A stretch of DNA of 64,000 bases from a virus. Taxonomy: Duplodnaviria; Heunggongvirae; Uroviricota; Caudoviricetes. The DNA is taken from positions 187,136 through 251,135 of the IMG/VR virus record IMGVR_UViG_3300037455_000543; one strand, given 5' to 3'. The notes under the pieces were generated by a model. The model was not told the DNA's origin. It made no database searches and saw only the letters and a list, made by a program, of their open reading frames with translations. A program made the position numbers and the translations under genes. How positions within the stretch are numbered: position 1 is the first letter of the stretch; every line of letters begins with the position of its first letter. This document shows, one piece after another, positions 1-64,000 of this stretch.

Positions 1-2
1 CA

Positions 3-524
3 CGTGGCATTATTGAACGTGAAGTAAATAAGTTCCAATCACTTATTGAATCTCGTGAAGCTCTTGGTGAACTTTCTCATCCGGAATCTATCGAAATCAA
101 CCCTGACCGTTCTGCAATTCTTATTACAAGTTTGAAGATGGATGGTAATATTGCTATCGGTAAAGCTAAAGTTCTTTCTACCCCATGTGGTAAGATTCTT
201 GAATCTCTTCTTTCTGACGGCGTAAGAATGGGTGTTTCTTCTCGTGGAACTGGTAATCTCTGTGAGGATAATACAGTTGCTGACGACTACTCAATGGCGA
301 CAATCGACGCTGTTTATATGCCTTCTGCACAATGCGCTTACTCTGACCCGATGTATGAATCTGTTCAGTATGTAACAAAGTGGGTATTGAACGAAGCTAC
401 TGGTCTTTATATTGAAAAACAGGAACAGATTGTAAAGGCACAAGAAGCATTTAACAGTATTGTCGACAAACATGGTTCTAAGGTAATCATGAGTGCATTT
501 GCTGACTTCTTGAGAGCAATTTAA
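3..524 (+). CDS. gp21: Prohead core protease (T4 gp21-like), 5'-truncated by window edge
   Basis: Frame open from position 3 (RGIIEREVNKFQSLIESREALGELSHPESIEINPDR...). Motifs GELSHP and GVSSRGTG match gp21 GELxHP and VSSRGxG. Confidence 0.92.
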   Translation, partial: RGIIEREVNKFQSLIESREALGELSHPESIEINPDRSAILITSLKMDGNIAIGKAKVLSTPCGKILESLLSDGVRMGVSSRGTGNLCEDNTVADDYSMATIDAVYMPSAQCAYSDPMYESVQYVTKWVLNEATGLYIEKQEQIVKAQEAFNSIVDKHGSKVIMSAFADFLRAI

Positions 525-542
525 TTTAGAAATAATAATATA

Positions 543-572
543 AAAAATAGAGGTTTTGAAACCTCTATTTTT
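543..572. terminator. Bidirectional intrinsic terminator
   Basis: AAAAATAGAGGT-loop-ACCTCTATTTTT between convergent genes. Confidence 0.85.
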
Positions 573-593
573 ATTTTATGAATTAATTATAAA

Positions 594-917
594 TTACGAT
601 TCGCTAATTTCTTCTTCGCAATCCGGGCAAAGACGCATACCAGTTAACGGATTATATTTGGACTTGCAAGGCTTGCCGCAAATATCGCAGACATCGCCAT
701 CATCACCGTCGTCATATTCGCCGTCGCAATCATCACCGCAGCAACCGCCACATTCCTTAATAAGATACTCTTGGAATGCATCGGAATCAATTACAGGATG
801 CTTTCCAGCATACTTCTTGCTTTCTCTGATGAAAGTCATTCCGTTTTCTTCTACGATTCTCTTTGCTTCTTCAAGCTTTGCCTGTTCAGCAACTAAAATT
901 GTGTTAATCATTGACAT
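594..917 (-). CDS. Small acidic Cys-rich protein with C-terminal zinc ribbon; putative internal head protein
   Basis: CDICG...CPDC; leader motifs EAKRIVEENGMTFIRE and AFQEYLIKE. Confidence 0.6.
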   Translation of the reverse strand: MSMINTILVAEQAKLEEAKRIVEENGMTFIRESKKYAGKHPVIDSDAFQEYLIKECGGCCGDDCDGEYDDGDDGDVCDICGKPCKSKYNPLTGMRLCPDCEEEISES

Positions 918-930
918 AAGTATATCCCTC

Positions 931-1359
931 TTAATTAAATTTTAACAATAAGCCGTATTCTTTTTCCAGCTTTTGGACTGTATCAGACATAAGATTATTA
1001 AGAGCGACTTTACTCTTAAACTGTTCAGAAAGTTTTTCAACAGCGTCAATAAATGCTCTGAGTTTTCTAAGTGCATTTTCCTTATTATAGATTTCGTCAG
1101 AGAAAATATAAGATTTGGAATTAATCTTAAATTCAGTACCGGTAGCAAGTGTTATTTCTACCAGTTCATCTGCGAAATCACGAATTATTTCATATACTTC
1201 CTGGAAATGCGTATGGTCAAATCCCTTATCACATGACCAATGGTAAATATGAATTTTGTTAGAAAATGTCAAAGCATCAACAGCAAACGTATAAAGCGCC
1301 TGAAATTCTGCTTCATTCGTACTTGCTAAATAACTTACAAATGTTTCTGTCTGATCCAT
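931..1359 (-). CDS. Ferritin/Dps-like four-helix protein (DUF5856-type)
   Basis: HIYHW...HTHFQEVYE...DELVE metal-ligand pattern; SD and TATAAATA upstream. Confidence 0.7.
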   Translation of the reverse strand: MDQTETFVSYLASTNEAEFQALYTFAVDALTFSNKIHIYHWSCDKGFDHTHFQEVYEIIRDFADELVEITLATGTEFKINSKSYIFSDEIYNKENALRKLRAFIDAVEKLSEQFKSKVALNNLMSDTVQKLEKEYGLLLKFN

Positions 1360-1375
1360 TTTAAATCCTTTTTAT

Positions 1376-1383
1376 TATTTATA
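1376..1383 (-). promoter_or_regulatory. T4-type late promoter TATAAATA
   Basis: Exact motif on minus strand upstream of 1359 start, overlapping the stop of the upstream gene. Confidence 0.7.
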
Positions 1384-3448
1384 ACAATTCCATGTGTTTC
1401 ATTTGAGATTCGACAAAACTTTCTCCATTAAGTGAACTATTGGTTGTAATATGATTCTTCATATACCAGTCTTCACCATATTTTACCAATTCATCTTTAC
1501 TCATATTCGGATCAGTCTGCTTAACATCTTCTATATATTGTTTGAACTTTTTCTGCTCGCCGGAAGGTAAATCTTTAAACATTATTTCGCCATGACGAGA
1601 TACCTTCTTTTCACCTGTTTCAAATGTATGAACCATGCCTAAACTGCCTTCAGTAATTATCTGATTAACATTATAGCTATCCAAATTTACTTTTGCTGCT
1701 TCCTTTGGTTTGGGTTGTTTAACAGGTTCAGCGGATTCTACTTTAATTGGTGTTGATTCAGCCTTAGTAGTACCAGATTCAGCTTTAACCGGTTCAACTG
1801 CTGTTGCTATCGGTGTCGGTTCTACCTTTATCGGTTCTGGCTCTGTCTTAACTGTTTCCATCTTTGCAGCGTCAATAATAGGTTCATCATCTGGATATTC
1901 TATATTAAATAAATCCATGTCAAGTTTATTAGATTCATTTAATGCATGTAATTCATCATAATTATTTCTATCGTTTCTTCCGTCCCACAAAGTAGAAGCA
2001 AGATTATTAGCACCAGTATGCAACATTTCTTCTTTTGTAGGTTCGACAGTAGTAGACATACTCTGTGCATAATCAAATGTCTGAGCCCCTCTATTTCTCT
2101 GGGCAATGGATTCACTAGAACCAAAACGATTCTCAAGAGATTCAATTTGGTCATTTCTAATAGTTTCCATTTCTGCTAACGTACTTACATTTTTGCCATG
2201 TTTAATCTTTGTATTCTCAAATTCTGTTGTCAAATTAGAGAGATTCTTATTCTCAGCTTCAAGTTCATCTCGCAATGCTTTAAGATTATTAGTAGTTTCT
2301 TTAAGTTCAGCTGTTGCAGCTTCAATATTACCGTATGTTTCCTTACGTAACTCAAGATTTGCTTTAAGTGCCGCTTCAGATTCTCTTGCTTTCTTTAAGT
2401 CTGCATGATAACCAGCAGGAGTCCAGTAATCACTATCGTACTTTGTCATCTTATTATTTTCTGCATTCTCCACTAAGCCTTGTGTCTTTCCCTTTGCTTC
2501 GTTATATTTAGCTTCATTTTTAGCAATATCAGCATTTAAACTAGTAAACTTAGCTTCAGCTTCAGCAATCTTAGCTTCAAGTTCTGCAACTTTTGTCTTA
2601 GATTCTTCAATTGCTGCCTGTTGTGCTTCAAGTTTCTTAGCTGAACTCTTTGTCTGCTTTTTGAGGTTTGTTATAGCTTCGCTATTATTACTATAAGCAT
2701 TAGGTGTAAGCATAGAATTAGAATCAGAAGGTGCACGACTTGAACGTTGTGCCATCATTGCTGCATACATTGCAGCGAAATCAATATTAGATTCAGTACT
2801 CTGTTCAGGTAGCTTAACATTAGGATCAGTCTCGCCTTTAGTGCCATAACTACCAGTGCCAACAGGTGCAGCTTCATATTCCATGTATGAAAATGACAAT
2901 TTCCATTTCGCCGGATTATTACTAGAATAATCAAGGTCATATTTTGTATAGTTCGTCAATTTAAGATTTTTAAATGTATAAGTATATATCAATGACGAAA
3001 AATTATTATCATATACTTTAATAACGAGCTGCTTTATATAGTCATTCAGCTTATATGTAAATGTCGTTGTATCAAAAAGTTTATTTAAAAATAAATTTAC
3101 TAATTGCTGAACTACCAAATTATCATTTTTATCATAATATTCCAATAATTCAATATTTAAATCATCTAATGAACTATAATCTGGAATCAAAAATGTTTTT
3201 TCATTATTTCCGTATTTGTAAATTTCTTTCTTATACTTGAATGCCGGTAATGTAACGTCTACACAGTTAAATAGTTCTATTACATAGTTATTTGGTATTG
3301 CATCCATATTAAGACGCTTTACTTTAAATTCTGCAGGAGTGTCATCTGTAGCAAAATCTTCTTTTTCTAGCCATAACTCAACACTGTAAGAATCTGACAA
3401 TTTTACAGTCTTCTTGCTCTGATATCCATATAGATTGCATAAACCCAT
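1379..3448 (-). CDS. Tail-tube-fold (gp19/gp54-like) protein with long coiled-coil and Pro/Glu/Lys-rich extension
   Basis: N-terminal ~190 aa: VTLPAFKY...LNIELLEY...YTFKNLKLTNYTKYDLDYSSNNPAKWKLSFSY, a tube-protein pattern; heptad-rich middle. Confidence 0.6.
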   Translation of the reverse strand: MGLCNLYGYQSKKTVKLSDSYSVELWLEKEDFATDDTPAEFKVKRLNMDAIPNNYVIELFNCVDVTLPAFKYKKEIYKYGNNEKTFLIPDYSSLDDLNIELLEYYDKNDNLVVQQLVNLFLNKLFDTTTFTYKLNDYIKQLVIKVYDNNFSSLIYTYTFKNLKLTNYTKYDLDYSSNNPAKWKLSFSYMEYEAAPVGTGSYGTKGETDPNVKLPEQSTESNIDFAAMYAAMMAQRSSRAPSDSNSMLTPNAYSNNSEAITNLKKQTKSSAKKLEAQQAAIEESKTKVAELEAKIAEAEAKFTSLNADIAKNEAKYNEAKGKTQGLVENAENNKMTKYDSDYWTPAGYHADLKKARESEAALKANLELRKETYGNIEAATAELKETTNNLKALRDELEAENKNLSNLTTEFENTKIKHGKNVSTLAEMETIRNDQIESLENRFGSSESIAQRNRGAQTFDYAQSMSTTVEPTKEEMLHTGANNLASTLWDGRNDRNNYDELHALNESNKLDMDLFNIEYPDDEPIIDAAKMETVKTEPEPIKVEPTPIATAVEPVKAESGTTKAESTPIKVESAEPVKQPKPKEAAKVNLDSYNVNQIITEGSLGMVHTFETGEKKVSRHGEIMFKDLPSGEQKKFKQYIEDVKQTDPNMSKDELVKYGEDWYMKNHITTNSSLNGESFVESQMKHMELL

Positions 3449-3452
3449 ATAC

Positions 3453-3460
3453 TATTTATA
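3453..3460 (-). promoter_or_regulatory. Late promoter TATAAATA, 4 nt from ATG
   Basis: TATAAATA-GTAT-ATG on minus strand. Confidence 0.75.
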
Positions 3461-3474
3461 CTTAATATCCATGT

Positions 3475-3482
3475 TATAAATA
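3475..3482 (+). promoter_or_regulatory. Late promoter TATAAATA, 5 nt from ATG at 3488
   Basis: TATAAATA-TGTAT-ATG. Confidence 0.7.
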
Positions 3483-3487
3483 TGTAT

Positions 3488-4333
3488 ATGACCGATGAAA
3501 ATTTAAAATCATGTCTGAATAAATATTGGACTCCGCAAAAATGCGGAAAAGTTGAAGATTTAGCTGATACTCATGAAAGCCTATTAGCTAAATATATGAA
3601 AGTAAGTCCAAATGACTTATTTGAACAACTTGCTGAAAATAAGTTCAAATTTAAGCCAATGAAGGCATCATGGAGTGAATTCCTTAAAAATGCCAACTTG
3701 GCAGAATATCTTGATCCAAAATATACAGAAGAAGCATTAAATGTAGCAGGTGGTCAACCTGCTATAGGTAAAGGTGAATTCCTATTTGCAAGCTGCTATT
3801 CCAATATAGGTTTTTGCAATGGCCGAGGTGACTTGCGTAATATGGATAATGGTCAAATAACAGAATTTAAAGGCATCAGGTCAAATCTTTCAGGTTATGG
3901 CAATCAATATAAGCAGATGAATTCAAGCTTATTACTTTCTATTTTCGGATTATTCAATACCAATGTTGAAGGTAATAATTTTAACAGAGACATTGCTAAA
4001 AAGCTTGATGAACTATTGAAGAAACAACCTGATAAACTTTTAGAAGTATTGAAAAGATTACAGAATTTAAATGAACCTGATACAAATATTGCCAGTAAAT
4101 ATGAAAAACTATATCAGATTAAACCGAATATATTTGAAGTTGCAGGTGCACAACAGTTAGAAACATATATGACTCAACAGAAAGCATCATTCATGGTATT
4201 TTCAAATGACATCGGTTTCTGTTGCTGTGCATTCCCGAAAACACCGCAAGATGCATATAATGTAGTAACATATAATGGCGTAAAGCTTTCTAGCTGGTTC
4301 GAAGGTGAAACCGGATTTACAATAGGTATCTAA
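3488..4333 (+). CDS. Hypothetical protein, possible PD-(D/E)XK nuclease fold
   Basis: GKGEFLF...GDL...ITEFKG resembles E...D...ExK. Start chosen at the second Met, downstream of the promoter. Confidence 0.45.
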   Translation: MTDENLKSCLNKYWTPQKCGKVEDLADTHESLLAKYMKVSPNDLFEQLAENKFKFKPMKASWSEFLKNANLAEYLDPKYTEEALNVAGGQPAIGKGEFLFASCYSNIGFCNGRGDLRNMDNGQITEFKGIRSNLSGYGNQYKQMNSSLLLSIFGLFNTNVEGNNFNRDIAKKLDELLKKQPDKLLEVLKRLQNLNEPDTNIASKYEKLYQIKPNIFEVAGAQQLETYMTQQKASFMVFSNDIGFCCCAFPKTPQDAYNVVTYNGVKLSSWFEGETGFTIGI

Positions 4334-5760
4334 TGGCAGATAAGGTAGAAGAAAGAGACGTTGCTCAAGCTGGTTTGGCAGGAAATGTAGTTGCCTCTCC
4401 AGAAAATACAATCCTTATTGTCTATGGCAATAAGGATCCTATCCATGGCTTTACCATATCCAATGATAAAGTTAGAAAGATACTTATCCATGAAAGTTTT
4501 TTCCAACGCCTACCATCAATGACACTTGAAATAAATGACATTGGTACATACTTTCATAATGTTGGTTTTCAAGTTGGCAACAGTATATTCTTGACAATTA
4601 CGCCAAATATTGGAACCGGCGTAGATGTAAAACCGTATATAGATGCAGAATTTATAATTGAGTCTATTGAACATGCCTTAGACCAAGACAATAATGATTA
4701 CTACTATTCTATCAAGTGCACATTTGCTGCTGAAAAATATTTAAATGATATATTTGTATGGCCTAAAGATGATAGCGGAACTGAATTAAATACAAGTAAA
4801 AGATTTACAAGTGCAGAAGTATTAAGAGCCTGTGTTACACATGCCGGTTTACAATGCGGTCTTATAACAATTACCACCAATGATAGCATGCCGTGGTTAA
4901 ATGCTTCATTATGTCATGCTGACTTTGCTAAAAAAATTGTTTCGCATGCATGGATTGCTGATGACGATATGCCTTTAATGTTTGTAGATAAAAATGGTGT
5001 TGTAACATATACGTCATTGAATACATTATGTGATGCGGCTACTGTAAGTAAATTTATACAGTTTTCTAAATATCAGAAATTACATGATGAAACAAAAGGT
5101 GTATCTGATAATACAAAGCCTTCTCCGTATAAGACTTATGAATCATTACGTTATGCCAATGCTGGTTTCTTACAGAACCAGGGTGGTTACGGTATTAAAG
5201 CAAAAATTTTTAATCCATATAATCTGGAAAAGGTAAATCCTGACGATTTTCCAGTTATGGTTACAAAGTCAGTATTAGTAGGAGGCAAGCCTTCTATAAA
5301 TGAAAATTGTTTCAGACAAAAAGAATTTCATGATAATGGTAAAGATGGAAAAATGCGTCTTGGTGTTATCAGTAATAAGTCGCAAACACAGTTAGAAAAT
5401 ATAAGATATAATACAACTGCTTTCCATTTTAATGAAACACATGAATACTATGACTATGCACCTATGCACCATGAAAGTATTAAACGTGCTTTCTATCAGC
5501 AGTTTGTATTCATGACAATCGATACGGTCAATCAGCCATTTGTTGACCCTAATGGAAATCCGTGCATTTTACTTGGTCAAAGAATTTCTATCGACCCTGC
5601 AACTGTAAATAATCAGCAGACGATTGCCGCAGGTGATTATCTTGTTGCCGGTCTTACTCATACCTTCTATACGTCTAGTAAATATACTATACTAGCAACT
5701 TGTGTAAGCGATGGTATAAATGGCGTGAACGAAGTTAAACAATCTAAAAATACACAGTAA
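4333..5760 (+). CDS. Baseplate hub protein (gp27/GpD-like)
   Basis: ILIHESFFQRLPSMTLEIND N-terminal motif; directly upstream of gp5- and gp25-like genes; TAATG coupling. Confidence 0.65.
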   Translation: MADKVEERDVAQAGLAGNVVASPENTILIVYGNKDPIHGFTISNDKVRKILIHESFFQRLPSMTLEINDIGTYFHNVGFQVGNSIFLTITPNIGTGVDVKPYIDAEFIIESIEHALDQDNNDYYYSIKCTFAAEKYLNDIFVWPKDDSGTELNTSKRFTSAEVLRACVTHAGLQCGLITITTNDSMPWLNASLCHADFAKKIVSHAWIADDDMPLMFVDKNGVVTYTSLNTLCDAATVSKFIQFSKYQKLHDETKGVSDNTKPSPYKTYESLRYANAGFLQNQGGYGIKAKIFNPYNLEKVNPDDFPVMVTKSVLVGGKPSINENCFRQKEFHDNGKDGKMRLGVISNKSQTQLENIRYNTTAFHFNETHEYYDYAPMHHESIKRAFYQQFVFMTIDTVNQPFVDPNGNPCILLGQRISIDPATVNNQQTIAAGDYLVAGLTHTFYTSSKYTILATCVSDGINGVNEVKQSKNTQ

Positions 5761-5769
5761 GGTTTATAT

Positions 5770-6549
5770 ATGGAAACTTCTACAGACGAAATACTTAATG
5801 ACTTGATGAAAGATATCGGTAAAGGTTTAGACCAGACCTTACAAGGAACGTATGAAAAATTCGAGCAAAGCACTACTACACGTTGGACCGGTAAAGTTAT
5901 TGATAACAATGACCCAGAAAAATTAGGCCGTGTAAAAATTCTTATATTCGGTTATTACGATGACTTTGCAACTGCAGCAGTGCCTTGGGCTGTTCCCGAT
6001 ATATCTTATATCGGGGGAACAAATGGTAATTTCATTATTCCAGAAGTCGGAACTATTCTTAGAGGTTATTTCGACGAAGGCGATATTCAGAAACCGATTT
6101 TTGATTCTGTGGCATTTACTGTCGCGACAGCTAAAAGCATAGAGAAAGGCCATTTTACAGGAAAAGCCGAAGACTATCCATTTAAGATGGTTCTTATGGA
6201 AACTGATAATGGTGAATACCTTACATTAAATAGAAAAACTGGTGAAACTGTTTTTAAACACAGAACTGGTTTAATGCTCGTTATTGACCAGAATGGTAGT
6301 ATTGTTGTCAATACTGGTGAAGGTATGGATGCAAAAGGTAATATTAAAATTAATGTCAAAGGTAATACTGAAATTAATACGGAAGGTGAAACAAAAGTAA
6401 TTTCAAATACAGGAAAAGTAATTATTGACAGCAAGAACAATATGGTTGAACTTGGTCGTAACCTTGCAAAACAGTTCATCAATAACTTCCCTAACTGTGT
6501 AATTTGCGGCGTTCCACACAATGTAGGCAATACAAACGTAAAATGCTAA
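5770..6549 (+). CDS. gp5: Baseplate central spike, gp5/VgrG OB-fold plus beta-helix, no lysozyme domain
   Basis: GKVIDNNDPEKLGRVKI...PWA...FIIPEVG...GYFDEGDIQKP. Confidence 0.85.
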   Translation: METSTDEILNDLMKDIGKGLDQTLQGTYEKFEQSTTTRWTGKVIDNNDPEKLGRVKILIFGYYDDFATAAVPWAVPDISYIGGTNGNFIIPEVGTILRGYFDEGDIQKPIFDSVAFTVATAKSIEKGHFTGKAEDYPFKMVLMETDNGEYLTLNRKTGETVFKHRTGLMLVIDQNGSIVVNTGEGMDAKGNIKINVKGNTEINTEGETKVISNTGKVIIDSKNNMVELGRNLAKQFINNFPNCVICGVPHNVGNTNVKC

Positions 6550-6561
6550 AGGAAATAATAT

Positions 6562-6966
6562 ATGTTAGAACTAAGTGCTAATCCAGATTTTATAAAGCAT
6601 GAAACAGGTACTATCAACCAAGAATATTATGACCTTGATGGTAGTAACGAGACAACTGAACTCTGGGGAGCTGCTGCTCTTGACCAGATGATTGAAAATG
6701 TATTGTTGACTGAAAAATTCGAACGCGTTTTCAATTTAAGCTTTAGTTCTCCAATTTATGATGTATTATTTCAGAACTTTGATAATGTAAACCTATATAC
6801 AAATACAATTTTCGATATTATTGAATTCTGGGTTCCTATTAAAATCGATAGAGCAAATACACAAGTTGAAACATTTCCTGAAAGAAATGCAATAGCTTTT
6901 AGGCTTCCGTATGTATCAAATAATGGACAAATCGCTGGTTGTTTTGCAAGAAGAATAAGTAAGTAA
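6562..6966 (+). CDS. gp25: Baseplate wedge subunit gp25-like
   Basis: IENVLLTEKFERVFNLSFSSPIYDVLFQN; size and position after gp5. Confidence 0.8.
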   Translation: MLELSANPDFIKHETGTINQEYYDLDGSNETTELWGAAALDQMIENVLLTEKFERVFNLSFSSPIYDVLFQNFDNVNLYTNTIFDIIEFWVPIKIDRANTQVETFPERNAIAFRLPYVSNNGQIAGCFARRISK

Positions 6967-6967
6967 T

Positions 6968-8449
6968 ATGGCAAATGCAGATAAAAATATAGTAGCAGAA
7001 TTTAACGGTCCGTCTTATGGAACAGATTCCAAGACCGGTATTTCTAAATTCCATCTTATTACACCCGCTGACGAAAACGGCAATTTAGTAATACTTACCG
7101 GTTTATTAAATGAAATGCCAGAGTTCTCTATATCTGTAGACTATGAAAATGGTCCTGGTGCAGACTGGCAAGACAAGTTAATGTCGTTCATGACAAGTGA
7201 CGTTATGCAATTTGCTTCAATGATTGGTAGCGCAGATGGTTCATTTAAAAATCTAATAAAAGCTGGAACTTGGACAAAGAAAATTTATGCTGGATATAAA
7301 CCAGGAAATATTGAATTAAGTTTTAGAATTTATGCATCAGACCAGTTAGGTCAAAGTTCTTCACAATCATGGATCAATGCATTAAAAAATTATGCAACAC
7401 TTAATGCATCAAATGAATTTTCAATGCAAAATGCATTTGAAAATATCGGTCGTGCACTGAAAAATATGAGATATACTGGCAATGAGTTCAGTACTATACT
7501 TTTTAAAAATTTAGTCAAGCCTAATGAAGATAATAGATCAGAACGCGACAAATTTGAAGAAGAAAATGATAAAGTCAGTAAAAAGGTATCGAAATTTAAT
7601 ACAAAAATACCTACTGCCGTATCTAACTATAATGCAAAACATAATACTAATATATCGTTTACTATAAGTGTTGGCACTGATATAGATAATTCTACATCTT
7701 TCTTTGGCGGTGCATCGACTGATGCGGCTGTTCCATTAGCTGCACGCTATTCTATAGTCATTTTAAATAGAAACGGTAGACTAGATATATTACATCATAC
7801 ATCGTTTAATAAAACAGGTACTATAAAAAAAATTGGTGCTTGGAAAAATATGATGGCAAGTGATGATGCTTTAAAAACGGTAACATCTGCTGATATTAAA
7901 GACTTTGATATTAATGAAATTTTTACTAAAATAAAAGAAGAATGTGGCAATACAGATGTTGATCCTGTAATTGATGGAATTAAAGCTGAATATGATGCAT
8001 TAGCAGAAAATGATGATATATATGATGACCCACTCCGTGATTCTGCGGCGAAAACAATATATGAGACATTAAATATATTAGAGGCAACGGCAGATAAAAC
8101 AGGGCAATCAGTCGTTAGAAAATATGATGCCATGCGTGTATTTAGACGTTTTAATAAAGAAAACGGTCTTGGTGAAAAATTATGGTATCTTGTATTATAT
8201 CCTAATGTATTTTTTAATAAAGACAATCCATTAATTGTCTATATAAGTAACTGGGAATATAAGTATTCGGAAGAATTTTCACCTAACGAAAATCCTACAC
8301 CATTATATTGTGATTTTAAAATTACTTGTTGCTTAGACCAGACATACTCAAGAGCACAATGGTATCGTGTCTTGGCACCTGGTGTAAGAGATAGAAATAA
8401 AAATGCTGATGCTGCGTCCCCATTTGAACGCATAAAATCAACCAAGTAA
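6968..8449 (+). CDS. Baseplate tail-tube cap (gp48-like), paralog A with central insertion
   Basis: WTKKIY...IELSFRIY...YISNWEYK...PLYCDFKI blocks shared with 8438..9418. Confidence 0.55.
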   Translation: MANADKNIVAEFNGPSYGTDSKTGISKFHLITPADENGNLVILTGLLNEMPEFSISVDYENGPGADWQDKLMSFMTSDVMQFASMIGSADGSFKNLIKAGTWTKKIYAGYKPGNIELSFRIYASDQLGQSSSQSWINALKNYATLNASNEFSMQNAFENIGRALKNMRYTGNEFSTILFKNLVKPNEDNRSERDKFEEENDKVSKKVSKFNTKIPTAVSNYNAKHNTNISFTISVGTDIDNSTSFFGGASTDAAVPLAARYSIVILNRNGRLDILHHTSFNKTGTIKKIGAWKNMMASDDALKTVTSADIKDFDINEIFTKIKEECGNTDVDPVIDGIKAEYDALAENDDIYDDPLRDSAAKTIYETLNILEATADKTGQSVVRKYDAMRVFRRFNKENGLGEKLWYLVLYPNVFFNKDNPLIVYISNWEYKYSEEFSPNENPTPLYCDFKITCCLDQTYSRAQWYRVLAPGVRDRNKNADAASPFERIKSTK

Positions 8450-9418
8450 TTTATTCATATCGGAATTCGAAAGAATAGTCTGAGTTTCCAAGTCTATCTT
8501 GAACTCAACAAACATAGGTAATTCAAGTCCAGATTTTACATCTCTCATTGTATTAATAGCTGGTTTAAAAGACCAGCTTTTAATAAGCCATCTTACAGTA
8601 TCTGCTGCATTAATCATGCCAGGAACTTTTAAAACACACAATGGAACACCGCCTGCATTATCATCTGACATATTAAGAAGATTATTAAAGTAAGTTAATA
8701 ATGTATCTAATTCTTTAGCGAGTATTTGTTCTGCCTGAGACAATTCTTCATTCAGAGCTGGTTTCTCGTCAGGGCTTGCAATCATATAGTTTGCAAGTCG
8801 TAGATAAGACTGATTGCCCACGGTAGCGTTTCTTTCATTCTCTGTTGCGAGCGATTTAAAATCATTTGCAGCTTGATTTATTAAATTACCTAATTCTTTA
8901 CCTTTCGCATATGCCTGTTCAAGGCCTTTACCGATATATGCGGCAGAATCACTTAGATAATATTCTCTAGGTGTTGTTACGAAAAATAAAAAGTTCAATA
9001 TTGATCTAAAATCAGTTGTGCTAAACATTTTTGTAGGATATGATTTAAATGACAATGATACACTTAATGCACATCCGTCTTTCGGCATTAACTGAGTCCA
9101 ACCATCAGTTACAATAGGCATACGGTAATGTCCGTTATTTTGCGCAAAAGTTCTAATAGCAGCATTATCCGTAAAATTCTTTACGTTCTCAGAAATAACG
9201 CTAACTGGAGAAGCATCCCATGATGTCTGATAAGAAATAGCAGGCAGTGTGTCCATTATTCCTTCGATATTAAGACTAGCATTGAAGCTTGCTTCTTCTT
9301 CGACCAGTGACGAATCAACAACTCCTATCGTAAAATAATGCGATTTTCTAATAGGAGAATACTCTTTGTCTATCTCTGTAACATGGTCTCTATTTTGATA
9401 TAAATTCATTAATGCCAT
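8438..9418 (-). CDS. Baseplate tail-tube cap (gp48-like), paralog B
   Basis: Follows the gp29-like gene as in T4 order 29-48; VSLSFKSY...LIKSWSFK...PMFVEFKIDL. Confidence 0.6.
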   Translation of the reverse strand: MALMNLYQNRDHVTEIDKEYSPIRKSHYFTIGVVDSSLVEEEASFNASLNIEGIMDTLPAISYQTSWDASPVSVISENVKNFTDNAAIRTFAQNNGHYRMPIVTDGWTQLMPKDGCALSVSLSFKSYPTKMFSTTDFRSILNFLFFVTTPREYYLSDSAAYIGKGLEQAYAKGKELGNLINQAANDFKSLATENERNATVGNQSYLRLANYMIASPDEKPALNEELSQAEQILAKELDTLLTYFNNLLNMSDDNAGGVPLCVLKVPGMINAADTVRWLIKSWSFKPAINTMRDVKSGLELPMFVEFKIDLETQTILSNSDMNKLLG

Positions 9419-9429
9419 AATTCTATCTA

Positions 9430-11199
9430 CTATCTATTAGCGTAACCGCCACCACTTCCTCTTGGAGGTCTATAATCTTTAAAGAACTTTGTAAGCGATT
9501 TTTGAATTTCAGCTAATGTATCACCTATTTCTTTAATATTCTTCGTATAGTCAGAGGTTTCTTCAGTTCCTACATAATTTGTATTAATGTTATCGCCAAG
9601 AGAATCATTACTCTTTATAGTTACAGCATTAGCCATTGTCATATTGCTAATTTGTGTAGATTCTGGGAATGCATTATATCTAGGAGTCATAAATTCACGG
9701 TTAGCTTCAATCGGTTTACCGACAAAGAAATCTCTTAATGATTCAACCGCGTTTCTTATGCTATGTAATGGACTAGTTACCTTATCAACTAACTCACTAT
9801 AACTATTTTTCTGCTTTTCAACAAGGGCATTTTCTCGTGCAGTTTGTTTTGCATTAGATTCTTCTGCCTTACCGAAGAATGCCTTTGCAATAGCTTCAGC
9901 GATACCTTCTATCAAAGCAATTATTGGACTAAATATAATCTTAAAGAATCCTACACATGCATCTACAATTAAACCGCCAATATCCTTAAATACTTCAATA
10001 ATAGATTTTATTGCCTTTGTAATCTGATCGCCAAATTTAGTAAACAGATAAATAATACCTACTATAACAAGAACAATAGCAGCTACGACTAATACAACAC
10101 CTGCACAAGCAAATAAGAACTGTAAGACAGCCAAACCGTTTCTAAATGCAATACCAAGCATCTCAGCAATATGTCTAATTATTTCCTTTGCCTTTCTGAA
10201 CAATAAGAAACTACTTTCAGCTTTCTGCTTCTTTGCTTCTCCCTGCATCTGGAATACCCAAAGAATCATATCCTTGCCCCATTTAGCAGTAAGACCTATC
10301 ATACGTGCCGTATGATAAATAGTTTCAAGTGTCTTTATTAAAATAACAGGTCCTTTAAACAAGGCAAATGCTATCAATGCATACTTTGCTATCTTCTTTC
10401 CTAGTTTTATTGCTTTTACTTTTAAGTCTTCCGATAATGCATCCCATACACCCATGAAGAATGCAACAGCCAATAAAACATACGGCAAGAACTTTGCAAT
10501 CATACTTGTAATGATTGAAACTGGATTCAAGATACCAGAAAGAATTCCGCCGAGACCCTTCAAAAATTCTTTCATAGAGAATGGAAGCTTTGGTCTTTCT
10601 CCGCGTTTCTTTTTCTTATCTTCTGGCGGTAATGTCGGCTTCTGTCTATTGTCACCAACCTTTTCCTTACGTTCTTTTGCTTTTTCAACTTTATCCTGGT
10701 TTAACAAGACAGTCTTAGTTTGTGCGGTCGCACCTTGAACTATTCTTTGTGCATTTTTATCTGCTGCTTTAGTCTGATCTACTTGTTGCTTCGCAATTAA
10801 CTTTACTGTATCAGCTAGTTTTCCAAGATCATCATTCTTTGGTGCAACTGCAGATTTTCTACCGATAACTGCAGAAGCAGCACCTGCGACAGCGCCTTTA
10901 AGAAGAGAACCTATCTTTCCGTCCTTTCCCTCGGAACGTTCCTTCTTAAGTTGTTCTTTAATAGCATTTAAACTCTTTAAAACATTCTTAAGATTATTAG
11001 CATTCCTGTTAAGCAGGTCATTTGATTTGGTAAATTTTTTAGCGCAAAGATTAACAGCTTTCTGTATATTGGCAACAGGAGCAAGAACTTTATTCGATGT
11101 GCTCGCTATTTTTTCTAATACTTCTAACTTTGCTGATTCGATATCAGCATTCATCTGTTTGGTTGATTGTAGTGCTGCCTTATTATCTGCCATAGCCAT
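9430..11199 (-). CDS. Tape-measure / baseplate hub protein (gp29-like)
   Basis: 589 aa; helical Lys/Ala-rich N-terminus, hydrophobic helical middle; upstream of gp48-like gene; ends in tandem TAG TAG. Confidence 0.65.
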   Translation of the reverse strand: MAMADNKAALQSTKQMNADIESAKLEVLEKIASTSNKVLAPVANIQKAVNLCAKKFTKSNDLLNRNANNLKNVLKSLNAIKEQLKKERSEGKDGKIGSLLKGAVAGAASAVIGRKSAVAPKNDDLGKLADTVKLIAKQQVDQTKAADKNAQRIVQGATAQTKTVLLNQDKVEKAKERKEKVGDNRQKPTLPPEDKKKKRGERPKLPFSMKEFLKGLGGILSGILNPVSIITSMIAKFLPYVLLAVAFFMGVWDALSEDLKVKAIKLGKKIAKYALIAFALFKGPVILIKTLETIYHTARMIGLTAKWGKDMILWVFQMQGEAKKQKAESSFLLFRKAKEIIRHIAEMLGIAFRNGLAVLQFLFACAGVVLVVAAIVLVIVGIIYLFTKFGDQITKAIKSIIEVFKDIGGLIVDACVGFFKIIFSPIIALIEGIAEAIAKAFFGKAEESNAKQTARENALVEKQKNSYSELVDKVTSPLHSIRNAVESLRDFFVGKPIEANREFMTPRYNAFPESTQISNMTMANAVTIKSNDSLGDNINTNYVGTEETSDYTKNIKEIGDTLAEIQKSLTKFFKDYRPPRGSGGGYANR

Positions 11200-11203
11200 A
11201 TAC

Positions 11204-11211
11204 TATTTATA
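11204..11211 (-). promoter_or_regulatory. Late promoter TATAAATA, 4 nt from ATG
   Basis: TATAAATA-GTAT-ATGG, identical context to 3453-3460. Confidence 0.75.
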
Positions 11212-11224
11212 ATAAATAATATAT

Positions 11225-11848
11225 ATGAAATTCAAAGAAATTTATAGAATTAATGAGAGTCTTTATGCGAATGCCAATAAGCTGTTTAGAATGCTATCCA
11301 GGGCTCTCGGTGACGAAGATTTAAGTAAATATATTGCTAAAGATAAAAACGCCCCAGACGAGCTTATTTTAATCCGTACAAGCATCCTAGAAAAGATTAC
11401 AGAAATAGAACTTAAAAAGATATGTGACGCCTGCGGATTCTATTACAGTATACATTATGGTAAATCTGGTAAGCCTTTACCGTTTGACCCGATTTATGTT
11501 ACGCCTAAGACACAAAGAGAACCGTTGCATATCGGAAGACAAGAATACTATCATGCATCGCCTTGCAAAACTCTTGATATTACTGGCATAAGACTTCGTT
11601 CAAGAAAAGTCGATAACGAGTTCGATATTTATTATGATAGAATTTATTTACTACCTTGTGCTTTGATAAAAGATACAGACGAACTGATAATAATGGTCGC
11701 AGACGAACATAATCTTGACCCTAAAGATATAGCATTATATAAAGTGATTCTTCCTGATAATTATGAAGTCTATCAGGACCCGACAAAAAGAAATGCGGTC
11801 TATATAACTAACTTTTTACCAGCTAAATATATAACAAAAGTTAAATAG
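11225..11848 (+). CDS. ART/Tpt1-like fold protein with capsid-targeting-like leader
   Basis: YYHAS...GIRLRS...RIYL...YQDP...AVY...LPAKYI; leader MKFKEIYRINE. Confidence 0.5.
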   Translation: MKFKEIYRINESLYANANKLFRMLSRALGDEDLSKYIAKDKNAPDELILIRTSILEKITEIELKKICDACGFYYSIHYGKSGKPLPFDPIYVTPKTQREPLHIGRQEYYHASPCKTLDITGIRLRSRKVDNEFDIYYDRIYLLPCALIKDTDELIIMVADEHNLDPKDIALYKVILPDNYEVYQDPTKRNAVYITNFLPAKYITKVK

Positions 11849-12146
11849 AATTTAATATTTTTGCAAATGCATAACGCTGTTTTCTGTCAAATGCGGAAAC
11901 AGCCTTTTTTAATTCTTCTTCAAATATTTCTTTATTGAATCTGAATTTACGAACATATCGTATATCGCCACAATTATAATGGAATGTGCATATAATTTCA
12001 TTAGATACTACTGCGATATTTCCTATATTATATCTGTTAAGTATATACATTATTAAACACGTCTGAGAAATAGGTTTGAATTCGATAAGATAACTCTTAG
12101 CGATTTCTTTTAAATCATCTATTGTGTTTATATAAGGTATCATCAT
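11841..12146 (-). CDS. Hypothetical protein
   Basis: 101-aa ORF downstream of the capsid terminator, with AATAAATA just upstream. Confidence 0.55.
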   Translation of the reverse strand: MMIPYINTIDDLKEIAKSYLIEFKPISQTCLIMYILNRYNIGNIAVVSNEIICTFHYNCGDIRYVRKFRFNKEIFEEELKKAVSAFDRKQRYAFAKILNSI

Positions 12147-12162
12147 TTATTTATTAAACAAT

Positions 12163-12195
12163 AAAAAATGTAGGTCTTGTGAACCTACATTTTTT
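12163..12195. terminator. Intrinsic terminator after major capsid gene
   Basis: AAAAAATGTAGGT-loop-ACCTACATTTTTT. Confidence 0.85.
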
Positions 12196-12219
12196 AAAAC
12201 TAAGTTTTTGTAACCGAAA

Positions 12220-13539
12220 TTACCAAACCATGCTTTCCGGAGCCTGGTCGAAGAGGCCAGTGAACTTGAGCAAGCGATAGTAGTTTTCAGCACCAAGCAT
12301 GTTGTGTGCGAAACCATAACGGCTCATGATACCAACTCTCGGAGAGAAGTCGTTCGGGTCAATTGCCTGGTTAACAACGCCAGTAACATACGGACAGAAG
12401 ATAACACCAGCATCATAGAGGCTTGTGCCCTTGAATGCGAGGAGGATTTCGCCGTTGTCGTTAGCACCAAATTCGTCAACTGCATACTGGTCACAGAAGA
12501 TCTTAACAACACCGTTCAAAGTACCCATTTCCGGAGTAACAGCAGAGCCGTTAACTTCGTGAGCAATCTTGGTGAACCATGGGTTAGCGCACTGGAGAAC
12601 AGTAGCAACGTCCGGAGAAACAACACCGATGTTAGCTGCACCACGACGAGTAGCAGTACGGATGTCGTTTACGCCCTTCATGATGTGAGCGATAATAGTA
12701 CCAAAGCGTTCCTGAGAGTTTGTACCGATGTAACCATCGTTAGTCTGGAGTGTGGATTCAGACTTGGTATAAACACGCGGAGTACAGAGTGACTTACAAC
12801 GGCCGATAGTTTCACGGTCCATTTCAGCAGTCATTTCTGCCTGAAGAACGTTGATCATTTCGTTCATCATTTCGATACCCTGCATAGCCTTGATGTCGGC
12901 AGCGGATTCGAGAGAGAATGAAGCAGCGAGCTTACGAGTCTTAGCAACGATGCTCTGTCTGGAGAGCATAAGACCAATTTCCGGCATCTTACGGCTTACA
13001 GACGGATCGTCAGAACCGAAAGTAGGACCAGTAATCTTCCAGCCTTCAGCAGACTGAGTATCTACGCCAGTACCAGCATCCCATTCACCGTCTGTGTTGG
13101 CGGTAGAACCGGTATAGCCAGAGAAGCGAGGAACAGCCTTCCATGCAGCTTCAACGAGTTCGTTCGGGTTATTGGTCTTATAGATGTAACGGAGTGCGAA
13201 AGCAAGACCGACAGGACCAGTCAACGGCTGAACACCAACGAGGACGTTAGCGAAGAGCTGTGGGAACACACGACGAACGAGTGCGAGGGAAATCGGAGCG
13301 AAGACACCCTTAGCGTCACCACCATGAGGAATACCCTGGTCGAGACCGAGCGGTGCACCTACACCCTGAGTAAAGTCTTCGGTAAGCAATTCAGAACCGA
13401 GGTTCTTGGTTTGCTGGTTTTCCAAAAGACGAGCAGTATTATAACGGACGAGATTATCCTTAATGCCAGTGATTGAGAGTCCGCCCGGAGCTTTCTGCCA
13501 GCGGTCCATCATACCAGCTTGTGTCTTTGTAATTTTCAT
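12220..13539 (-). CDS. gp23: Major capsid protein
   Basis: LLENQ...LVRRVFPQLFANVLVGVQPLTGPVGLAFALRY...FCPYV...PRVGIMSRYG; strongly biased codons. Confidence 0.97.
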   Translation of the reverse strand: MKITKTQAGMMDRWQKAPGGLSITGIKDNLVRYNTARLLENQQTKNLGSELLTEDFTQGVGAPLGLDQGIPHGGDAKGVFAPISLALVRRVFPQLFANVLVGVQPLTGPVGLAFALRYIYKTNNPNELVEAAWKAVPRFSGYTGSTANTDGEWDAGTGVDTQSAEGWKITGPTFGSDDPSVSRKMPEIGLMLSRQSIVAKTRKLAASFSLESAADIKAMQGIEMMNEMINVLQAEMTAEMDRETIGRCKSLCTPRVYTKSESTLQTNDGYIGTNSQERFGTIIAHIMKGVNDIRTATRRGAANIGVVSPDVATVLQCANPWFTKIAHEVNGSAVTPEMGTLNGVVKIFCDQYAVDEFGANDNGEILLAFKGTSLYDAGVIFCPYVTGVVNQAIDPNDFSPRVGIMSRYGFAHNMLGAENYYRLLKFTGLFDQAPESMVW

Positions 13540-13623
13540 TTGAGTTTTTCTCCTATAAATTGTTTATAAACTGTTTGAACAATTTCTATATTTTATTTAT
13601 GTTGCAAAATTCAGATTTTTTGC

Positions 13624-14613
13624 TTAGTCCTCATCAATGAGACTTGCGGAGCCCTGCATCATTCGTTCAGCAGGTGTCATTTCACGACGGGACGGTTTAA
13701 ATTTGTCGGAAAGAACATTCTTTGTGCGGTCTTCGATGAACGCAGTCTTACGAACTGGACGGTCATGATTTTCGAAGAGACGAGATCTTTCATACTTCAT
13801 GCTTTCATAAACATTTGCCTGTTCCTGAATCATGTCGATGTAAGCGTCGATGTCTTTCTTGGTTTCATTCAAGCTCTTGTCCTTGAAGAATTTCTTAACC
13901 TTTACACGCTGTTCCGGATCAAGGGTAGAAATCTTTTCAGAGATCAAAGTCTTCTTGCCCATGGTTTCGGTCAAGTCTTGCAAACGTAAGTTTTCATCAA
14001 GCTGCTTCTTAAGGGACTGTCTAATTTCAGCATTTTCCTGCTTGAGCTGACGAATCTTCTTGCCACCGCTTGTATTGAGAGGTACAAATTCATCTTCGAA
14101 GAGATGCTTGATGCCTTCAACGATCGGAGCATAAGTTTCAGACAATGCAGTCTTCTTAATAAGGGCCGGACTAATCTTTTCATTAATGTTAAATTCAAGA
14201 TACTTATCCAAACCGGTAATAACTTTTTCTTCGATAGCTTCGAGTTCTTCGCCGTACTTCTTCTTGAATTCAGTGTCAAAATATTCGCAGACGTAGTTCT
14301 GTGCAGCTTCTTCGAGTTTCTTCTTGTATGCTGCTACCTGCTTTTCAGCTTCTTCGGTAATAGCCTTACACTTTTCTTCGCAGTAACTACCAGCTACTTT
14401 TTCAATTTCAGCAGTCTTAGCTTTGACTGATTCATTGATTTTCTTCTGACAATATTCATCAGCTTTCTTGGCGACAACCTTGGCTTCTTCGTTTACTTTT
14501 TCCTGGACCTTCTCGTCAACAATGGCTTCGAATGTCTTTTTAATTTCATTCAATTCCTCAACTGAGAATTTCTGGGAAAGTGTTTCTAGGATTTTATCCA
14601 TGTATTCCTCCAA
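13624..14613 (-). CDS. gp22: Prohead core scaffold protein
   Basis: Acidic coiled coil, KTFEAIVDEKV, DKYLE, IVEGIKHLF; directly upstream of gp23. Confidence 0.85.
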   Translation of the reverse strand: MEEYMDKILETLSQKFSVEELNEIKKTFEAIVDEKVQEKVNEEAKVVAKKADEYCQKKINESVKAKTAEIEKVAGSYCEEKCKAITEEAEKQVAAYKKKLEEAAQNYVCEYFDTEFKKKYGEELEAIEEKVITGLDKYLEFNINEKISPALIKKTALSETYAPIVEGIKHLFEDEFVPLNTSGGKKIRQLKQENAEIRQSLKKQLDENLRLQDLTETMGKKTLISEKISTLDPEQRVKVKKFFKDKSLNETKKDIDAYIDMIQEQANVYESMKYERSRLFENHDRPVRKTAFIEDRTKNVLSDKFKPSRREMTPAERMMQGSASLIDED

Positions 14614-14645
14614 AATTTGTCTTATACATACAATATTTTATATTT

Positions 14646-14653
14646 TATTTATA
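14646..14653 (-). promoter_or_regulatory. Late promoter TATAAATA for gp22-gp23
   Basis: Exact motif upstream of the GGAGG SD. Confidence 0.75.
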
Positions 14654-14687
14654 TATTAATTCTCAGAATTTTTGCCATCATAAAATA

Positions 14688-14712
14688 AAAAGCAGTCCGT
14701 ATGACTGCTTTT
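14688..14712. terminator. Intrinsic terminator
   Basis: AAAAGCAGTC-loop-GACTGCTTTT. Confidence 0.8.
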
Positions 14713-14739
14713 AAATCATATAGTTTAATATACCTTATC

Positions 14740-15324
14740 TTATTTTGCCTTTCTTAATCCTGCATTAAGGCCATTTCCCTGTGCAGACTGCATAAGGCCT
14801 GTTATATAGATAAGAACATTCATAAATGTCTTTTGTTTCTTTAATATCGTTACAATTTCATTATATTTCTTTTCAGAAATACCATGACCTACCAAAGGCT
14901 TGATTGAATCAAGAAATTCCGCTTTTACAGTTTCGATACTCTTTGTTGTCCTAAAAATAGTTTCTGCCTTACTAATACCAGTTGCTGTATTTCCAGTAAT
15001 AAAGTCTTCAATTACTTTTGACAAATCTGTGCCTTCAGCATCCCCGTAGCTTTCGTTTATAGGCTTTACATTAAATCCATATTTTTCAGCAATTCTTTTT
15101 GCTTGTTCTACTGTCATTGCTTTATCTCCTTTAATACGACGATAGACATTAGAATATATTACATCAGCACAATCATCAGCATCAAACTTATCAAGATAAA
15201 AATCTCTTACATATGATTCAAAAGTATGCCTTATCTGTTCAATGTCGATGCCTCGGTCTTGAAGATACTTAGCAACTTTTTCCTTATATTTTAAATATGC
15301 TTTTTTAAAAAATGATTCTGGCAT
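14740..15324 (-). CDS. Hypothetical, putative internal head protein
   Basis: QAKRIAEKYGFNVKPINE-S motif; TATAAATA at 15341-15348. Confidence 0.6.
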   Translation of the reverse strand: MPESFFKKAYLKYKEKVAKYLQDRGIDIEQIRHTFESYVRDFYLDKFDADDCADVIYSNVYRRIKGDKAMTVEQAKRIAEKYGFNVKPINESYGDAEGTDLSKVIEDFITGNTATGISKAETIFRTTKSIETVKAEFLDSIKPLVGHGISEKKYNEIVTILKKQKTFMNVLIYITGLMQSAQGNGLNAGLRKAK

Positions 15325-15405
15325 GTTAATTCCTCTCTATTATTTATAGCTAAAATATTCAAAATTTTTCCATAAATATATAAATAAGATATAAGAGGAT
15401 TTACA

Positions 15406-15798
15406 ATGGCAAGTTTTTCAAAATATATAGAAGAAGAAATCCAGCAGTCCATGAATGAAAATACTTCTCAAATCGGTTTGACTGATGTATTTTCTGGTTC
15501 TCCTGTAATGGGACCGCACCATCATGAATATTGGATTTACGATGAAACTGGTTACGGTAGAACAAGTGATTCTATTAATGAACCGTCTAACTTAAATGCA
15601 GAAACTCCAATTACTACTGTGGGCGGACACATTCACTTTATTAATAATGGTGTTGTTGTTCCAGCTGGTGACGGTCATACTCACAAGCTACTTGCTCCGC
15701 AGAAGGTTGACGCTGATACCAAGATTTTCAGTCATAAATGCAAAGATGGTCAATGCTGCTGTGGCGATACAATAGAAACACCGATTCGTGGAATTTAA
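15406..15798 (+). CDS. HxH-repeat (YmaF-like) metal-binding protein with capsid-targeting-like leader
   Basis: PHHHEY, GHIHFI, GHTHKL, CKDGQCCC; leader MASFSKYIEEE; TATAAATA at 15379-15386. Confidence 0.6.
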   Translation: MASFSKYIEEEIQQSMNENTSQIGLTDVFSGSPVMGPHHHEYWIYDETGYGRTSDSINEPSNLNAETPITTVGGHIHFINNGVVVPAGDGHTHKLLAPQKVDADTKIFSHKCKDGQCCCGDTIETPIRGI

Positions 15799-15821
15799 CA
15801 CTTTGGCTCCTTGTTAAAAAT

Positions 15822-15850
15822 AAAAACCGAGATTTTTAATCTCGGTTTTT
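15822..15850. terminator. Bidirectional terminator
   Basis: AAAAACCGAGATT-loop-AATCTCGGTTTTT. Confidence 0.85.
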
Positions 15851-15851
15851 A

Positions 15852-16913
15852 TTATTCATCTTCACCTTCATCAGGATTACTTACTATACATTCAAGTCTT
15901 AACTGATACCGTATTGATTCCTTCGGGTCTGGGCAAATTACTTGTGTTGCTGTTGCCGTTCTATATCTTGCTGAATATCCGCCGCTTATTTGACTAAATA
16001 AATCAGCATATTGATCTATCTGTGTTTCATTTGGTATCAATTCAAACATTTCTTCTGTTGATTGTGTCCAGTCTGATAATGTACAATTTGCAGATAATTT
16101 ATAATCTCTATACGGATCATACAAATATGAACTTAATTCAAGCGTATATTCATTAATTGGCATGAATACTACGGCGGAAGCTTCATATATCGGTGTAGAA
16201 TCTGGATTTACCCAATCACCAAGATATAATCCGTCAACTGTTTCATTATAATTGAAATTTGCACTTTGGGATATTGCATAGTTATTAATATGCTCATATT
16301 TAAAATGCTTATTAAAATCATAGCCAGAACAATTTATATCTTTATCTTCAGGATTTATAACTCTTATTTCATCATCTGGAAAAACAGGATCATCAGAACC
16401 GCTCTGCTTTTTATAAACTGTAAAATTTTTACTACGTCTAATTGATGGTAAAATGCCGCAATCTAACTTTATAGATTCCAATACATCATTCAATCTAAAT
16501 GTAACTGTTATCTGCGCCATATCATAGCCATCACTTTCAGTCTCTTCCGCTGTATCGCTACTGAAGACATATGATGGAAGCAAATATATAATTATCGTTG
16601 TTGAATCAATAAAATAAGCCAATCCACCATTTTTAATTAAATTAGCTGCGATTTTTTTCTCCGCTTCTTCTGGTGACGCATCAAATCCAAGGTCTTTAAG
16701 CATAGCATCATTAACAGATATTTCAATATCTGAATTATCTGAACTTGGAATATTCATTATTGTCTTTGAATAAAAAGAAACGGGATTAATGACTCTTATT
16801 GCAAAGTCATCAGTATGAATAATACTCGTAGGAATCTGAGTCTTAAATTTTATAGTTCCCTTAAATATCCAACCGTTACAAAGATACTCTTCTTTTATGC
16901 TATAATCTATCAT
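15852..16913 (-). CDS. Hypothetical late (probably virion) protein
   Basis: 353-aa ORF with TATAAATA (16926-16933) and GAGG SD. Confidence 0.6.
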   Translation of the reverse strand: MIDYSIKEEYLCNGWIFKGTIKFKTQIPTSIIHTDDFAIRVINPVSFYSKTIMNIPSSDNSDIEISVNDAMLKDLGFDASPEEAEKKIAANLIKNGGLAYFIDSTTIIIYLLPSYVFSSDTAEETESDGYDMAQITVTFRLNDVLESIKLDCGILPSIRRSKNFTVYKKQSGSDDPVFPDDEIRVINPEDKDINCSGYDFNKHFKYEHINNYAISQSANFNYNETVDGLYLGDWVNPDSTPIYEASAVVFMPINEYTLELSSYLYDPYRDYKLSANCTLSDWTQSTEEMFELIPNETQIDQYADLFSQISGGYSARYRTATATQVICPDPKESIRYQLRLECIVSNPDEGEDE

Positions 16914-16937
16914 AAAACCTCTAATTATTTATAAAAT

Positions 16938-16968
16938 AAAAAGGGTGGCTTAACAGCCAGCCCTTTTT
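16938..16968. terminator. Intrinsic terminator after tail sheath gene
   Basis: AAAAAGGGTGGCT-loop-AGCCAGCCCTTTTT (one bulge). Confidence 0.75.
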
Positions 16969-16984
16969 AAATCTTTATCTAGGA

Positions 16985-19900
16985 TTAACCGCGACCAGTG
17001 GTTTCGTCCATAGACACACCCTTTGTACGATTGATGTAAATCTTGATATCGATGAATTCAATAGCGCTTGTCGGGTAGACAATGATATTGACATTCATGA
17101 TTGTCGGATCTTCAGAATCGATTGTAACACTGACGTCATATCTATCGATACCACCTGCAGCCTTAACTCTCTGTAAGAATGCATCGATATCGTTTCTAGC
17201 AGAGCTTCTGGTGTTAACATTGTTCTGCTGGAACAAGTACGGAGTCATCATGTGTTCGAGAATCTTTTCGATGTAGTTCATACAACGGCGGACATTGATA
17301 CGGTTCAAGAGGCTATTCTTCTTGAGAGCAGTTTTCTGACCCCAAAGAACAACGCCATAGTTACCGCAGTCACGGGTTGTATTAACGTTATTGTCATAAA
17401 GATCACCGATTTCATCATCTGTCAAGCGGAGCAACTGACCATTTGCATACGGGATTGTACCGTTAGCAACGCCAGCAGGTGCCATCCAAGGATAAACGAA
17501 GGTATCACAGTGTGCCATAGCGCAAGCGCCAGCAACTGACTTCGGCAAGTAAATCCAAGAAGCAACGTCGCCATTGTAATACTTATCATAGCCACCGTAT
17601 TCAGCGACATAGGAAGCATTATTGAAGGTGAACATCTTAGATTCAGATACCATCTGCTTACCGGTCTTACAAGACTTAGAAGTTACCTGAACAACACCGA
17701 TATCCTGCTTACGATTACCAGCAAGTTCAGCAATCTTTCTCTGGTGAGCATTATATCTCTGACGACCGTTGAAGGTATCGATAGCTTCTACGTTGAACAA
17801 GATATCGAACGGAGAACGAACACGGTCCTTGTAAAGGTTAAGTGCTGCAGTCTTTTCAGAAACATTATCCTTAGTGGAGTTCTTACCGCCAGTCAATCCG
17901 TAGATTGCAAAGGTCTGAACTGGCTGAGCATAGTTACCTACACGGTCAACTGCGTCATTGGTAGAAGCACGAGAAACATAAATGTATTCAGAATGACCGT
18001 TAATTACGTTAGGAGCATAGAGGCTATTACCTTCTTCATCCTTAGCATATGGGTCAGTGGAAACAAAGAAGCTTTCTGCCGGAGTCTTGAGAAGAGCATC
18101 CATACCGGTGCCCCAAGCAGCCTGTGCAGTCTGGTTCTTATTCTTTACATAAACGTTAATCTTGAAAACCTTCTTCCAAGTCAAATCAGCATTGCCATCA
18201 TCATCATTTACCTGGTCTTCATCATCATACTTCCACTTCCAGTTGAAGCCATAAGTTCCCTGAAGTGCAGGAATATCAGCACATGCTGTAGTAATAATGC
18301 TTACACCAATATCGTTACCATATTCACCAGGACCAATAGCAGCAATGACAAGCTGATCGTTGAATACAGACTTATACTTTTCAATATCGCCGTTACCCGG
18401 TTCATCATCAGATTCAGTCTTGATAGTATAACCGTCGGCGTAAGTCTTATCAACAGAATTTACGATATAAGAAGTAGGTGTTGCAACAATGTTGTTAACC
18501 ATATTTCTTTCACCGTTTGCTTCGATGACAGAATCTTGCTGAATTGGAAGATCAATCATTGAAGGTTCGCCATTCTTGATATTGAATACGCTACGAATAA
18601 CAAGTTTATTGCTATCCTTTTCAACATAACGAACAAATAACTTGTCTTCGAGATTATCTCTCCATACAAGGTCAAAGTTTTCTTTTACAAGTTTTTCAAC
18701 ACGGGCATCTTCAATTGGATTATAATAATTCAAGTAGAAATATTTACTTACATCTGCTATATCAGAAATACCAAGGCTATCAAGTATGTCAACAGCTGCA
18801 TCATGGTCTGTTTTTTCAACACCGTATGAATCAACATTAGTTTTTGCATCTGATGGATTATCATACATAGTCTTAATATTTTTACAAATTACTATGTCTT
18901 TAGTAAGTGTTTCAATATTTGGCGAACCAGCAATATCATAAGTTGGATCTACTTGACCATATTCAGTATATTTAACACCATAAGCATAACCATATACATT
19001 GTTACCCTCATCGTCTTTTAATGAAATATCGTCAACAAAATATGTCTTCTTAATTTCTGGGTCATCCCAGTCAATTACTTCGTAACGTTTTGCATTAGTA
19101 TAGCCATAGCCATTTTTAACTGGATCAGTCCAATCTGGGAATAAATCACTATTTGCTGGATAGAAAACTTCGCTTGCGCTTGTTTCGAAAAGGTCTTTGA
19201 AAGAAATTTCATCGCCTTGTTTAATCTTATCTTTTACTGCCTGGAACTTAATTGTCGCATTACCCACGCCGTCCAATGTTGCACTAGATGGAACGAGAAG
19301 TTTTACATAGTCATAACCTGCACGTGTTTCAACAACTGCCTGTGCAGAAGTTGCCCAGCCTTCCTCGGTAAACATCATTTTGCTTTGCATTGTGCCAGGA
19401 GCATAAGCAGTTTGGCCATCAACTATAGTTTCATTAATAGTTTCTGGATAAATAACGTGTACACCTTTACTTACTGTAACGCCATCTAAGTCAGCACCCT
19501 TTGCTTTCTTAAATACAAGTCGATCAGCACCTTCGGACTTGATATCCTGGAAAGTAGCATACATTGCACCTTGAACTAATGCATAGCCAGATGCTTCTGC
19601 TGTACCGACTTCACTTTCATTAAATGCATCCTGCCATTCAGTTCCAGTAAGGCCATCATAGCCATTTTCCTTCAAAGACTGAAGTAAGCAAAGATTGTTT
19701 ATACCCTGATTATCAGTATATTCGATTTTTGCGATAGAATCTGATCTATTTTGTGCAGTTACTGGTGCATCATCATATGTAAACTGAATCTGTGCATATT
19801 GTTCGTCACCCATAGTAGCACGAACTGCATAAAGCTGAGTTGAATTAGCAAAGTAATTTTCAGCAGCAAAGTGACCATAGTCGGTCAATGTTTCTGGTGC

Positions 19901-20071
19901 GCCAAAGATTTCCTTGAATTCATTATAGTCATGGGTTACGATTCTTTGGTTAACCGGACCCTTATTTGACTTTAGCACAATAGCACCAATACCCAAACCT
20001 GGAGCGGCTTCAGTCTGGATGCTATTGTCAATTTCCTGTGTTCTAATACCTGGAACGCTATATTTAGCCAT
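16985..20071 (-). CDS. gp18: Contractile tail sheath protein, enlarged (1028 aa)
   Basis: SVPGIRTQEID...KGPVN...FGAP; C-terminal PWMAPAG...VLWGQKT...LNRINVRR. Confidence 0.95.
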   Translation of the reverse strand: MAKYSVPGIRTQEIDNSIQTEAAPGLGIGAIVLKSNKGPVNQRIVTHDYNEFKEIFGAPETLTDYGHFAAENYFANSTQLYAVRATMGDEQYAQIQFTYDDAPVTAQNRSDSIAKIEYTDNQGINNLCLLQSLKENGYDGLTGTEWQDAFNESEVGTAEASGYALVQGAMYATFQDIKSEGADRLVFKKAKGADLDGVTVSKGVHVIYPETINETIVDGQTAYAPGTMQSKMMFTEEGWATSAQAVVETRAGYDYVKLLVPSSATLDGVGNATIKFQAVKDKIKQGDEISFKDLFETSASEVFYPANSDLFPDWTDPVKNGYGYTNAKRYEVIDWDDPEIKKTYFVDDISLKDDEGNNVYGYAYGVKYTEYGQVDPTYDIAGSPNIETLTKDIVICKNIKTMYDNPSDAKTNVDSYGVEKTDHDAAVDILDSLGISDIADVSKYFYLNYYNPIEDARVEKLVKENFDLVWRDNLEDKLFVRYVEKDSNKLVIRSVFNIKNGEPSMIDLPIQQDSVIEANGERNMVNNIVATPTSYIVNSVDKTYADGYTIKTESDDEPGNGDIEKYKSVFNDQLVIAAIGPGEYGNDIGVSIITTACADIPALQGTYGFNWKWKYDDEDQVNDDDGNADLTWKKVFKINVYVKNKNQTAQAAWGTGMDALLKTPAESFFVSTDPYAKDEEGNSLYAPNVINGHSEYIYVSRASTNDAVDRVGNYAQPVQTFAIYGLTGGKNSTKDNVSEKTAALNLYKDRVRSPFDILFNVEAIDTFNGRQRYNAHQRKIAELAGNRKQDIGVVQVTSKSCKTGKQMVSESKMFTFNNASYVAEYGGYDKYYNGDVASWIYLPKSVAGACAMAHCDTFVYPWMAPAGVANGTIPYANGQLLRLTDDEIGDLYDNNVNTTRDCGNYGVVLWGQKTALKKNSLLNRINVRRCMNYIEKILEHMMTPYLFQQNNVNTRSSARNDIDAFLQRVKAAGGIDRYDVSVTIDSEDPTIMNVNIIVYPTSAIEFIDIKIYINRTKGVSMDETTGRG

Positions 20072-20183
20072 AAATTTTCCTCTTATTAAACATTAATAAC
20101 CAACAATTCACAATTTTTCACAATTTGGTATATAATTATTTATGAAGAAATTTCTAAATTTTTCATATTTAGCCCAACTATTA

Positions 20184-20191
20184 TATAAATA
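20184..20191 (+). promoter_or_regulatory. Late promoter TATAAATA for tail tube
   Basis: Exact motif with AGGAG SD downstream. Confidence 0.75.
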
Positions 20192-20223
20192 ATAAAGAAA
20201 TATAAAATTTAGGAGAATTTATA

Positions 20224-20820
20224 ATGGCTGGAAAGAAATTTGATACTAGCAAAAGTGTTTGGGGCGAGCTTGCTAATAACGTTGACATTATGAAGCAATT
20301 CTTGTTCGATGTTCGCTTCGAATACGAAAGTGATTCTGCTTTAGCACCTATTCTTGACAAAGATGACTTCATGATTAAGGCTAGAAGTGCTTCAATTCCG
20401 CAGAAATCATTTAACGAACTCGAAACCAACTATATGGGAACTAAGCTTCTCTATCCTGGTAAAGCTACCATTACTGGTGATTTTACTGTAACTTGGGACG
20501 AATTCCAGGATAACTCCATTTCCATTGCACTTCATAAGTGGTCTAACCTCCTTATGAACCAGGGCTTTAATGAAGATATCGGCGGTTCTTCGAACAACAT
20601 CACAGGTGGTGCTATTGCAAACTATGCTTCTGCATATTGCTGCACAGTAGAACTTATCATTTATAATTCTACTCTTAAAACACCTCTTCCGATTAAATGG
20701 CGTCTTTATCGTGTATGGCCGAAATCTATTAACGGTTTCCAGCTTGACCACAATGGTGATGCTAAGGTTACACGTGAAGCTACCTTTAGCTACTCTAACT
20801 TCGAAGTTATCTATACCTAA
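20224..20820 (+). CDS. gp19: Tail tube protein
   Basis: ARSASIPQKSFNELETNYMGTKLLYPGK...WRLYRVWPKSI...ATFSY. Confidence 0.9.
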   Translation: MAGKKFDTSKSVWGELANNVDIMKQFLFDVRFEYESDSALAPILDKDDFMIKARSASIPQKSFNELETNYMGTKLLYPGKATITGDFTVTWDEFQDNSISIALHKWSNLLMNQGFNEDIGGSSNNITGGAIANYASAYCCTVELIIYNSTLKTPLPIKWRLYRVWPKSINGFQLDHNGDAKVTREATFSYSNFEVIYT

Positions 20821-20840
20821 TAAGATATACAATATTAATA

Positions 20841-20866
20841 AAAAACCGGTTTTTCAACCGGTTTTT
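20841..20866. terminator. Bidirectional terminator (AACCGGTT arms)
   Basis: AAAAACCGGTT-loop-AACCGGTTTTT. Confidence 0.85.
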
Positions 20867-20884
20867 ATTTTTTATAAAGTTTAA

Positions 20885-22498
20885 CTAGAATCCTAAGTCA
20901 GCTCCAGCCTCTGGCTCTTCGCCGCCTTCATTTGCATTAGCCTCACTTTCTTCTCTCATCTGCTTGATTTCACTTTCAAGCATCTTATTATTCAACAAGA
21001 TATCCTGAGTAGACATACCGAGAATTCTTTCCATGAAGAACTGCTTAGAGAATAACGGTGCAAGTTCTTCAGCACCAGGCTTAATATTGGTAGCAGTCGG
21101 TAAGAACTGAGACAATGTACCAATAACAGAACCGCGTTTTTCAGCAAGGTTCAAATCTCTCATACGTTCGAAGTCAGTTGCCGGATTCAAGTCAATATTA
21201 TATAAGGCACTATCAAGGAACTTTTCCTTATAACCACTAACTCTCAAGTGAACAAGGAAAACCTGTCTGATAATATCGGCAAAACGTCTACGCAATCTAC
21301 GGTTTACTCTCTGAAATGCAACTTCTTCCATATTTGCGGCTTCAACACCCTGATTATAATTGTTACCGCCAATTTCATCAGATTTCCATCTAGCCTGAGG
21401 AATGAACATACCGTCCATAACCATCTTCTGGAGCATCCAAACATCCTGTAACTGACCATCAAATGTAGCACCGGAAGCAAAAGATTCAACAGTAGAACCA
21501 TTACCAGAGTCATCTTTACTGAAGAAGAATTCTTCTGTCATAGCCTGTGTATTCTTAACAGCGTTAATCATACCAGTAGCATTATCGATTGTAAGGTTCT
21601 TTCTATACTTATTAATCATTTCCTGAACCTTAGCTGCAGCCTTATCAGGAGGCATACGACCAGTGTAAATGTTAAATACACGGTGTTCAGTAGCACGAGT
21701 AATTCTATAGACTGTCAAAGCGTCTTCAATATTTCTTAACTGGTTCAATGGTCTGATAGAGCGCTCCAAGTGACCTCTAACGTCGTTTCTATTTGTCCAA
21801 GTTAAAGGATAACGAACATAAGCAATCTGGCTAGGCAAGAACTTCTTGACTTCTTCAACCTTATCTCTCTGCTGAGTCAGATAATTAGTATTCTGAATGA
21901 AACCATTAATATTTTCGGAATACTTATCATATACAACCAACATTGCATAAGGTGCCAATGTATTAATTCCGACAACCTTATTACCTGCGTCATTCAAGCA
22001 GATTTCCCAATAAAGTTCAGAATCTACAAGCCACTTATAATAATATTCCCAAATTTTTTCCTTACCGATAACACAATTAATAAGATAATCAAATTCTGTC
22101 TTTAAAGTATCAAATTCAGCAGCAGTAAACTTTGATTTCCAAGCATCTTCAATATCAAACTTTGCAACATTACCAGCAGCATCTGGACAAACTGCCTCAT
22201 CTGCCATCATATTAAGTCCCTTAGCCACGAGCGGGTAAAGGGACATATTACGATACCATGAAATTTTTGACCATTTATTGGTAAACAATGTTTCGAAAAT
22301 AATATTATTCTGGTTATAATCCATTGCAGGATCAGTAATACCATTATTTGAATAACCAGTGACCAGTTCATTCCAGTTTACCGGATCTTCACCAATACCG
22401 AACGAATTTCTAGCAGCTACTATTGAACGTTGCTGTGCATGATCAGGCGCAGTCTTTAAAAATTCAGAAGAAAATGGATTCCAAAATTGTAGATTCAT
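20885..22498 (-). CDS. gp20: Portal vertex protein
   Basis: SIRPLNQLRNIEDALTVYRITRATEHRVFNIYTG...EEFFF; TATAAATA at 22526-22533. Confidence 0.96.
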   Translation of the reverse strand: MNLQFWNPFSSEFLKTAPDHAQQRSIVAARNSFGIGEDPVNWNELVTGYSNNGITDPAMDYNQNNIIFETLFTNKWSKISWYRNMSLYPLVAKGLNMMADEAVCPDAAGNVAKFDIEDAWKSKFTAAEFDTLKTEFDYLINCVIGKEKIWEYYYKWLVDSELYWEICLNDAGNKVVGINTLAPYAMLVVYDKYSENINGFIQNTNYLTQQRDKVEEVKKFLPSQIAYVRYPLTWTNRNDVRGHLERSIRPLNQLRNIEDALTVYRITRATEHRVFNIYTGRMPPDKAAAKVQEMINKYRKNLTIDNATGMINAVKNTQAMTEEFFFSKDDSGNGSTVESFASGATFDGQLQDVWMLQKMVMDGMFIPQARWKSDEIGGNNYNQGVEAANMEEVAFQRVNRRLRRRFADIIRQVFLVHLRVSGYKEKFLDSALYNIDLNPATDFERMRDLNLAEKRGSVIGTLSQFLPTATNIKPGAEELAPLFSKQFFMERILGMSTQDILLNNKMLESEIKQMREESEANANEGGEEPEAGADLGF

Positions 22499-22605
22499 AA
22501 ATTAAGCCGTAACTTTGTTTTTCTATATTTATAACCTTTAACCTTATTCTTTTGTATTTATGCGGTATCTGAAAGTATAAATATATTAACAATAAGGTCT
22601 AAATA

Positions 22606-25368
22606 ATGAATTATACAAACATAACTTACGAGCAGATATTAAAATCATTTAAAGATAGACTTGCAGCTGATCCAAGATTCAAGAATATCGGTTCTTCGGC
22701 AATCTATGGCATGTTCATGGAAATGATTGCAGCTGTTACTGAAATGACTAACTTCTATATTCAAAGAACAGCTGAAGAAGCATTTATTGAAACTGCTAGA
22801 CTTGATTCCAGTGTTATTAAACATGGTAAAAATCTTGGTTATAATCCTAGACGTGCTATTCCTGCTCGTTGCGAATTAATAATTAGACTAAAAGGACCGC
22901 TTCCAAGTGTTCTTAAGGGCGGCGATGAAATAATGTTCAGCCAAAAAGATATGAAGCTGACATTTAATGGAAACAAGTATATTCTTGATAGTGGCTATAG
23001 TTATGTTCTTACAGAAGATGACATTAGATCTGGTAAGTCATCTGACTGGACTAAAGACTTATATTTCTCCGTTCCTTCTACAGAACATGAATATTTGCCT
23101 TTACAAGGTGTTTCTGTGTATAGTACACAAAATACAATGCCTATTAAATGTTTCCAAGGTGAAGAAAAAGTTGTAGAATTCTTAGGAAGTGCAAATACTA
23201 CCAACTTGAATGAAACTTGCCAGTTCTATGATATCAATGATCTTGAATTTTCTAACTGGTATAGTAAACGTGACCCATTCAGTTTTAGAAATGGTGCATA
23301 TCAAAAAGAATATAGCTGGTGTAAGGTCGGTATTGGTAAAAATGAAACTGAAGCACTTGAAGATGAAGACCATTTATATGCTATTGAAGACCAGTCAATT
23401 TTCTTAAATGAAGATGTTGTTAGACTTGATGGCGCAGCACCAGATACGCCATTAAAGGTTTGCTTAGTAGATACTAATTCCGATAAAACAGTTCGTATTA
23501 CATTTAGTTCTGAACGTTTTATTTGTGATTGCGGCTTAAAAACGGCTGATGAAAATCTTTATGTAAAATATATCGCAACTAAGGGTAAGCAAGCTAATAT
23601 AATTGGTGTCACTGGTTCTATCATGACACACAATAATAAAATTTACGTTAGCTCTAGAGGTAGCGTAGTTGATGTAACCAATAATGTCCAATTTATAATT
23701 AATTCTGACATTTATGGCGGCGATGATTTTGAACCTCAAGAAAGTATAAAGATTAATGCGCCTATGTATTTCTCTTCTCGTGGTAAACTTATTACTCACG
23801 ATGACTATGTTTCTTACTTCAGAGCATTAACATCACCTATAAAGGTTCAAAATGCACTAGTTTTTGGTCAAGATGAAATTGAAGATAATGGAAAAGCATT
23901 CCATACATTACTACAGAATAATGTTATTTATTGTTTAATGGGTCATTTATATCTAAAGAACAATGGTAACTGGGATGTTAGAAATGTTCTTACAAGTTCT
24001 GATGACTATAATGATTTCTCATTGTATGGCAATGATTATTTAAACCATCTAATTGACTATATGAAATTTGTATATTCTTTCGAAGGTTTCTATAATTGTC
24101 AGCAAAGTAAACCTGGTCCAAATACGGAAACTTGGTTAAGAAATATTCAGTTGCTTAATCAGGAATTACACTATAAAGCCGAACTTATTTCCCGTCAGTT
24201 CTCCTTGCCTCCGTATGTCCAATACTTTGATGCTGTTGGAACTGTCTATGTTAATGACTTGACAGATATTGAAGAATATACAAAGGAAATGAAAAATAGA
24301 GTTTATGAATATCTTGACAATAAACTTGCCAAGGACAGAAAAATATATCGTTCTGAAATCATTAAACTTTATAATGAACATCCAGACACAATAGCAACAG
24401 ATATTGATTTTAAGATATCTGATATTATCACTTCTAAACCACAAAATTTCAGATGGGTAGGTAAAATTACAAATGGCTATAATCCATATGATAATGCATT
24501 ATGGACATTTAAAAATAATCTTGACCATGAGCCGACAATATCTTTAACGCCTGGTACACAAGGTATAGTCTGGAATGAATTAACTATATCTAAGAAAGAT
24601 AGCTCTGGCGTAACTTTGACAACTGATTTATTCAATAATAATGCGACTATTTCAATCACTTACTATAATTCAAATCATGAACAATTGACATATAATTGTC
24701 CAGCAGACAAATTTAATGTCATTGATTTAGGTGAGCAAATTAAATTGATTCCTATTTCTGGTCAAGAAATGAATATTATATATGACAGTACACTTCCTGT
24801 CAATCTTATTATAACTGTTAACAGTAATGAAGATTTCTATTCTAGCTCTGAACTTTCTGAAAATCGCTGGCAAGAAAATTATGGATTAACAAGTAAGGCA
24901 AGCTATAATAAGATAATAGAATTCCTTAATTCTTGGCTTGAAGGATTACATCCTACGAAAGATGCGGCCCGTGCTATTCCATTACCTTATAAGGTTACTA
25001 CAAATACAACTGTCACAAGAGACGAGGAAATACTAAGACTTGGCTATATTAAATCTACCAATGACAAGACGCTTTCTGAATATACATTCTGGAATTACTT
25101 TGTAAAATATGTATTAGATACATATTATGGCAAAGATTCAGTTAATAGCGCTGATACAGTTAGACCTGAAACTATAGATGACAATACGGAATTTGATGCT
25201 GATGTATGGCAATATGCAAATAACCTGATTATGGACATTTATCGTAAAGTAAAACCAGGTATCTGCGATTCTATTCTGGATAATAACAATAATATTGTCA
25301 ATTTCAGTACCGATATGGAATGTGCCGCATTAGTAAACAAAATTACAGTTAAACACTATAGTAAATAA
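22606..25368 (+). CDS. gp6: Baseplate wedge subunit
   Basis: ITYEQILKSFKDRL...EAFIETARLDSSVIKHGKNLGYNPR...ESIKINAP...LITHDDY. Confidence 0.92.
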   Translation: MNYTNITYEQILKSFKDRLAADPRFKNIGSSAIYGMFMEMIAAVTEMTNFYIQRTAEEAFIETARLDSSVIKHGKNLGYNPRRAIPARCELIIRLKGPLPSVLKGGDEIMFSQKDMKLTFNGNKYILDSGYSYVLTEDDIRSGKSSDWTKDLYFSVPSTEHEYLPLQGVSVYSTQNTMPIKCFQGEEKVVEFLGSANTTNLNETCQFYDINDLEFSNWYSKRDPFSFRNGAYQKEYSWCKVGIGKNETEALEDEDHLYAIEDQSIFLNEDVVRLDGAAPDTPLKVCLVDTNSDKTVRITFSSERFICDCGLKTADENLYVKYIATKGKQANIIGVTGSIMTHNNKIYVSSRGSVVDVTNNVQFIINSDIYGGDDFEPQESIKINAPMYFSSRGKLITHDDYVSYFRALTSPIKVQNALVFGQDEIEDNGKAFHTLLQNNVIYCLMGHLYLKNNGNWDVRNVLTSSDDYNDFSLYGNDYLNHLIDYMKFVYSFEGFYNCQQSKPGPNTETWLRNIQLLNQELHYKAELISRQFSLPPYVQYFDAVGTVYVNDLTDIEEYTKEMKNRVYEYLDNKLAKDRKIYRSEIIKLYNEHPDTIATDIDFKISDIITSKPQNFRWVGKITNGYNPYDNALWTFKNNLDHEPTISLTPGTQGIVWNELTISKKDSSGVTLTTDLFNNNATISITYYNSNHEQLTYNCPADKFNVIDLGEQIKLIPISGQEMNIIYDSTLPVNLIITVNSNEDFYSSSELSENRWQENYGLTSKASYNKIIEFLNSWLEGLHPTKDAARAIPLPYKVTTNTTVTRDEEILRLGYIKSTNDKTLSEYTFWNYFVKYVLDTYYGKDSVNSADTVRPETIDDNTEFDADVWQYANNLIMDIYRKVKPGICDSILDNNNNIVNFSTDMECAALVNKITVKHYSK

Positions 25369-25386
25369 AATTTTAAACATAAAATA

Positions 25387-25412
25387 AAAAACCAGCCAAA
25401 TGGCTGGTTTTT
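25387..25412. terminator. Bidirectional terminator
   Basis: AAAAACCAGCCA-loop-TGGCTGGTTTTT. Confidence 0.85.
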
Positions 25413-25415
25413 ATT

Positions 25416-28400
25416 TTAATCGTTATCATCATAAGAAATACTATAATTATTTAATAGCTTCCATCCAATTGATATAGGTCTTCTTATATTTGGATCAACA
25501 TATTTAGTTGCATTGGCATCGTTTTGCGCAGGCATTGCCATACATTCTAAACATACACCACAACCATCATCTATTGTTATCTGCGCCATTCTATAATTAC
25601 AATTACTTCCTCTAACTTCATCTCTAAGCTCAAACATATCATTGAATTCTTGTTTCAATACAGTCTCTACATTTGTATTTGAATGTGGTATATAACGTTT
25701 AAACATCCAGAAATGCAAATGTTCTGAGCTTTGGTTATCCGCTTCCATGTCACAGCTAATAAGATTTATACGCACTCTTGTCTGTTGTTCAATAGAATTA
25801 ACCAATGGAATAAGCGGGAAAATATAATCCTCACTATCAACATCAACAAAATGAACATTAAGTTCAACAAAATCATATCCTTCTGGTAATACGGCATACA
25901 TATAAGGATATTTGTAATCAGTTGTTTCGTCATTATTTGCAAATCCAAAAAGTACATATGGAACACCTGTTGGACTAGGAGTTTTTGGATTTGGACATAT
26001 TTGACTTGCCATTCTCATAGCGCCGTTGAAATAATAATGTGAATCTGCGTCTGGATGACCATCATTATCATCCTGATAACCAAACAGTCCATACTTTATC
26101 CAATTCTCTAATACTAAATACATTGGAGATTTTGATTTGTCAGTAGTTCCTGTGTCATACCATGCACCAATTTTAGGTGTTGTATATCCAATATTTGTAT
26201 TATTTGTATCACTAACAAAAACTTCTGCAAAGAATGTTCTAGTTGCCGGCTTTGCTTTCTGTTCAATTTCGTTATCAACATAATTCTGTAATGTTGTTCC
26301 ACCAATTGTGAAATCTGTTGCATTTTGTACACTGATATTATCCGTAGTTATTGAATTTGCAGTTAAGCCGTCGTTAAATTTAGCCTTATTTGCAGATATA
26401 CCAATATTTGCATAAATAGCATCTGTTTTTAAGAGACCTTTATATTCATAGCTATTTTTATCAGTGTAGTCAGTACCGTTGAAATTAAAACTTTTAACGA
26501 GTTCGAATGTAAGTGCATTATATCTATAAGTATCATTAATACCGCCACCAATAATAAGCGGAACTAAACTATCTTCATTATATGGAGATAATTTATTATT
26601 ATACTGGCCTAAATAAACTTCATGTCCAGTATAACCACCGCCCTTTACAGAAACAGCATTACCCTTAATACCAATAGCATTAATAACTACCTTATTCGAA
26701 TATATACTTGGTTCATTAGCATTAAACTTATCAGTATTTCTGGAATTTAAAATAACAGAATCTTGTAAATTATAGCAATGGTAAGACGTTCTACCTGCAT
26801 CATTATAACCGTTATCATAACCATTGATAATAGTAACATCTTTATTAGTTGCTAAATAATTTGAATGAGATGCAAAAATAGATGTACCAGAACAACCATC
26901 CCTTACAATATTAGCACTACCTGCTATCAAATATGTATATAATGAAGTATTATATATTTCTGAATTTTTCTCACCGATTAAAATTGCACCACTTGCGCCA
27001 TTATACATTTTACAATCAACTGTATCTAGCATTGTTACGTTAGTAGCACCATTATAAAGATGAGCGCTTTTAGAGTTCATTATTAAAGAATTAGTGCCGC
27101 CGCTATCATGTGCAGAACAATCATTGCTATTAAGTAGCATTAACTGTGGGCAATTGTCCTCTACATTGTTTCTATTTGACTGAATAAACGCTGCAGAAGT
27201 CATACCATTAAAGCCACTGTTTTCATTAGACATTAATAGCAATAAATGATTAGAACTGTTGTATAACTCATTGTTATTAGAACCAATTAATAAGTTATTA
27301 TTTGTACTATCATGTAACAAGTTTAAATTAGAATTAATTAAACCATTATTATTAGCACCATTATAAGCTGTATTGCCATCAGATTTGATATAGGTATTAT
27401 TATAAGGGGAATAATATTCAAAATTAGAATTAGAAAAAATATAATTTGCGGTATAATCATTAGATACCAGCATTCTTATATTATTATCAGAGAATATTGC
27501 TCGAGAACCTGTTGTATGAATAAATTCATTTACACCGAATAATGATACGTTTGCATTAATTACTCTTGTTTCATATACGGGAAATTTTTCATAACTATTA
27601 TATGGAATACTTAATGGTGCTGGCGCATAAACCGGATGAGTATTAGTCATAGGTTCAGTAGAACGCAATGTTTCAATCATTGTTGCGCCAGTTATTGGAG
27701 TTTCACCTATATTGGCAATATCACCTTCATAAGCAAAAGAATATAATGTTCTATGATCCTTATATGTCGGACGATCGTAACGGGCATCATCTTTCTTACC
27801 ACAATTTATTGTGTTCAAGAGAGATGGTGAGTTAAATTTAAAGTCCATTTCATCACTCGGTGACTGGTCTGCTACCATAATTGATTTACTAATTGCAAAA
27901 TTACCATTTTCATTTAAATTAAATTCATTTATAACGACATCATCAACAGTCGCATATATATTTGTTTCGCCGTCAGTCTTTAAACCATTATTAGTTAACT
28001 GAAATTTTTCATTAATATCTTTTAACTCTTCTGCTTCTAAACCAACATTACTACCAATAACTGGATTCTCAGTAAATGTGATACGCCACTGGAACTTAAA
28101 TTCAACATACTCATTCTGTTCAGCCATGAATTCGACTAATGGTCTAGTCTCTTCAGTTTCTTCATCTGGAACTGAAATGATAGCACCGACAACAGTTGGC
28201 TTTTGTGAATCTGCAACACTATAAGGTGCATCCTTGTCAGTAACATATTGTTTACCAAGAACAATTATAGCATTGAAAGATGGATCACCACCAGTCCACA
28301 TGAGCATGGTCTTATTGAAATTAAAATCATACATACCATAGCAAAGACCGTCTTTATCCTTAACGCCCATATCTGGGTGATATCTACAGTCAAATAAATA

Positions 28401-28697
28401 TGTATTTTCAGTTTTTGAAGTTCTTGCGAAAATATCATTTATTGCAGAATTATATGCCAAATCATCTTCAGGCAATATATTGCTGCCGTTACAAAGATAG
28501 TTTACGCCCTTCATTGCGAGCGTGCCATATTCTCCGTCTTTTAACTGCTCCCATGTAAGACTTTTTACAATGTCTTCAGTTAACGTATCATTGTTTAAAA
28601 GTACCACGCCCATTACTGCGAAGTGAATACCACCATCCTGGGCAACAATCATTCTTTTACCTTCGTCAGTAAATATAAATTTTCCAATATCGGCCAT
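25416..28697 (-). CDS. Tail fibre / receptor-binding protein with Asn-rich beta-roll repeats
   Basis: FIFTDEG N-terminus typical of fibre anchors; repeated (I/L)xSxxN units; LGQYN...LIIGGG...RYNAL. Confidence 0.65.
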   Translation of the reverse strand: MADIGKFIFTDEGKRMIVAQDGGIHFAVMGVVLLNNDTLTEDIVKSLTWEQLKDGEYGTLAMKGVNYLCNGSNILPEDDLAYNSAINDIFARTSKTENTYLFDCRYHPDMGVKDKDGLCYGMYDFNFNKTMLMWTGGDPSFNAIIVLGKQYVTDKDAPYSVADSQKPTVVGAIISVPDEETEETRPLVEFMAEQNEYVEFKFQWRITFTENPVIGSNVGLEAEELKDINEKFQLTNNGLKTDGETNIYATVDDVVINEFNLNENGNFAISKSIMVADQSPSDEMDFKFNSPSLLNTINCGKKDDARYDRPTYKDHRTLYSFAYEGDIANIGETPITGATMIETLRSTEPMTNTHPVYAPAPLSIPYNSYEKFPVYETRVINANVSLFGVNEFIHTTGSRAIFSDNNIRMLVSNDYTANYIFSNSNFEYYSPYNNTYIKSDGNTAYNGANNNGLINSNLNLLHDSTNNNLLIGSNNNELYNSSNHLLLLMSNENSGFNGMTSAAFIQSNRNNVEDNCPQLMLLNSNDCSAHDSGGTNSLIMNSKSAHLYNGATNVTMLDTVDCKMYNGASGAILIGEKNSEIYNTSLYTYLIAGSANIVRDGCSGTSIFASHSNYLATNKDVTIINGYDNGYNDAGRTSYHCYNLQDSVILNSRNTDKFNANEPSIYSNKVVINAIGIKGNAVSVKGGGYTGHEVYLGQYNNKLSPYNEDSLVPLIIGGGINDTYRYNALTFELVKSFNFNGTDYTDKNSYEYKGLLKTDAIYANIGISANKAKFNDGLTANSITTDNISVQNATDFTIGGTTLQNYVDNEIEQKAKPATRTFFAEVFVSDTNNTNIGYTTPKIGAWYDTGTTDKSKSPMYLVLENWIKYGLFGYQDDNDGHPDADSHYYFNGAMRMASQICPNPKTPSPTGVPYVLFGFANNDETTDYKYPYMYAVLPEGYDFVELNVHFVDVDSEDYIFPLIPLVNSIEQQTRVRINLISCDMEADNQSSEHLHFWMFKRYIPHSNTNVETVLKQEFNDMFELRDEVRGSNCNYRMAQITIDDGCGVCLECMAMPAQNDANATKYVDPNIRRPISIGWKLLNNYSISYDDND

Positions 28698-28725
28698 ATT
28701 ATATTAGTCCTTAAAATCTTTTATA

Positions 28726-28737
28726 TATTTATAAATA
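28726..28737. promoter_or_regulatory. Palindromic double late promoter TATTTATAAATA
   Basis: TATAAATA on both strands between divergent genes. Confidence 0.75.
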
Positions 28738-28744
28738 GAATGTT

Positions 28745-29605
28745 ATGATTTTTAATTGTAAAATTTGTGGATTTAGTTCAGAAGACCCTAATGCCTTTGC
28801 ACAACATATTAAAAAAGACCATCAGTTGTCAATGAAAGGCTATTATGACCAATATTTACGTAAACCGGGTGAAGGGGTCTGTCCGGTTTGTGGAAAAGAA
28901 ACCCAATACCTTACCTTAACTAAGGGTTATAGAGAATATTGTAGCATAAAATGTTCAAATTCTGTAAGACAAGCTACCAAGGTAGAAAAACAAGCTGAAC
29001 TTGAATGTAAAATATGTGGTAAAAAATTTGAGGGAACAGCACAGCAAGTAGCTGTTCAGTTCTCGAAGCACCTGAAAGAACACAATATCTATGAACCTAA
29101 AATCTATTATGACAAGTATATTAGACAGGAAGGTGAAGGTATTTGTCCAGTTTGCGGAAAAGAGACTACATTCTACAGTATTCTTAGAGGCTATGACAAA
29201 TATTGTAGCAATAAATGTGCTGGTGCTGCATTAAAAGAAGATAAAAATTCTCAACAGGGCAAACTTCATAAACTGGTCGAAGTTAAAGATAGTATTAAAA
29301 ACTTAGGTCTATCTATTATCGCAAAATATAAAAACTTTATAGCTAACGAGAAAAAACCTAAGTTTGCAGATGTAAGAACTAATCCGATTACCCACAAGAA
29401 TATTTCTACTGAAGCTACCTATGTCGACGAAAACCATAAAACCTATATGGTCAAGACGGAAATATCATGTAGCACGCAAAGACCGAATAATATAGGTAAT
29501 CAGTCAAGATATATGCCTAAATTAGAATCATGTGATCAAGAATATAAATTCGATGATATAATCGATGATAATTCTGAATTAAACGAAAGCGAATGGTGTA
29601 ATTAA
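28745..29605 (+). CDS. Zinc-finger protein with duplicated C2H2 plus CPVCG/YCSxKC module
   Basis: Two copies of CKICG...H(I/L)K.H...YYDxYxRxxGEGxCPVCGKET.....GYxxYCSxKC. Confidence 0.75.
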   Translation: MIFNCKICGFSSEDPNAFAQHIKKDHQLSMKGYYDQYLRKPGEGVCPVCGKETQYLTLTKGYREYCSIKCSNSVRQATKVEKQAELECKICGKKFEGTAQQVAVQFSKHLKEHNIYEPKIYYDKYIRQEGEGICPVCGKETTFYSILRGYDKYCSNKCAGAALKEDKNSQQGKLHKLVEVKDSIKNLGLSIIAKYKNFIANEKKPKFADVRTNPITHKNISTEATYVDENHKTYMVKTEISCSTQRPNNIGNQSRYMPKLESCDQEYKFDDIIDDNSELNESEWCN

Positions 29606-29624
29606 AAGTATAAATATATAGAAT

Positions 29625-30164
29625 ATGGAAAAACTTTGGGAAAGATTCTTTTATTCGCTCGAAGATAAGAATAGCGTATCTGGTTTAAGACGTTTGGTAA
29701 ATAATGCCGAAACGATGTCTGCTTATTTCGAAGCCAATAATATATTGGCCGAAGCAAACAGAACATTACCAATGTTAATCAGAAAGAATAAAAAAATCAA
29801 TTTAAGCTGTCATAATAGGGATATAGATAATATCCTAGTCTTTATATTTTTAAAATCGATTACAACAATTCCTACAAAGACGAAAGCATATAAGTTAGGT
29901 TTAATCAATAAGAATGGCGAGTTGATTAGAAGTCCTGAAACTCAACAAGAACATGATGCAATTTCCAATCTTGACTTGCTTATGTTTAAACTTAGGGAAT
30001 GGCTTAGACCGAAAATGTATTGTCTTGCTTCTATTAACTGGATTAGAGGCTTATACAATGATAAACGTATTCAGAATTACCTTATGAATACTGATTTCGT
30101 TTCAAGACAATATGTCGTAAGACGACTTAACAATGAATTAAATGATATTTTAAGGAAACATTGA
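29625..30164 (+). CDS. Conserved T4-like phage hypothetical (head-region) protein
   Basis: FLKSITT...TKAYKLGLINKNGE motif; TATAAATA at 29609-29616. Confidence 0.6.
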   Translation: MEKLWERFFYSLEDKNSVSGLRRLVNNAETMSAYFEANNILAEANRTLPMLIRKNKKINLSCHNRDIDNILVFIFLKSITTIPTKTKAYKLGLINKNGELIRSPETQQEHDAISNLDLLMFKLREWLRPKMYCLASINWIRGLYNDKRIQNYLMNTDFVSRQYVVRRLNNELNDILRKH

Positions 30165-30165
30165 T

Positions 30166-30438
30166 ATGCATCATCCATACTTTCCGCCTCCTCCGCCGCC
30201 ACCATGTCCTGAATGTGAAAGACTCCGTAAATCAGAATATGAAAAATATGGTTTTAATATAGTTATAGGTGGAAAGTATTGGACAAAAATTCCAGAAGTT
30301 CGTAAATGTTGTCCAATAAAGGTAACTGTAGTAGAAAGTACAGCTAAAGAAATAACTGTTGACTTTAACGGTGTAAAATTTACGAAAGATAGAGCGGAAT
30401 TCTTAAAATCAAGTTGGCGAGACTATGACGCTTTTTAA
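30166..30438 (+). CDS. Hypothetical protein with poly-Pro N-terminus
   Basis: HHPYFPPPPPPPCPEC; tightly coupled to neighbours. Confidence 0.55.
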   Translation: MHHPYFPPPPPPPCPECERLRKSEYEKYGFNIVIGGKYWTKIPEVRKCCPIKVTVVESTAKEITVDFNGVKFTKDRAEFLKSSWRDYDAF

Positions 30439-30829
30439 AATAAATGTTGAACAGGCAACTGAAATATTAAATAATTGTCTGCAAAAATATTTTAAACAAT
30501 TAAAACCTATAAAAATAAGTGTCGAACCTATAAATGAGTTCGGCATATTTAAATTTGATATATCCGGAAATTCTTTTATAAATCCACAAATAATAATTTC
30601 AAATAAAAGTTTTAGAACTGAAAATAGCTATAAGAATACTATTCTACATGAACTCATACATTATTCTGTATTTTCTGATTTAAAACCTGATGAAATAAGT
30701 GAAGCCATATCATCAAACAATCAAGATTTATTTGACAGAATAACTGAAACAGGCAAATATGCACATGGTGAAAAATGGAATTCTAAAAAAACTACTATAA
30801 ATAATATATACAATTTGAATATAAGGTAA
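30425..30829 (+). CDS. SprT-like zinc metalloprotease
   Basis: NTILHELIHY...HGEKW. Confidence 0.8.
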   Translation: MTLFKINVEQATEILNNCLQKYFKQLKPIKISVEPINEFGIFKFDISGNSFINPQIIISNKSFRTENSYKNTILHELIHYSVFSDLKPDEISEAISSNNQDLFDRITETGKYAHGEKWNSKKTTINNIYNLNIR

Positions 30830-30832
30830 AAA

Positions 30833-31417
30833 ATGGCAGATTTTTTAGAAAATGAAGACGATTTAATATTAGATGAAGACTTCAGTATGGGTGTTGGCGG
30901 ACCTTGTGGCCTTGATCAAGGCATTCCACATGGCGGCGATTGCAAAGGTTGTTGTCCACAAAGAATGGGGTTATATCAACGTTCTCCATTTTCTGTAAAT
31001 CCATTCTTTGCCGGTGTTGCTGCAGCGCATCATCCTGGTTATTGGCTAGGACAGATTCCTAAGAAGAAAAAACGTCGTAAAAAGAAACGCCGTAAACTTC
31101 ATGAAGACTTTGGTGCTGAACAACGTGTTAAAGAACGCCAAGAATTAATGAATTCTTTGAAAAAGCCATGTTTTGCAATTTATTACAAGCTTTTTGGTAA
31201 AGAAGACTGTGCAGCAGAACATGTAGATACCGAAGAACTCTATCAGCATTTCTGTACAGGTTTTGATAACGATATTACTCCACCAATTAGGTCTTATGAA
31301 ATTGGTAAATTCGCTAGAAGACTTTCAAAAATGATATATGACAAAGATGATCTTGAATTGGCACTTGCACACTTTAAAAAGGAAGTAAAATTACACGGTA
31401 AATTACTTGCTGCATAA
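30833..31417 (+). CDS. Protein with major-capsid N-arm mimic and polybasic tract
   Basis: LDE-DFSMGVGGPCGLDQGIPHGGDCKG vs gp23 LTE-DFTQGVGAPLGLDQGIPHGGDAKG; KKKKRRKKKRRK. Confidence 0.75.
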   Translation: MADFLENEDDLILDEDFSMGVGGPCGLDQGIPHGGDCKGCCPQRMGLYQRSPFSVNPFFAGVAAAHHPGYWLGQIPKKKKRRKKKRRKLHEDFGAEQRVKERQELMNSLKKPCFAIYYKLFGKEDCAAEHVDTEELYQHFCTGFDNDITPPIRSYEIGKFARRLSKMIYDKDDLELALAHFKKEVKLHGKLLAA

Positions 31418-31426
31418 AAAATTTTA

Positions 31427-31822
31427 GTGAGCGTTTATATGGATGTGAAGACTCAGCAGTTAAATATAATAATGGAAGCTATCCGACAAATAGTCCGTGT
31501 AAAAACTTGCCCGCCTTGGGTTGTCGGTAAACTTACTGATGCAGTAAAGAAAGCAAAGACTTTAACAGATGAAAATACATCTGGAACGTCTGATTTTTCT
31601 GAATATGAAATTGATTATACATATAGACCTTTTGAAATCGATGAAAAGGCTATAAGCTCTGTCGAAGGCGACAAATGTCTTTATCAAATTATGAGTATTT
31701 GTGATCCAATCAATGGCGTGAATTTATATAATATAAAAATTATCAAAGGGGACAAAAACAATCCTGCCGGATATATTGTTTACAATGTTCCCGAAACAAA
31801 ACTACAGCACATAAAGGTATAA
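31427..31822 (+). CDS. Hypothetical protein (alternative ATG start at 31439)
   Basis: ORF inside a co-directional cluster. Confidence 0.55.
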   Translation: MSVYMDVKTQQLNIIMEAIRQIVRVKTCPPWVVGKLTDAVKKAKTLTDENTSGTSDFSEYEIDYTYRPFEIDEKAISSVEGDKCLYQIMSICDPINGVNLYNIKIIKGDKNNPAGYIVYNVPETKLQHIKV

Positions 31823-31824
31823 TT

Positions 31825-32349
31825 ATGGCAAAACATGTAAACAGACCATCAAATTTAAGGAGGATTATAGTGAAAAGAAATTTTGATGCTCTTTATAACT
31901 CAAGAAACACAGATCAGCAATATACAGAACAGGATATGCAGCATTTAAAGTTGATTGAACCTAATGCTGTTCTTCCACGTGGTTATACAAAAATTCCTAG
32001 AATACCACGTTCACCAAGAATTGTTAGTAGACCTGCACTTGATAGCTTCGAAAATGAATATCAGGCATTTATTGCTAAACTCAAAGCAAAGAAAGCAGAA
32101 AAGGCAGAAGAAGAAAAAATTCAAGAACAGCTAGATGCTGCAAATGCAGTTGAGACTGTTCAAGAACCGATTACTGAACCTGTAGAGGAAACACAAAATG
32201 AAATTATCACAGAAACTCCAATCGTTGAAATCGAAGAAACACAAGAGACTGTTAAACCAGTTAAAAAGACTCGAAAATCGAAGAAAACGGTGGTTGAACC
32301 AACTGACACGGTAACTGAAACAATAGAAACTGCTGAAACTGCAGAATAA
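31825..32349 (+). CDS. Hypothetical protein, basic N-terminus and Glu/Thr-rich tail
   Basis: PRGYTKIPRIPRSPR; EET repeats. Confidence 0.6.
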   Translation: MAKHVNRPSNLRRIIVKRNFDALYNSRNTDQQYTEQDMQHLKLIEPNAVLPRGYTKIPRIPRSPRIVSRPALDSFENEYQAFIAKLKAKKAEKAEEEKIQEQLDAANAVETVQEPITEPVEETQNEIITETPIVEIEETQETVKPVKKTRKSKKTVVEPTDTVTETIETAETAE

Positions 32350-32354
32350 ATTAA

Positions 32355-32378
32355 AAAGGACCAATTACTTGGTCCTTT
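32355..32378. terminator. Bidirectional terminator
   Basis: AAAGGACCAA-loop-TTGGTCCTTT. Confidence 0.8.
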
Positions 32379-32399
32379 AATTTTTATATTCAATACTTA

Positions 32400-33197
32400 T
32401 TAGGTATTTGTATCTAATGCTGTAAGCATATCTCTTGTACTATCGAGGTCACCCTTCATAGTAGCAATATCCTGCTTAATTTCATCGCGCTTCTTAATGA
32501 GAGGTTCTTTCATCTTTCTGTTAAGATAAGATCTAGCCTTTACATCAAGCTTAGCACCAATTTTCTTAATTAAGAATATAGCATTCTTAATATTCTTAAA
32601 TTCAAGGTCTTCCGGATTTAACAGCTTACCATTGAAAATAAGTTCAATATCAGTCTTAACCTTTTCGATTTCAACTAACTGTTCTTCCTTCAATGTCTGT
32701 GTAACTGCGACAACAGCCTGCATAATCTTTTCTACGTCGTAGATTACCTTAGCTGCTGGCGTATCTGTTGTAGTTACGTCATTCGGATCAGCCTTACCCT
32801 GTAAGAATTCCGGGTCATCTTCATGAGAGCCGTCATTAACAGGAGATTCATCCTTCGTGTCATCGGATTCTTCTTCACCACCTTCTCCTCCAGCTTCACC
32901 GCCTGCGGCTCCACCTCCGGCACCACCAGCGCCACCTGCTCCACCAGCATCAGCTGCAAATGGATCGCCACCACCGGCATCAGTAGCAAACGGATCACCA
33001 CCAGCATCACCGCCAGCATCACCGCCACCAGCGTCTCCACCAGTATCACCTGCATCGCCACCAAATGGGTCTGCTTCGGTCAAAAGTGAAGTACCTTCAA
33101 AATCTGCTTCATCTGATAAAAATTTACTAAACGACTCACCGATATTAATCTTAATCGGTCCAATTGCATTTTGAAGCATGTCTTCTAATTTTCCCAT
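32400..33197 (-). CDS. Gly/Ala/Asp low-complexity protein, putative prohead core/internal protein
   Basis: ESFSKFLSDE...SLLTE-ADPFGGDAG repeats, helical C-terminus; AGGAAG SD. Confidence 0.6.
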   Translation of the reverse strand: MGKLEDMLQNAIGPIKINIGESFSKFLSDEADFEGTSLLTEADPFGGDAGDTGGDAGGGDAGGDAGGDPFATDAGGGDPFAADAGGAGGAGGAGGGAAGGEAGGEGGEEESDDTKDESPVNDGSHEDDPEFLQGKADPNDVTTTDTPAAKVIYDVEKIMQAVVAVTQTLKEEQLVEIEKVKTDIELIFNGKLLNPEDLEFKNIKNAIFLIKKIGAKLDVKARSYLNRKMKEPLIKKRDEIKQDIATMKGDLDSTRDMLTALDTNT

Positions 33198-33206
33198 ATT
33201 TACTTC

Positions 33207-33470
33207 CTAGATTCTAAAAATCTCATTGATTCTATCAATTATTATCTCTTTATTTATACTTCTTATATTAGAGCATGTCAAATAATTGAAAAATACCCTT
33301 GCAGATTTAGAATTTTTCTTTGTTAAAAGCTCATAAAGACCATATTTATCTTGATTTATGACCATATTGGCCATCAATTCCATAAGGTCTGACATTCGTT
33401 CTGCAGTATGTTCACAGTCTGCAGATTCTCCTTGATATGTCTTAAAAAACTTATCAAGGTATTTCTTCAT
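33207..33470 (-). CDS. Hypothetical protein (ATG start preferred over TTG at 33515)
   Basis: MKKYLDKFFKTY... 87 aa. Confidence 0.5.
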   Translation of the reverse strand: MKKYLDKFFKTYQGESADCEHTAERMSDLMELMANMVINQDKYGLYELLTKKNSKSARVFFNYLTCSNIRSINKEIIIDRINEIFRI

Positions 33471-33526
33471 AAATTCATTACGATGGTCTAACTTATAATA
33501 TATAGAAAACAACAATTTTACATTCC

Positions 33527-34075
33527 TTAAGATAAATCGAAATTAGGCAATTCAATCGGTGCTACCTTTACTTCTGCTTGTTTCATTATGTCGAACTGTT
33601 CTTTTGGATTAAATATATATGTATTGTTCTGAGTAATCTGACCAGGAACTTTTTGGTTCTTGTCATTAGAAAGTCTCTTATTTGCAAGTCTTTCCTTTAC
33701 TTCAAGTGACTTTTCCTTGAAATTTTCACCAGTTTCAACAACCTGATAATCAGTAATTATCTTTTCAAGTTCAGTCAACTGTGCTACATTGTCTCTAACG
33801 GACTTAGATAATGTAGCATACATCATATAAAAATTAGGTGCTGCAGCTCCGCCAAGAATTAAATCTTTTAATGAATCCATAACTTCACGGTCAGATTCGA
33901 TTAATTCTTGAAGCTCTGTCATTAAATATTCTTTATCAGCAAGAGTATATTTCTGTTCTACTATACCATCTCGGATTTCAGAAATTTTAGCATTAGCCGT
34001 ATCTATAGTAGACTTTACATCTTCCTCTACTGCTTCAATATTAAATTCTTTTTCTAAACCTTCAAATCCATTCAT
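33527..34075 (-). CDS. gp16: Terminase small subunit
   Basis: Helical EYLMTELQELIE...YATLSKSVRDNVAQLTELEK and C-terminal TQNNTYIF pattern of gp16. Confidence 0.7.
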   Translation of the reverse strand: MNGFEGLEKEFNIEAVEEDVKSTIDTANAKISEIRDGIVEQKYTLADKEYLMTELQELIESDREVMDSLKDLILGGAAAPNFYMMYATLSKSVRDNVAQLTELEKIITDYQVVETGENFKEKSLEVKERLANKRLSNDKNQKVPGQITQNNTYIFNPKEQFDIMKQAEVKVAPIELPNFDLS

Positions 34076-34138
34076 AATTATGTTAAAATATAGTAAAATT
34101 ATTTACTTATGGTTGACTAAATTATTAATTCTGTAAAT

Positions 34139-34660
34139 TTATTTACACATATTCAAAATTTGACGTTCTGTTAATACTTTGAATATGTAACCGTTCGCTG
34201 CACACCATCTTCTTGCAGCTTTCCACTTGGAATTATTTGTTCTTATCACGTTACATTTTTCTTGCCAACGCAATAATGCTTTTTGTGACCTAGTTTTCGG
34301 CGGGTCTGGATAGATAAGTTCATTATGTTCATTAAGCTTTGCCATCTGGCTTTCTGGCTTAACCTCAATAATATACTTATCAATGTTTCCATAGACATCT
34401 TTACACTTCATATAAAAATCAGTGATATACATGTGTTGCTTACCGTCTACTTCTGAAATATAAGGGAGCTTCAACACTTCAGAACCCCATTCCAAAATAG
34501 TCGCATACTTATCGCAAAAACGCATCAGCTTCAATTCCCAACTACTACGATATGTGATATCACTTACTTTTCCCAATGCACCGTTTAAGTTTACACACTT
34601 ATATGGATGCTTCGGAAAAAACTTTCCTTTATAATAATCATTGCTAAATATCATTCCCAT
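34139..34660 (-). CDS. gp4: Head completion nuclease (TnsA-like)
   Basis: YKGKFFPKHPYKC...YRSSWELKLMRFCD...WGSE..LPY...YITDF...IEVKP. Confidence 0.92.
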   Translation of the reverse strand: MGMIFSNDYYKGKFFPKHPYKCVNLNGALGKVSDITYRSSWELKLMRFCDKYATILEWGSEVLKLPYISEVDGKQHMYITDFYMKCKDVYGNIDKYIIEVKPESQMAKLNEHNELIYPDPPKTRSQKALLRWQEKCNVIRTNNSKWKAARRWCAANGYIFKVLTERQILNMCK

Positions 34661-34671
34661 AATTCACCTTC

Positions 34672-35436
34672 TTACCAACCTGCAAATGGATCATAATATT
34701 CCGGATTCTCTTCTTTGACCTCTGGATCTTTATATCTGAAATCAAACATGTTAACCGTCTTATTAGCTGTCAAATCTGCATTTATCTTTAATGGGTCATT
34801 AAAATTATATTGTCCTGACAAAGCACTTGGTGCAACGTCATATATCGGGTCTTGTGGATTCATCAATGTAGGAGAGTTTGCAGAAACAGTCCATTTATTA
34901 TCCTTGTAAACCTTCAATGTCATCGTATAAGTATGCTTTGCTAAACCAAATGCTTCAGAATAGTATTTTACATCGACAATCCTATAAAATGTATCGTTTG
35001 GATTTATGTAAATTATATCACCTATCTTTGCTGGGCATTCATTATAGACTTCTGGCGTATTCTTATCATATCCACCATAAGTTGAAAAATAATCAAATGC
35101 ATTTATACTTGCATAAACAGTTACTGTATCTTCTCCCCAAATACCTTGTAACTGGTATGTTCTTACATTTGGCGGTAACTGCTGAACATATCCCATAAAA
35201 TACCAGCTACGTTCAATTTCTCTTAACTGGTCTTCTCCATACAGCTTATCCCTGTCCAAATCTTCTGAAACATGATAATAAGTGCATTTGATACCATAAA
35301 GACCATATGCATCCAATGTAACATCATCAACAGTATCTTCTTCATTAGAACATACTATATTGTCTTTGTCATCTGCCAATGCTGCAGTAGTCGAGCAAAG
35401 CCATGGAAACATACTTGTATTTTTTATTGTAGCCAT
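34672..35436 (-). CDS. gp14: Neck protein gp14-like, paralog A
   Basis: YGIKCTYY...DKLYGED...PAKIGDIIY...YRIVDV. Confidence 0.75.
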   Translation of the reverse strand: MATIKNTSMFPWLCSTTAALADDKDNIVCSNEEDTVDDVTLDAYGLYGIKCTYYHVSEDLDRDKLYGEDQLREIERSWYFMGYVQQLPPNVRTYQLQGIWGEDTVTVYASINAFDYFSTYGGYDKNTPEVYNECPAKIGDIIYINPNDTFYRIVDVKYYSEAFGLAKHTYTMTLKVYKDNKWTVSANSPTLMNPQDPIYDVAPSALSGQYNFNDPLKINADLTANKTVNMFDFRYKDPEVKEENPEYYDPFAGW

Positions 35437-35443
35437 AATCTAT

Positions 35444-36259
35444 TTATTTTACAGAAAATAATCCGTTATCAGACCATTGTATTTTTATTTTATTTAAATG
35501 TGGATTATATGTCATCGGTAATTTATAATATGCACATGGTATTGAATTTTCTGGATTAATTGGCTGATTTTCTATCATATTTTCATTATTATATTTTTCC
35601 GCACGATTTCCATCATACCACGTAATTAATAGTCCATTGCCATAAAACCCAGGTATTGTACCAGTAAATGTCATATCATCTGTTTTTATATTTGATTGTG
35701 ATTCACAAACTGGCTCTTCAGTAATACCATATACTCTATAGTCTGATGCACTATATCCAGAACTAAAATCATATGTAGTATTAAAATGATTCATTTGATC
35801 AGTGTAAAATTGTTTTTCTGATGTTGGAACTGCATTTGGATATTTTTCAATATTATAATCGTATTGTTTTGCTAAATATGTACTATAATTATAAGACTTA
35901 TAATAAATATCGCGCTCTATCATTGTACCTTCATGCGGTTTATCAGGTGTTGAAAATAGATATGCTGAAACAGGCGTATCAAATAAACCTTCATAGGTTA
36001 CTTCTGATTCTAGGCCATCAATATCAGATATTGTCTCAATATTTGTCTTGTGTAATACGCCTAAATATTCATATTGTGTATTATTAACTGCGTCACTAAA
36101 TGTTGTTTGATTTGCACTCAGTATTGGTCGATTTGCATTATAATTATATAAAAACCATACATCAAAACGTAAAGAACCTAAATGGTCTTTAAGCAGATCT
36201 TTATTATTTTGAAGCAAATGCTTTATATATGAATTAAAAACAAAACCTTTTTCCATCAT
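35444..36259 (-). CDS. Hypothetical virion/tail protein
   Basis: N-terminal FVFNSY motif shared with the upstream 1651-aa protein; coupled start/stop. Confidence 0.55.
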   Translation of the reverse strand: MMEKGFVFNSYIKHLLQNNKDLLKDHLGSLRFDVWFLYNYNANRPILSANQTTFSDAVNNTQYEYLGVLHKTNIETISDIDGLESEVTYEGLFDTPVSAYLFSTPDKPHEGTMIERDIYYKSYNYSTYLAKQYDYNIEKYPNAVPTSEKQFYTDQMNHFNTTYDFSSGYSASDYRVYGITEEPVCESQSNIKTDDMTFTGTIPGFYGNGLLITWYDGNRAEKYNNENMIENQPINPENSIPCAYYKLPMTYNPHLNKIKIQWSDNGLFSVK

Positions 36260-39200
36260 GTCTCTACCTCTAGTAACAATCCAGATGCTACAGTTTCACA
36301 TGCTTCTTGTAATTCAAATTCAGCCTCGTTATCAAATATTATACCATCATCTCTAACAAATATTCGTTTACCATCAACTGATGAGTACGTTCCACCTGGA
36401 TATGACGGATAACTGCTATAGGTCCATGTCGTTCCTTCTGAACATTCGCCTAAACCAACATCTATATACATTACTGGATTATATTTACTATCCATAACAT
36501 ATAATCCCTGGAAATCATCTGCTGAAAATCCACTAAATGTAACAGCACTTACGCCAGTTCTTGATAAATTTGTAGACAATATACATCTTTGGTTTGGTGT
36601 CTTACCAATGTAAAGAATATTAGATGTATATTTAATATCATCGTTATATGCGCTCTTTTCTAATTTACCAATATTATTCACAATTGGCTCTTCATGCATA
36701 TTAAACCAAAAACCAGCTTTATTATTAATAACATCATATTTTACTGGTAAATTTATACCTTCTTTACCAATATTAGTCTTTTTAACAACTTCTTTTAAAT
36801 ATGTATATCTATAAAAATCATATTTATCTTCTTCACCTTCTGCTAAATCACCATTAGCAATTCTATAATTATCAATAGGATATACACCTTCAAAGAAAGA
36901 AGGTTTATAGAATTCATCTTGTGCTTCTAAGATATTAATATTATGATTTGCTGTTAAATTATTATCCCATGTACAATTAGCAAAATTTACTGTATATGCA
37001 CCTGTCTGTGAATGTGTATACCATGGATCTGCTGGAGTTATTGGCTGATATTCTTCACCAGCACTCAAATACTCAAATTCGTCGCCATAATAGAATATAC
37101 TATTTTCATCATTTAATGCATAATTACCTAAATTATAATTTGCTGTCTGGGATTCATATGCAAAACCATTAAGAGTACGTGTCATTAATGCAGTGCCTAT
37201 AGAATTGCCATTATAATCAAAAAGCTGACATATTGCGGCAGACCATATAGCAGATTCTCCCTCATTAGCTATTTCATATATTGCATCAGGTTTTTTACCA
37301 TCACCATATACTTGTTCAGGAGTATATATACCATTTTCTGATTTTGTCAATACAGTCATTGCTGTACTTACTCCAGTAAGTGCAGCTTCACTCCAGTCAT
37401 TTACAACAACACCGTTTTCATCAGCTGGATAAAAACCTTGTTCTGGACTTGCTGTATATGTCGATTTTTTCTGTGTTATGTATGCAGAATATAATGGCGG
37501 AGGAGTTGTAGCAGTCAAAACTTCTGCAACTTGATCATTCATATTCAATTTATATCCAGTCACATAGCCTTCGCCCCCTGCTGGATAATATATTGGTTCA
37601 ACAGCAACTGGTTGTAATATGTAGCTAACTGCATAGAAAAAATTATCTCCATCGCCGCCTCGGCTTCTTTCACCAATTAATAGGTGATTCCATTGCATAT
37701 TCATGTATGGCGATGTCCGGTCATCATTTAACATTAAATATGTTGTTGCTGTAAATCTAATTTTACTCTCAAATGTACCTGGATCAGACATTGCAGTATG
37801 ACTATAACTATAGCCGCTAATATTATTTAATCTATATTCTGTAGTATCTCCATTTGGATATGCTTTTAAATATTCCGGTGAAACATATGAATTTAAAAAT
37901 AAAGAGGTATCATTAAACTTTACATCATTTCCATCAAGTGTAGTATAAGCTAATTCTTGTATAGTACCATTACCAAGTATTGCCTGTACCTTATAAGTAC
38001 GAGTTGGTTTAAATGTAACATTTACTTTATAACCAGATATGTCATCTTTAATACTACCACCACCAGCATTTGATCCTTCTTGCATCATCACAGTGCCATA
38101 GCTTGGATTTTTTAATGTTAAAGTATAGCCCTTTAAATTAGTAAGCAAGTCATTATGTTTTTGAAGCACTGTATTTCTACTTATTGTCAAATCTGAACCA
38201 AAATATGAATATGTATATGGTATTTTATTACCATTATAATCGGACCATGTAATTTTATCGCCAATGTTCATTTCATCTATACTAGAAACTTCACGCTCAG
38301 TATTACCATCTGTTACCTTAAAAGTTAATGGTAACTGTGCATTCATCGGTACTGTAGTATATTTAAATATATCTGGCTGCAAATATCTTGCAAATTCAGG
38401 ATCTGGATAAGTCCATACATTATGATTATTGTGAACGCCAACATTATCCCAGTAAATTAAGTTTTTCATTAGATTTCTAATATCTAATGATACATTCTTT
38501 GTTTCTTTCGTAAATCTATTAAAAACCATTCCTGTTGTATTTGCTACACCTGGCAAATCAACATCCAAGTTTATACTATAAAATTCTGGATCTGATACCG
38601 GTGATGCCAGATTTTGGTCCATCGCATATAAACCAACAGTATGTTCATGTATACATCTGTCATCAGTTTTATCAAATGTATTAGAAAATCGTGAAATATA
38701 TGCATCTGATATAAATGTATTTAATTTATGTAAACCATTTACAGACTCATAATATGTATAATATGGTCCATTTTCTGTAAATTGAGCATTAATTGCAGAA
38801 TAATTTATATATGGATTATTAATATAAGGAGTTTCTATAACAGATGGCGAAGTCTGATATACAGGTTTAATTTCACAAAATAATGGAGATGCTGCACCAT
38901 CATATGTTTGATAGCTTTTAATAACTGAAGTATCTAGATCCCAGTTGTCGTTACTAGGGTACCAAATCTGCGTTTGTGTATTACCAAATGTATTAAATAT
39001 TTGTCTAAAAAATAATCCTTTTTCTGTAAATCCTACTTGAGTATTTTTATCTTCCTCGGTTAGACTTTCATTGTATACAAAATCAGAATTACGAATATAA
39101 ATCAATTTTTTAGATTCATCATTTAAGTCATCTTTATTATACCATACATCACCTAGATTTGATGTATTATATTCAATTATTGGCGCAATAGTAGCATACT

Positions 39201-41211
39201 TATCAAATATATAGTAATCTTCAGTAACAGATTGATTACCATTAGGCTTAACTATTATTTTAGAATTCTGATTTTCCAATCGTACATGTACATCATTAAT
39301 ATTGAGTTGGCCTGGATAATTACCCACTAATACACATTCACCGAACATACCACCAATATTTTTTATACTCTGTAACGGGAAGTAATAAGGTGCACCATTT
39401 TGCGCGGTACTTGTATAATAATTTCTTTTGTGATATACTATATTACCATTTACAAAATCATCATATGAAGCTGCTGATGTAGCAGAATCTACTACATCCA
39501 TTGAACGCATATTTAGATAAATTGTAGATATATTACCATTTAATTGTTTTCCAGCTATACCACCTATAAATCCAACAAATGTTCCAGATGTAACAACATC
39601 AACTTCATTAGCAACAATACTATTAATATCACCATTATTAACACCAGCGACTAAAGAAACATAATATGCTACTCTGTTTTGTTCTGCCATTTTTAATGGC
39701 GTATCAAGATATGGTGTTTCTTCAAAAAGTCTATATTGATTTAAAGTATATCTTGATTTTCTAATATCAATAAGTACTCCACCATAGGAGGTATTATATT
39801 GGTCTTTTTTAAAATCAATAGGTAATACGCACGCACTAGATGCTGCAGGACTAAAATGTCCTATACATTTTTCATTTACACTACAAAAAATATTAGTATC
39901 ATAAAATAATATATCTTTTTTATCAGCTGTAGTATTATAACTGTCTATGTAACCAGCAACTGTATTATCATCATTTGTATAATGTACCCCATCAAAATAA
40001 TACCATTCTGCAGGTGATGTCATAGCAGTATTATATCTTTGTGCATCTGATAAGTTTTTTATCCTAAAACCATCGTATTCTGGTGCATTTGGTCCAAAAG
40101 TTCTCCAGTATGAATATGCTTCAGCACGTTTTTTATCATAACCTGCCATTGTTGCAAAAACACCTTCATTAAAGTAACCAATATATGGAACAATATTACC
40201 CAATGAGTTGTAGCACAAATAGTCAGGATAAAATATATTACTTGTATCGTCATAGTCATAATCTGTTACATCATCTCTTTTATTTGAAACTGAATATATA
40301 CCCGGAATAAATTCAGAAATAGTGATTTTAGCATATTTTATATCAATTAAACGTATTGAACCATTGTTTTTACCACAGAAGAATCCAGCGACAATATCAG
40401 TACCTTCAGTTGATAAATGATTTATACCAAGTTTCTTTTTACATACAATTTCATTAAATTTACCATCTAATCTAACAGTACTGATTTTACCTTCTGTACC
40501 CAAATATCCAATAATACCATTTACATTATTACGGCATATCAATCTAATATCAATAAATTTAAAACCATTACCATAAAAAACACCTTCAAATGGGTGTTCT
40601 GGATTTTCACCAATAGAAAAATCAATATCAATAGGTGTATTTTCTTTACCAATATTATCACCTAAAACAATATTAATTTTATTATTATAATTTGCGCCAT
40701 TTACTTTGTCTGCACACCATTTTAATTCTTCTTTTGTCTTTACATAATAAAAACCTCTTGCAACAGGTACAGTAGTAGTTACGCCATCGACAATTTCTTG
40801 TTTTGTAGTATCTGACTTGTAAAATTCACCATCTGGATTAAAAAATTTCTCAGATAGATGGCCATCATTTTCATTCGGATTTGCTTCTACAAAATTTAAA
40901 TAATTATCTTCAGTAACAAACTGCGGTTCAGTAGCAATATCAACGTCTTTCATCGTTGTATATTGATAATTTACTGGATAAATATCTGGCAAATATAAGT
41001 TATTAAAATTCTGTACTATATTATCATAACCAAGTGTTTTATAATTTGGATTTAAATATATTAAATCTGTATAATTTCTTACATAGTTTAATATATCTTC
41101 ATAGTCTTCTACAAATTTAGAATTAACTGGCTGTAATCTCCAAGTATCTTCACCAGATACTTCGCCTTTCATTAATCTGTTTTTAAAGCTGTTAAATACA
41201 AAAGATTGCAT
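36256..41211 (-). CDS. Large tail-associated protein with GLUG-like beta-helix region
   Basis: EELKWCADKVN...FEGVFYGNG...GIIGY...VAGFFCGKNNG...IGGIAG...IGGMFG. Confidence 0.6.
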   Translation of the reverse strand: MQSFVFNSFKNRLMKGEVSGEDTWRLQPVNSKFVEDYEDILNYVRNYTDLIYLNPNYKTLGYDNIVQNFNNLYLPDIYPVNYQYTTMKDVDIATEPQFVTEDNYLNFVEANPNENDGHLSEKFFNPDGEFYKSDTTKQEIVDGVTTTVPVARGFYYVKTKEELKWCADKVNGANYNNKINIVLGDNIGKENTPIDIDFSIGENPEHPFEGVFYGNGFKFIDIRLICRNNVNGIIGYLGTEGKISTVRLDGKFNEIVCKKKLGINHLSTEGTDIVAGFFCGKNNGSIRLIDIKYAKITISEFIPGIYSVSNKRDDVTDYDYDDTSNIFYPDYLCYNSLGNIVPYIGYFNEGVFATMAGYDKKRAEAYSYWRTFGPNAPEYDGFRIKNLSDAQRYNTAMTSPAEWYYFDGVHYTNDDNTVAGYIDSYNTTADKKDILFYDTNIFCSVNEKCIGHFSPAASSACVLPIDFKKDQYNTSYGGVLIDIRKSRYTLNQYRLFEETPYLDTPLKMAEQNRVAYYVSLVAGVNNGDINSIVANEVDVVTSGTFVGFIGGIAGKQLNGNISTIYLNMRSMDVVDSATSAASYDDFVNGNIVYHKRNYYTSTAQNGAPYYFPLQSIKNIGGMFGECVLVGNYPGQLNINDVHVRLENQNSKIIVKPNGNQSVTEDYYIFDKYATIAPIIEYNTSNLGDVWYNKDDLNDESKKLIYIRNSDFVYNESLTEEDKNTQVGFTEKGLFFRQIFNTFGNTQTQIWYPSNDNWDLDTSVIKSYQTYDGAASPLFCEIKPVYQTSPSVIETPYINNPYINYSAINAQFTENGPYYTYYESVNGLHKLNTFISDAYISRFSNTFDKTDDRCIHEHTVGLYAMDQNLASPVSDPEFYSINLDVDLPGVANTTGMVFNRFTKETKNVSLDIRNLMKNLIYWDNVGVHNNHNVWTYPDPEFARYLQPDIFKYTTVPMNAQLPLTFKVTDGNTEREVSSIDEMNIGDKITWSDYNGNKIPYTYSYFGSDLTISRNTVLQKHNDLLTNLKGYTLTLKNPSYGTVMMQEGSNAGGGSIKDDISGYKVNVTFKPTRTYKVQAILGNGTIQELAYTTLDGNDVKFNDTSLFLNSYVSPEYLKAYPNGDTTEYRLNNISGYSYSHTAMSDPGTFESKIRFTATTYLMLNDDRTSPYMNMQWNHLLIGERSRGGDGDNFFYAVSYILQPVAVEPIYYPAGGEGYVTGYKLNMNDQVAEVLTATTPPPLYSAYITQKKSTYTASPEQGFYPADENGVVVNDWSEAALTGVSTAMTVLTKSENGIYTPEQVYGDGKKPDAIYEIANEGESAIWSAAICQLFDYNGNSIGTALMTRTLNGFAYESQTANYNLGNYALNDENSIFYYGDEFEYLSAGEEYQPITPADPWYTHSQTGAYTVNFANCTWDNNLTANHNINILEAQDEFYKPSFFEGVYPIDNYRIANGDLAEGEEDKYDFYRYTYLKEVVKKTNIGKEGINLPVKYDVINNKAGFWFNMHEEPIVNNIGKLEKSAYNDDIKYTSNILYIGKTPNQRCILSTNLSRTGVSAVTFSGFSADDFQGLYVMDSKYNPVMYIDVGLGECSEGTTWTYSSYPSYPGGTYSSVDGKRIFVRDDGIIFDNEAEFELQEACETVASGLLLEVET

Positions 41212-41214
41212 ATA

Positions 41215-42513
41215 TTACCATTTCTTTACATAGTCAATAGTCTCAGGTGTATCTGTTATAACTGTAGGTCTATTAACTTTAAATGTGCATTTTTGATTAT
41301 TTATTTCATTGACATTGGTCTGTTCAAACATTAAACTAGAATCTAACATGTTAGAATAATCTGTTTCTACCGATACTGACTCGGTTGTTTTACTATACTT
41401 TCTAAGCCAATCATTTTCTATTGTTTTTGTTTTACCATCGCCAAATATTTTAATACATTCATTAACTATATATTCAGCAATTTCAGACGTCTTTAATGCA
41501 ACAGTAGAATATACTTCACTTGTAGCTGCTATTGCTTCATTAAATGCATCAATTGCTGGGTCAGCCAATCGATCATATGAAGGTATAAATAACCCTTTCT
41601 TTAAACCATCTTCCTTCTTTACGAAGTGATATGGTTTTCCGCCATCTGCGCCAATATTAAAATGTACTGCTAAAAATATTTCACCTGTTGACATTCGCCA
41701 TACAGCCGGAACTTTTGTCGGTATAAAACATCTAAAATTTGAAGCTTTATAAAAATCTTTTGTTGAATATGGTGTTGCTTTATAACATAAATTTGAAAAT
41801 CTGTTTGTCTGAAAACTATTACCTACTAAATCATTAATATTATATCTATATGTTTTTTGTAATCTAAGCCCAGTAATCATATTCATATAATCAGGGCTAT
41901 CTTCTTTATAATAATCGGTTTCGACTGTACGATCTGGGGTTAACGTAGTTATTTTACAATCTTCTTTTGTATTATTACCTAATACACCTCTATATTTTGC
42001 TACCACAAATCGTGGATCTATAACTTTACTCTGGTATGGTTGTATATTATAAGTATCGCCAAATTGAGTGCCTGTTGTAAGTATAATCCCCCATCCTCCA
42101 TAGCACCATGCATCAACCCAACCATCTTTACCATTCCAAACTCTTAAGTTAGTTTTAAAACAACATTTACCAGTATTAGTATCTTCTGCTTGATAAACAT
42201 TGTATGTTGCCCAATTTTTTAAATCTTCAACCCAAAAATATTTTACTTCAGTATCACTGCCATTCTTTGATAGATTATTAACGCCATCACTAACAATTGA
42301 TGTATTATTATATTTTGTGCCATAATAATCATATGGCGCAATAAAATTATTTTTTCTTATAAAATCATCAAGACTTTCATCCTCTGTTTGTTCAGGTGGA
42401 TTAGATATACTATCTGGAACTTCAGATACTACTGCTCTTGCTCTATTAGTTCCTGGCCAAGCAAAACCTTGAACACCATCTTCATATTGAACTTTATAAA
42501 CGGTTTCTTGCAT
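41215..42513 (-). CDS. Hypothetical late protein, first gene of the tail-protein operon
   Basis: 432-aa ORF; TATAAATA (42519-42526) 5 nt from ATG. Confidence 0.6.
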   Translation of the reverse strand: MQETVYKVQYEDGVQGFAWPGTNRARAVVSEVPDSISNPPEQTEDESLDDFIRKNNFIAPYDYYGTKYNNTSIVSDGVNNLSKNGSDTEVKYFWVEDLKNWATYNVYQAEDTNTGKCCFKTNLRVWNGKDGWVDAWCYGGWGIILTTGTQFGDTYNIQPYQSKVIDPRFVVAKYRGVLGNNTKEDCKITTLTPDRTVETDYYKEDSPDYMNMITGLRLQKTYRYNINDLVGNSFQTNRFSNLCYKATPYSTKDFYKASNFRCFIPTKVPAVWRMSTGEIFLAVHFNIGADGGKPYHFVKKEDGLKKGLFIPSYDRLADPAIDAFNEAIAATSEVYSTVALKTSEIAEYIVNECIKIFGDGKTKTIENDWLRKYSKTTESVSVETDYSNMLDSSLMFEQTNVNEINNQKCTFKVNRPTVITDTPETIDYVKKW

Positions 42514-42579
42514 ATAGATATTTATAATATTGTTTTAAAAAAATCATATATAATACGTATATCTATTAGTGAGGATTTT

Positions 42580-43254
42580 ATGAAAATAGCCGGATTAGAC
42601 TTATCTATTTCATCCAGTGGCATAATTATAGAAGAAATTGACGATAACTTTGAAATAAAAAATATTGAGCGACACGGGTTTACTAGTGTAAAGAAAAATT
42701 CTATATTATCAAATATCGTTTACTATAATAAGAATGATTTTAAAAATGATTATGAACGCTATCAATTTTTCTGCGACAATATTGTAGGTTGGTGTAAAGA
42801 TTGTGAATATATAGCTGTCGAAGACTATGCTTATTCTATGTCTGGTGCATCCGGCTTAATTTTCTCCTTGGCAGAATTTGAAGGAAATATTAAGCTAACT
42901 TTATTCAGAGAAGGCTGTAAGCTTCGTTTTTATACTCCTAACCAAAATAAAAAATTCTTTTCTGGTCGTGGAAATGCTGATAAGATTGGAATGAGGGATG
43001 CATTTGAATCTTGGACTGGTAAAAAACCAGATTTAGGCGATTTGCCACTTGTAACTAATGGAAAATCTGGAAATTCTCCAACTTCTGATATTATCGATGC
43101 CTTTAGCCTTTGTGAATTCTTACGAAAAGAACTAAGGATTCGTAATAATCTTGAAACTATGGAACAACAGGAAAAGTACATCAAAGAATGTTTTTTGACT
43201 AAAACACAGGAACATATTAATGGCCTAATAAATTCTGATTTCCTTTATAAATAA
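42580..43254 (+). CDS. ruvC: RuvC-like Holliday junction resolvase
   Basis: MKIAGLDLSISSSG...AVEDY...PNQNKKFFSGRGNADK...DIIDAF; true start after GAGGA SD (ORF-track start 42388 is upstream noise). Confidence 0.85.
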   Translation: MKIAGLDLSISSSGIIIEEIDDNFEIKNIERHGFTSVKKNSILSNIVYYNKNDFKNDYERYQFFCDNIVGWCKDCEYIAVEDYAYSMSGASGLIFSLAEFEGNIKLTLFREGCKLRFYTPNQNKKFFSGRGNADKIGMRDAFESWTGKKPDLGDLPLVTNGKSGNSPTSDIIDAFSLCEFLRKELRIRNNLETMEQQEKYIKECFLTKTQEHINGLINSDFLYK

Positions 43255-43267
43255 TAGTAGAGGAATT

Positions 43268-43813
43268 ATGCAATTAATTGATGCACTGGATATACTTGTA
43301 GAGAATAATCTTATCAATGAAGATGAAATAAAGATTAGAGAAGCTACGTATGATGAATACATAGCTGCATTTAAGAAAGTTGCAGCAAATGAAGTAAATG
43401 AATTCTACAAAAATGCCACTGAAGAACAAAGAAATATATTAGAAAAACAAATTGTAAACTCTGCTGACATTATTTGGGATAGACTTCTTCATAAGTATAC
43501 AATTACAGGAACTGAAATTTTAGCAACATTACCAAATAATGATGGTTCTACATATATCTCTATGGCATATGTTCCACCTATTAACCGTGGAAATTATGGT
43601 TCTATAAAGGCATTAAAACAATGCATTGCAGACTCACCTAACGGCGTTTCATTGCATACTAATAAAAACAATAAAAGAGTTATCCAACTTGTTCAATACT
43701 TTGGTTTTAAGCAATATCCATCTGTACATCCGAATGAACTTTTCTTTGCAAATAAACCAGGTATTGGTGGTAATGAATGGGTATCAAATGATCAAACACC
43801 AGATACAGACTAA
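43268..43813 (+). CDS. GNAT-family acetyltransferase-like protein with cleavable leader
   Basis: IKIREATYDE, YVPPINRGNYGS, NKRVIQLVQYFGF; leader ends LINE; TATAAATA at 43246-43253. Confidence 0.6.
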   Translation: MQLIDALDILVENNLINEDEIKIREATYDEYIAAFKKVAANEVNEFYKNATEEQRNILEKQIVNSADIIWDRLLHKYTITGTEILATLPNNDGSTYISMAYVPPINRGNYGSIKALKQCIADSPNGVSLHTNKNNKRVIQLVQYFGFKQYPSVHPNELFFANKPGIGGNEWVSNDQTPDTD

Positions 43814-43822
43814 GGACTTAAG

Positions 43823-44296
43823 ATGATTACAAAATTATTTTTAGACATGGACGGTGTAATAGTCAATTTCAGAGGACAGTGCGAAAAATTTAACTGTATT
43901 GATGGAAATACTGTAGACTGGAATGTTATTCACAATGCAGGTTCTGACTTCTGGTCTGAAATTGAATGGCTTCCTGAAGGCAAGGAACTATTCGAATTTA
44001 TCAAGAAAGTATGTGCTGAAGAAGACATCGATTTATATATCCTTTCTTCTGTAAACTTCAGCGAAGGTAAAGTCGGTAAATTAAAATGGCTTAAGAACAA
44101 TACCGATATTGATAAGCACCACATTATAATCACAAACCTTGGAAAAGAAAAAGCCTATTATGCTGACCCAGAAGCATTGCTTATAGATGACTTCCGTAAA
44201 AACTGTGATGCTTTCTCTTCCGCTGGTGGTCAGGTAATAAAATACGAAACACCAAAACAGACTAAAGAAGAGTTACTTACATTATTAGGATTTTAA
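43823..44296 (+). CDS. HAD-family 5'(3')-deoxyribonucleotidase
   Basis: LFLDMDGVIVNF...FWSEIEW...GKLKWL...LIDD. Confidence 0.85.
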   Translation: MITKLFLDMDGVIVNFRGQCEKFNCIDGNTVDWNVIHNAGSDFWSEIEWLPEGKELFEFIKKVCAEEDIDLYILSSVNFSEGKVGKLKWLKNNTDIDKHHIIITNLGKEKAYYADPEALLIDDFRKNCDAFSSAGGQVIKYETPKQTKEELLTLLGF

Positions 44297-44301
44297 ATTA
44301 A

Positions 44302-44325
44302 AAAACCGGTTATTTAACCGGTTTT
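44302..44325. terminator. Bidirectional terminator (AACCGGTT arms)
   Basis: AAAACCGGTTA-loop-TAACCGGTTTT. Confidence 0.85.
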
Positions 44326-44333
44326 ATTTTTTA

Positions 44334-44864
44334 TTAAACTTTATGAGTTGCTGCATATCGCTGAATATTAGGCGCAATACTTAGACTTTTAGTCAATGCT
44401 TTATCAAGTCGTCTTGAGAACATATTTCCCAAAGATTCATCTGCTTTACTTAATGTCTTATAGAACTTTACTGCATTTTTCCATTCCTGTAATTCTACAA
44501 GGTCATCAAGTTCATACTTATTGGCCGCAATCATCTTATCTGACAACTTTTTACATACCATATCAGCAATATTCTGAACCATTTCAGATGTCATTGTTAC
44601 ATTTGACCCCATATTGTATTCTTTTTGTAAATCCTGACTGAATTCTGTAGATTTTATATTGGAATTATACATATCGGCTGCTTTTGCATTGAAATCTCTT
44701 GCAGCTGCATGCGTAATTAAGCCTAAACCTAAAGCTAAACCAGCAATAAAACGGCCAAGTTTACCTTCATTTAATATTACATAGCCATTAGATTCAAGTA
44801 ATTTTCTGGCTTCATCCAGTTCATTTACTTTTCTATTGTAGTATTCAGTAAAAGATTCTCTCAT
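44334..44864 (-). CDS. Putative internal/ejected protein with hydrophobic helix
   Basis: SFTEYY...EARKLLESNGYVILNE-GKLGRFIAGLALGLGL. Confidence 0.6.
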   Translation of the reverse strand: MRESFTEYYNRKVNELDEARKLLESNGYVILNEGKLGRFIAGLALGLGLITHAAARDFNAKAADMYNSNIKSTEFSQDLQKEYNMGSNVTMTSEMVQNIADMVCKKLSDKMIAANKYELDDLVELQEWKNAVKFYKTLSKADESLGNMFSRRLDKALTKSLSIAPNIQRYAATHKV

Positions 44865-44884
44865 ATATTCTCCATAACTTATAT

Positions 44885-44896
44885 TATTTATAAATA
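44885..44896. promoter_or_regulatory. Palindromic double late promoter TATTTATAAATA
   Basis: TATAAATA on both strands between divergent genes; 4 nt from ATG at 44901. Confidence 0.75.
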
Positions 44897-44900
44897 ATGT

Positions 44901-45809
44901 ATGGCTAGAGATTATGCTGCAGAATTCCGAAAATTATTCAGTAACGGGTGTACAGTTCAAGGCTGGGACTGGAATGCGCCTCGTTATTTTGACTCAACAG
45001 AAAACGACTGTTATTCTGCGGAAGCTGCCTTAGTTTCTGAACTTACATCAGAAGCATATAACAATTTTGGTTTCGAAGTCCTTTATTATATAAAGGCCAT
45101 AGATACAAAAATAGACAGACTATATGGCGAAGATCCGCTTGAAAATGTAGAACGTAGATTTAAACTGCAAATGTATACTGACAGCATACCAACTATGCAG
45201 AAAAGCTATGATTTACAGGGTATGATTTATAATGAGCTTATAACCTGTCAATGTACAGTCCAGCATTTTTACGAAGCATCTCAATTATCTTATCCTGATA
45301 TGCAGGATATCTATGAGGCTGAAGTTCCTAGAATAGGCGATATTGTCTATATGGAATATTCAGATACATATTATGAGGTAGTTAATGTAAAACAGTTTGC
45401 TGACAGCACTACATTCTTGTCAACTCCAATGACCTATACGTTTATCTTACGTGTATGGCGCAATAATCATGAAGATGTCGATGTTAATAAGATTAATCCT
45501 GACAAGATGGAAGAATTTAATGAATATGCTTCACTAGGCGAAACATTTAATCTTGACCTTAAAGATACTGAAGAGCATAATACAGCACATGTTCAAGCTG
45601 ATGCTACAGAAGAAAACGGCAAGATTAAAGAAGGCAGTGACATGCTCGCTATTAATGAAGATTTAAAACATGATGAAACATTAAAATATTCTGAAGAAGG
45701 TGAGATTCTCAAAGACGCAAAAGATAATGTTGAATCTCATGTCGTATATAATGACAAAGAAGTCAAGGAAGAAAATCCAGAATATTATGACCCGTTCGGA
45801 GGATGGTAA
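44901..45809 (+). CDS. gp14: Neck protein gp14-like, paralog B
   Basis: FGFEVLYY...DRLYGED...PRIGDIVY...YEVVNV; C-terminus matches paralog A. Confidence 0.75.
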   Translation: MARDYAAEFRKLFSNGCTVQGWDWNAPRYFDSTENDCYSAEAALVSELTSEAYNNFGFEVLYYIKAIDTKIDRLYGEDPLENVERRFKLQMYTDSIPTMQKSYDLQGMIYNELITCQCTVQHFYEASQLSYPDMQDIYEAEVPRIGDIVYMEYSDTYYEVVNVKQFADSTTFLSTPMTYTFILRVWRNNHEDVDVNKINPDKMEEFNEYASLGETFNLDLKDTEEHNTAHVQADATEENGKIKEGSDMLAINEDLKHDETLKYSEEGEILKDAKDNVESHVVYNDKEVKEENPEYYDPFGGW

Positions 45810-47650
45810 TGGGCTTAATAAACATATACAATAGCGTATCTAAATTGAGACCGCATATAACCTATAGGTTCTGTGCTCAAATTAAACCATTTGGTGGCAT
45901 TACTGAAACTAACTTCGATGATGTTATAGAATTTTCAATCAAGAATATTTCTTTCCCGATTTTTAGTATAAGCAACGACAATAAAAGACTTTTTGGTAAC
46001 ACACAAGTTTCTTTCCCAACAATAAAATTTGGCGAACGTGAAATGAATATTACGTTTGAAGAAACGGACGATATGATGGTATTTAAAACCTTATCACATT
46101 TATATGGAGGCAAGCCATATAATAATGAAAGTCTTCCGTTGGTAAACATAAAGGTTACACAGTTTGAAGAATCTATGCTAACTATAGTTGATGAAAAAAC
46201 TTATGTATGTAGAATAAGTCAATTTGATTTTCCTACATTCAATAACAATGACTATGGTTCGCCTATAGAACTTAAAGCATCATTTTATGTTCTTTATAGC
46301 ACATCTGATGAAACAGAGCTTGCTAAAATCAAACTTAACGATGATGGTTCCACTAAACATAAAGAGACTCATAACGGTCTCGATAATATATTCAATCAAT
46401 ATATGCAAGACATAAATGCACAAGAACGCGCCGAAGAAGAAAAAAGAAAGAATCCACCTTTACCTGCTGGTGATGGAAAACCTCTTCCAAAAGGCAAAAA
46501 TACTGACATTATACAGGGTGGGCGTGCATTATTATTACAAGGTGCTTATGATATTGTTGACCCTGCAAAACGTGAGCAATTTATTGCTGATATCGATAAA
46601 TACTCAGCCGATACAAAATTGTCTAAAGCAGAAAAAGAACAGCTTAAAAAAGATTATGGTTTAAGTGATGGATTGTTAGATGATCTACAAGGTAGCTTAG
46701 GTGCCGAACGCCTGTTTAATCCTCATTCTCATCAAGATAATTTAAAGATGACTGCTGAAGAATATGAAAATACAAAGATGTTCTTAAATAATGTTATCAA
46801 ACTGCAAATTGAAGCTGAAATTGCAAACGGTAATAAAGATTGGGAAAAACATACAAGACGATATAAGAACGCAGAAGGTGAAGAAGTCGAAGCGACATAT
46901 TATACCTATGCTGGTAAGGCATCATATGTTAATGATGAAGGAAAAACTATCACGAACAGCTTTAATAGAGAAAAAGTTAAAGAATTTAAAGATCAAAAAG
47001 TTGAAGATGTTGCATTCCATACAACAGGCAATTACTATGCAAATCTTGATACAGTATTAAGTGATATGGCACGAGGTGGTCAAGCTGCAACTATGTTTGA
47101 AGACTTTGCTATCGTTAAAAAAGAAACTGTCGAGAAAGGCCGTGCACATAGTGCATTTGGTCCAGAAGATTATGCTGATGATGCTACTAGAAAAAATACA
47201 TTAGGTATAGAATATGTAAGCGCCTCTGGTGTACATGATAAAAATGGATTACATACTACCCATTCTACTGGCCGTTCGGGCTATATCGAAATCGTTGATG
47301 AAAGCGGCAAAAAAGCACGTTCGCAGGTTGAGGCAGTAGGTGAAGTGGTTGATGATAAAATTCGTGCTAAAGGTAGTAAAAATGCATTATATCATAATGA
47401 ATCGCAAGATCTTGTTCTTAAAGCTGTAACTGATGATATGAATGAACGTGGTGTTGGCGCATTTAACTTCAATAATGCCACTATTGATAGTACTGAACAC
47501 AACCAAAGTAACATTCATAAAAACCAGCGCGGTAAGACAGAACTCATCGCACACGATAATGTTTCTAATAAGGGTAAAGAGGGTGAATCTTCCGTAGATG
47601 CTATGGAATCTACAGTAGCAAACATTAATAGCTGGACAGCTGCTAAATAA
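45809..47650 (+). CDS. Tail-tube-fold protein with C-terminal amidase-like domain
   Basis: ISFPIF...FGEREMNITFEETDD...VKVTQF...CRISQFDFPTF...LKASFYV; C-terminal FHTT/AHSA/LGIEY/IAHD. MGLINIY start parallels MGLCNLY at 3448. Confidence 0.6.
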   Translation: MGLINIYNSVSKLRPHITYRFCAQIKPFGGITETNFDDVIEFSIKNISFPIFSISNDNKRLFGNTQVSFPTIKFGEREMNITFEETDDMMVFKTLSHLYGGKPYNNESLPLVNIKVTQFEESMLTIVDEKTYVCRISQFDFPTFNNNDYGSPIELKASFYVLYSTSDETELAKIKLNDDGSTKHKETHNGLDNIFNQYMQDINAQERAEEEKRKNPPLPAGDGKPLPKGKNTDIIQGGRALLLQGAYDIVDPAKREQFIADIDKYSADTKLSKAEKEQLKKDYGLSDGLLDDLQGSLGAERLFNPHSHQDNLKMTAEEYENTKMFLNNVIKLQIEAEIANGNKDWEKHTRRYKNAEGEEVEATYYTYAGKASYVNDEGKTITNSFNREKVKEFKDQKVEDVAFHTTGNYYANLDTVLSDMARGGQAATMFEDFAIVKKETVEKGRAHSAFGPEDYADDATRKNTLGIEYVSASGVHDKNGLHTTHSTGRSGYIEIVDESGKKARSQVEAVGEVVDDKIRAKGSKNALYHNESQDLVLKAVTDDMNERGVGAFNFNNATIDSTEHNQSNIHKNQRGKTELIAHDNVSNKGKEGESSVDAMESTVANINSWTAAK

Positions 47651-47676
47651 AATTCAGAATTAATGTTAACAAAAAG

Positions 47677-47705
47677 TTTACAATTTAAACTTTCTTTGCT
47701 ATCTT
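47677..47705 (+). promoter_or_regulatory. Sigma70-type (early-like) promoter
   Basis: TTTACA (47677-47682), 17-nt spacer, TGc-TATCTT extended -10 (47697-47705). Confidence 0.5.
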
Positions 47706-47709
47706 TGAT

Positions 47710-48020
47710 TTTCGACATTCCAAGTCCTATTCCTCGGAGCGAAACTCAATCCAATGAGCTGTCGGTAGAGGGTAGGCCATTATGAACTTGAGGGAAAAGT
47801 TCGTCGTTTTTAACGAAATGATCAGGTATTAACTGATAATGGAACCCAATGACAGAAAATCTAGCAAATTTTCTATGTAGCCGCCATGGCATGTCAAGAT
47901 GTAGCCGGAGTACAGGATGACCATCCCGTAAGCTTGACAGTAAGCCCCGAGAGTTGAAGACAGATGCTTTAGCACTTCTTTACCTATCTTCCTGGATAGG
48001 CTCGAAGTCTCTGAACAGAT
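47710..48020 (+). ncRNA. Candidate structured non-coding RNA (family not recognised)
   Basis: No ORF of 60 aa or more inside; 124/280 G+C by hand count over 47721-48000; many nested hairpins; promoter upstream. Confidence 0.5.
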
Positions 48021-48081
48021 ATTTTAACTGTGATGTATAATGAATATAAATATATAAAAGTTTAAATAAAGGTGAATAAAT

Positions 48082-48903
48082 ATGAAATCAGAAAAACTCG
48101 ATTTGAATACAATCAATCCTGATACTATCAATTCCGGAAATCTAGGCAATATCATGACTGCCATGATGAACCAACCACCAAAAGGTTCAATCATGTTGGA
48201 TAAGACGTTGTTACCGTCAAGAGGTAAACTTTATCCAGATACTCCGTTGTACGTAAAGAAACTTAACCCGCTCAATGTCAAGAACCTTGCTGTAATCAAT
48301 TCCGATAATATCAATAAAGTTATCAATAATGTTATTGCTACAAGTATCTGGGGTGGCCCTAATTTTGATTATAATACCATCTATACTGGTGACAAGCTTT
48401 TCTTGATTTTCTATCTTCGTTCTTATACCTATAACGATATGCCATTCCGTCTCCGTGGCGAATGCACAGAATGTGGCAATATCTGTAATTATGACTTTAC
48501 TTTAAGTAACCTCGATATACAGTATCTCGATGACGATGTTCCTGAATATATCGAACTCGGTAACGGTGACAGAATTAAGATTGCATTCTCTACTATTGCT
48601 ACTGAAAATGCTGTCAACCAGTTAAAGAACCGCCAGGATGTTTCCATCGAAATCAACCCAGAACTTCTTGAACTCGCTACATACGTAAAGAGTGTAAATG
48701 ATAATGATCTTTCATTGTTCAAGGCTTATGAATATATTACCGAACTTGACGCTATGTCGTTCTCTGAATTCGCTAATACTATCAGTAAGTATCTCTTCTG
48801 TGTAAAGCCAGAAGCGAAGTTCAAATGTCCGAAGTGCGGTGAAGATATCTATCTCCCGATGCCATTCGTATCGTCATTCTTCTTGCCGACTATTACTAGA
48901 TAA
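48082..48903 (+). CDS. Baseplate hub assembly protein gp26-like, paralog A
   Basis: LPSRGKLYP...GDKLFLIFYLRSYTY...CTECG...CPKCG...FFLP; TATAAATA at 48045-48052. Confidence 0.75.
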   Translation: MKSEKLDLNTINPDTINSGNLGNIMTAMMNQPPKGSIMLDKTLLPSRGKLYPDTPLYVKKLNPLNVKNLAVINSDNINKVINNVIATSIWGGPNFDYNTIYTGDKLFLIFYLRSYTYNDMPFRLRGECTECGNICNYDFTLSNLDIQYLDDDVPEYIELGNGDRIKIAFSTIATENAVNQLKNRQDVSIEINPELLELATYVKSVNDNDLSLFKAYEYITELDAMSFSEFANTISKYLFCVKPEAKFKCPKCGEDIYLPMPFVSSFFLPTITR

Positions 48904-48924
48904 TTATAGATACAGATTTAACTT

Positions 48925-48952
48925 AAAAACATAGATTAACGTCTATGTTTTT
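48925..48952. terminator. Intrinsic terminator
   Basis: AAAAACATAGAT-loop-GTCTATGTTTTT. Confidence 0.8.
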
Positions 48953-48970
48953 TATTATAAATATATTATT

Positions 48971-49396
48971 ATGGCTAGTTTTAAGCAATATCTGGTTAAC
49001 GAAAACAATAAAATATCTGATGAAATCGCAAAGAATGCGACACTTAAGAAAGCAGATAAAGAAGATACTATAGAAGATGTAGTATATAATGCTAATCCAT
49101 CTGTCTGGACAGGCAGGATTGTAAACAATAGAAAATATTTAATCTATAACGGGAAATATCTCGATTTGACTAGCCTTAAGGAAGAAATAACCAGACTATA
49201 TGACAGTAAGGGATATTCGGGTTATGGTTTTGCAAAACTTGACGAGCACGACCTTATAAGATATACTAAGGTCAAAAATATCCTAATGAGGTCATTTGAG
49301 TCTGAACTTAACGACTTTATTGACCCGGTTTCCATGGCTGAAATCATGTTCATGAATGAATTTAAGGATTTCGAGTGGAGACCTGAGGAGCTGTAA
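48971..49396 (+). CDS. Putative internal head protein
   Basis: Leader MASFKQYLVNE; TATAAATA at 48956-48963. Confidence 0.65.
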   Translation: MASFKQYLVNENNKISDEIAKNATLKKADKEDTIEDVVYNANPSVWTGRIVNNRKYLIYNGKYLDLTSLKEEITRLYDSKGYSGYGFAKLDEHDLIRYTKVKNILMRSFESELNDFIDPVSMAEIMFMNEFKDFEWRPEEL

Positions 49397-49397
49397 G

Positions 49398-49799
49398 ATG
49401 ATTGACCATAATGCTTTATTGGAAATCAAACCACTAGTCAATGAAAATATTATTAACGAAACATTATCGAGAATCGGTATTATAAACCGCAGAAAAAAGA
49501 TAATATACCAGTCCTGCCACTTGCTTAAGCAATATGATTCTTATTTTTTAGTTCATTTTAAGCAATTATTTCCATTATCTACGAATAAAGAAGGCTTTGC
49601 CGGTTTCGGCGATGTAACTAACAAGGATATAATTCGCAGAAACAGAATCGCATATCTCCTTGTAAAATGGAACATGATTGAAGTAATAAATCCAGAAGAT
49701 ATAGAACCACATAATATTTTCGTAGATACTCTTTCATACAGTGAAGCTCAAGACTATGAAAGAATTAAGAAATTTAACCTTAATAACTTAGTTCTGTGA
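49398..49799 (+). CDS. regA: Translational repressor RegA
   Basis: ETLSRIGI...IYQSCHLL...YFLVHFKQL...RRNRIAYLLVKWNMIEV; start set at MIDHN. Confidence 0.92.
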   Translation: MIDHNALLEIKPLVNENIINETLSRIGIINRRKKIIYQSCHLLKQYDSYFLVHFKQLFPLSTNKEGFAGFGDVTNKDIIRRNRIAYLLVKWNMIEVINPEDIEPHNIFVDTLSYSEAQDYERIKKFNLNNLVL

Positions 49800-49855
49800 T
49801 TTTTGCTTAAAAACATTATAAATAATATAAATAAACAATTATTTAGAGGATTTTT

Positions 49856-51139
49856 ATGGAACTTAAAGAAGCAAAACACATTCTTGAATCATTAGGTTAC
49901 AATATTAAAAACCCGTTCATGAATGAAGAGAAGCAGTATCTTACTGAACTCATGGCTCGTTTTAATGGTAACTATACTGGTCGTTTTAAAGGCCTCCAGG
50001 ATGCAGGTGATGTAACTATCCAACTTGCAAAAGGTAACAAGACAGAAGAAGTTGCTAAGGCACTTTCTGACGTAGATAACAACTTCCAGTCTGCCATGAC
50101 TACTGGTATCAAGACTACCCAGACTGAAAAGCTCGCAAACCTTATCAATAACTATACAGCTATCTATAATGTCATTAAGGATATTCCTGACGCAAATCCG
50201 GAAACTGTCCAAGACTTAGAGAAGAAGATTGGCTGGCTTGAACAGAAGCAAAATGACGGTGAAGAAATCGTAGCAGGTGAATGGAAGGCTGCAGGTCTCG
50301 CAACTACAACACACTCTACCGATGACAACGCACTTGACTTCAATACATTGGTAAAGAATATTTCTGCACAGATTAGCTCTCTTAAGTCCAAGGGCGGAAA
50401 CAATACTGAACAGATTGTTGCACGTATTGAAGACCTTGCAAATCGTGAAGGTTTGACTCAGGCTCAGCTCGATAAGGTTGAAGAACTTCGCGCTAAGCTC
50501 GATGTTGCTACTGCAGCAGGCGCAAGAGCCGCAGCAGCACGTGGTCGTGCATTGACATTTAAGTCCGATAGACCGTTAAAGGTTACTCGTGCTATCCGTA
50601 GACTTACCGCTCTCGCTATCAATTTCACACAGAATGAAGATGGTTCTGTTACTGTTAACGATACACCAAGAAAGGTTGAAAAAGCTCGTGAAGAACTTAC
50701 TGCTATCGGTGTTGAATTTGTTGAAGCTCAGGCTCCTGCCGAAGAACAACCTATAACAGTCAAGCTTACATTCGGTGATGAAGACTCCTTAGCTATCGCA
50801 CTTGAAGAAGCACAAAATGCTGGTGTAACTGCTGAACAGGCAGAAGATGGTAACTTAACTGCCGCATTCACTGGTACTCAAGCTGCACTTGCTAGTTTCG
50901 AAGAAGCTATCTCGCAGATTGAAGGTGTCGAATTTAGAAAGGCTGGTGATGAAGAACCTGACCTAAATAACGAAGAAGATAACGGCGAAAGGATGGAAGA
51001 CAGTACTAAGGTCGAAACACCGAAAGAACCTGAAATGAACGAATCTACAGAAAAGTCTGAAGATACACAGGAAACTGAAACTCTTGATGAATCTGTAGAC
51101 CCAGTATTAGAAAAAGCTGCAGGCTTACTTCTTTGGTAA
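49856..51139 (+). CDS. Putative abundant internal/ejection protein
   Basis: MELKEAKHILESLGY...YLTE leader; Ala/Glu-rich with biased codons; tandem TATAAATA at 49817-49833. Confidence 0.6.
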   Translation: MELKEAKHILESLGYNIKNPFMNEEKQYLTELMARFNGNYTGRFKGLQDAGDVTIQLAKGNKTEEVAKALSDVDNNFQSAMTTGIKTTQTEKLANLINNYTAIYNVIKDIPDANPETVQDLEKKIGWLEQKQNDGEEIVAGEWKAAGLATTTHSTDDNALDFNTLVKNISAQISSLKSKGGNNTEQIVARIEDLANREGLTQAQLDKVEELRAKLDVATAAGARAAAARGRALTFKSDRPLKVTRAIRRLTALAINFTQNEDGSVTVNDTPRKVEKAREELTAIGVEFVEAQAPAEEQPITVKLTFGDEDSLAIALEEAQNAGVTAEQAEDGNLTAAFTGTQAALASFEEAISQIEGVEFRKAGDEEPDLNNEEDNGERMEDSTKVETPKEPEMNESTEKSEDTQETETLDESVDPVLEKAAGLLLW

Positions 51140-51146
51140 AAATTAA

Positions 51147-51213
51147 AAAACGTAATCTAAATGATTACGTTTTATTTTTAATTATTAAAAACCTGATTAT
51201 TAAATCAGGTTTT
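51147..51213. terminator. Two tandem bidirectional hairpin terminators
   Basis: AAAACGTAATC/GATTACGTTTT and AAAACCTGATT/AATCAGGTTTT. Confidence 0.8.
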
Positions 51214-51218
51214 ATTTT

Positions 51219-52580
51219 TTATTCTAATCCAAGTTTTTCAGCATAATCGGCAATAACATCATTTTGGTCATCTGTTAATGCCCTACCAGCGCCAAGTAAC
51301 TTATCATACATTCTTTGTAATTCACTATGCGATAATGTTCCCATACCCCTAAGTGTTTCCTTAGCATAGGTAACGAATGCGTTATAAGTATTGGCTACAG
51401 ATCTATTATCATTTGCATTATTCTGACGCTGTAATACTGCTCTCTGAATAGGTGTCATTCTCTTTAATCTTACTTTTTCGATAATAGCATTTACACCCTT
51501 AGTGAATGAATCAAAGTCATAGTATTTCAATACGTTACCGAAAGAAGTATTAGACTTGATACCGTAGACTGGCTTCTTAGTTTCGTTAGAAATCTTGAAG
51601 AATGCAGTAAATGTGCCACCGTCAATTGTAACAGCATATTTCTTCTTAAATCTATCCGGGTCATCAGGATTCTGCGGAATATCGTTAACTGTTACCTGTT
51701 TTACGCCAGGCATTTTAGTCAACTTGTCAAGGAAAAGTTCATCTTCAGTCTTACCGCCAGTAATACGTAACTGTTCAGCTTCTTTTCTTGCCGCACGCGT
51801 CGCCTGGTTCGATCCAGATTGACGAATAGACTTATATCCCTCTGTAGAATTAATGAGCTTCTGGGCGCCTAATAACGCGATTATCTTGCCGTCTATACCA
51901 ACAGCCTTATTAAGTTTCTTTTTATTTCCAGCAGCATCAATATCTACACTGAATGGCCATTCTACATTTGTAGTAAACATCAAGTCTTCTGCAATATCAG
52001 CATTAGCGTCAATTACACAGTCATCCGTACCGCCAAGCTTTGTAAACTTGATTGTAAGATTATTATCGTCGTCATAGCCAAGGCTCTTATAAGTCTTAGA
52101 ACTTACATCGTCAATATTGAATTCGGGCGGTTGGTCAATCGGAGTAAATGTAATTTTTATAGCAAGTTCTTCTGTAATATATTCAAGATTGAACTTTACT
52201 GTAATAGTAATAGGCTTCAATTCTACAAGTGTGCTATTTTCATCAAATACTGCCTGGGAATCAAGTTCAACCTTACAATCAGTAAGCTTTTCCTTAAGAT
52301 TATCGTAAATTTCACCGATTTCATAGAATGGAACTTCTTCTATAGCTTCATTTACGACATCTTCAACAAGCATAAATTTTGACAGATAGCTTCTAAAAGA
52401 TTCCTTTTTAATATCAGTCTTTCCTTTAAATGTTTTTACCATATCATACAAGGAGCGTAATTTTTGTGCTTTTGCGATATTATCTTCAAAGAAAGCATCG
52501 CTTATTTCCTGACGGCATTCAGTAAGCCATGTATCTATTTCTTCATTGCTCATATTTCTTGGATCTATATCTAAATTCAT
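51219..52580 (-). CDS. Hypothetical late protein with internal CTS-like motif
   Basis: ESFRSYLSKFMLVE-D; TATAAATA at 52606-52613. Confidence 0.6.
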   Translation of the reverse strand: MNLDIDPRNMSNEEIDTWLTECRQEISDAFFEDNIAKAQKLRSLYDMVKTFKGKTDIKKESFRSYLSKFMLVEDVVNEAIEEVPFYEIGEIYDNLKEKLTDCKVELDSQAVFDENSTLVELKPITITVKFNLEYITEELAIKITFTPIDQPPEFNIDDVSSKTYKSLGYDDDNNLTIKFTKLGGTDDCVIDANADIAEDLMFTTNVEWPFSVDIDAAGNKKKLNKAVGIDGKIIALLGAQKLINSTEGYKSIRQSGSNQATRAARKEAEQLRITGGKTEDELFLDKLTKMPGVKQVTVNDIPQNPDDPDRFKKKYAVTIDGGTFTAFFKISNETKKPVYGIKSNTSFGNVLKYYDFDSFTKGVNAIIEKVRLKRMTPIQRAVLQRQNNANDNRSVANTYNAFVTYAKETLRGMGTLSHSELQRMYDKLLGAGRALTDDQNDVIADYAEKLGLE

Positions 52581-52634
52581 AATAGATTTCCTTATCGTTT
52601 TATATTATTTATAGCGAATTTTAATGCCTAATGT

Positions 52635-52642
52635 TATAAATA
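52635..52642 (+). promoter_or_regulatory. Late promoter for split terminase C-half
   Basis: TATAAATA followed by AAGG SD and ATG 52671. Confidence 0.75.
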
Positions 52643-52670
52643 TATAAGTCTAAATAAAAAGGTAATCTTA

Positions 52671-52973
52671 ATGTTTATAAAATGCGGTGATGAATTTTTA
52701 AAGTTTAAAGGCTTTAGTAAAAAGCTGTCTGATTCATTGGATATCGTATTCGATAATTCAAGATTAAAGTGTTCAGTCGACCATAGGTTTAAAGACAAGA
52801 ATGGTCAAGATATTTTTGCAAAAGATTTACAGAAAGGTGATACTGTAAAGAATACTCAATTCGGTTTAAGCACTGTAATTCAAATAACGCCTATTGGACA
52901 ACATACTGTTTTTACGCCTGTTGATGTCGAAGGCGGACTTTATGAAACATTAAACGGTCTTATAAATCATAAC
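52671..52973 (+). other. IntC fragment (101 aa) of an atypically split intein
   Basis: Block B KCSVDHRF, AKDLQKGD, block F VFTPVDV, terminal INHN/C (Cys+1 at 52974); no block A. Confidence 0.9.
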
Positions 52974-53729
52974 TGCTCATTCATTGGTTCTAGTGCTACT
53001 CTTATCAGTGGTGATATACTTGAAAAACTTACTGAAAAAGAACCTATCGAAGTTTTATTTTCAGATTTGTCATTATCGATTTATGAAAAACCTATACCAA
53101 ATGCTCTGTATGTAATGGGTGTTGACTGTGCTACAGGTGTAGGTAATGACTATTGCGTTGTCCAAGTTGTAAAGATTTTGTCTAAGACAGAAATGTATCA
53201 AGTAGCATGTTATAGGTCAAATACTGTAGAAACTGGTGAATTTTCTCGTGTTATTGATCAATTATCTAAAATGTATAATGACGCATATTTTATTATTGAA
53301 TCGAACGATACTGGTAAGACTGTTGCTGAAGAAGTTTGGTATACACTTGAAAACATGCATTTAATAAATACTGAAAAATCATCACGCGGTTTAGGAACTA
53401 TTGCAGATAAACGTTCCAAGCTAGATGCATGCATGGAATTACGTAGGGTAATGAATGCTGAAATTCTACATGTATGCGATTCTAAAACAATCGAAGAATT
53501 ATCAAGATTCGAAGAACAAAGACCAAATGTCTTTGCAGCTGCAAAAGGTAATCACGATGATACTGTTTCTGCTTTGTATTGGGCAATGTATGCTACCATG
53601 CAACCAGAAATTGACATGGATAACATTAGACAAATAACTAATCAGCAGAACGAAGAAAATATGATGACTGTCGATATGATGGTTAATGATATGGCTAACG
53701 AAGATGATTTCTGGGGTGATTTTAAATGA
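52671..53729 (+). CDS. gp17: Terminase large subunit C-terminal (nuclease) half preceded by split-intein C-fragment
   Basis: Extein CSFIGSSATLIS...YVMGVDCATG..DY...IIESN...GNHDDTVSAL. Confidence 0.93.
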   Translation: MFIKCGDEFLKFKGFSKKLSDSLDIVFDNSRLKCSVDHRFKDKNGQDIFAKDLQKGDTVKNTQFGLSTVIQITPIGQHTVFTPVDVEGGLYETLNGLINHNCSFIGSSATLISGDILEKLTEKEPIEVLFSDLSLSIYEKPIPNALYVMGVDCATGVGNDYCVVQVVKILSKTEMYQVACYRSNTVETGEFSRVIDQLSKMYNDAYFIIESNDTGKTVAEEVWYTLENMHLINTEKSSRGLGTIADKRSKLDACMELRRVMNAEILHVCDSKTIEELSRFEEQRPNVFAAAKGNHDDTVSALYWAMYATMQPEIDMDNIRQITNQQNEENMMTVDMMVNDMANEDDFWGDFK

Positions 53730-54358
53730 GTAATAAAGTATTATGGAAATCATTAGAACCACGTTTTAATACGATGAAACCAGATGATCCATTTGGAACA
53801 TTTCATAAACATTTAGCATTATCGTTGACGGAATGGTTTACGTCATATTTTATTCCTAAACAACAGTTTACCGCAAATGGTATTCAATATATTCCACCAG
53901 CAGAGGAAATTACTTGGTCAGAACCAATGAATCCATTAAGGTATTTTAAGTTTATTACGCCGACAATTTATTTTAGTCCAGCAGAAATAATAACAGTATT
54001 TAAAAAGAAACAATTATCCTGGTCTAAACTATTTGCTTTAATTGGTTCAAAAATTTCTAAACAATTAAATTCTGTTTATTGTATTGTTCCAGGTTCAGCT
54101 ATTGTTGGAACTGCCGCAATACCATTTATGTCATCTCATTTTTCATTTAAAGGACATAAATTTTTTAAATCATTAAAAAAATTAGATTATTCTGCTGAAA
54201 ATATAGAATCTGGAAAAATAACAGAACAGATTTGGGATAAGTTTGAAGATTATTTAGTTGAAGCAATTAATTCAACACCTCCAACAACGATTACAGTTGG
54301 TGGCGCATTACCACCAGGAACTTTTACAGGAACAGTGAATGCAAAGCTCAGTATCTAA
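53726..54358 (+). CDS. Hypothetical protein
   Basis: 210-aa ORF coupled (ATGA) to the terminase half. Confidence 0.55.
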   Translation: MSNKVLWKSLEPRFNTMKPDDPFGTFHKHLALSLTEWFTSYFIPKQQFTANGIQYIPPAEEITWSEPMNPLRYFKFITPTIYFSPAEIITVFKKKQLSWSKLFALIGSKISKQLNSVYCIVPGSAIVGTAAIPFMSSHFSFKGHKFFKSLKKLDYSAENIESGKITEQIWDKFEDYLVEAINSTPPTTITVGGALPPGTFTGTVNAKLSI

Positions 54359-55280
54359 TTATGACCGATTTAATTATTGGGAAATGTACCCAGAAGAACT
54401 TCCATCAAGAGGTATATTTTATAGTAAGGATGCAAGAATCAGAGTAAGAACTATGTCTGTTCTTGAGGTAAAATTCTTAGCTACATATATGGAATCTACA
54501 GCTACACGTATATGTAATGAAATTATCAATAAATGCACAATTTTTGAAAATCTCACTATTGATGAATTGTTGTTGCCAGATAGGGATTATATAATCTTCT
54601 GGATTCGTTTAAATACATTTAATACTTCTAACGGCTTTTCAGTTTCTATACCACATTGTGCTACATGCAATAATGAAATTGTAAAAGATTTATCATTGGA
54701 AACATTTAAGCATAAGTATCTTGATAACGGCTTTGAACCTAATGTCTATCTTCCAGATTTAGGAATGGAAATTCCTATCAAGATTCCTAAATACGGTGAT
54801 TCTATATACAATGTTGAAAATGAAATAGAAGAAGTTGCATTAAGGATAGATTCAGATAATACATTTGAAGAAAAGACTAGATTTGTTTCTTCACTTACTG
54901 CACTTGATTATATTCATCTTAAAGAACATATCGATAAATATAATTGTGGCATAATAGATGAAGTTCCTATATATTGTCCTGAATGTGGAACAGAACATAT
55001 TGTAAAAGTCTATATCAATGACTTGAATATTTTTACACATGTCGAACTTAGAGATATTCTCGAAAAGATTACACAGATTGCAAAATATTCGCATCTTACA
55101 ATTACAAATGATTGGTCATGGGTCGAAGTAGAACTTGAAATGCAGATTATCAATGAGATGATTCGTGAAGAAAATGAAGCTAATCAAAAACAGCTTCAAA
55201 ATATGTCTTCCAGAATGCCATCTGGTTCAATGAATACAACGCCAAAAATGCCAAGTCTTCCATCATTACCGCATATGTAA
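54339..55280 (+). CDS. Baseplate assembly protein gp26-like, paralog B, with gp51-like C-terminus
   Basis: ELPSRGIFY...DRDYIIFWIRL...CATC...CPECG, then LEKITQIAKYSHLTITNDWSWVEVE. Confidence 0.7.
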   Translation: MQSSVSNYDRFNYWEMYPEELPSRGIFYSKDARIRVRTMSVLEVKFLATYMESTATRICNEIINKCTIFENLTIDELLLPDRDYIIFWIRLNTFNTSNGFSVSIPHCATCNNEIVKDLSLETFKHKYLDNGFEPNVYLPDLGMEIPIKIPKYGDSIYNVENEIEEVALRIDSDNTFEEKTRFVSSLTALDYIHLKEHIDKYNCGIIDEVPIYCPECGTEHIVKVYINDLNIFTHVELRDILEKITQIAKYSHLTITNDWSWVEVELEMQIINEMIREENEANQKQLQNMSSRMPSGSMNTTPKMPSLPSLPHM

Positions 55281-55370
55281 AAAATTCAGAATAAATATTT
55301 GTAAATTTTTATTTGCAAATATTTGCTATATTTTAATTAATGGAAAACTGAATAAAATTTAAGGTTAACT

Positions 55371-55970
55371 ATGAAGCAAGATAAAAATAGCGAAGGATAT
55401 ATTTCAAATAAGTATTTACGTGAACTTGTTGTCAAATTTAACGCGATGAATATAAATGACAACGGTAAATGGTGTGATGCTTATGAAAGAAAAATGGATA
55501 AAAAGAATGCCAAGGGCAATATAAAAATCGATAAATATGAAATATCGAAAACATTTATCCAAAGAAAGAAACAACAGATTGCAGCATTGCATGCACGTTA
55601 TGAAAGTTATAACGATGAAGAACGTAGAGCGTTCAATGCAGAATTTGAAAAAGTAAAGAAAGATATTTGCGAAGCTTTCTTGAAAGTTATTGATGGACGT
55701 ATTATCTCCTATAAACTCGTCCAGACACCAGCTTATGAAGAAATTGACGATATCAGACAGGAAGCGCTGATGTCCTTATTCACATATATAAACCGTTATG
55801 ATGAAACACGTAACACAAGTGCATTCGCTTTTGTTACTGAACTTATATCTAATGCCATGAACGGTTATCTCAAGAAGATGAATCAACGTAATGCTGTTCA
55901 GATTACAGGTCTTGATTTCTATGAAAACTTGAATACTATTGATGACCTTTATGGCGAAGATAATGACTAA
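55371..55970 (+). CDS. gp55: Late sigma factor
   Basis: YISNKYL...ICEAFLKVI...YINRYDE...SAFAFVTELI; consistent with genome-wide TATAAATA. Confidence 0.88.
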   Translation: MKQDKNSEGYISNKYLRELVVKFNAMNINDNGKWCDAYERKMDKKNAKGNIKIDKYEISKTFIQRKKQQIAALHARYESYNDEERRAFNAEFEKVKKDICEAFLKVIDGRIISYKLVQTPAYEEIDDIRQEALMSLFTYINRYDETRNTSAFAFVTELISNAMNGYLKKMNQRNAVQITGLDFYENLNTIDDLYGEDND

Positions 55971-55988
55971 TAGAGGTTATATTAATTA

Positions 55989-57197
55989 ATGTTAAATGCG
56001 CATACTGAAAACACAGACGGTAAGCGAATTGCCTTAATATATTGTAGAGATCATTCAGGTTGTTCGCACGTCCGTCTTAGATATAATACAGAATATATAA
56101 ATGGTCATGAACTCGGTGTTGAACCGGTTCTTTTGCCATTTCCGACCTTTGACCCAGCTTTGTTATCAGCAGCAAAGTCAATCGTTATTCAAAGACCTTG
56201 CGTAGGCACAGACATTCAATTACTTAAACGATATAAAGAACTACAGCCGAAGTTTGGATTTAAGCTTGTAGGTGAATTTGATGACCTTATTTTCTATACC
56301 GGTGACTCTGATGAATCTATAGATGGCGTTCCGCCTTATAATCCAGGTCATGCTAATATGAAAGAGCATAAGGATGAAATTAAGGCTATATTGTCTCAGA
56401 CTTTGCCATTACTTGACTTAATTGTTGTTTCTACTGATTATCTTAAGAAGTCTATTGAAAAGGTTTTCGGTGTAAACAATGTAATGGTCATAAAGAATGT
56501 AGTTCCTAGATTCTTATGGAATTTTGAACGTAAAATGCCTATTAAACAGGATCTCGTAAAACCAAGAATTATTTATTCTGGTAGTCCGACTCATTATCAA
56601 CAGCCGATACCGAAGCTTGTTCCTGGTCAACATCCTAATTTTCCGAATGGCCATCCAGGTCAACCCGGTGATAGAGGTGACTGGAATACAGCCCTTTGCG
56701 ACTGGGTTATTAAAATGGTCAAAGAAAATAAGATTGACTTCTATATTATGGGTGCATTACCGTTTTTCTTTGAAGAAATAAAAGAAAAAATTCAGTTTAT
56801 TCCATGGGCTGATTCTCATACATTCCCGAGAAAGTTTATGGAAGTTCATGCTGACTTTAGTATAGCATCAATCGTTGACAATCCTTTTAATAAAGCTAAA
56901 TCATCATTAAGATTTACAGAAGCATGTGCAACAGGTTGCGTCTTTATTGGTAACATTTTTAGTGAGTCTGATACAAGTCCGTACCGTGAAATTCATAATG
57001 ATTGTAAGTTTACAGAAAAATCTACAGTCGATGATATTGATGCAATGTTCTGGAAGCTTTGTAAGAAAGACAAATATAATGAAGTTCTTAACTGGCAATA
57101 TGAATTCATTAATAATTCAGGTTGCTGGCTTGAAAGTGCACAGCATATAAATCAGATGATGCTTATGCTCGATAATAAAGAACAGAATATAATTTAA
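55989..57197 (+). CDS. Glycosyltransferase (GT-B type)
   Basis: SGCSHVRL, EFDDL, LIVVSTDYL, YSGSPTH, DNPFNKAKSSLRFTE. Confidence 0.75.
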   Translation: MLNAHTENTDGKRIALIYCRDHSGCSHVRLRYNTEYINGHELGVEPVLLPFPTFDPALLSAAKSIVIQRPCVGTDIQLLKRYKELQPKFGFKLVGEFDDLIFYTGDSDESIDGVPPYNPGHANMKEHKDEIKAILSQTLPLLDLIVVSTDYLKKSIEKVFGVNNVMVIKNVVPRFLWNFERKMPIKQDLVKPRIIYSGSPTHYQQPIPKLVPGQHPNFPNGHPGQPGDRGDWNTALCDWVIKMVKENKIDFYIMGALPFFFEEIKEKIQFIPWADSHTFPRKFMEVHADFSIASIVDNPFNKAKSSLRFTEACATGCVFIGNIFSESDTSPYREIHNDCKFTEKSTVDDIDAMFWKLCKKDKYNEVLNWQYEFINNSGCWLESAQHINQMMLMLDNKEQNII

Positions 57198-57218
57198 AAA
57201 ATCAAAATTAAAATTTTG

Positions 57219-57248
57219 TTTACAGTGTCTTGATCAAATTACTATATT
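57219..57248 (+). promoter_or_regulatory. Possible sigma70-type promoter
   Basis: TTTACA, 18-nt spacer, TATATT; resembles the 47677 promoter. Confidence 0.35.
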
Positions 57249-57280
57249 TGGTTAAGACATTTTAATATGGAGTAAAAATA

Positions 57281-57667
57281 ATGATTGTAACTACAAGAAA
57301 TGGCTCTAAGTATATGGTGAAAGTAAGATTCATCCATACGCCGATGTTTAAGGAATCTGTAGATGAATATGGTAGAAACCATATTATCTATTGGACAGAA
57401 CACAGTACACGTGCAGCAATTACACGTATTACCAATGCTAAGCTCGAAGCTGAAATCACAGTAACTGGTATTAGCCGTTGCCATTATAAGGATAAGTTTG
57501 ATAAGAACTTCGGTAAGAAGCTTGCTTATCAAAATGCTATCAATAAAATGGAATCGCTTAATTTAATTAGTGCTGATGATCGCATTGATTTACTTTCTTT
57601 CAATCTCGATACAGCAACTTATACAGCACCGCAAGTAAAGACTTGTGAAGATGAAGCTAAGATTTAA
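57281..57667 (+). CDS. Conserved phage hypothetical protein
   Basis: GISRCHYKDKFDKNFGKKLAY; GGAG SD. Confidence 0.6.
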   Translation: MIVTTRNGSKYMVKVRFIHTPMFKESVDEYGRNHIIYWTEHSTRAAITRITNAKLEAEITVTGISRCHYKDKFDKNFGKKLAYQNAINKMESLNLISADDRIDLLSFNLDTATYTAPQVKTCEDEAKI

Positions 57668-57675
57668 GAGGATAT

Positions 57676-58191
57676 ATGAATACAATAAAATTTGATAGTG
57701 TACTTACAGCATTTAAGCTTGTTAAGCGTGGTGAAGATTCATTCTGGAATGTTCAGTTTAAGGTAACTGAAGAAACAAGTATTAGAACATTCCCTAAGCA
57801 GTTCGGTAGCGATATCGATTTTAATGGCGTCTTTGATCAGAGTGCCGTTAATGATGCATGGGACAAGACCAATATTCCGGTTTCTGACTATAATATTCAT
57901 TACTTGCTTGATTTCAGTGAGTTGAGCTTTGAAGTTAAGTTCTTGAATATTGCTGCTGTTCGTAAGCAGAATAATGACGATACTTGGCGTACTGAATATA
58001 CACTTTCTTTCCTTTGCGATCCGGATAAGGACACAATCAAGAAGCTTGTATATTATGTCAATCGTAAGGAAGTAAATCCGATGACTGGCAAGAAAGAAGT
58101 CATGACATATCCGACTGTATTGAATCCGGCGGAAGATACTGGAAATCTTGATGAAACTCAAGAACAGCCGACAGATGAAGCCGAAGCATAA
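57676..58191 (+). CDS. Hypothetical protein with acidic tail
   Basis: GAGGA SD, biased codons. Confidence 0.6.
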   Translation: MNTIKFDSVLTAFKLVKRGEDSFWNVQFKVTEETSIRTFPKQFGSDIDFNGVFDQSAVNDAWDKTNIPVSDYNIHYLLDFSELSFEVKFLNIAAVRKQNNDDTWRTEYTLSFLCDPDKDTIKKLVYYVNRKEVNPMTGKKEVMTYPTVLNPAEDTGNLDETQEQPTDEAEA

Positions 58192-58210
58192 ATAATGGAA
58201 AAGGAACGAC

Positions 58211-58912
58211 ATGTTTGATTCACAAAAATTATCATTCGAAAAATTTATTTTAGGCTATAAACATGGTATCTATGTTTTTACTGAAGATACATGTCATATT
58301 TGCCAGGAGTATAAAGACAGTATTGCATATATTAATAATGCTAATTTATATTTCGTTGAAGTAAGTTTGGAAAGTGAAAAGAAAATTGTAGAAGAACTTT
58401 TAGGTCGTTCCGTTTTTCCTTTGACTGCATGTTTTAAAGATAACAAGCTTAGCTACGTAAAAGCTGGTCAACTTTTTGAAACTCAGTTAGAAGGCATTTT
58501 TGCAGATTTGAAAAAATTTGGCGATAATCCCTTGTCACCTGAAGAAATTCAAAAAAGACTTAAGAAAGAAGAAACGAAATGCAGATTAGCATATTATGTT
58601 TTTTCTAATAGTGTAACTGCAGATGAACGCAAGCAAATTATAGAAAAATCAATTAAATACAATGAGCTTCCAATTGACGTAGATAGTGTTCCAGAAAATT
58701 TATCGTTGGAAGAAAAATTTCATTTGCTAGAATACACGCTTTCATTAGTCAAGCTTGTTATTTTTAAATCAAATAAGTCACAATTATTTTCACCTATTGG
58801 GCAAAGAATTGTTATTGAATATAATAATGCTCATGGTTCTGAAACAAAGTTTGAAATTAGAAACGTTAGTGACATTTTAGGACAATCTGATGATAGAGAT
58901 AATTCCAATTAA
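58211..58912 (+). CDS. Thioredoxin-fold protein
   Basis: FTEDTCHIC (CxxC) and VFPLT cis-Pro motif. Confidence 0.65.
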   Translation: MFDSQKLSFEKFILGYKHGIYVFTEDTCHICQEYKDSIAYINNANLYFVEVSLESEKKIVEELLGRSVFPLTACFKDNKLSYVKAGQLFETQLEGIFADLKKFGDNPLSPEEIQKRLKKEETKCRLAYYVFSNSVTADERKQIIEKSIKYNELPIDVDSVPENLSLEEKFHLLEYTLSLVKLVIFKSNKSQLFSPIGQRIVIEYNNAHGSETKFEIRNVSDILGQSDDRDNSN

Positions 58913-59603
58913 GGAACGTATCGAAGAAAAAACCGTAGATACTGATAAAGTTTTTTATATTGACAATTCACAAGGCGTATCAATGGCAGAAAAATATAAT
59001 TATGCCATTGAGAATATTATATTGAAATCAGATGATCCAGTTATCTGTTTTAGACATTATGACACATTTATTTGCACGCCTAATGATGTATGTCATTATA
59101 AGCTTGAAAAATTATTTGAGAAACACACCATCGGTATAGCTGGCGTTATTGGAACTATTGCACTTGATAGAACTTGCTGTTGGTGGCATGGTGTTTTGAA
59201 CGCTGGTGGCAGACAGAATTTTGGCAGTGGTTCTATTATTCAAGGCGGATTAAATGAAAAATGTCAAGTAATAGAATATCCGATGAATGATCATCCAGGT
59301 GTTCATGATTATCTTGCCACGGTTGACGGATGCTGTATGTTCTTACCGAAATGGATTTTCGAAGAAGGTCTTAGATTTGATGAAAACTTAAAAGATTATC
59401 ATTTTTATGATACCGATATTTCTTTACAAGTTCTTGAACGTGGATATAAGGTTTCAACGATAGATATCAAAGTAAAACATTATAGTCAAGGTAAACCGCC
59501 AAAACAATTTGACGACTTACGTAAAGTTTTCTTTGCTAAATGGGATAAAAAAGTTGGTGGCGACTGGCCAATTTCTAGGCTTAGTAAGTTTAAAAAGGAT
59601 TAA
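58890..59603 (+). CDS. Glycosyltransferase family 2-like
   Basis: AEKYN, FRHYD, IAGVIG, TVDGCC, FDE...HFYDTDISLQ, HYSQG. Confidence 0.78.
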   Translation: MIEIIPIKERIEEKTVDTDKVFYIDNSQGVSMAEKYNYAIENIILKSDDPVICFRHYDTFICTPNDVCHYKLEKLFEKHTIGIAGVIGTIALDRTCCWWHGVLNAGGRQNFGSGSIIQGGLNEKCQVIEYPMNDHPGVHDYLATVDGCCMFLPKWIFEEGLRFDENLKDYHFYDTDISLQVLERGYKVSTIDIKVKHYSQGKPPKQFDDLRKVFFAKWDKKVGGDWPISRLSKFKKD

Positions 59604-59605
59604 CT

Positions 59606-59773
59606 ATGAATAGAATTGTTGACACATTTTTAAAAGATTCTTCTTTTACCATGTTGAATCAAGCAGAAAATTACTATATTTTTAAAGATAATAAAACAAA
59701 TCGTGAAATGAAGATTAATATCATTAACGATAATAAAGTATCTATTGAATTTAAGGAAAATATAGATGGCTGA
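59606..59773 (+). CDS. Small hypothetical protein (55 aa, not in ORF track)
   Basis: MNRIVDTFLKDSSF...KENIDG*; AAGGA upstream; fills the gap and overlaps the next start. Confidence 0.55.
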   Translation: MNRIVDTFLKDSSFTMLNQAENYYIFKDNKTNREMKINIINDNKVSIEFKENIDG

Positions 59774-60188
59774 GAAAAAGAAAAATCCACTGTTTGAAAC
59801 ATTGAATTTTCTTTGTAACAAACAATATACTTGGGATGAATTACCAGAAGAGAATAAGAAAGCTTATTCTCAGTTTATGATTAATAGATTCATGTCAAGC
59901 TATGAATATCTTTTACCGATTCTTTGTGAACTTACAACTATTACTTATACTAATGAACAGCATTATAGAGTTTTATATGAATTCGTAAAAAGAACAAAAC
60001 ATTATTTTAATTATAATGCATATAAGGTTGAAAGTAAAGAAGATCCTGACTTAATTTTAGCAATTAAAAAGGAATATAAGATTGGTAATAGAGAAGCAAG
60101 GCGATATAATGAAGTTCTAACTGAACCACAGAAAGAATATATTAAGAAACGTTGGTCTGATTATATTGCTTATATAAAGTCTAAATAA
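59766..60188 (+). CDS. gp62: Clamp loader small subunit
   Basis: LFETLNFL...YSQFMINRFMS...QHYRVLY...KRTKHYF. Confidence 0.8.
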   Translation: MAEKKKNPLFETLNFLCNKQYTWDELPEENKKAYSQFMINRFMSSYEYLLPILCELTTITYTNEQHYRVLYEFVKRTKHYFNYNAYKVESKEDPDLILAIKKEYKIGNREARRYNEVLTEPQKEYIKKRWSDYIAYIKSK

Positions 60189-60192
60189 AAAT

Positions 60193-60214
60193 AAACCGGT
60201 TATATAACCGGTTT
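60193..60214. terminator. Bidirectional terminator (AACCGGTT arms)
   Basis: AAACCGGTTA-loop-TAACCGGTTT. Confidence 0.85.
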
Positions 60215-60234
60215 TTATTTTTATATCTAAATTT

Positions 60235-60708
60235 TTATCCTTCCAAGGAATTATAGAATACGATAACTGCTGCAGCAAGTTCAAGAACGCCATAATCACG
60301 GCTAGTATAATTCTTGATATACTTGTTGAATGCCTTAGGTGAACATTTAGCACTGTTATTAACAATAGATTCAGGTCTATCTACAGAACCATCTTTAGCT
60401 TCAACAGTTTTAATAATCTGTTCACATGCGCCATGAATTGTTTGTTCCCAAGATTGAATCTGGTCAATAGCGTCATTCATTCTTTTTGTCTGACCCATAT
60501 TATCTTCATAAGCGCTATTAATTGTAGAAATCAAAGAAGTTGCAATTTCAAGTTGCGGCTTAATTGCTTCTCGAATTTCGCTTCTAGTATCTTTTGGCTT
60601 ACTTTCGCTATCATAACTATCTAAGTCAACATCTTCTACAACGATTTTATAATCTTCGTTGTATTTTGCAATATTTTCTACAAGTTTATTGAATTCTTCC
60701 TGTATCAT
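60235..60708 (-). CDS. Hypothetical helical late protein
   Basis: TATAAATA at 60725-60732, AAGGA SD. Confidence 0.6.
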   Translation of the reverse strand: MIQEEFNKLVENIAKYNEDYKIVVEDVDLDSYDSESKPKDTRSEIREAIKPQLEIATSLISTINSAYEDNMGQTKRMNDAIDQIQSWEQTIHGACEQIIKTVEAKDGSVDRPESIVNNSAKCSPKAFNKYIKNYTSRDYGVLELAAAVIVFYNSLEG

Positions 60709-60732
60709 ATCTTTTCCTTTTATATATTTATA

Positions 60733-61338
60733 TTACTTGGTTGACATAATGTAGCTATAGATTTCATTTATTAAACTATCCTTAGAAACCTTAGGTAACT
60801 GGTAACTGTTTACTTGTGTATTAGGTTTTTCTTCTGACTTTTCTCCACCCTGTTTATCAGAAAATTCTTCTTTTGACTTTCCTTCACCTTGCTTATCAGA
60901 ATAATCAACGTCTAAATCTTTACCTTCTTTTGCAAGGGCATTCGCAATAATTACACAACTTGCTGCAATAGCAAAAACATCACGGTCATCAGATGTTTTT
61001 AGATCTTTGCCCATTGTTCCATTAACTACATCGACTGCCTTACCACAATTTAACTGTTTTAACGCTTTACCTTTAGCATTCTCACTAGCGATTTTAGCCG
61101 CAATACCTAAAATACCGGTTGAATTATTTCTGTCTCTTGTTCCAAGCGCAGTTTCAGCAATTTTTGTTTCTGCAGCATCGAATTCTTTAGCCTTAGAAAG
61201 ATCATAGACGTCAGAATTAATATCAGTCGGTAATAAAGTATTAAAATTAATTGGCTTTTTGTCGATTCTAGCCTTTAAATCCTTAATGGAAGCGATAACG
61301 TGATCGCCAACTTGTGCTTCTTCATTTAAATTAATCAT
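60733..61338 (-). CDS. Hypothetical, putative internal/ejection protein
   Basis: MINLNE leader; Ala/Lys-rich; coupled to the upstream gene. Confidence 0.55.
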   Translation of the reverse strand: MINLNEEAQVGDHVIASIKDLKARIDKKPINFNTLLPTDINSDVYDLSKAKEFDAAETKIAETALGTRDRNNSTGILGIAAKIASENAKGKALKQLNCGKAVDVVNGTMGKDLKTSDDRDVFAIAASCVIIANALAKEGKDLDVDYSDKQGEGKSKEEFSDKQGGEKSEEKPNTQVNSYQLPKVSKDSLINEIYSYIMSTK

Positions 61339-63998
61339 TTGTTACCTGCTTGTCCATTTTGATTATTTTCTTGCCCTTGTTTCTTTTTGTCTTCTTCAAC
61401 TCTCTTATTCAAATCAACCATTGCACGTTTTGCCGCAGAAACAGTTGTCCAAATACCAGTTAAAAATTGAGAATTCTTTACAGTATTTTCGATGTTTGTA
61501 ATATTTTCATTATTACCGTATGCTGCTTTAAGAACATTAATTATTTCAGCCTCATATTGATGTGTCTTTTCAATGAGAGCTTTATAATTATTGAACCATT
61601 CATCATTCATACCAGAATACAAGTCATCATTTAGCTTTGCAATAACTTCAGTAAATAGCTTACCATTAGCACCAGTAAGTTCTTGAAGTTTCTTTAAATT
61701 TTCTTCATGATTTGTTGTAGCCTGTTCTTCTTTATTTTCTTCTTTGTTTTCTTCAGGTTTTTGTTCTTCAGTCTTTTGCTTACCATATGCTTCAATAGCG
61801 CCAGGTATATTTTGTGGCGTTACATCAAGTTCGCCACTATTACTATACATACCTACGATACCATCTTTAATAGGCATTACATTAACCTGTGTAAGAAGAT
61901 TTACAAGATTACCAAATACTTTCTTTAAATTTTGCTTAGCTTCCTTTTCTTTTTTAACATTTGCAAGTTCTTTAAATCTGTTAATATTTAAACTATCGCC
62001 GTTTTCGCTAATAACTTCATAGACCTTACATAATGCCTTGCCAGCACCATTTTCAAGCCAATCCAGATTACCTTCATTTTCACTTACGTTTGGTTCATCT
62101 GTATTGTTATTATTGTTATTATTGCTATTATTGTTGCTGTTATTGCTATTGCTATTATTGTTGTCATTATTTCCATTATTAGAAGAATCACCATCATTCT
62201 TATCATCATCTTCCAATGGCTGAATATCTTCAAATATATGTAATTTAATATCCGTATTAAATGACAACTTATTATCAATCATCTTAAGCTTAAATTCTGG
62301 CTTGTAAGAATTATTCTGCTGTGGTTGATTATTATCTTCCTCGTTATTCTTGTTACTTAAACGAGACGCGGTATCTTTTGCACGGCCTTCATCGAACAAT
62401 TTATCTCTTAAGTATTCAAATGTTTCTTTAATATCAGGGATTGTCTTGACACTGGTTTTATAATCGTCCAATACTGCAATATAACTGTTAATTGCAATTT
62501 CACCAGCCTTCGCATTTTTCTCTTTTAATTTTTCAAGCTCTTCTTTTACGTTATCAATATTTTTTGTTTCACCTTCAACATCAGCTTCATTGATAAAATT
62601 CTTTAAACTAAACGGTTTATACGAATTATTTTGCTGTTGTGGTTGGTTATTATTTTCCTGATTATTTTCCTGGTTATTTTCTTGATTATTTCCAGACTGA
62701 TTATTTAATTGCTTTTCATATGCATTTATTTGCTCTTGCTGCTTAGCTCTAAAATCTTCTAGCCATTTATTGTATACCTTTTCTTCTTCAGTATACATCT
62801 TAATAGAAGTCAGCAAATTATTGACATATACCTGAATCAATGGTATATTATTTTCGCCATTTTCTGTATTGAATGTGCATGTTTCAGTATTGATAGTACC
62901 AATCTTACCATAAGCAAGTAACTTATATAATTGGCTTAAACTACAAGCAACACCTGCATAAGCAGCGCCCATAGCTTCCTTTTCATCTTTGCCACGGTAT
63001 TGTTTAATAAGTTTATCGAAATCTTCAGGTCTTGTATTTTTGAATGCATGCTTTAACTGGTTAAAACCACCACCCATTCTATCACAAATATCCTGATAGA
63101 AACTTCCGCCCTTTTCCATGGCATCAAATAAGCCAAGAATAATTTTCGGGCCGCAGTTAAAAATTGTCCACTTTTGACCTTTAATATCATCAGTAAGTTT
63201 ACTTAATACTTTACTGTTTCTAATAAAAGCATTAGGACCACCTAAACCCCATGCTTTACCATGGCGTTTTTCAATTTTGTGAGTAATTGGGTTTTCAATT
63301 TCTTTTGTTTCCGGATTTCTTTCTTTTTCTTGATAGTCTTTAACACCAGCATTAAATGCCGCTGTAAGCTTTTCATGCCAAAGCTTATATTGCTTAGGAA
63401 ATTTTTCAGCGACGTTCTTAGCTTGTTTTAATGCAATTTTAATATCTTGTGAGAAGTCTTCAACACGTTGTGGTAATTCAACAAAATTACCAGTGCCTTG
63501 TTCTTGATTTTGGTCTCCTGATTCATCAGCTTCAAACAAGAAGTCTAAAACATCTTTTAAATTAGTAGAATAGGCTTCGTCTGTCGGTTCGCCATTATCA
63601 TTTGTACCAGACTGTTTAATAGAATTGATTACATTTTTTGCAGCGTCAATTTTTAATTTAGGCTCGATTGTCATGAATTGCATTAAGAAGCTATCATTTT
63701 CTCGACCTTGATCTGGCGCAGCGCCAAATACACCCTGTAAAATTTCCTGGAATTTTGCAGAGTCAATTTTTGTATCAGTATCTGTTAACCTACTTACACA
63801 TTTTCCTGCATAAAATACCATTGCCTTACCAAGTGTTTCATACTGACTTGTCGATGCAACAATACCCTTTTCAGCATACTTAGTATCTTTTGTAATTCTA
63901 GCAGGATTTCTTACTTTAGGAATGAAATAACGTTCAATATAAGATTTTCTAGCAGCATCATTAATAGCATCTAAGCCTTTATCGAAATACTTTTCCCA
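61335..63998 (-). CDS. Large Asn/Gln-rich putative internal/ejection protein, 5'-truncated by window edge (at least 887 aa)
   Basis: Frame stays open beyond the track start at 63821 (WEKYFDKGLDAIND...LGKA-MVFY); FSLKNFINE motif. Confidence 0.65.
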   Translation of the reverse strand, partial: WEKYFDKGLDAINDAARKSYIERYFIPKVRNPARITKDTKYAEKGIVASTSQYETLGKAMVFYAGKCVSRLTDTDTKIDSAKFQEILQGVFGAAPDQGRENDSFLMQFMTIEPKLKIDAAKNVINSIKQSGTNDNGEPTDEAYSTNLKDVLDFLFEADESGDQNQEQGTGNFVELPQRVEDFSQDIKIALKQAKNVAEKFPKQYKLWHEKLTAAFNAGVKDYQEKERNPETKEIENPITHKIEKRHGKAWGLGGPNAFIRNSKVLSKLTDDIKGQKWTIFNCGPKIILGLFDAMEKGGSFYQDICDRMGGGFNQLKHAFKNTRPEDFDKLIKQYRGKDEKEAMGAAYAGVACSLSQLYKLLAYGKIGTINTETCTFNTENGENNIPLIQVYVNNLLTSIKMYTEEEKVYNKWLEDFRAKQQEQINAYEKQLNNQSGNNQENNQENNQENNNQPQQQNNSYKPFSLKNFINEADVEGETKNIDNVKEELEKLKEKNAKAGEIAINSYIAVLDDYKTSVKTIPDIKETFEYLRDKLFDEGRAKDTASRLSNKNNEEDNNQPQQNNSYKPEFKLKMIDNKLSFNTDIKLHIFEDIQPLEDDDKNDGDSSNNGNNDNNNSNSNNSNNNSNNNNNNNTDEPNVSENEGNLDWLENGAGKALCKVYEVISENGDSLNINRFKELANVKKEKEAKQNLKKVFGNLVNLLTQVNVMPIKDGIVGMYSNSGELDVTPQNIPGAIEAYGKQKTEEQKPEENKEENKEEQATTNHEENLKKLQELTGANGKLFTEVIAKLNDDLYSGMNDEWFNNYKALIEKTHQYEAEIINVLKAAYGNNENITNIENTVKNSQFLTGIWTTVSAAKRAMVDLNKRVEEDKKKQGQENNQNGQAGNK
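62103..62180 (-). repeat. Poly-Asn/Ser trinucleotide low-complexity tract
   Basis: AAT/AAC/AGC runs encoding NNGNNDNNNSNSNNSNNNSNNNNNNN. Confidence 0.8.
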
Positions 63999-64000
63999 TT

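Follow-up and report, generated by a model that had tools for sequence, protein, structure and literature searches.

It has been shown that, in bacteriophage T4, the first 65 residues of the major capsid protein (MCP) gp23 are removed by the protease gp21 (PMC9546572). The segment that follows, residues 66-91, is the N-fist (PMC7136217; PMC9958956), which contacts four subunits, two in its own capsomer and two in the neighbouring capsomer (PMC9958956), and which is disordered where it faces the portal (PMC7136217). In the unexpanded T4 head, gp23* 66-105 lies inside and disordered, probably on the scaffold, and on expansion it moves outward and becomes the N-arm and N-fist; the mutations A66D, A94V and G97S in the N-terminal region of gp23 alter head length, and this region is thought to touch the scaffold (PMC9546572). 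The protease gp21 cuts after Glu, and Asp at P1 is not processed (PMC9026906). Its substrates include the T4 internal proteins, from which an N-terminal propeptide of 10-19 residues is cut after (L/I)xE, and Alt, which is cleaved at both ends (PMC9026906). The targeting part of the internal proteins is conserved while the remainder is diverse (PMC3012670).

T4 also carries gene 61.1 (Table 1), whose product begins with a 10-residue leader ending in KE10 and followed by D11. Residues 2-38 of gp61.1 align without gaps to residues 57-93 of gp23 (E = 6e-9) with the two cleavage sites superposed, and then comes EQIPKKKK; T-even relatives keep QIP[KSA]KK[KRQ] together with a basic tail. In the T6-type homologues of 62 aa this basic tail is longer (KKKKRNLKKKKSK...), and that of T4 turns acidic after KKKK. 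Some relatives of gp61.1 carry the database name 'major capsid domain-containing protein'. Neither Pfam nor PHROG holds a family for T4 gp61.1 or for the long members of the family described below, and in the searchable literature gp61.1 and the N-fist mimic receive passing mentions only. T4 head assembly is among the best-studied of such pathways, and we know of no role in it that has been assigned to a detached copy of the N-fist. In adenovirus, pre-Mu/pX and pVII give rise to small, very basic peptides that are cut from a precursor by the maturation protease inside the capsid and are associated with the DNA.

The locus analysed here belongs to a T4-like phage from ruminant gut, whose virus record of 424,163 bp has direct terminal repeats and 35% G+C. 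The window, that is, the whole stretch of 64,000 nucleotides that was analysed, corresponds to bases 187136-251135 of this record and contains the structural region, with genes for the protease, MCP, scaffold, sheath, portal and baseplate wedge. Within it we find an ORF whose product can be divided into an acidic leader, a copy of the MCP N-fist, a linker, a polybasic tract and a C-terminal domain (Table 1). An earlier note on this DNA had let the ORF end at 31120, which is wrong; the true ORF is 30833-31417, position 31120 reflects only the second LHE-DF site, and beyond this site there is a helical domain of 103 residues that had gone unnoticed. The 12-residue K/R tract is the sole tract of that length in the entire 424-kb genome. 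The peptide predicted to lie between the two putative cleavage sites, D16-E91, would have 76 aa and 8.4 kDa, with 15 K/R and a pI of about 10.

Table 1. Coordinates of the precursor gene, of its parts and of the genes compared with it (window positions, unless another record is given)
Feature	Position	Strand	Remarks
Precursor ORF	30833..31417	+	194 aa; coordinates include the stop codon
Shine-Dalgarno-like AAGGT	30823..30827	+	6 nt before ATG; read from the sequence
Acidic leader, aa 1-15, ending in LDE15 (putative protease site 1, cut before D16)	30833..30877	+	
MCP N-fist copy, aa 16-40	30878..30952	+	BLASTP, profile-profile and codon alignment
Linker, aa 41-76	30953..31060	+	Cys/His/aromatic, conserved, ends in YWLGQIP
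Polybasic tract, aa 77-88	31061..31096	+	12 consecutive K/R
LHE91, putative protease site 2 (cut before D92)	31097..31105	+	
Accessory C-terminal helical bundle, aa 92-194	31106..31414	+	AF2
T4-type late promoter box TATAAATA	30796..30803	+	37 nt before ATG, within the 3' end of the preceding gene
Prohead maturation protease, gp21 family	3..524	+	5' end just upstream of the window; phrog_207, E = 4.8e-39
MCP, Gp23 family	12220..13539	-	439 aa; Pfam PF07068, E = 1.2e-67; PDB T4 gp23, E = 1.5e-25
MCP residues 54-78 (maturation-site P1 Glu and copied N-fist)	13306..13380	-	
Acidic scaffolding-core protein, T4 gp22-like	13624..14613	-	PF25623 T4_CASP, E = 2.6e-7
T4 gene 61.1	NC_000866 18966-19130	-	54-aa product NP_049649.1, 'hypothetical protein'

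Searches with the ORF itself returned little. No Pfam or PHROG family was matched, and a tblastn search of 50,697 phage records gave zero matches. In the AF2 model, residues 1-90 are predicted to be disordered, the N-fist copy alone having a pLDDT below 50, and residues 93-193 form a five-helix bundle predicted with confidence (pLDDT of about 90). A fold search with this model against PDB and BFVD found nothing at E <= 0.001, the C-terminal domain had no usable match in the atlas feature search, and the profile search of PDB with the core gave a chance-level match only.

The MCP of this phage has only about 32% identity to any MCP in the searched phage collection; its metagenomic relatives number in the hundreds and come from contigs as long as about 420 kb. 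The earlier note had reported a match between this MCP and the ORF, and on recomputation it holds: 20 out of 25 residues are identical between ORF residues 15-39 (window 30875-30949) and MCP residues 54-78. The details given with it stand as well, since both motifs come after an LxE (LDE15 in the ORF, LTE54 in the MCP), two of the substitutions place Cys at positions of L and A with GCC next, and a 12-residue K/R tract (aa 77-88) lies ahead of the second site, LHE91 followed by DF. BLASTP aligned residues 2-68 of the ORF with residues 36-105 of the MCP (46% identity, E = 2e-13), and the profile-profile comparison aligned residues 12-50 with MCP residues 51-90 at a probability of 99.2% (E = 6.6e-20). 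The first part of the linker shows a weak alignment with the MCP N-arm (MCP 79-90).

The gp23-type propeptide site that had been assumed for the MCP was found where T4 has it. In the HMMER alignment of the two proteins, 33 residues lead from the LTE site to VRR in both without a gap, and with the conserved VRR..P..GVQP block as anchor the sites fall into register, between E54 and D55 here (LTE54) and between E65 and A66 in T4 (LTE65). From this shared register it follows that the copy in the ORF begins with P4-P1 of the maturation site, goes on through the first 25 mature residues and reaches into the start of the N-arm. In this sub-clade BLASTP also pairs ADFLEN with ARLLEN, so that the leader could be taken for a piece of the MCP propeptide; this reading was left as weak, since the profile alignment begins only at P4. 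Compared with gp23* 66-105 of T4, the copied segment has the homologous position, comprising the first 25 residues after the maturation site and then the N-arm start, and both are Glu-poor and flexible alone. It differs in being detached from the HK97-fold body and followed by a polybasic tail instead: the ORF has no PF07068 match, its alignment spans no more than 39 N-terminal columns, the rest is disordered or a helical bundle, and the HK97-fold body (P, A and I domains) by which the Gp23 family PF07068 is recognised is lacking. Being detached from this body, the copy cannot be a lattice subunit. A complex prediction with two copies of MCP 88-439 and the core 16-78, run with alignments and without controls, gave a score of 0.00, which speaks neither for nor against binding.

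At the nucleotide level the two segments are far apart. Codons differ at 14 of the 20 identical residues, the six shared ones comparing with 9.8 expected for independent draws at local usage. Silent sites are thus saturated, which indicates that selection acts on the protein, as the earlier note had concluded from the synonymous divergence, and the divergence of the codons rules out a recent duplication or gene conversion. Gly codons are mostly GGT in the MCP (13306-13377) and GGC in the mimic (30878-30952), a contrast consistent with unequal expression or with a long history apart.

Of the systems described above, T4 gene 61.1 is the one to which the ORF is closest in layout. In both proteins a short leader ends in xxE and is followed by Asp (LDE15 and D16 in the window ORF), the next ~25 residues copy the N-fist of the resident MCP, the MCP maturation site being in register, and QIP is followed by a K/R-rich tail (GQIP and 12 K/R in the window ORF). 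Direct similarity, however, is restricted to QIPKKKK (hhalign, 10 columns, probability 17.7%), as would be expected if each copy mirrors its own MCP, and because of this restriction the orthology is read from the layout. The megaphage form, moreover, adds a 36-residue Cys/His/aromatic linker, a second cleavage site and a helical domain of 103 aa, and its basic run consists of 12-15 K/R versus 4-9 in the gp61.1 group of T4. The genes also differ in their setting, as T4 61.1 adjoins the primase gene (61) with no late box nearby, whereas the megaphage gene is found in a late structural cluster and has its own late box. By its layout the megaphage ORF appears to be the counterpart of T4 gene 61.1, a parallel that the earlier note had missed.

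With the T4 internal proteins IPI-III and Alt, which are basic head-internal proteins made from precursors, the ORF shares a leader that has the form of a propeptide, with 15 residues and LDE at its end. Unlike in those proteins, the conserved part of the ORF is the predicted mature peptide and not the leader, and it copies the capsid protein; there is no sequence similarity in the form of a PHROG or Pfam match, and packaging of the ORF product into the head would be by analogy with them. The adenovirus core peptides offer an analogy and no homology, as they belong to another virus lineage, depend on another protease and do not mimic a capsid protein.

Homologues were collected by a word-index search, which yielded 52, and sites and regions were counted over 51 of them. 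A profile run against 1.84 billion representatives brought up 75, mostly small proteins, and the family comprises 52 close and about 60 more distant members. Conservation is concentrated in the core (aa 16-91), which is about 85% conserved in the 51 homologues, while leaders and C-terminal parts are variable or missing. Mean pairwise identity among the homologues is 0.45 in the leader, 0.88 in the N-fist copy, 0.81 in the linker, 0.67 in the basic tract and 0.32 in the C-terminal domain. Leader length varies between 5 and about 300 aa, and that of the C-terminal part between 0 and about 190 aa. Neither part is related between subgroups, and the C-terminal domain found here gives way to another or is missing elsewhere in the family. 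Where no C-terminal extension follows, the protein terminates at or just past the basic tract, and members that consist of leader and core only have 67-104 aa. The basic tract is present in nearly all members of the family and is often the C-terminus of the protein, and YWLxQIP followed by K/R is nearly invariant in the megaphage family. The idea of a conserved zinc site was dropped, since the subgroups do not share the Cys and His residues.

The boundaries of the core coincide with the putative cleavage sites. At site 1, 50 of the 51 homologues have [LIVM]xE and then DF, and at site 2 a Glu follows the basic tract, mostly as LxE, in 50/51. Between the first cut and the basic tract, the 51 cores contain 5 Glu versus 186 Asp in 3072 residues, and Glu per 100 aa amounts to 13.3 in the leaders and 7.9 in the suffixes. 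Glu is also absent from the first 39-76 mature residues in 31 of 32 MCPs. A nearly Glu-free core with Glu-rich flanks is the mark to be expected of a segment that survives a Glu-specific protease while its flanks are removed. A gp21-type protease, which the earlier note had presupposed, is present in the genome, where besides the phrog_207 match there is a Pfam match to PF03420 (E = 8.3e-30) at genome positions 186997-187491. Processing of the precursor by the head protease is therefore something we infer with good support, and the predicted release of a peptide of ~76 aa, first put forward in the earlier note, gains comparative backing from the flanking [LIVM]xE sites, the near-Glu-free core and the variable or absent flanks.

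In most relatives the leader of the mimic precursor is a 17-residue tag, M-x-L-x-E-A-x-x-[IL]-L-x-x-x-G-Y-x-[VI], which the copy in this genome lacks. The tag occurs in at least 12 ORFs of the phage, either at exactly residues 2-18 or at the extreme C-terminus, and its strict pattern gave 7 matches versus 0.02 in shuffled ORFs. N-terminal copies are located at genome positions 75735, 80279, 148935, 156811(-), 275129(-), 286069(-) and 422941(-), C-terminal ones at 99248, 109304, 148804 and 343238, and in the window the tag-bearing ORF is 49856-51139 (+). By analogy with the CTS of T4, the tag is a candidate for a clade-specific removable targeting propeptide.

The context of the gene is that of late structural genes. 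The box upstream of it, TATAAATA, occurs 28 times in the window versus 14.6 expected, i.e. twice chance, and nearly all of these boxes are found 12-45 nt before ORF starts in the correct orientation, the scaffold, portal and sheath genes being among those that have one; examples are 14646-14653 (-), 16926-16933 (-), 22526-22533 (-) and 30796-30803 (+). Given this distribution, the late promoters of the phage appear to be of the T4 type. Of 16 related loci, 9, a distant one among them, have a box 35-42 nt ahead of the mimic gene. The gene is part of a late cluster (28745-32349, +) whose order is kept across clades and which encodes, in this order, a zinc-finger/HNH-like protein of 286 aa, proteins of 179 aa and 90 aa, a SprT-like zincin of 134 aa, the mimic, and proteins of 131 aa and 174 aa. 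The 179-aa protein shows 51-94% identity even in distant clades and belongs to a PHROG of unknown function, the 90-aa protein has a Pro run and a CPEC motif, and the zincin has HELIH and a Pfam score of 25.1 bits, slightly below the cut-off. Contigs from RNA libraries of sheep and bovine gut (2 studies, three runs) cover parts of the gene with up to 100% identity; they are no proof of transcription, since such libraries can contain DNA and the contigs lack information on RNA ends and expression levels. Within the same structural region, the gp22-like scaffold protein is a candidate partner in the prohead. No gp24-type vertex paralogue of the MCP was detected genome-wide, the second-best PF07068 match having 14.7 bits (genome 50550-50669); the pentons may be built of the MCP, or there may be a vertex protein that has diverged strongly.

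The earlier note had proposed co-conservation of the two motifs across related phages as a check, and this was passed by both the MCP relatives and the pairs of copy and MCP taken from the same record; the MCP motif is kept down to 53% overall MCP identity. Whether the copy follows its own MCP was examined with such same-record pairs over 28 positions. In a clade of ~245 kb, represented by two genomes (records of 247,923 and 243,336 bp), the copy agrees with its own MCP at 23-24 of the 28 positions versus 14-16 for the MCPs of other clades, and copy and MCP share the derived GLNQ and GGPGKG. In the clade of a 71-kb contig the values are 21/28 for the own MCP versus 15-17 for others, with GADQ and KAV shared. 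Strict one-to-one tracking had to be rejected in the clade of the window, where the copy matches its own MCP at 19/28 and others at 17-19, the MCP of the ~245-kb clade being equally close (19/28), and where a relative of 415,750 bp shows GADQ in the copy as opposed to GLDQ in its MCP. Pairs of copy and MCP share 8-13 codons among 19-24 identical residues, and there is an AGC/TCG serine switch between them.

Tracking of the resident MCP is thus real but partial. It could have come about by co-evolution on a shared partner or by ancient re-duplication, and with either origin selection holds the copy close to the resident N-fist. In the ~245-kb clade the N-fist copy has no polybasic run; it is followed by a mixed Lys/acidic stretch and by AKKLLKNEGF, a motif similar to the terminal tag, so that the same copied head segment carries another module downstream. 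For the GGPGKG subgroup, the single-protein scan of IMG/VR gave nothing and one MCP contig of the subgroup had no copy within 10 kb; the copies of this subgroup were recovered by an alignment-based scan.

We propose, with a probability of about one half, that a late-expressed precursor is loaded into the assembling prohead and gives rise there to a basic head peptide. The gp21-type Glu-specific protease would cut after LDE15 and LHE91, removing the acidic leader and the C-terminal domain, and would leave a product of 76 residues and 8.4 kDa with almost no Glu. Since this peptide carries a copy of the N-fist, its first 25 residues would use the docking partner of the real one, either the MCP lattice or the scaffolding core, and its tail of 12-15 K/R would bind a polyanion, the acidic core at first and the packaged DNA later. 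Prohead loading, cleavage, retention in the head, docking and DNA binding are all steps that we infer from comparison of sequences. Because the mature N-fist of T4 is external, a peptide bound to DNA would have to thread through the shell or else act at the prohead stage. This topology, the partial tracking, the ~245-kb clade without a polybasic run, the restriction of the gp61.1 similarity to QIPKKKK and the position of T4 61.1 in a primase cluster with no late box nearby speak against the head-peptide reading.

Some of these same observations fit a product that is not kept in the virion. As an assembly-time decoy or regulator, the N-fist copy might compete for the scaffolding core, the protease or a chaperone and so time the maturation cleavage or expansion, or influence the size of a very large capsid, to be degraded or expelled afterwards. 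The cleavage site itself is part of what is copied, the mimic tracks its own MCP, T4 61.1 is outside a late transcription unit, and the gp23 mutations in the region thought to touch the scaffold alter head length (PMC9546572). We nonetheless regard this as rather unlikely, as a decoy has no obvious need for a protease-resistant Glu-free core of 76 residues or a conserved tail of 12-15 K/R, and the late box and the structural-gene context suit a structural product. That the core is instead an elaborate targeting sequence, delivering a variable and functional cargo into the capsid for injection, is suggested by a conserved module beside highly variable domains of up to ~300 aa, as in the T4 internal proteins (PMC3012670; PMC9026906), and by the predicted well-folded helical bundle at the C-terminus here. 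However, many members are cargo-free, with leader and core only in 67-104 aa, the 76-aa core is far longer and far more conserved than a CTS of 10-19 residues, and in most relatives a distinct short tag, apparently the real targeting leader, already precedes it, all of which makes delivery improbable.

The polybasic tail, the predicted intrinsic disorder of the core and the place of T4 61.1 among replication genes would also suit a function outside the capsid, in which a basic, nucleic-acid-binding late protein senses or binds free MCP or a chaperone, possibly giving feedback on the synthesis or folding of the capsid protein, or condenses DNA before packaging. We give little credit to this, since the strict [LIVM]xE boundaries, the avoidance of Glu with Asp tolerated and the dispensable flanks would be left unexplained. 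Homology to the 5' part of the MCP gene only might finally suggest a decaying, functionless remnant of a partial duplication, the chance of which is next to nil: 52 close and ~60 distant members, an identity of 0.88 in the copy with saturated silent sites and the conserved promoter box and synteny already refute it. Returning to the head peptide, a more specific and quite speculative picture, improbable in our view, is that the free N-fist plugs empty sockets of the lattice, e.g. beside the vertices or the portal, sites at which the N-fists of T4 are known to be partnerless, while the basic tail holds DNA or threads the shell. It would then be a DNA-to-shell rivet co-evolving with the MCP, and a head component common to phages from T4 (gp61.1) through the 400-kb rumen megaphages.

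A copy of the N-fist is found far outside the T-even phages, under strong protein-level selection, following its own MCP in two clades and bearing a clear signature of two cuts by the head protease. It is possibly an overlooked head component, which, if true, would add a new element to how the capsid is stabilised or the DNA organised, could matter for holding very large genomes (400 kb) in a T4-type shell and would give T4 gene 61.1 a function. For engineered T4 heads, the module might be of use as a packaging handle as well.

Elsewhere in the window, an ORF of 130 aa behind a late box (15406-15798, +) has a PHHHEYW motif and a Cys cluster, CKDGQCCCGD, which by eye loosely recall AHHPGYW and CKGCC in the linker of the mimic.

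Follow-up and report, generated by a model that had tools for sequence, protein, structure and literature searches.

A full-length cow-rumen-2 RNA with two pseudoknots in a multi-copy setting of a T4-like jumbo phage from the ruminant gut

The DNA analyzed here (the window, 64,000 nt long) belongs to a virus record of 424,163 bp that carries direct terminal repeats, and the feature of interest occupies a 431-nt gap without a credible ORF between the stop codon of a 615-aa ORF (47650) and the start codon (ATG, 48082) of the following gene, which matched phrog_150 and PF12322 (T4_baseplate). ORFs of 40–48 aa overlap the gap region. A sequence-only reading of the window had singled out this gap as its largest non-coding one and as rich in G+C (~44%), and both observations were borne out: no other ORF-free stretch of the window was as long as 47651–48081, a 416-nt contender having proved to be coding, and the G+C content of 47713–48010 was 44.6% compared to 33.9% for the whole window and 16–28% for the other intergenic gaps. 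Paralogues and relatives of the element, the latter taken from IMG/VR and MAG contigs, aligned over a conserved RNA unit (Table 1), its ends being placed where conservation stops, that measured ~300 nt up to a GUCUC box (48011) and ~317 nt including the tail, close to the extent of 47677–48025 proposed from sequence inspection. Its 3' boundary is marked by TATAAATA, situated outside the RNA, which we take from established knowledge of T4 to be a late promoter. The genome carried 50 tRNAs and one tmRNA (ARAGORN) and TATAAATA boxes preceding structural genes, which together with T4-type neighbor genes including a baseplate hub (PF12322), a RegA-like translation repressor, a gp53-like wedge protein, and a gp46/Rad50-like protein identified the carrier as a T4-like jumbo phage.

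Table 1. Positions of the RNA, its domains, and the flanking promoters (numbering of the window).
Feature	Positions	Strand	Basis
Promoter: -35 TTTACA 47677–82, 17-nt spacer, -10 TATCTT 47700–05, TATCTTTG to 47707	47677–47707	+	9/12 matches, TG before the -10
Whole conserved RNA unit	47712–48028	+	Alignment of four paralogues and ~40 distinct relatives
5' domain core, P1 = 47726–35 with 47768–76	47726–47776	+	Three P1 pairs covary
P2 47778–81/47838–41, enclosing P3 47782–87/47799–804 and P4 47821–25/47833–37	47778–47841	+	Covariation
PK1: P3 loop GGG 47792–94 with CCC 47845–47	47792–47847	+	4/4 aligned pairs covary, 87% of cells paired
Central domain, cow-rumen-2 motif: P5 47854–60/47868–74, P6 47888–90/47944–47, P7 47892–98/47933–39, P8 47906–10/47925–28, P9 47915–16/47921–22	47848–47952	+	Rfam match, covariation of helices 9–12
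PK2: AUG 47849–51 with CAU 47922–24, innermost hairpin loop region	47849–47924	+	Two scored pairs, both covary
3' domain: linker, variable hairpin Pa ~47956–78, hairpin Pb 47983–88/47995–48000	47948–48011	+	All four paralogues and relatives
Element A, ACAGAU, Pa internal loop or 5' side	47960–47965	+	Covaries as direct repeat with B
Element B, ACAGAU, 3' tail	48015–48020	+	Covaries as direct repeat with A
TATAAATA, T4-type late promoter of the downstream baseplate-hub gene	48045–48052	+	Same place in relatives

An Rfam scan of the whole window returned a single match, in which 47848–47952 (+) aligned to all positions (1–106 of 106) of the cow-rumen-2 model RF02947 with 104.1 bits (gathering score 66; E 5e-19). 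The proposal that the RNA was novel therefore did not survive, its central 105 nt being a full-length, high-scoring member of a catalogued family. The consensus helices of cow-rumen-2, including the same hairpin and long stem, were maintained through compensatory changes and the habitat, ruminant gut metagenomes, was that of the Rfam family, while the carriers identified here were T4-like jumbo phages with three to four copies each. Rfam lists the family as a gene/sRNA of unknown function and the motif reportedly goes back to Weinberg et al. in 2017. In the literature searched, cow-rumen-2 was named only in the Rfam 15 paper, both of whose versions tabulate it among the families that R-scape helped to improve. 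The RF02947 model covers approximately one third of the conserved RNA, leaving outside a ~135-nt 5' domain, a ~65-nt 3' domain, the promoter, and the pseudoknot PK1, and the flanking domains matched no Rfam family in the window copy or in 11 other loci. The sequence-only reading had also been unable to assign the RNA to tRNA, tmRNA, RNase P, SRP, or 6S, in agreement with ARAGORN, which found neither tRNA nor tmRNA in the window, and with Rfam searches that gave no match to RNase P, SRP, 6S, a known ribozyme, or a leader (E ≤ 10 on 700 nt; E ≤ 5 on 11 homologous loci). A blastn search against 50,697 GenBank phage records gave no match. Taken together, the cow-rumen-2 identity and the architecture described below are close to certain, and the Rfam entry is extended here by the architecture of the whole RNA with its two pseudoknots, the phage that carries it, copy number, synteny, a modular 5' domain, and a covarying direct repeat.

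The structure was derived by comparative analysis of 32 sequences, in which RNAalifold yielded 47 pairs (28 with compensatory change) and an all-column-pair scan added both pseudoknots. The combined model contained 59 pairs in 13 helices, the two pseudoknots included, with 94.8% of cells paired compared to 72.8% with shuffled 3' partners and 34–39% with partners slid by 1–3 columns. Both sides had changed in 43 of the 59 pairs, against 34.5 in shuffled and 16–23 in slid controls, and the covariation score of the model was reached by none of 500 shuffles. A structured ncRNA of ~300 nt on the + strand, as the sequence-only reading had suggested, was supported by covariation in the 32 relatives, the Rfam match, and the promoter. 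Six helices recognized by inspection of the single sequence were recovered as covarying helices, namely CCATTA/TAATGG (P2, 47778–81 with 47838–41), GAACTT/AAGTTC (P3), ATCAG/CTGAT (P4), AGAAAAT/ATTTTCT (P5), TGTCAAG/CTTGACA (P7), and CCTATC/GATAGG (Pb). The proposed pairing of CGACA at 47713 with TGTCG at 47760 found no support, being formed in only 3–15 of 32 sequences per position, and two further hairpins were retained in part: CGTT/AACG is present in the lineage of the window but is an insertion restricted to that lineage, and in GGAT/ATCC the GG/CC pairs are conserved but the AT (47923–24) joins C47922 in a pseudoknot instead. A 5'-3' closing pair (AAGUC/GGCUU) and the long-range AGCC/GGCU pairing from RNAalifold involve invariant or nearly invariant bases on which covariation is uninformative. 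The evidence for an RNA is comparative; the thermodynamic fold z-scores (-0.9 for the + strand and -2.4 for the - strand) were uninformative on strand or on the existence of structure. Likenesses to the sarcin-ricin loop, the tRNA D-loop, and RNase P helix P4 were discarded as they disagreed with the predicted pairings.

In the 5' domain (47726–47847), invariant stretches comprised UCCUCGGA(G/A)CGAA, CAAUG, and UCGGUAGAGGG. The P1 helix encloses the invariant GGAGCGAA, CAAUG, and GUCGGUAGAGGG together with short inner helices (47740–42 with 47762–64 and 47746–48 with 47755–56), and one of its pairs had changed on both sides in 20 of 32 sequences. In the divergent relative L061, UACA/UGU replaced CCUC/GAGG with three of four pairs kept, as read by eye. 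The P1 pair U25-G67 was an invariant G-U across the 32 sequences; on the opposite strand it would be a C-A mismatch, and it therefore indicated the + strand, in agreement with the Rfam match and the promoter. Helices 4, 5, and 7 of the model had 3, 6, and 4 pairs with compensatory change, respectively, and a small lineage-specific hairpin (47805–15) is located inside P2. PK1 joins the P3 loop to a strand immediately 5' of the Rfam core, with more than 12 complementary combinations such as GAAC/GUUC, GGUAC/GUACC, and ACUGUA/UACAGU. The 416-kb relative has a paralogue syntenic with the 337.8-kb copy that kept the core and the 3' domain and carries an unrelated GC-rich 5' domain, identifying the 5' domain as a module.

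In the central domain, helices 9–12 showed 7, 2, 7, and 4 pairs changed on both sides and 93–99% of cells paired, and PK2 occurred as AUG/CAU, GUG/CAC, UCG/CGA, GCG/CGC, and CUG/CAG. The direct repeat of 9 nt, ATGTAGCCG, that had been noticed at 47875 and 47899 is present, and its UAGCCG core was found at both sites in nearly all 32 relatives.

The 3' domain consists of a conserved linker (CCCGAGAGUUGAAG), the variable hairpin Pa, and the hairpin Pb, followed by conserved boxes comprising the invariant AUAGGCU (47996–48002), which ends Pb, and GUCUC (48007–11). In the class-1 alignment, no support was obtained for 3' domain helices other than Pb. By eye, the linker might pair with the GAUCUC/GUCUC box in some lineages, though not in all. 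Beyond the boxes, element B of the tail is followed by a semi-conserved AUAUUUUAAC(U/G)GUG extending to ~48034. Elements A and B, identical in the window, change in concert among relatives, where they read for instance ACGGAAU, CCAGAA, GGUCCAU, GACGAUA, GCAGGU, or UUGGAUUU, and this repeat is usually 6–9 nt long with the similarity reaching ~27 nt in longer forms of the RNA. The summed common length of each A with its own B was 78 compared to 48.4 ± 4.4 for randomly paired elements, and none of 10000 permutations reached 78. A strand complementary to A/B was absent from -330 to +150 nt, and a search elsewhere in the phage genome gave neither an extended target nor a set of target sites sharing their flanks. 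An alternative in which the 3' strand of Pa pairs with A or B was considered and dropped, fitting only about half of the sequence types. Element B is probably transcribed because a terminator-like hairpin lies beyond it in loci with convergent neighbors.

A TTTACA-17-TATCTT promoter directly upstream of the RNA had been proposed, and this element (47677–47705) is present and conserved among relatives: of 39 distinct relatives, 27 carry a matching -35/-10 pair, with the -10 ending 24–26 nt before TCCTCGG in 22 of those 27. The pattern TTTACA-N16-18-TATnnT occurred 83 times in the genome compared to 9–23 times in shuffled sequences, a four- to five-fold enrichment that identified it as a genuine promoter class of the phage. 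Promoters of this form resemble T4 early promoters. Transcription would start at approximately 47712–47717, near a conserved ACAU, and we infer that the host RNA polymerase uses the RNA's own promoter, of the form TTTACA-17-TATnnT, to make the RNA early. RNA-library contigs from four studies carried this RNA or its paralogues, a finding of presence only in which DNA carry-over is possible, and included one contig of 195 nt that corresponds to 47703–47897 with zero differences, as well as a single contig across the whole locus in another run. In one RNA run, the flanking contigs ended at 47687 and resumed at 48022 and RNA-sized contigs began near the equivalent of 47710; these are assembled contigs only, and gaps or ends in assemblies of a repeated element say nothing on transcript ends. 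Terminator prediction in the window returned none.

Four diverged cow-rumen-2 copies scored above the cut-off in the genome, at 164.8, 235.0 (the window copy), 337.8 (- strand), and 388.3 kb. Other records were similar, with four copies in a 415,750-bp relative, three in a 411-kb record, and four on a 266-kb contig in a "Bacilli" MAG. Pattern scans gave 52 IMG/VR loci, and in the species-genome collection the element occurred only on ruminant-gut MAG contigs of inconsistent taxonomy, which are most simply explained as mis-binned phage. Runs of 15 bovine, goat, and sheep gut studies contained the stretch or part of it. Three of the four copy positions were syntenic with the 416-kb relative, where flanking proteins were 50–62% identical and the RNA blocks nearly identical, and the sharing of positions despite such protein divergence indicated that the copies are old and under selection.

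The genes next to the copies differed (baseplate hub, DHH phosphoesterase, gp46/Rad50-like protein, and small ORFs) and no protein family recurred beside them. Within the 424-kb genome, PF05731 (Ro60/TROVE) gave no match while positive controls did, PF00078 (reverse transcriptase) gave none, no transposase was found, and the only TnpB signal was a sub-threshold PF07282 match (16.7 bits) lying over 10 kb away from any RNA copy. The lack of these proteins removed several readings of the RNA, i.e., a Y RNA of the YrlA type, which would call for Ro60/TROVE; a retron msr-msd, group II intron, or DGR RNA, for which a reverse transcriptase gene is missing; and an omega/reRNA of IscB/TnpB (HEARO, IS605-orfB), as no nuclease is adjacent and the neighbors are structural or repair genes.

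How the RNA is produced and used was considered against several alternatives. That the gap holds no RNA gene at all, being a decayed protein gene, a mobile-element end, or repeated DNA, could draw on the overlapping short ORFs and on the repetition of the element in the genome, but the changes compensate within helices and are not codon-like, indels do not come in threes, copies remain syntenic beside proteins of 50–62% identity, the genome lacks transposase, reverse transcriptase, and TnpB, and the Rfam match is full-length; covariation effectively refutes this explanation and its probability is negligible. A more substantial alternative is a cis-acting operon leader, in which the element would form the 5' part of early transcripts and serve in processive antitermination, as do HK022 put and Bacillus EAR, or as a 5' stabilizer. 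It resembles those elements in being structured, placed just after a promoter, co-directional with operons, and present in several copies per genome (putL and putR in HK022). The large majority of ~45 distinct loci are indeed co-directional with the next gene, which starts mostly 49–94 nt past the GUCUC box; the window has no predicted terminator; positions are conserved, e.g., always ahead of the baseplate-hub gene; and the same element before unrelated operons would suit a general transcription device. However, convergent genes follow the RNA in L039/L045, L047, and L071, with a strong hairpin terminator past the tail in L039 and L047 (called on the opposite strand, its stem having runs of A and T to either side), a late promoter of the downstream gene itself sits between RNA and ATG, no Rfam leader family or put/EAR model matched, and an RNA of ~300 nt with two pseudoknots far exceeds put (~70 nt) or EAR (~120 nt). 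A leader is improbable. The promoter-RNA-tail-terminator unit in the loci with convergent neighbors favors a stand-alone gene over an obligate leader, and ~47712–48028 (+) is probably, by a modest preference, a stand-alone gene for the full-length cow-rumen-2 RNA.

The concerted change of A and B is addressed most directly by an origin or primer transcript, in which A in the Pa loop would re-anneal to the template DNA strand at B, lock an R-loop in the A+T-rich tail, and prime the leading strand. Identity of A and B would be expected if an RNA loop paired with the template strand of its own 3' flank, and this is the sole reading that predicts identity, not complementarity, of an RNA element and downstream DNA, as seen in the strong A=B covariation and the lack of a complementary partner in cis or elsewhere in the genome. 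An upstream loop of RNA II reportedly contacts the template strand near the ColE1 origin (Masukata and Tomizawa, 1990), a contact that the A=B repeat would allow here. The parallel with ColE1 RNA II and T4 oriF/oriG, a protein-less transcript of the host polymerase before A+T-rich DNA, is one of logic only and not of homology. In ColE1, the persistent hybrid depends on the RNA II fold (PMC5043065), and in T4 early replication begins from R-loops at several dispersed origins, at least five being known, of which oriF and oriG combine a promoter with an A+T-rich unwinding element, oriE relies on an early promoter, and three coincide with transcriptional divergence and a shift in skew (PMC3016281). 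Also in keeping with an origin, the phage has 3–4 dispersed copies per genome, most loci lack a terminator, two of the four copies fall into divergent gaps, a class that makes up 48 of the 622 gaps, and three of the four are no more than 8 kb from one of the five local minima of cumulative GC skew, the global minimum at ~340 kb among them, although the skew and divergent-gap association is confounded by gene-strand switches and has p ~0.02–0.03 by a rough binomial estimate. Against it, the repeat is short (6–9 nt in most types), some copies precede convergent genes plus a terminator, and T4 R-loop origins need no particular RNA fold or sequence (PMC3016281), so that ~70 invariant nt and two pseudoknots are left unaccounted for. 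An origin transcript is thus unlikely, as is its wider form, in which the RNA would be one half of a new phage replication origin or RNA-DNA device with loop A invading the template strand at B and locking an R-loop to prime or mark replication at 3–4 sites per 400-kb genome; if true, the conserved scaffold would more generally carry, in A/B, a module for programmable recognition. Less likely again is a ribozyme, whose invariant pseudoknotted core would process itself at the tail or cleave or ligate other RNA with A and B marking substrate positions. Dense invariant unpaired nucleotides together with a double pseudoknot typify ribozymes and aptamers, no linked gene encodes a partner protein, and the phage is heavy in RNA biology with its tRNAs and tmRNA, but no known ribozyme family matched, no sign of a cleavage site was seen, and known ribozymes recognize substrates by complementarity, unlike the A=B identity.

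The regulatory, catalytic, or decoy role offered by the sequence-only reading stays a candidate, and the preferred reading, held tentatively and at somewhat less than even chances, is that the cow-rumen-2 RNA acts in trans as a scaffold or decoy. The compact RNA of ~300 nt, with three domains tied by two pseudoknots, would present ~70 invariant and mostly unpaired nucleotides as a binding or active surface for a macromolecular partner, be it as RNP scaffold or as decoy, while several gene copies would supply dosage and the variable single-stranded element shown twice, in the Pa loop and the 3' tail, may confer copy-specific recognition. Most loci are co-directional and lack a terminator of their own, which suits a cis leader or a primer transcript too; fixed positions of the paralogues are not required for action in trans, though T4-like gene order is conserved anyway; and the covarying A=B repeat has no natural explanation in a scaffold or decoy. 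The nearest parallels for such an RNA are ROOL and GOLLD, likewise phage- or prophage-borne, structured, and pseudoknotted ncRNAs of unknown function without a linked protein; both came to light through comparative genomics, in part from cow rumen (ROOL: PMC5737381), and a cage structure has been mentioned for RNAs of this type (PMC13622246). They differ from the window RNA in that no sequence or model match was obtained, that it is at most half their size, and that they lie in tRNA islands whereas its several copies are spread out among genes for structure and replication.

For the 106-nt cow-rumen-2 motif, in Rfam since 2017 with neither an organism nor a function attached, the carriers, a probable early timing, the size, and the fold can now be given, and the RNA joins the ornate phage RNAs such as ROOL and GOLLD that have rewarded structural study. 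It also provides a defined construct for probing, cryo-EM, and pull-downs, and the covarying direct repeat is an unusual constraint that could point to an RNA-DNA mechanism.

The cow-rumen-2 RNA copy in the window lies directly downstream of the gene for a 615-aa protein that matched nothing in Pfam or PHROG at the thresholds applied, and the third gene downstream of the RNA encodes a RegA-like translation repressor, with a baseplate-hub gene and then a 141-aa ORF of no family in between.

Features of the cow-rumen-2 RNA copies and of the genes around the window copy
Feature	Position	Assignment
615-aa protein gene	window 45803-47650	
GUCGGUAGAG, inside the 5' domain	window 47760-47769	
AGUACAGGAUGACC, invariant core sequence	window 47909-47922	
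RegA-like translation repressor gene	window 49356-49799	phrog_242, E 1e-28
Region upstream of the 337.8-kb copy (L032)	G000:C1:337990-338090	
G001 paralogue	L067:1270-1500	

The cumulative GC skew of G000, the jumbo phage genome containing the window, increases as far as ~133 kb, declines from there to its global minimum at ~340-346 kb and rises again to the genome end, the minimum coinciding with a divergent gene gap that contains the 337.8-kb RNA copy. The usual TTTACA-17-TATnnT promoter is missing from this copy; TATATATAAT and a short hairpin (CUUAGG-UUCC-CUAAG) lie upstream of the RNA, and one RNA library has a contig that reaches 58 nt further upstream than the usual 5' region of the RNA. 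The 50 tRNAs of G000 are grouped into four clusters, and the genome has a tmRNA at 123.3 kb.

Two stretches of the window copy resemble segments of translation RNAs. GUCGGUAGAG has the same letters as a common tRNA D-loop sequence, and ARAGORN found no tRNA-like gene at its position. The core AGUACAGGAUGACC is similar to the 23S rRNA sarcin-ricin loop AGUACGAGAGGACC (11/14), but this likeness may be coincidence, since the pairing supported here, comprising the GG/CC hairpin and the PK2 pseudoknot, differs from the sarcin-ricin fold.

The 5' domain varied among the copies. In the paralogue of the 415,750-bp relative G001, syntenic with the G000 337.8-kb copy, the Rfam core and 3' domain were retained and the UCCUCGGAGCGAA...GGUAGAGGG domain was replaced by an unrelated GC-rich 5' domain of ~150 nt. 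Variant 5' domains also occurred in copies L066 and L061, so that the 5' domain of the cow-rumen-2 RNA seems to be a module that can be exchanged.

Follow-up and report, generated by a model that had tools for sequence, protein, structure and literature searches.

How does a phage come by a complete large terminase subunit (TerL) if the gene for the terminase nuclease begins within an intein? This question is posed by one open reading frame (ORF) in the 64,000 nucleotides of DNA analysed here (the window), which correspond to bases 187136-251135 of a virus record of 424,163 bp, estimated by CheckV to be 100% complete. We consider it highly probable that this ORF is the C-terminal half of a terL gene broken within a mini-intein, and that its product would be joined to that of the other half by trans-splicing. 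The features on which this reading builds are the following, in window coordinates:

52629-52631, plus strand: in-frame TAA, 14 codons 5' of the ATG at 52671, read from the DNA
52671-53729 (genome 239806-240864), plus strand: IntC-nuclease ORF, 352 amino acids (aa)
52671-52973, plus strand: IntC of an atypically split mini-intein, 101 aa, with blocks B, F and G
52767-52784, plus strand: block B (KCSVDH, aa 33-38), which holds the catalytic S-x-x-H
52905-52973, plus strand: blocks F and G, aa 79-101, ending in His100-Asn101
52974-52976, plus strand: codon of Cys102, which opens the C-extein as the +1 nucleophile
52974-53729, plus strand: C-extein, consisting of the hinge and the RNase H-like nuclease of a gp17-type TerL, 251 aa and stop

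An earlier note on this DNA had described residues 1-101 as an intein fragment with block B, block F and a terminal HN/C, which lacks block A and runs straight into the nuclease extein of gp17. This description was borne out in all its parts. KCSVDH occupies aa 33-38, His100-Asn101 is followed directly by Cys102, and the 352-aa ORF contains no block A. The block F position that is usually an Asp is Thr82 in this IntC, followed by Pro83. On the extein side, Cys102 is followed by SFIGSSATLISG. This stretch can be aligned to T4 gp17 from residue 355 onward, where the hinge follows the ATPase domain. The nuclease is recognised by Pfam Terminase_6C at aa 149-306 (E 6.7e-12), PHROGs assigns the ORF to the terminase large subunit, and residues 102-352 match the gp17 structures of T4 and RB49 with E-values of 1e-17 to 1e-18. 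In the alignment of homologues, the acidic nuclease residues D152, E210 and D296 are invariant.

The apparent start of the gene inside the intein is genuine. The TAA, which had been taken to rule out a mis-called start, is real, and none of the 13 codons that separate it from the ATG at 52671 is an ATG, GTG or TTG; the reading frame is thus closed and the gene truly starts within the intein. Further, the 90 bp 5' of the ORF are intergenic and separate it from a minus-strand gene (51219-52580, 453 aa) that runs in the divergent direction, so that an ATPase domain is impossible upstream in any frame. A mis-assembly just upstream of 52671 was looked for and ruled out by an independent contig of 3,988 nt from another study, which spans window positions 51900-53900 with 27 substitutions and no gaps. 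About 80 clusters of homologues (345-385 aa, 38-100% identity) start at the same point as the IntC ORF.

If the gene starts here, the ATPase domain should be encoded elsewhere, and searches of the whole record located two genes for TerL-type ATPases, which are the two ORFs matched by Terminase_6N:

C1:185460-186380, plus strand: TerL-N gene, 306 aa, Terminase_6N
C1:8647-9570, minus strand: ATPase-only TerL paralogue (P0087), 41% identical to the N half, no intein

The TerL-N gene lies 756 bp before the start of the window and 53.4 kb upstream of the IntC gene, on the same strand. Its product matches T4 gp17 (E 2.8e-37) and has intact Walker A (GRQCGKT) and Walker B (LVDEFAF) motifs. It consists of a gp17-type ATPase of 271 aa that ends in QEYA, followed by an IntN of 35 aa that starts with Cys1: Cys-Leu-Leu-Gly-Asp-Glu-Lys-Ile-Thr-Val, 25 further residues and a stop. 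This tail supplies block A and the first intein strands. The ATPase half with an IntN, which the earlier note had placed elsewhere in the genome, therefore exists; only the length of the IntN, given there as about 25 aa, was too short.

In searches of the six-frame translated genome with tblastn and profiles, the nuclease, the IntC and the IntN were each found exactly once, and there was no intact gp17 or contiguous terminase elsewhere in the genome. Two further candidates were rejected. A second, weak Terminase_6C match (C1:354970-355137, E 0.0013) falls into a 500-aa ORF beside a gene for an AAA-type ATPase; this ORF, when read, showed no terminase features. A MAFFT alignment with the IntN proposed an IntN-like tail on P0087, which the six-frame IntN profile does not detect; its next match after the true IntN has an E-value of 0.13 and lies elsewhere. 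With a single nuclease, IntC and IntN in the genome, no intact gp17 and no mis-assembly, the circumstances that the earlier note had named as speaking against a split gene do not apply.

The ATPase-only paralogue deserves attention in one other respect, as it lends some colour to the view that the IntC-nuclease ORF is a decaying relic and that packaging is carried out by another intact terminase or by the paralogue itself. We regard this as very improbable. A genome estimated to be 100% complete holds no second nuclease and no full-length TerL, the ORF is intact, dN in the nuclease is far below dS (the IntC has a dN/dS of 0.06-0.10 against close relatives), and relatives of the ORF are encoded in at least 486 IMG/VR stretches.

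These relatives show that the split is a fixed trait of a large clade of jumbo phages from the ruminant gut. The sequencing runs that hold the stretch are gut metagenomes of cattle, sheep and goats from 14 studies. The N halves, of which there are hundreds (about 297-306 aa), all stop about 30-39 aa after the motif QE[YF]x-Cys, and the two relatives estimated to be 100% and 98% complete have one N half and one C half each. The halves are arranged as follows:

G000 (the present genome): C half 239806-240864, plus strand; N half 185460-186380, plus strand; same strand, 53.4 kb apart
G001 (415,750 bp, estimated 100% complete): C half 45231-46283, minus strand; N half 104931-105848, plus strand; opposite strands, 58-59 kb apart
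G002 (estimated 98% complete): C half 331185-332231, plus strand; N half 271682-272635, minus strand; opposite strands, 58-59 kb apart
G003: C half 95378-96424, minus strand; N half 154974-155927, plus strand; opposite strands, 58-59 kb apart
G006: C half about 52547-53551, plus strand; N half 1281-2156, minus strand; opposite strands, about 50 kb apart
G007: C half about 98822-99826, plus strand; N half 45643-46518, minus strand; opposite strands, about 52 kb apart
G008: C half 106844-107812, plus strand; N half 3336-4187, plus strand; same strand, about 103 kb apart
G004 and three relatives (loci L037-L040), in G004: C half 58839-59882, minus strand; N half 59990-60940, plus strand; adjacent and divergent, with a spacer of 107 bp

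At the adjacent loci (L037-L040), no gene lies between the halves.

This arrangement bears on the question of whether the split might be an artefact of assembly or gene calling, with a gene that is in fact contiguous or interrupted by an intron spliced from the RNA. There is a precedent for the latter in the Jug phages, related huge phages of the gut, where group I introns fragment terL into adjacent, co-transcribed pieces, a different mechanism that acts on RNA (PMC12880540). Such a mechanism is inapplicable to halves that lie 53 kb apart or on opposite strands. In the present genome structural genes lie within the 53.4 kb between the halves, the start region is reproduced by the independent contig, and the two halves carry complementary intein fragments, for which a mechanism acting on RNA would have no need. 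The chance that the split is an artefact or the work of an intron is accordingly slight in our estimation. Among the papers on related phages brought up by literature searches, none was seen to report a terL split at the protein level.

The preferred reading, a terL gene broken within a mini-intein, raises the question of how the split form came about. A profile search of 1.84 billion representative proteins gave 3,020 matches at E ≤0.001, 684 of which reach 1e-10. Among the best 150 of the 3,020, 60 have an N-terminal IntC with a TerL C-extein and are split as here, and a further 21 combine an N-terminal IntC with other exteins. About 19-26 are contiguous mini-inteins located at this TerL site; the remainder are internal inteins elsewhere. 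The contiguous mini-inteins (for example P0264, P0271, P0289 and P0316) align with the full IntN and IntC and have the same flanking extein motifs, but they are uninterrupted and have a linker loop of variable length where the present intein is broken. As these contiguous forms align end to end and the break falls into their variable loop, the comparison points to fission of a mini-intein as the possible origin of the split form.

For the assignment of the two fragments to a known type of intein, we turned to profiles, as Pfam models and single sequences are too weak at this distance. Pfam Intein_splicing (PF14890) and Hint_2 (PF13403) had no match in the whole genome; these models are not suited to fragments so short and divergent, and the result is therefore no evidence against an intein. 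The single IntC sequence gave only a marginal match to the gp41-1 intein in a phmmer search of PDB (E 0.63) and did not reach 6DSL, the structure of Cat-TerL, an engineered consensus of the AceL-TerL and GOS-TerL inteins with CatN as chain A and CatC as chain B. In contrast, the IntC family profile had CatC (6DSL_B) as its top match in PDB, over the whole fragment (E 9.4e-13), followed by the gp41-1, DnaX and VidaL inteins, and the top match of the IntN family profile was CatN (6DSL_A, E 7.8e-7). The comparison with intein and Hint profiles that had been proposed as a check thus came out negative for Pfam and positive for the family profiles, and the likeness to AceL-TerL and GOS-TerL, first seen by eye, holds for both fragments.

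Conservation extends to the residues that splicing would require. Of 120 N halves, 119 have Cys1, and their IntN tails are mostly 30-39 aa long. In a set of 72 C halves with identities of 38-100%, position 35 in block B is always Ser or Thr, and His38, Asn101 and Cys102 (Cys+1) are present in every member, with a penultimate His in 67. The residues of a class 1 intein (HINT) are thereby all in place, namely Cys1, the block B Ser/Thr and His, the terminal Asn and Cys+1, apart from the Asp of block F (position F:4), which is common among inteins and not required of all. This position is Thr or Ser in 67 of the 72 C halves and Asp in two; CatC and the contiguous relatives have the Asp. In the class 1 inteins that have been studied, it helps a step involving Cys+1. 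With Thr82 in place of the canonical Asp, the chemistry may be slower or otherwise tuned.

A model of the complex between the IntC (residues 1-112) and the IntN (residues 268-306 of the N half) scored 0.79, compared to 0.00 for the best of three controls, and passed a mark that is reached by 58 of 80 solved complexes and by 2 of 110 mismatched pairs, although this pass may reflect likeness to, or recall of, the solved complex 6DSL and is not independent support. The runs agreed in at least 93% of contacts, with a partner pLDDT of at least 83. In the model, three regions of the IntC ORF are in contact with the IntN around Cys1: aa 32-35 of block B, aa 78-83 of block F and aa 99-103 at the HN-C end. 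The model supports docking of the fragments and is silent on their chemistry.

This silence leaves room for the proposal that the intein pieces no longer splice and now serve as a non-covalent dimerisation module for separate ATPase and nuclease subunits. The change of the block F Asp to Thr or Ser in 67 of 72 relatives could be read in this way. Yet a dimerisation module has no need for Cys1 (119/120), for the block B His, for the terminal Asn or for Cys+1 (72/72 each), all of which persist in sequences down to 38% identity, and splicing in vitro is documented for the close homologues AceL-TerL and GOS-TerL (PMC11766414). We judge a mere dimerisation module to be improbable, and trans-splicing of the two TerL halves to be very likely.

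In the explanation that we favour, the parts that we infer are the co-expression of the halves, their binding in the cell and the splicing itself. Two precursors would be made, one with the ATPase (271 aa) and the 35-aa IntN, the other with the 101-aa IntC, Cys+1 and the nuclease domain (251 aa). The short IntN would dock into the partly folded IntC and so complete the HINT fold. Class 1 chemistry would follow, with formation of a thioester at Cys1, trans-thioesterification to Cys+1, cyclisation of Asn101 and an S-to-N acyl shift. The predicted outcome is a contiguous TerL of 522 aa with the junction QEYA-CSFIGS, and the release of the two intein pieces; the predicted junction peptide is DFGIQMFQQEYACSFIGSSATLISGDILEK. 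The predicted junction, QEYA followed by CSFIGSSATLISG, matches the contiguous TerL proteins P0080, P0083 and P0085, as well as T4 gp17 from residue 355. A Cys at the +1 position also occurs in relatives without an intein, for example in P0080 (QEYG-CRFIGS).

The following features of the window are relevant to the expression of the halves:

52635-52642, plus strand: TATAAATA, a motif resembling a T4-type late promoter, 36 nt upstream of the ATG
55371-55970: gene for a gp55-like late sigma factor (PHROG 234, E 3.6e-5; Sigma70_r2, E 1.8e-4)

The motif TATAAATA has 28 copies in the window compared to 14.6 expected, a number reached in none of 100 shuffles. Genome-wide, 64 of its 125 copies are located 5-60 nt upstream of the ATG of a same-strand ORF of at least 100 aa, where position alone would place about 5% or less. 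It is found at -47 for the TerL-N gene and at -36 for the IntC gene; the ATPase-only paralogue is not preceded by it. The earlier note had credited the IntC gene with a motif and a Shine-Dalgarno sequence of its own. The former is well founded, as the motif is present and enriched, but the latter amounts to a weak AAAGG at 52658-52662. Of the IntC gene, RNA-library contigs cover no more than 220 nt (53170-53389), in one run; the gene upstream is likewise covered in part, and DNA carry-over is possible. This coverage is too small for us to claim transcription or its timing. Since both halves stand behind TATAAATA motifs, both are probably made late in infection, and their late co-expression is plausible from these promoter-like motifs.

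One could go further and propose that the permanent split of terL into dispersed late genes is no neutral scar, and that an obligatory trans-splicing step with its Thr-Pro in block F gates packaging. We consider this unlikely. Were it true, the nuclease would be attached to the motor only once both halves had accumulated, and the conserved ATPase-only TerL paralogue might share in the same control.

The split has practical consequences. TerL is the standard marker for tailed phages, and gene calling in this clade invariably returns it as two genes, one of about 300 aa and one of about 350 aa, that look unrelated. Completeness checks, TerL trees and searches for missing terminases fail here unless the halves are recognized and joined. 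Short-IntN split inteins are, moreover, sought as labelling tools, and the ruminant gut, a warm-bodied habitat, offers many natural short-IntN variants whose unusual block F may merit testing.

To our knowledge, natural inteins with a break after block A had been considered rare, and those studied were AceL-TerL and GOS-TerL. The present intein is a member of this atypically split type, as judged from its insertion site, its break point, the sizes of its fragments and their homology. The host protein is the same, a gp17-type TerL, and so is the insertion site at the hinge between ATPase and nuclease (QE[FY]x / C ... HN / C-x-F); the immediate extein contexts read EFE/A(C1A)LSGD and SHA/CE in Cat and QEYA/CLLGD and NHN/CS here. 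The break falls between blocks A and B, with residue 18 of CatC aligned to residue 2 of our IntC, and AceL-TerL shares both Cys1 and Cys+1. In AceL-TerL, IntN and IntC have 25 and 104 aa, and in GOS-TerL 37 and 115 aa (PMC11766414); an earlier description of the GOS terminase intein noted a break at an unusual point and a C part of 122 residues that misses only motif N1 (PMC2677866). The 35 and 101 aa found here fit these sizes. The inteins differ in that CatC has Asp-Leu in block F where the present intein has Thr-Pro, and in that their sequences are distant. Further, AceL-TerL and GOS-TerL come from aquatic metagenome reads and their splicing has been tested biochemically, whereas the present intein comes from a complete 424-kb genome of a ruminant-gut phage and its splicing is something we infer.

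A split of this kind is thus already known from other phage terminases. New are its fixation across a clade, the dispersal of the halves without an endonuclease, the coexistence of contiguous alleles and the non-canonical block F. The split after block A is fixed in many jumbo-phage genomes and also occurs with other exteins.

The fractured genes described by Dassa et al. in 2009 are likewise phage genes broken inside an intein, and among them the terminase locus alone is broken at this point; their halves are adjacent, around a free-standing gene for a homing endonuclease (PMC2677866). Here, in contrast, the halves are 53.4 kb apart, and in relatives 50-103 kb apart and often on opposite strands, or adjacent and divergent. 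Searches with PHROG and Pfam found no endonuclease domain in the genes flanking either half in the present genome. With dispersed halves and no neighbouring endonuclease, the locus does not fit the layout of a fractured gene.

A closer parallel in genome layout is offered by DnaE of cyanobacteria, an essential enzyme that is encoded by two distant genes, fixed in the lineage, and joined by protein trans-splicing. The dispersal of the terL halves over 50-103 kb resembles that of dnaE-n and dnaE-c. The inteins themselves are broken at different points: that of DnaE is split at the canonical site, between blocks B and F, with a long IntN and a short IntC, whereas the present intein is split after block A.

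Upstream of the C half of the split terminase, which comprises a 101-aa IntC and a gp17-type nuclease domain, we found a 90-bp spacer (window 52581-52670) that carries two opposed copies of TATAAATA, a motif resembling T4-type late promoters. Each of the two divergent genes is faced by one of them. A candidate for a gp55-like late sigma factor lies further downstream, with matches to PHROG 234 (E 3.6e-5) and Sigma70_r2 (E 1.8e-4), and is adjoined by a baseplate-hub-like gene and a glycosyltransferase-like gene:

Window 52606-52613, minus strand: TATAAATA motif within the 90-bp spacer
Window 52635-52642, plus strand: TATAAATA motif within the 90-bp spacer
Window 54339-55280: T4 baseplate-hub-like gene
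Window 55371-55970, plus strand: candidate gp55-like late sigma factor
Window 55989-57197: glycosyltransferase-like gene

Besides the N half, which consists of a gp17-type ATPase and an IntN, the whole genome (C1) contains two further ATPase matches:

Genome C1:8647-9570 (L002:1342-2268), minus strand, outside the window: second gp17-type ATPase gene, 308 aa
Genome C1:93541-93990, minus strand: third, very distant TerL ATPase match (tblastn E 0.002)

The second ATPase is 41% identical to the N half, and its two Walker motifs, A (PRQCGKT) and B (VFDEMAF), are intact. The gene lacks both an intein and a nuclease domain and is not preceded by TATAAATA. Its junction motif, QEYDTQFLGS, is uninterrupted and is followed by an unrelated tail. 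Paralogues of this gene are kept in four related genomes (G001-G003 and G008), where their frames are 259-267 aa long.

Between this genome and G001, the N halves of the terminase are 87% identical, the C halves only 64%. For L006, a 95%-identical relative, the comparison of L006:1196-2251 with window 52671-53726 gave a dS of ~1.3 in the IntC codons versus ~0.2 in the nuclease codons, a contrast which hints that recombination swapped the intein part separately from the extein.

Where the two halves are adjacent and divergent, as in one subclade (L086:1501-2580 of G004; P0103-P0105), the tail that follows Cys1 of the N half comprises 59-76 aa, which is 25-40 aa longer than the usual IntN. Further, some TerL proteins of metagenomic relatives (P0083, P0284, P0268, P0290) start with an IntC-like fragment at another site, immediately ahead of the region after Walker A, and also have a contiguous intein at the TerL insertion site QEYx|C; more than one TerL position therefore seems to host atypical intein breaks. 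An N-terminal IntC joined to other exteins occurred in 21 of the best 150 clusters.

The direct terminal repeat of the genome is only 127 bp long (C1:1-127 and 424037-424163). It has the appearance of an assembly overlap, the assembly being circular or circularly permuted, and not of physical ends; a gp17-type terminase that packages by the headful mechanism would be consistent with this.
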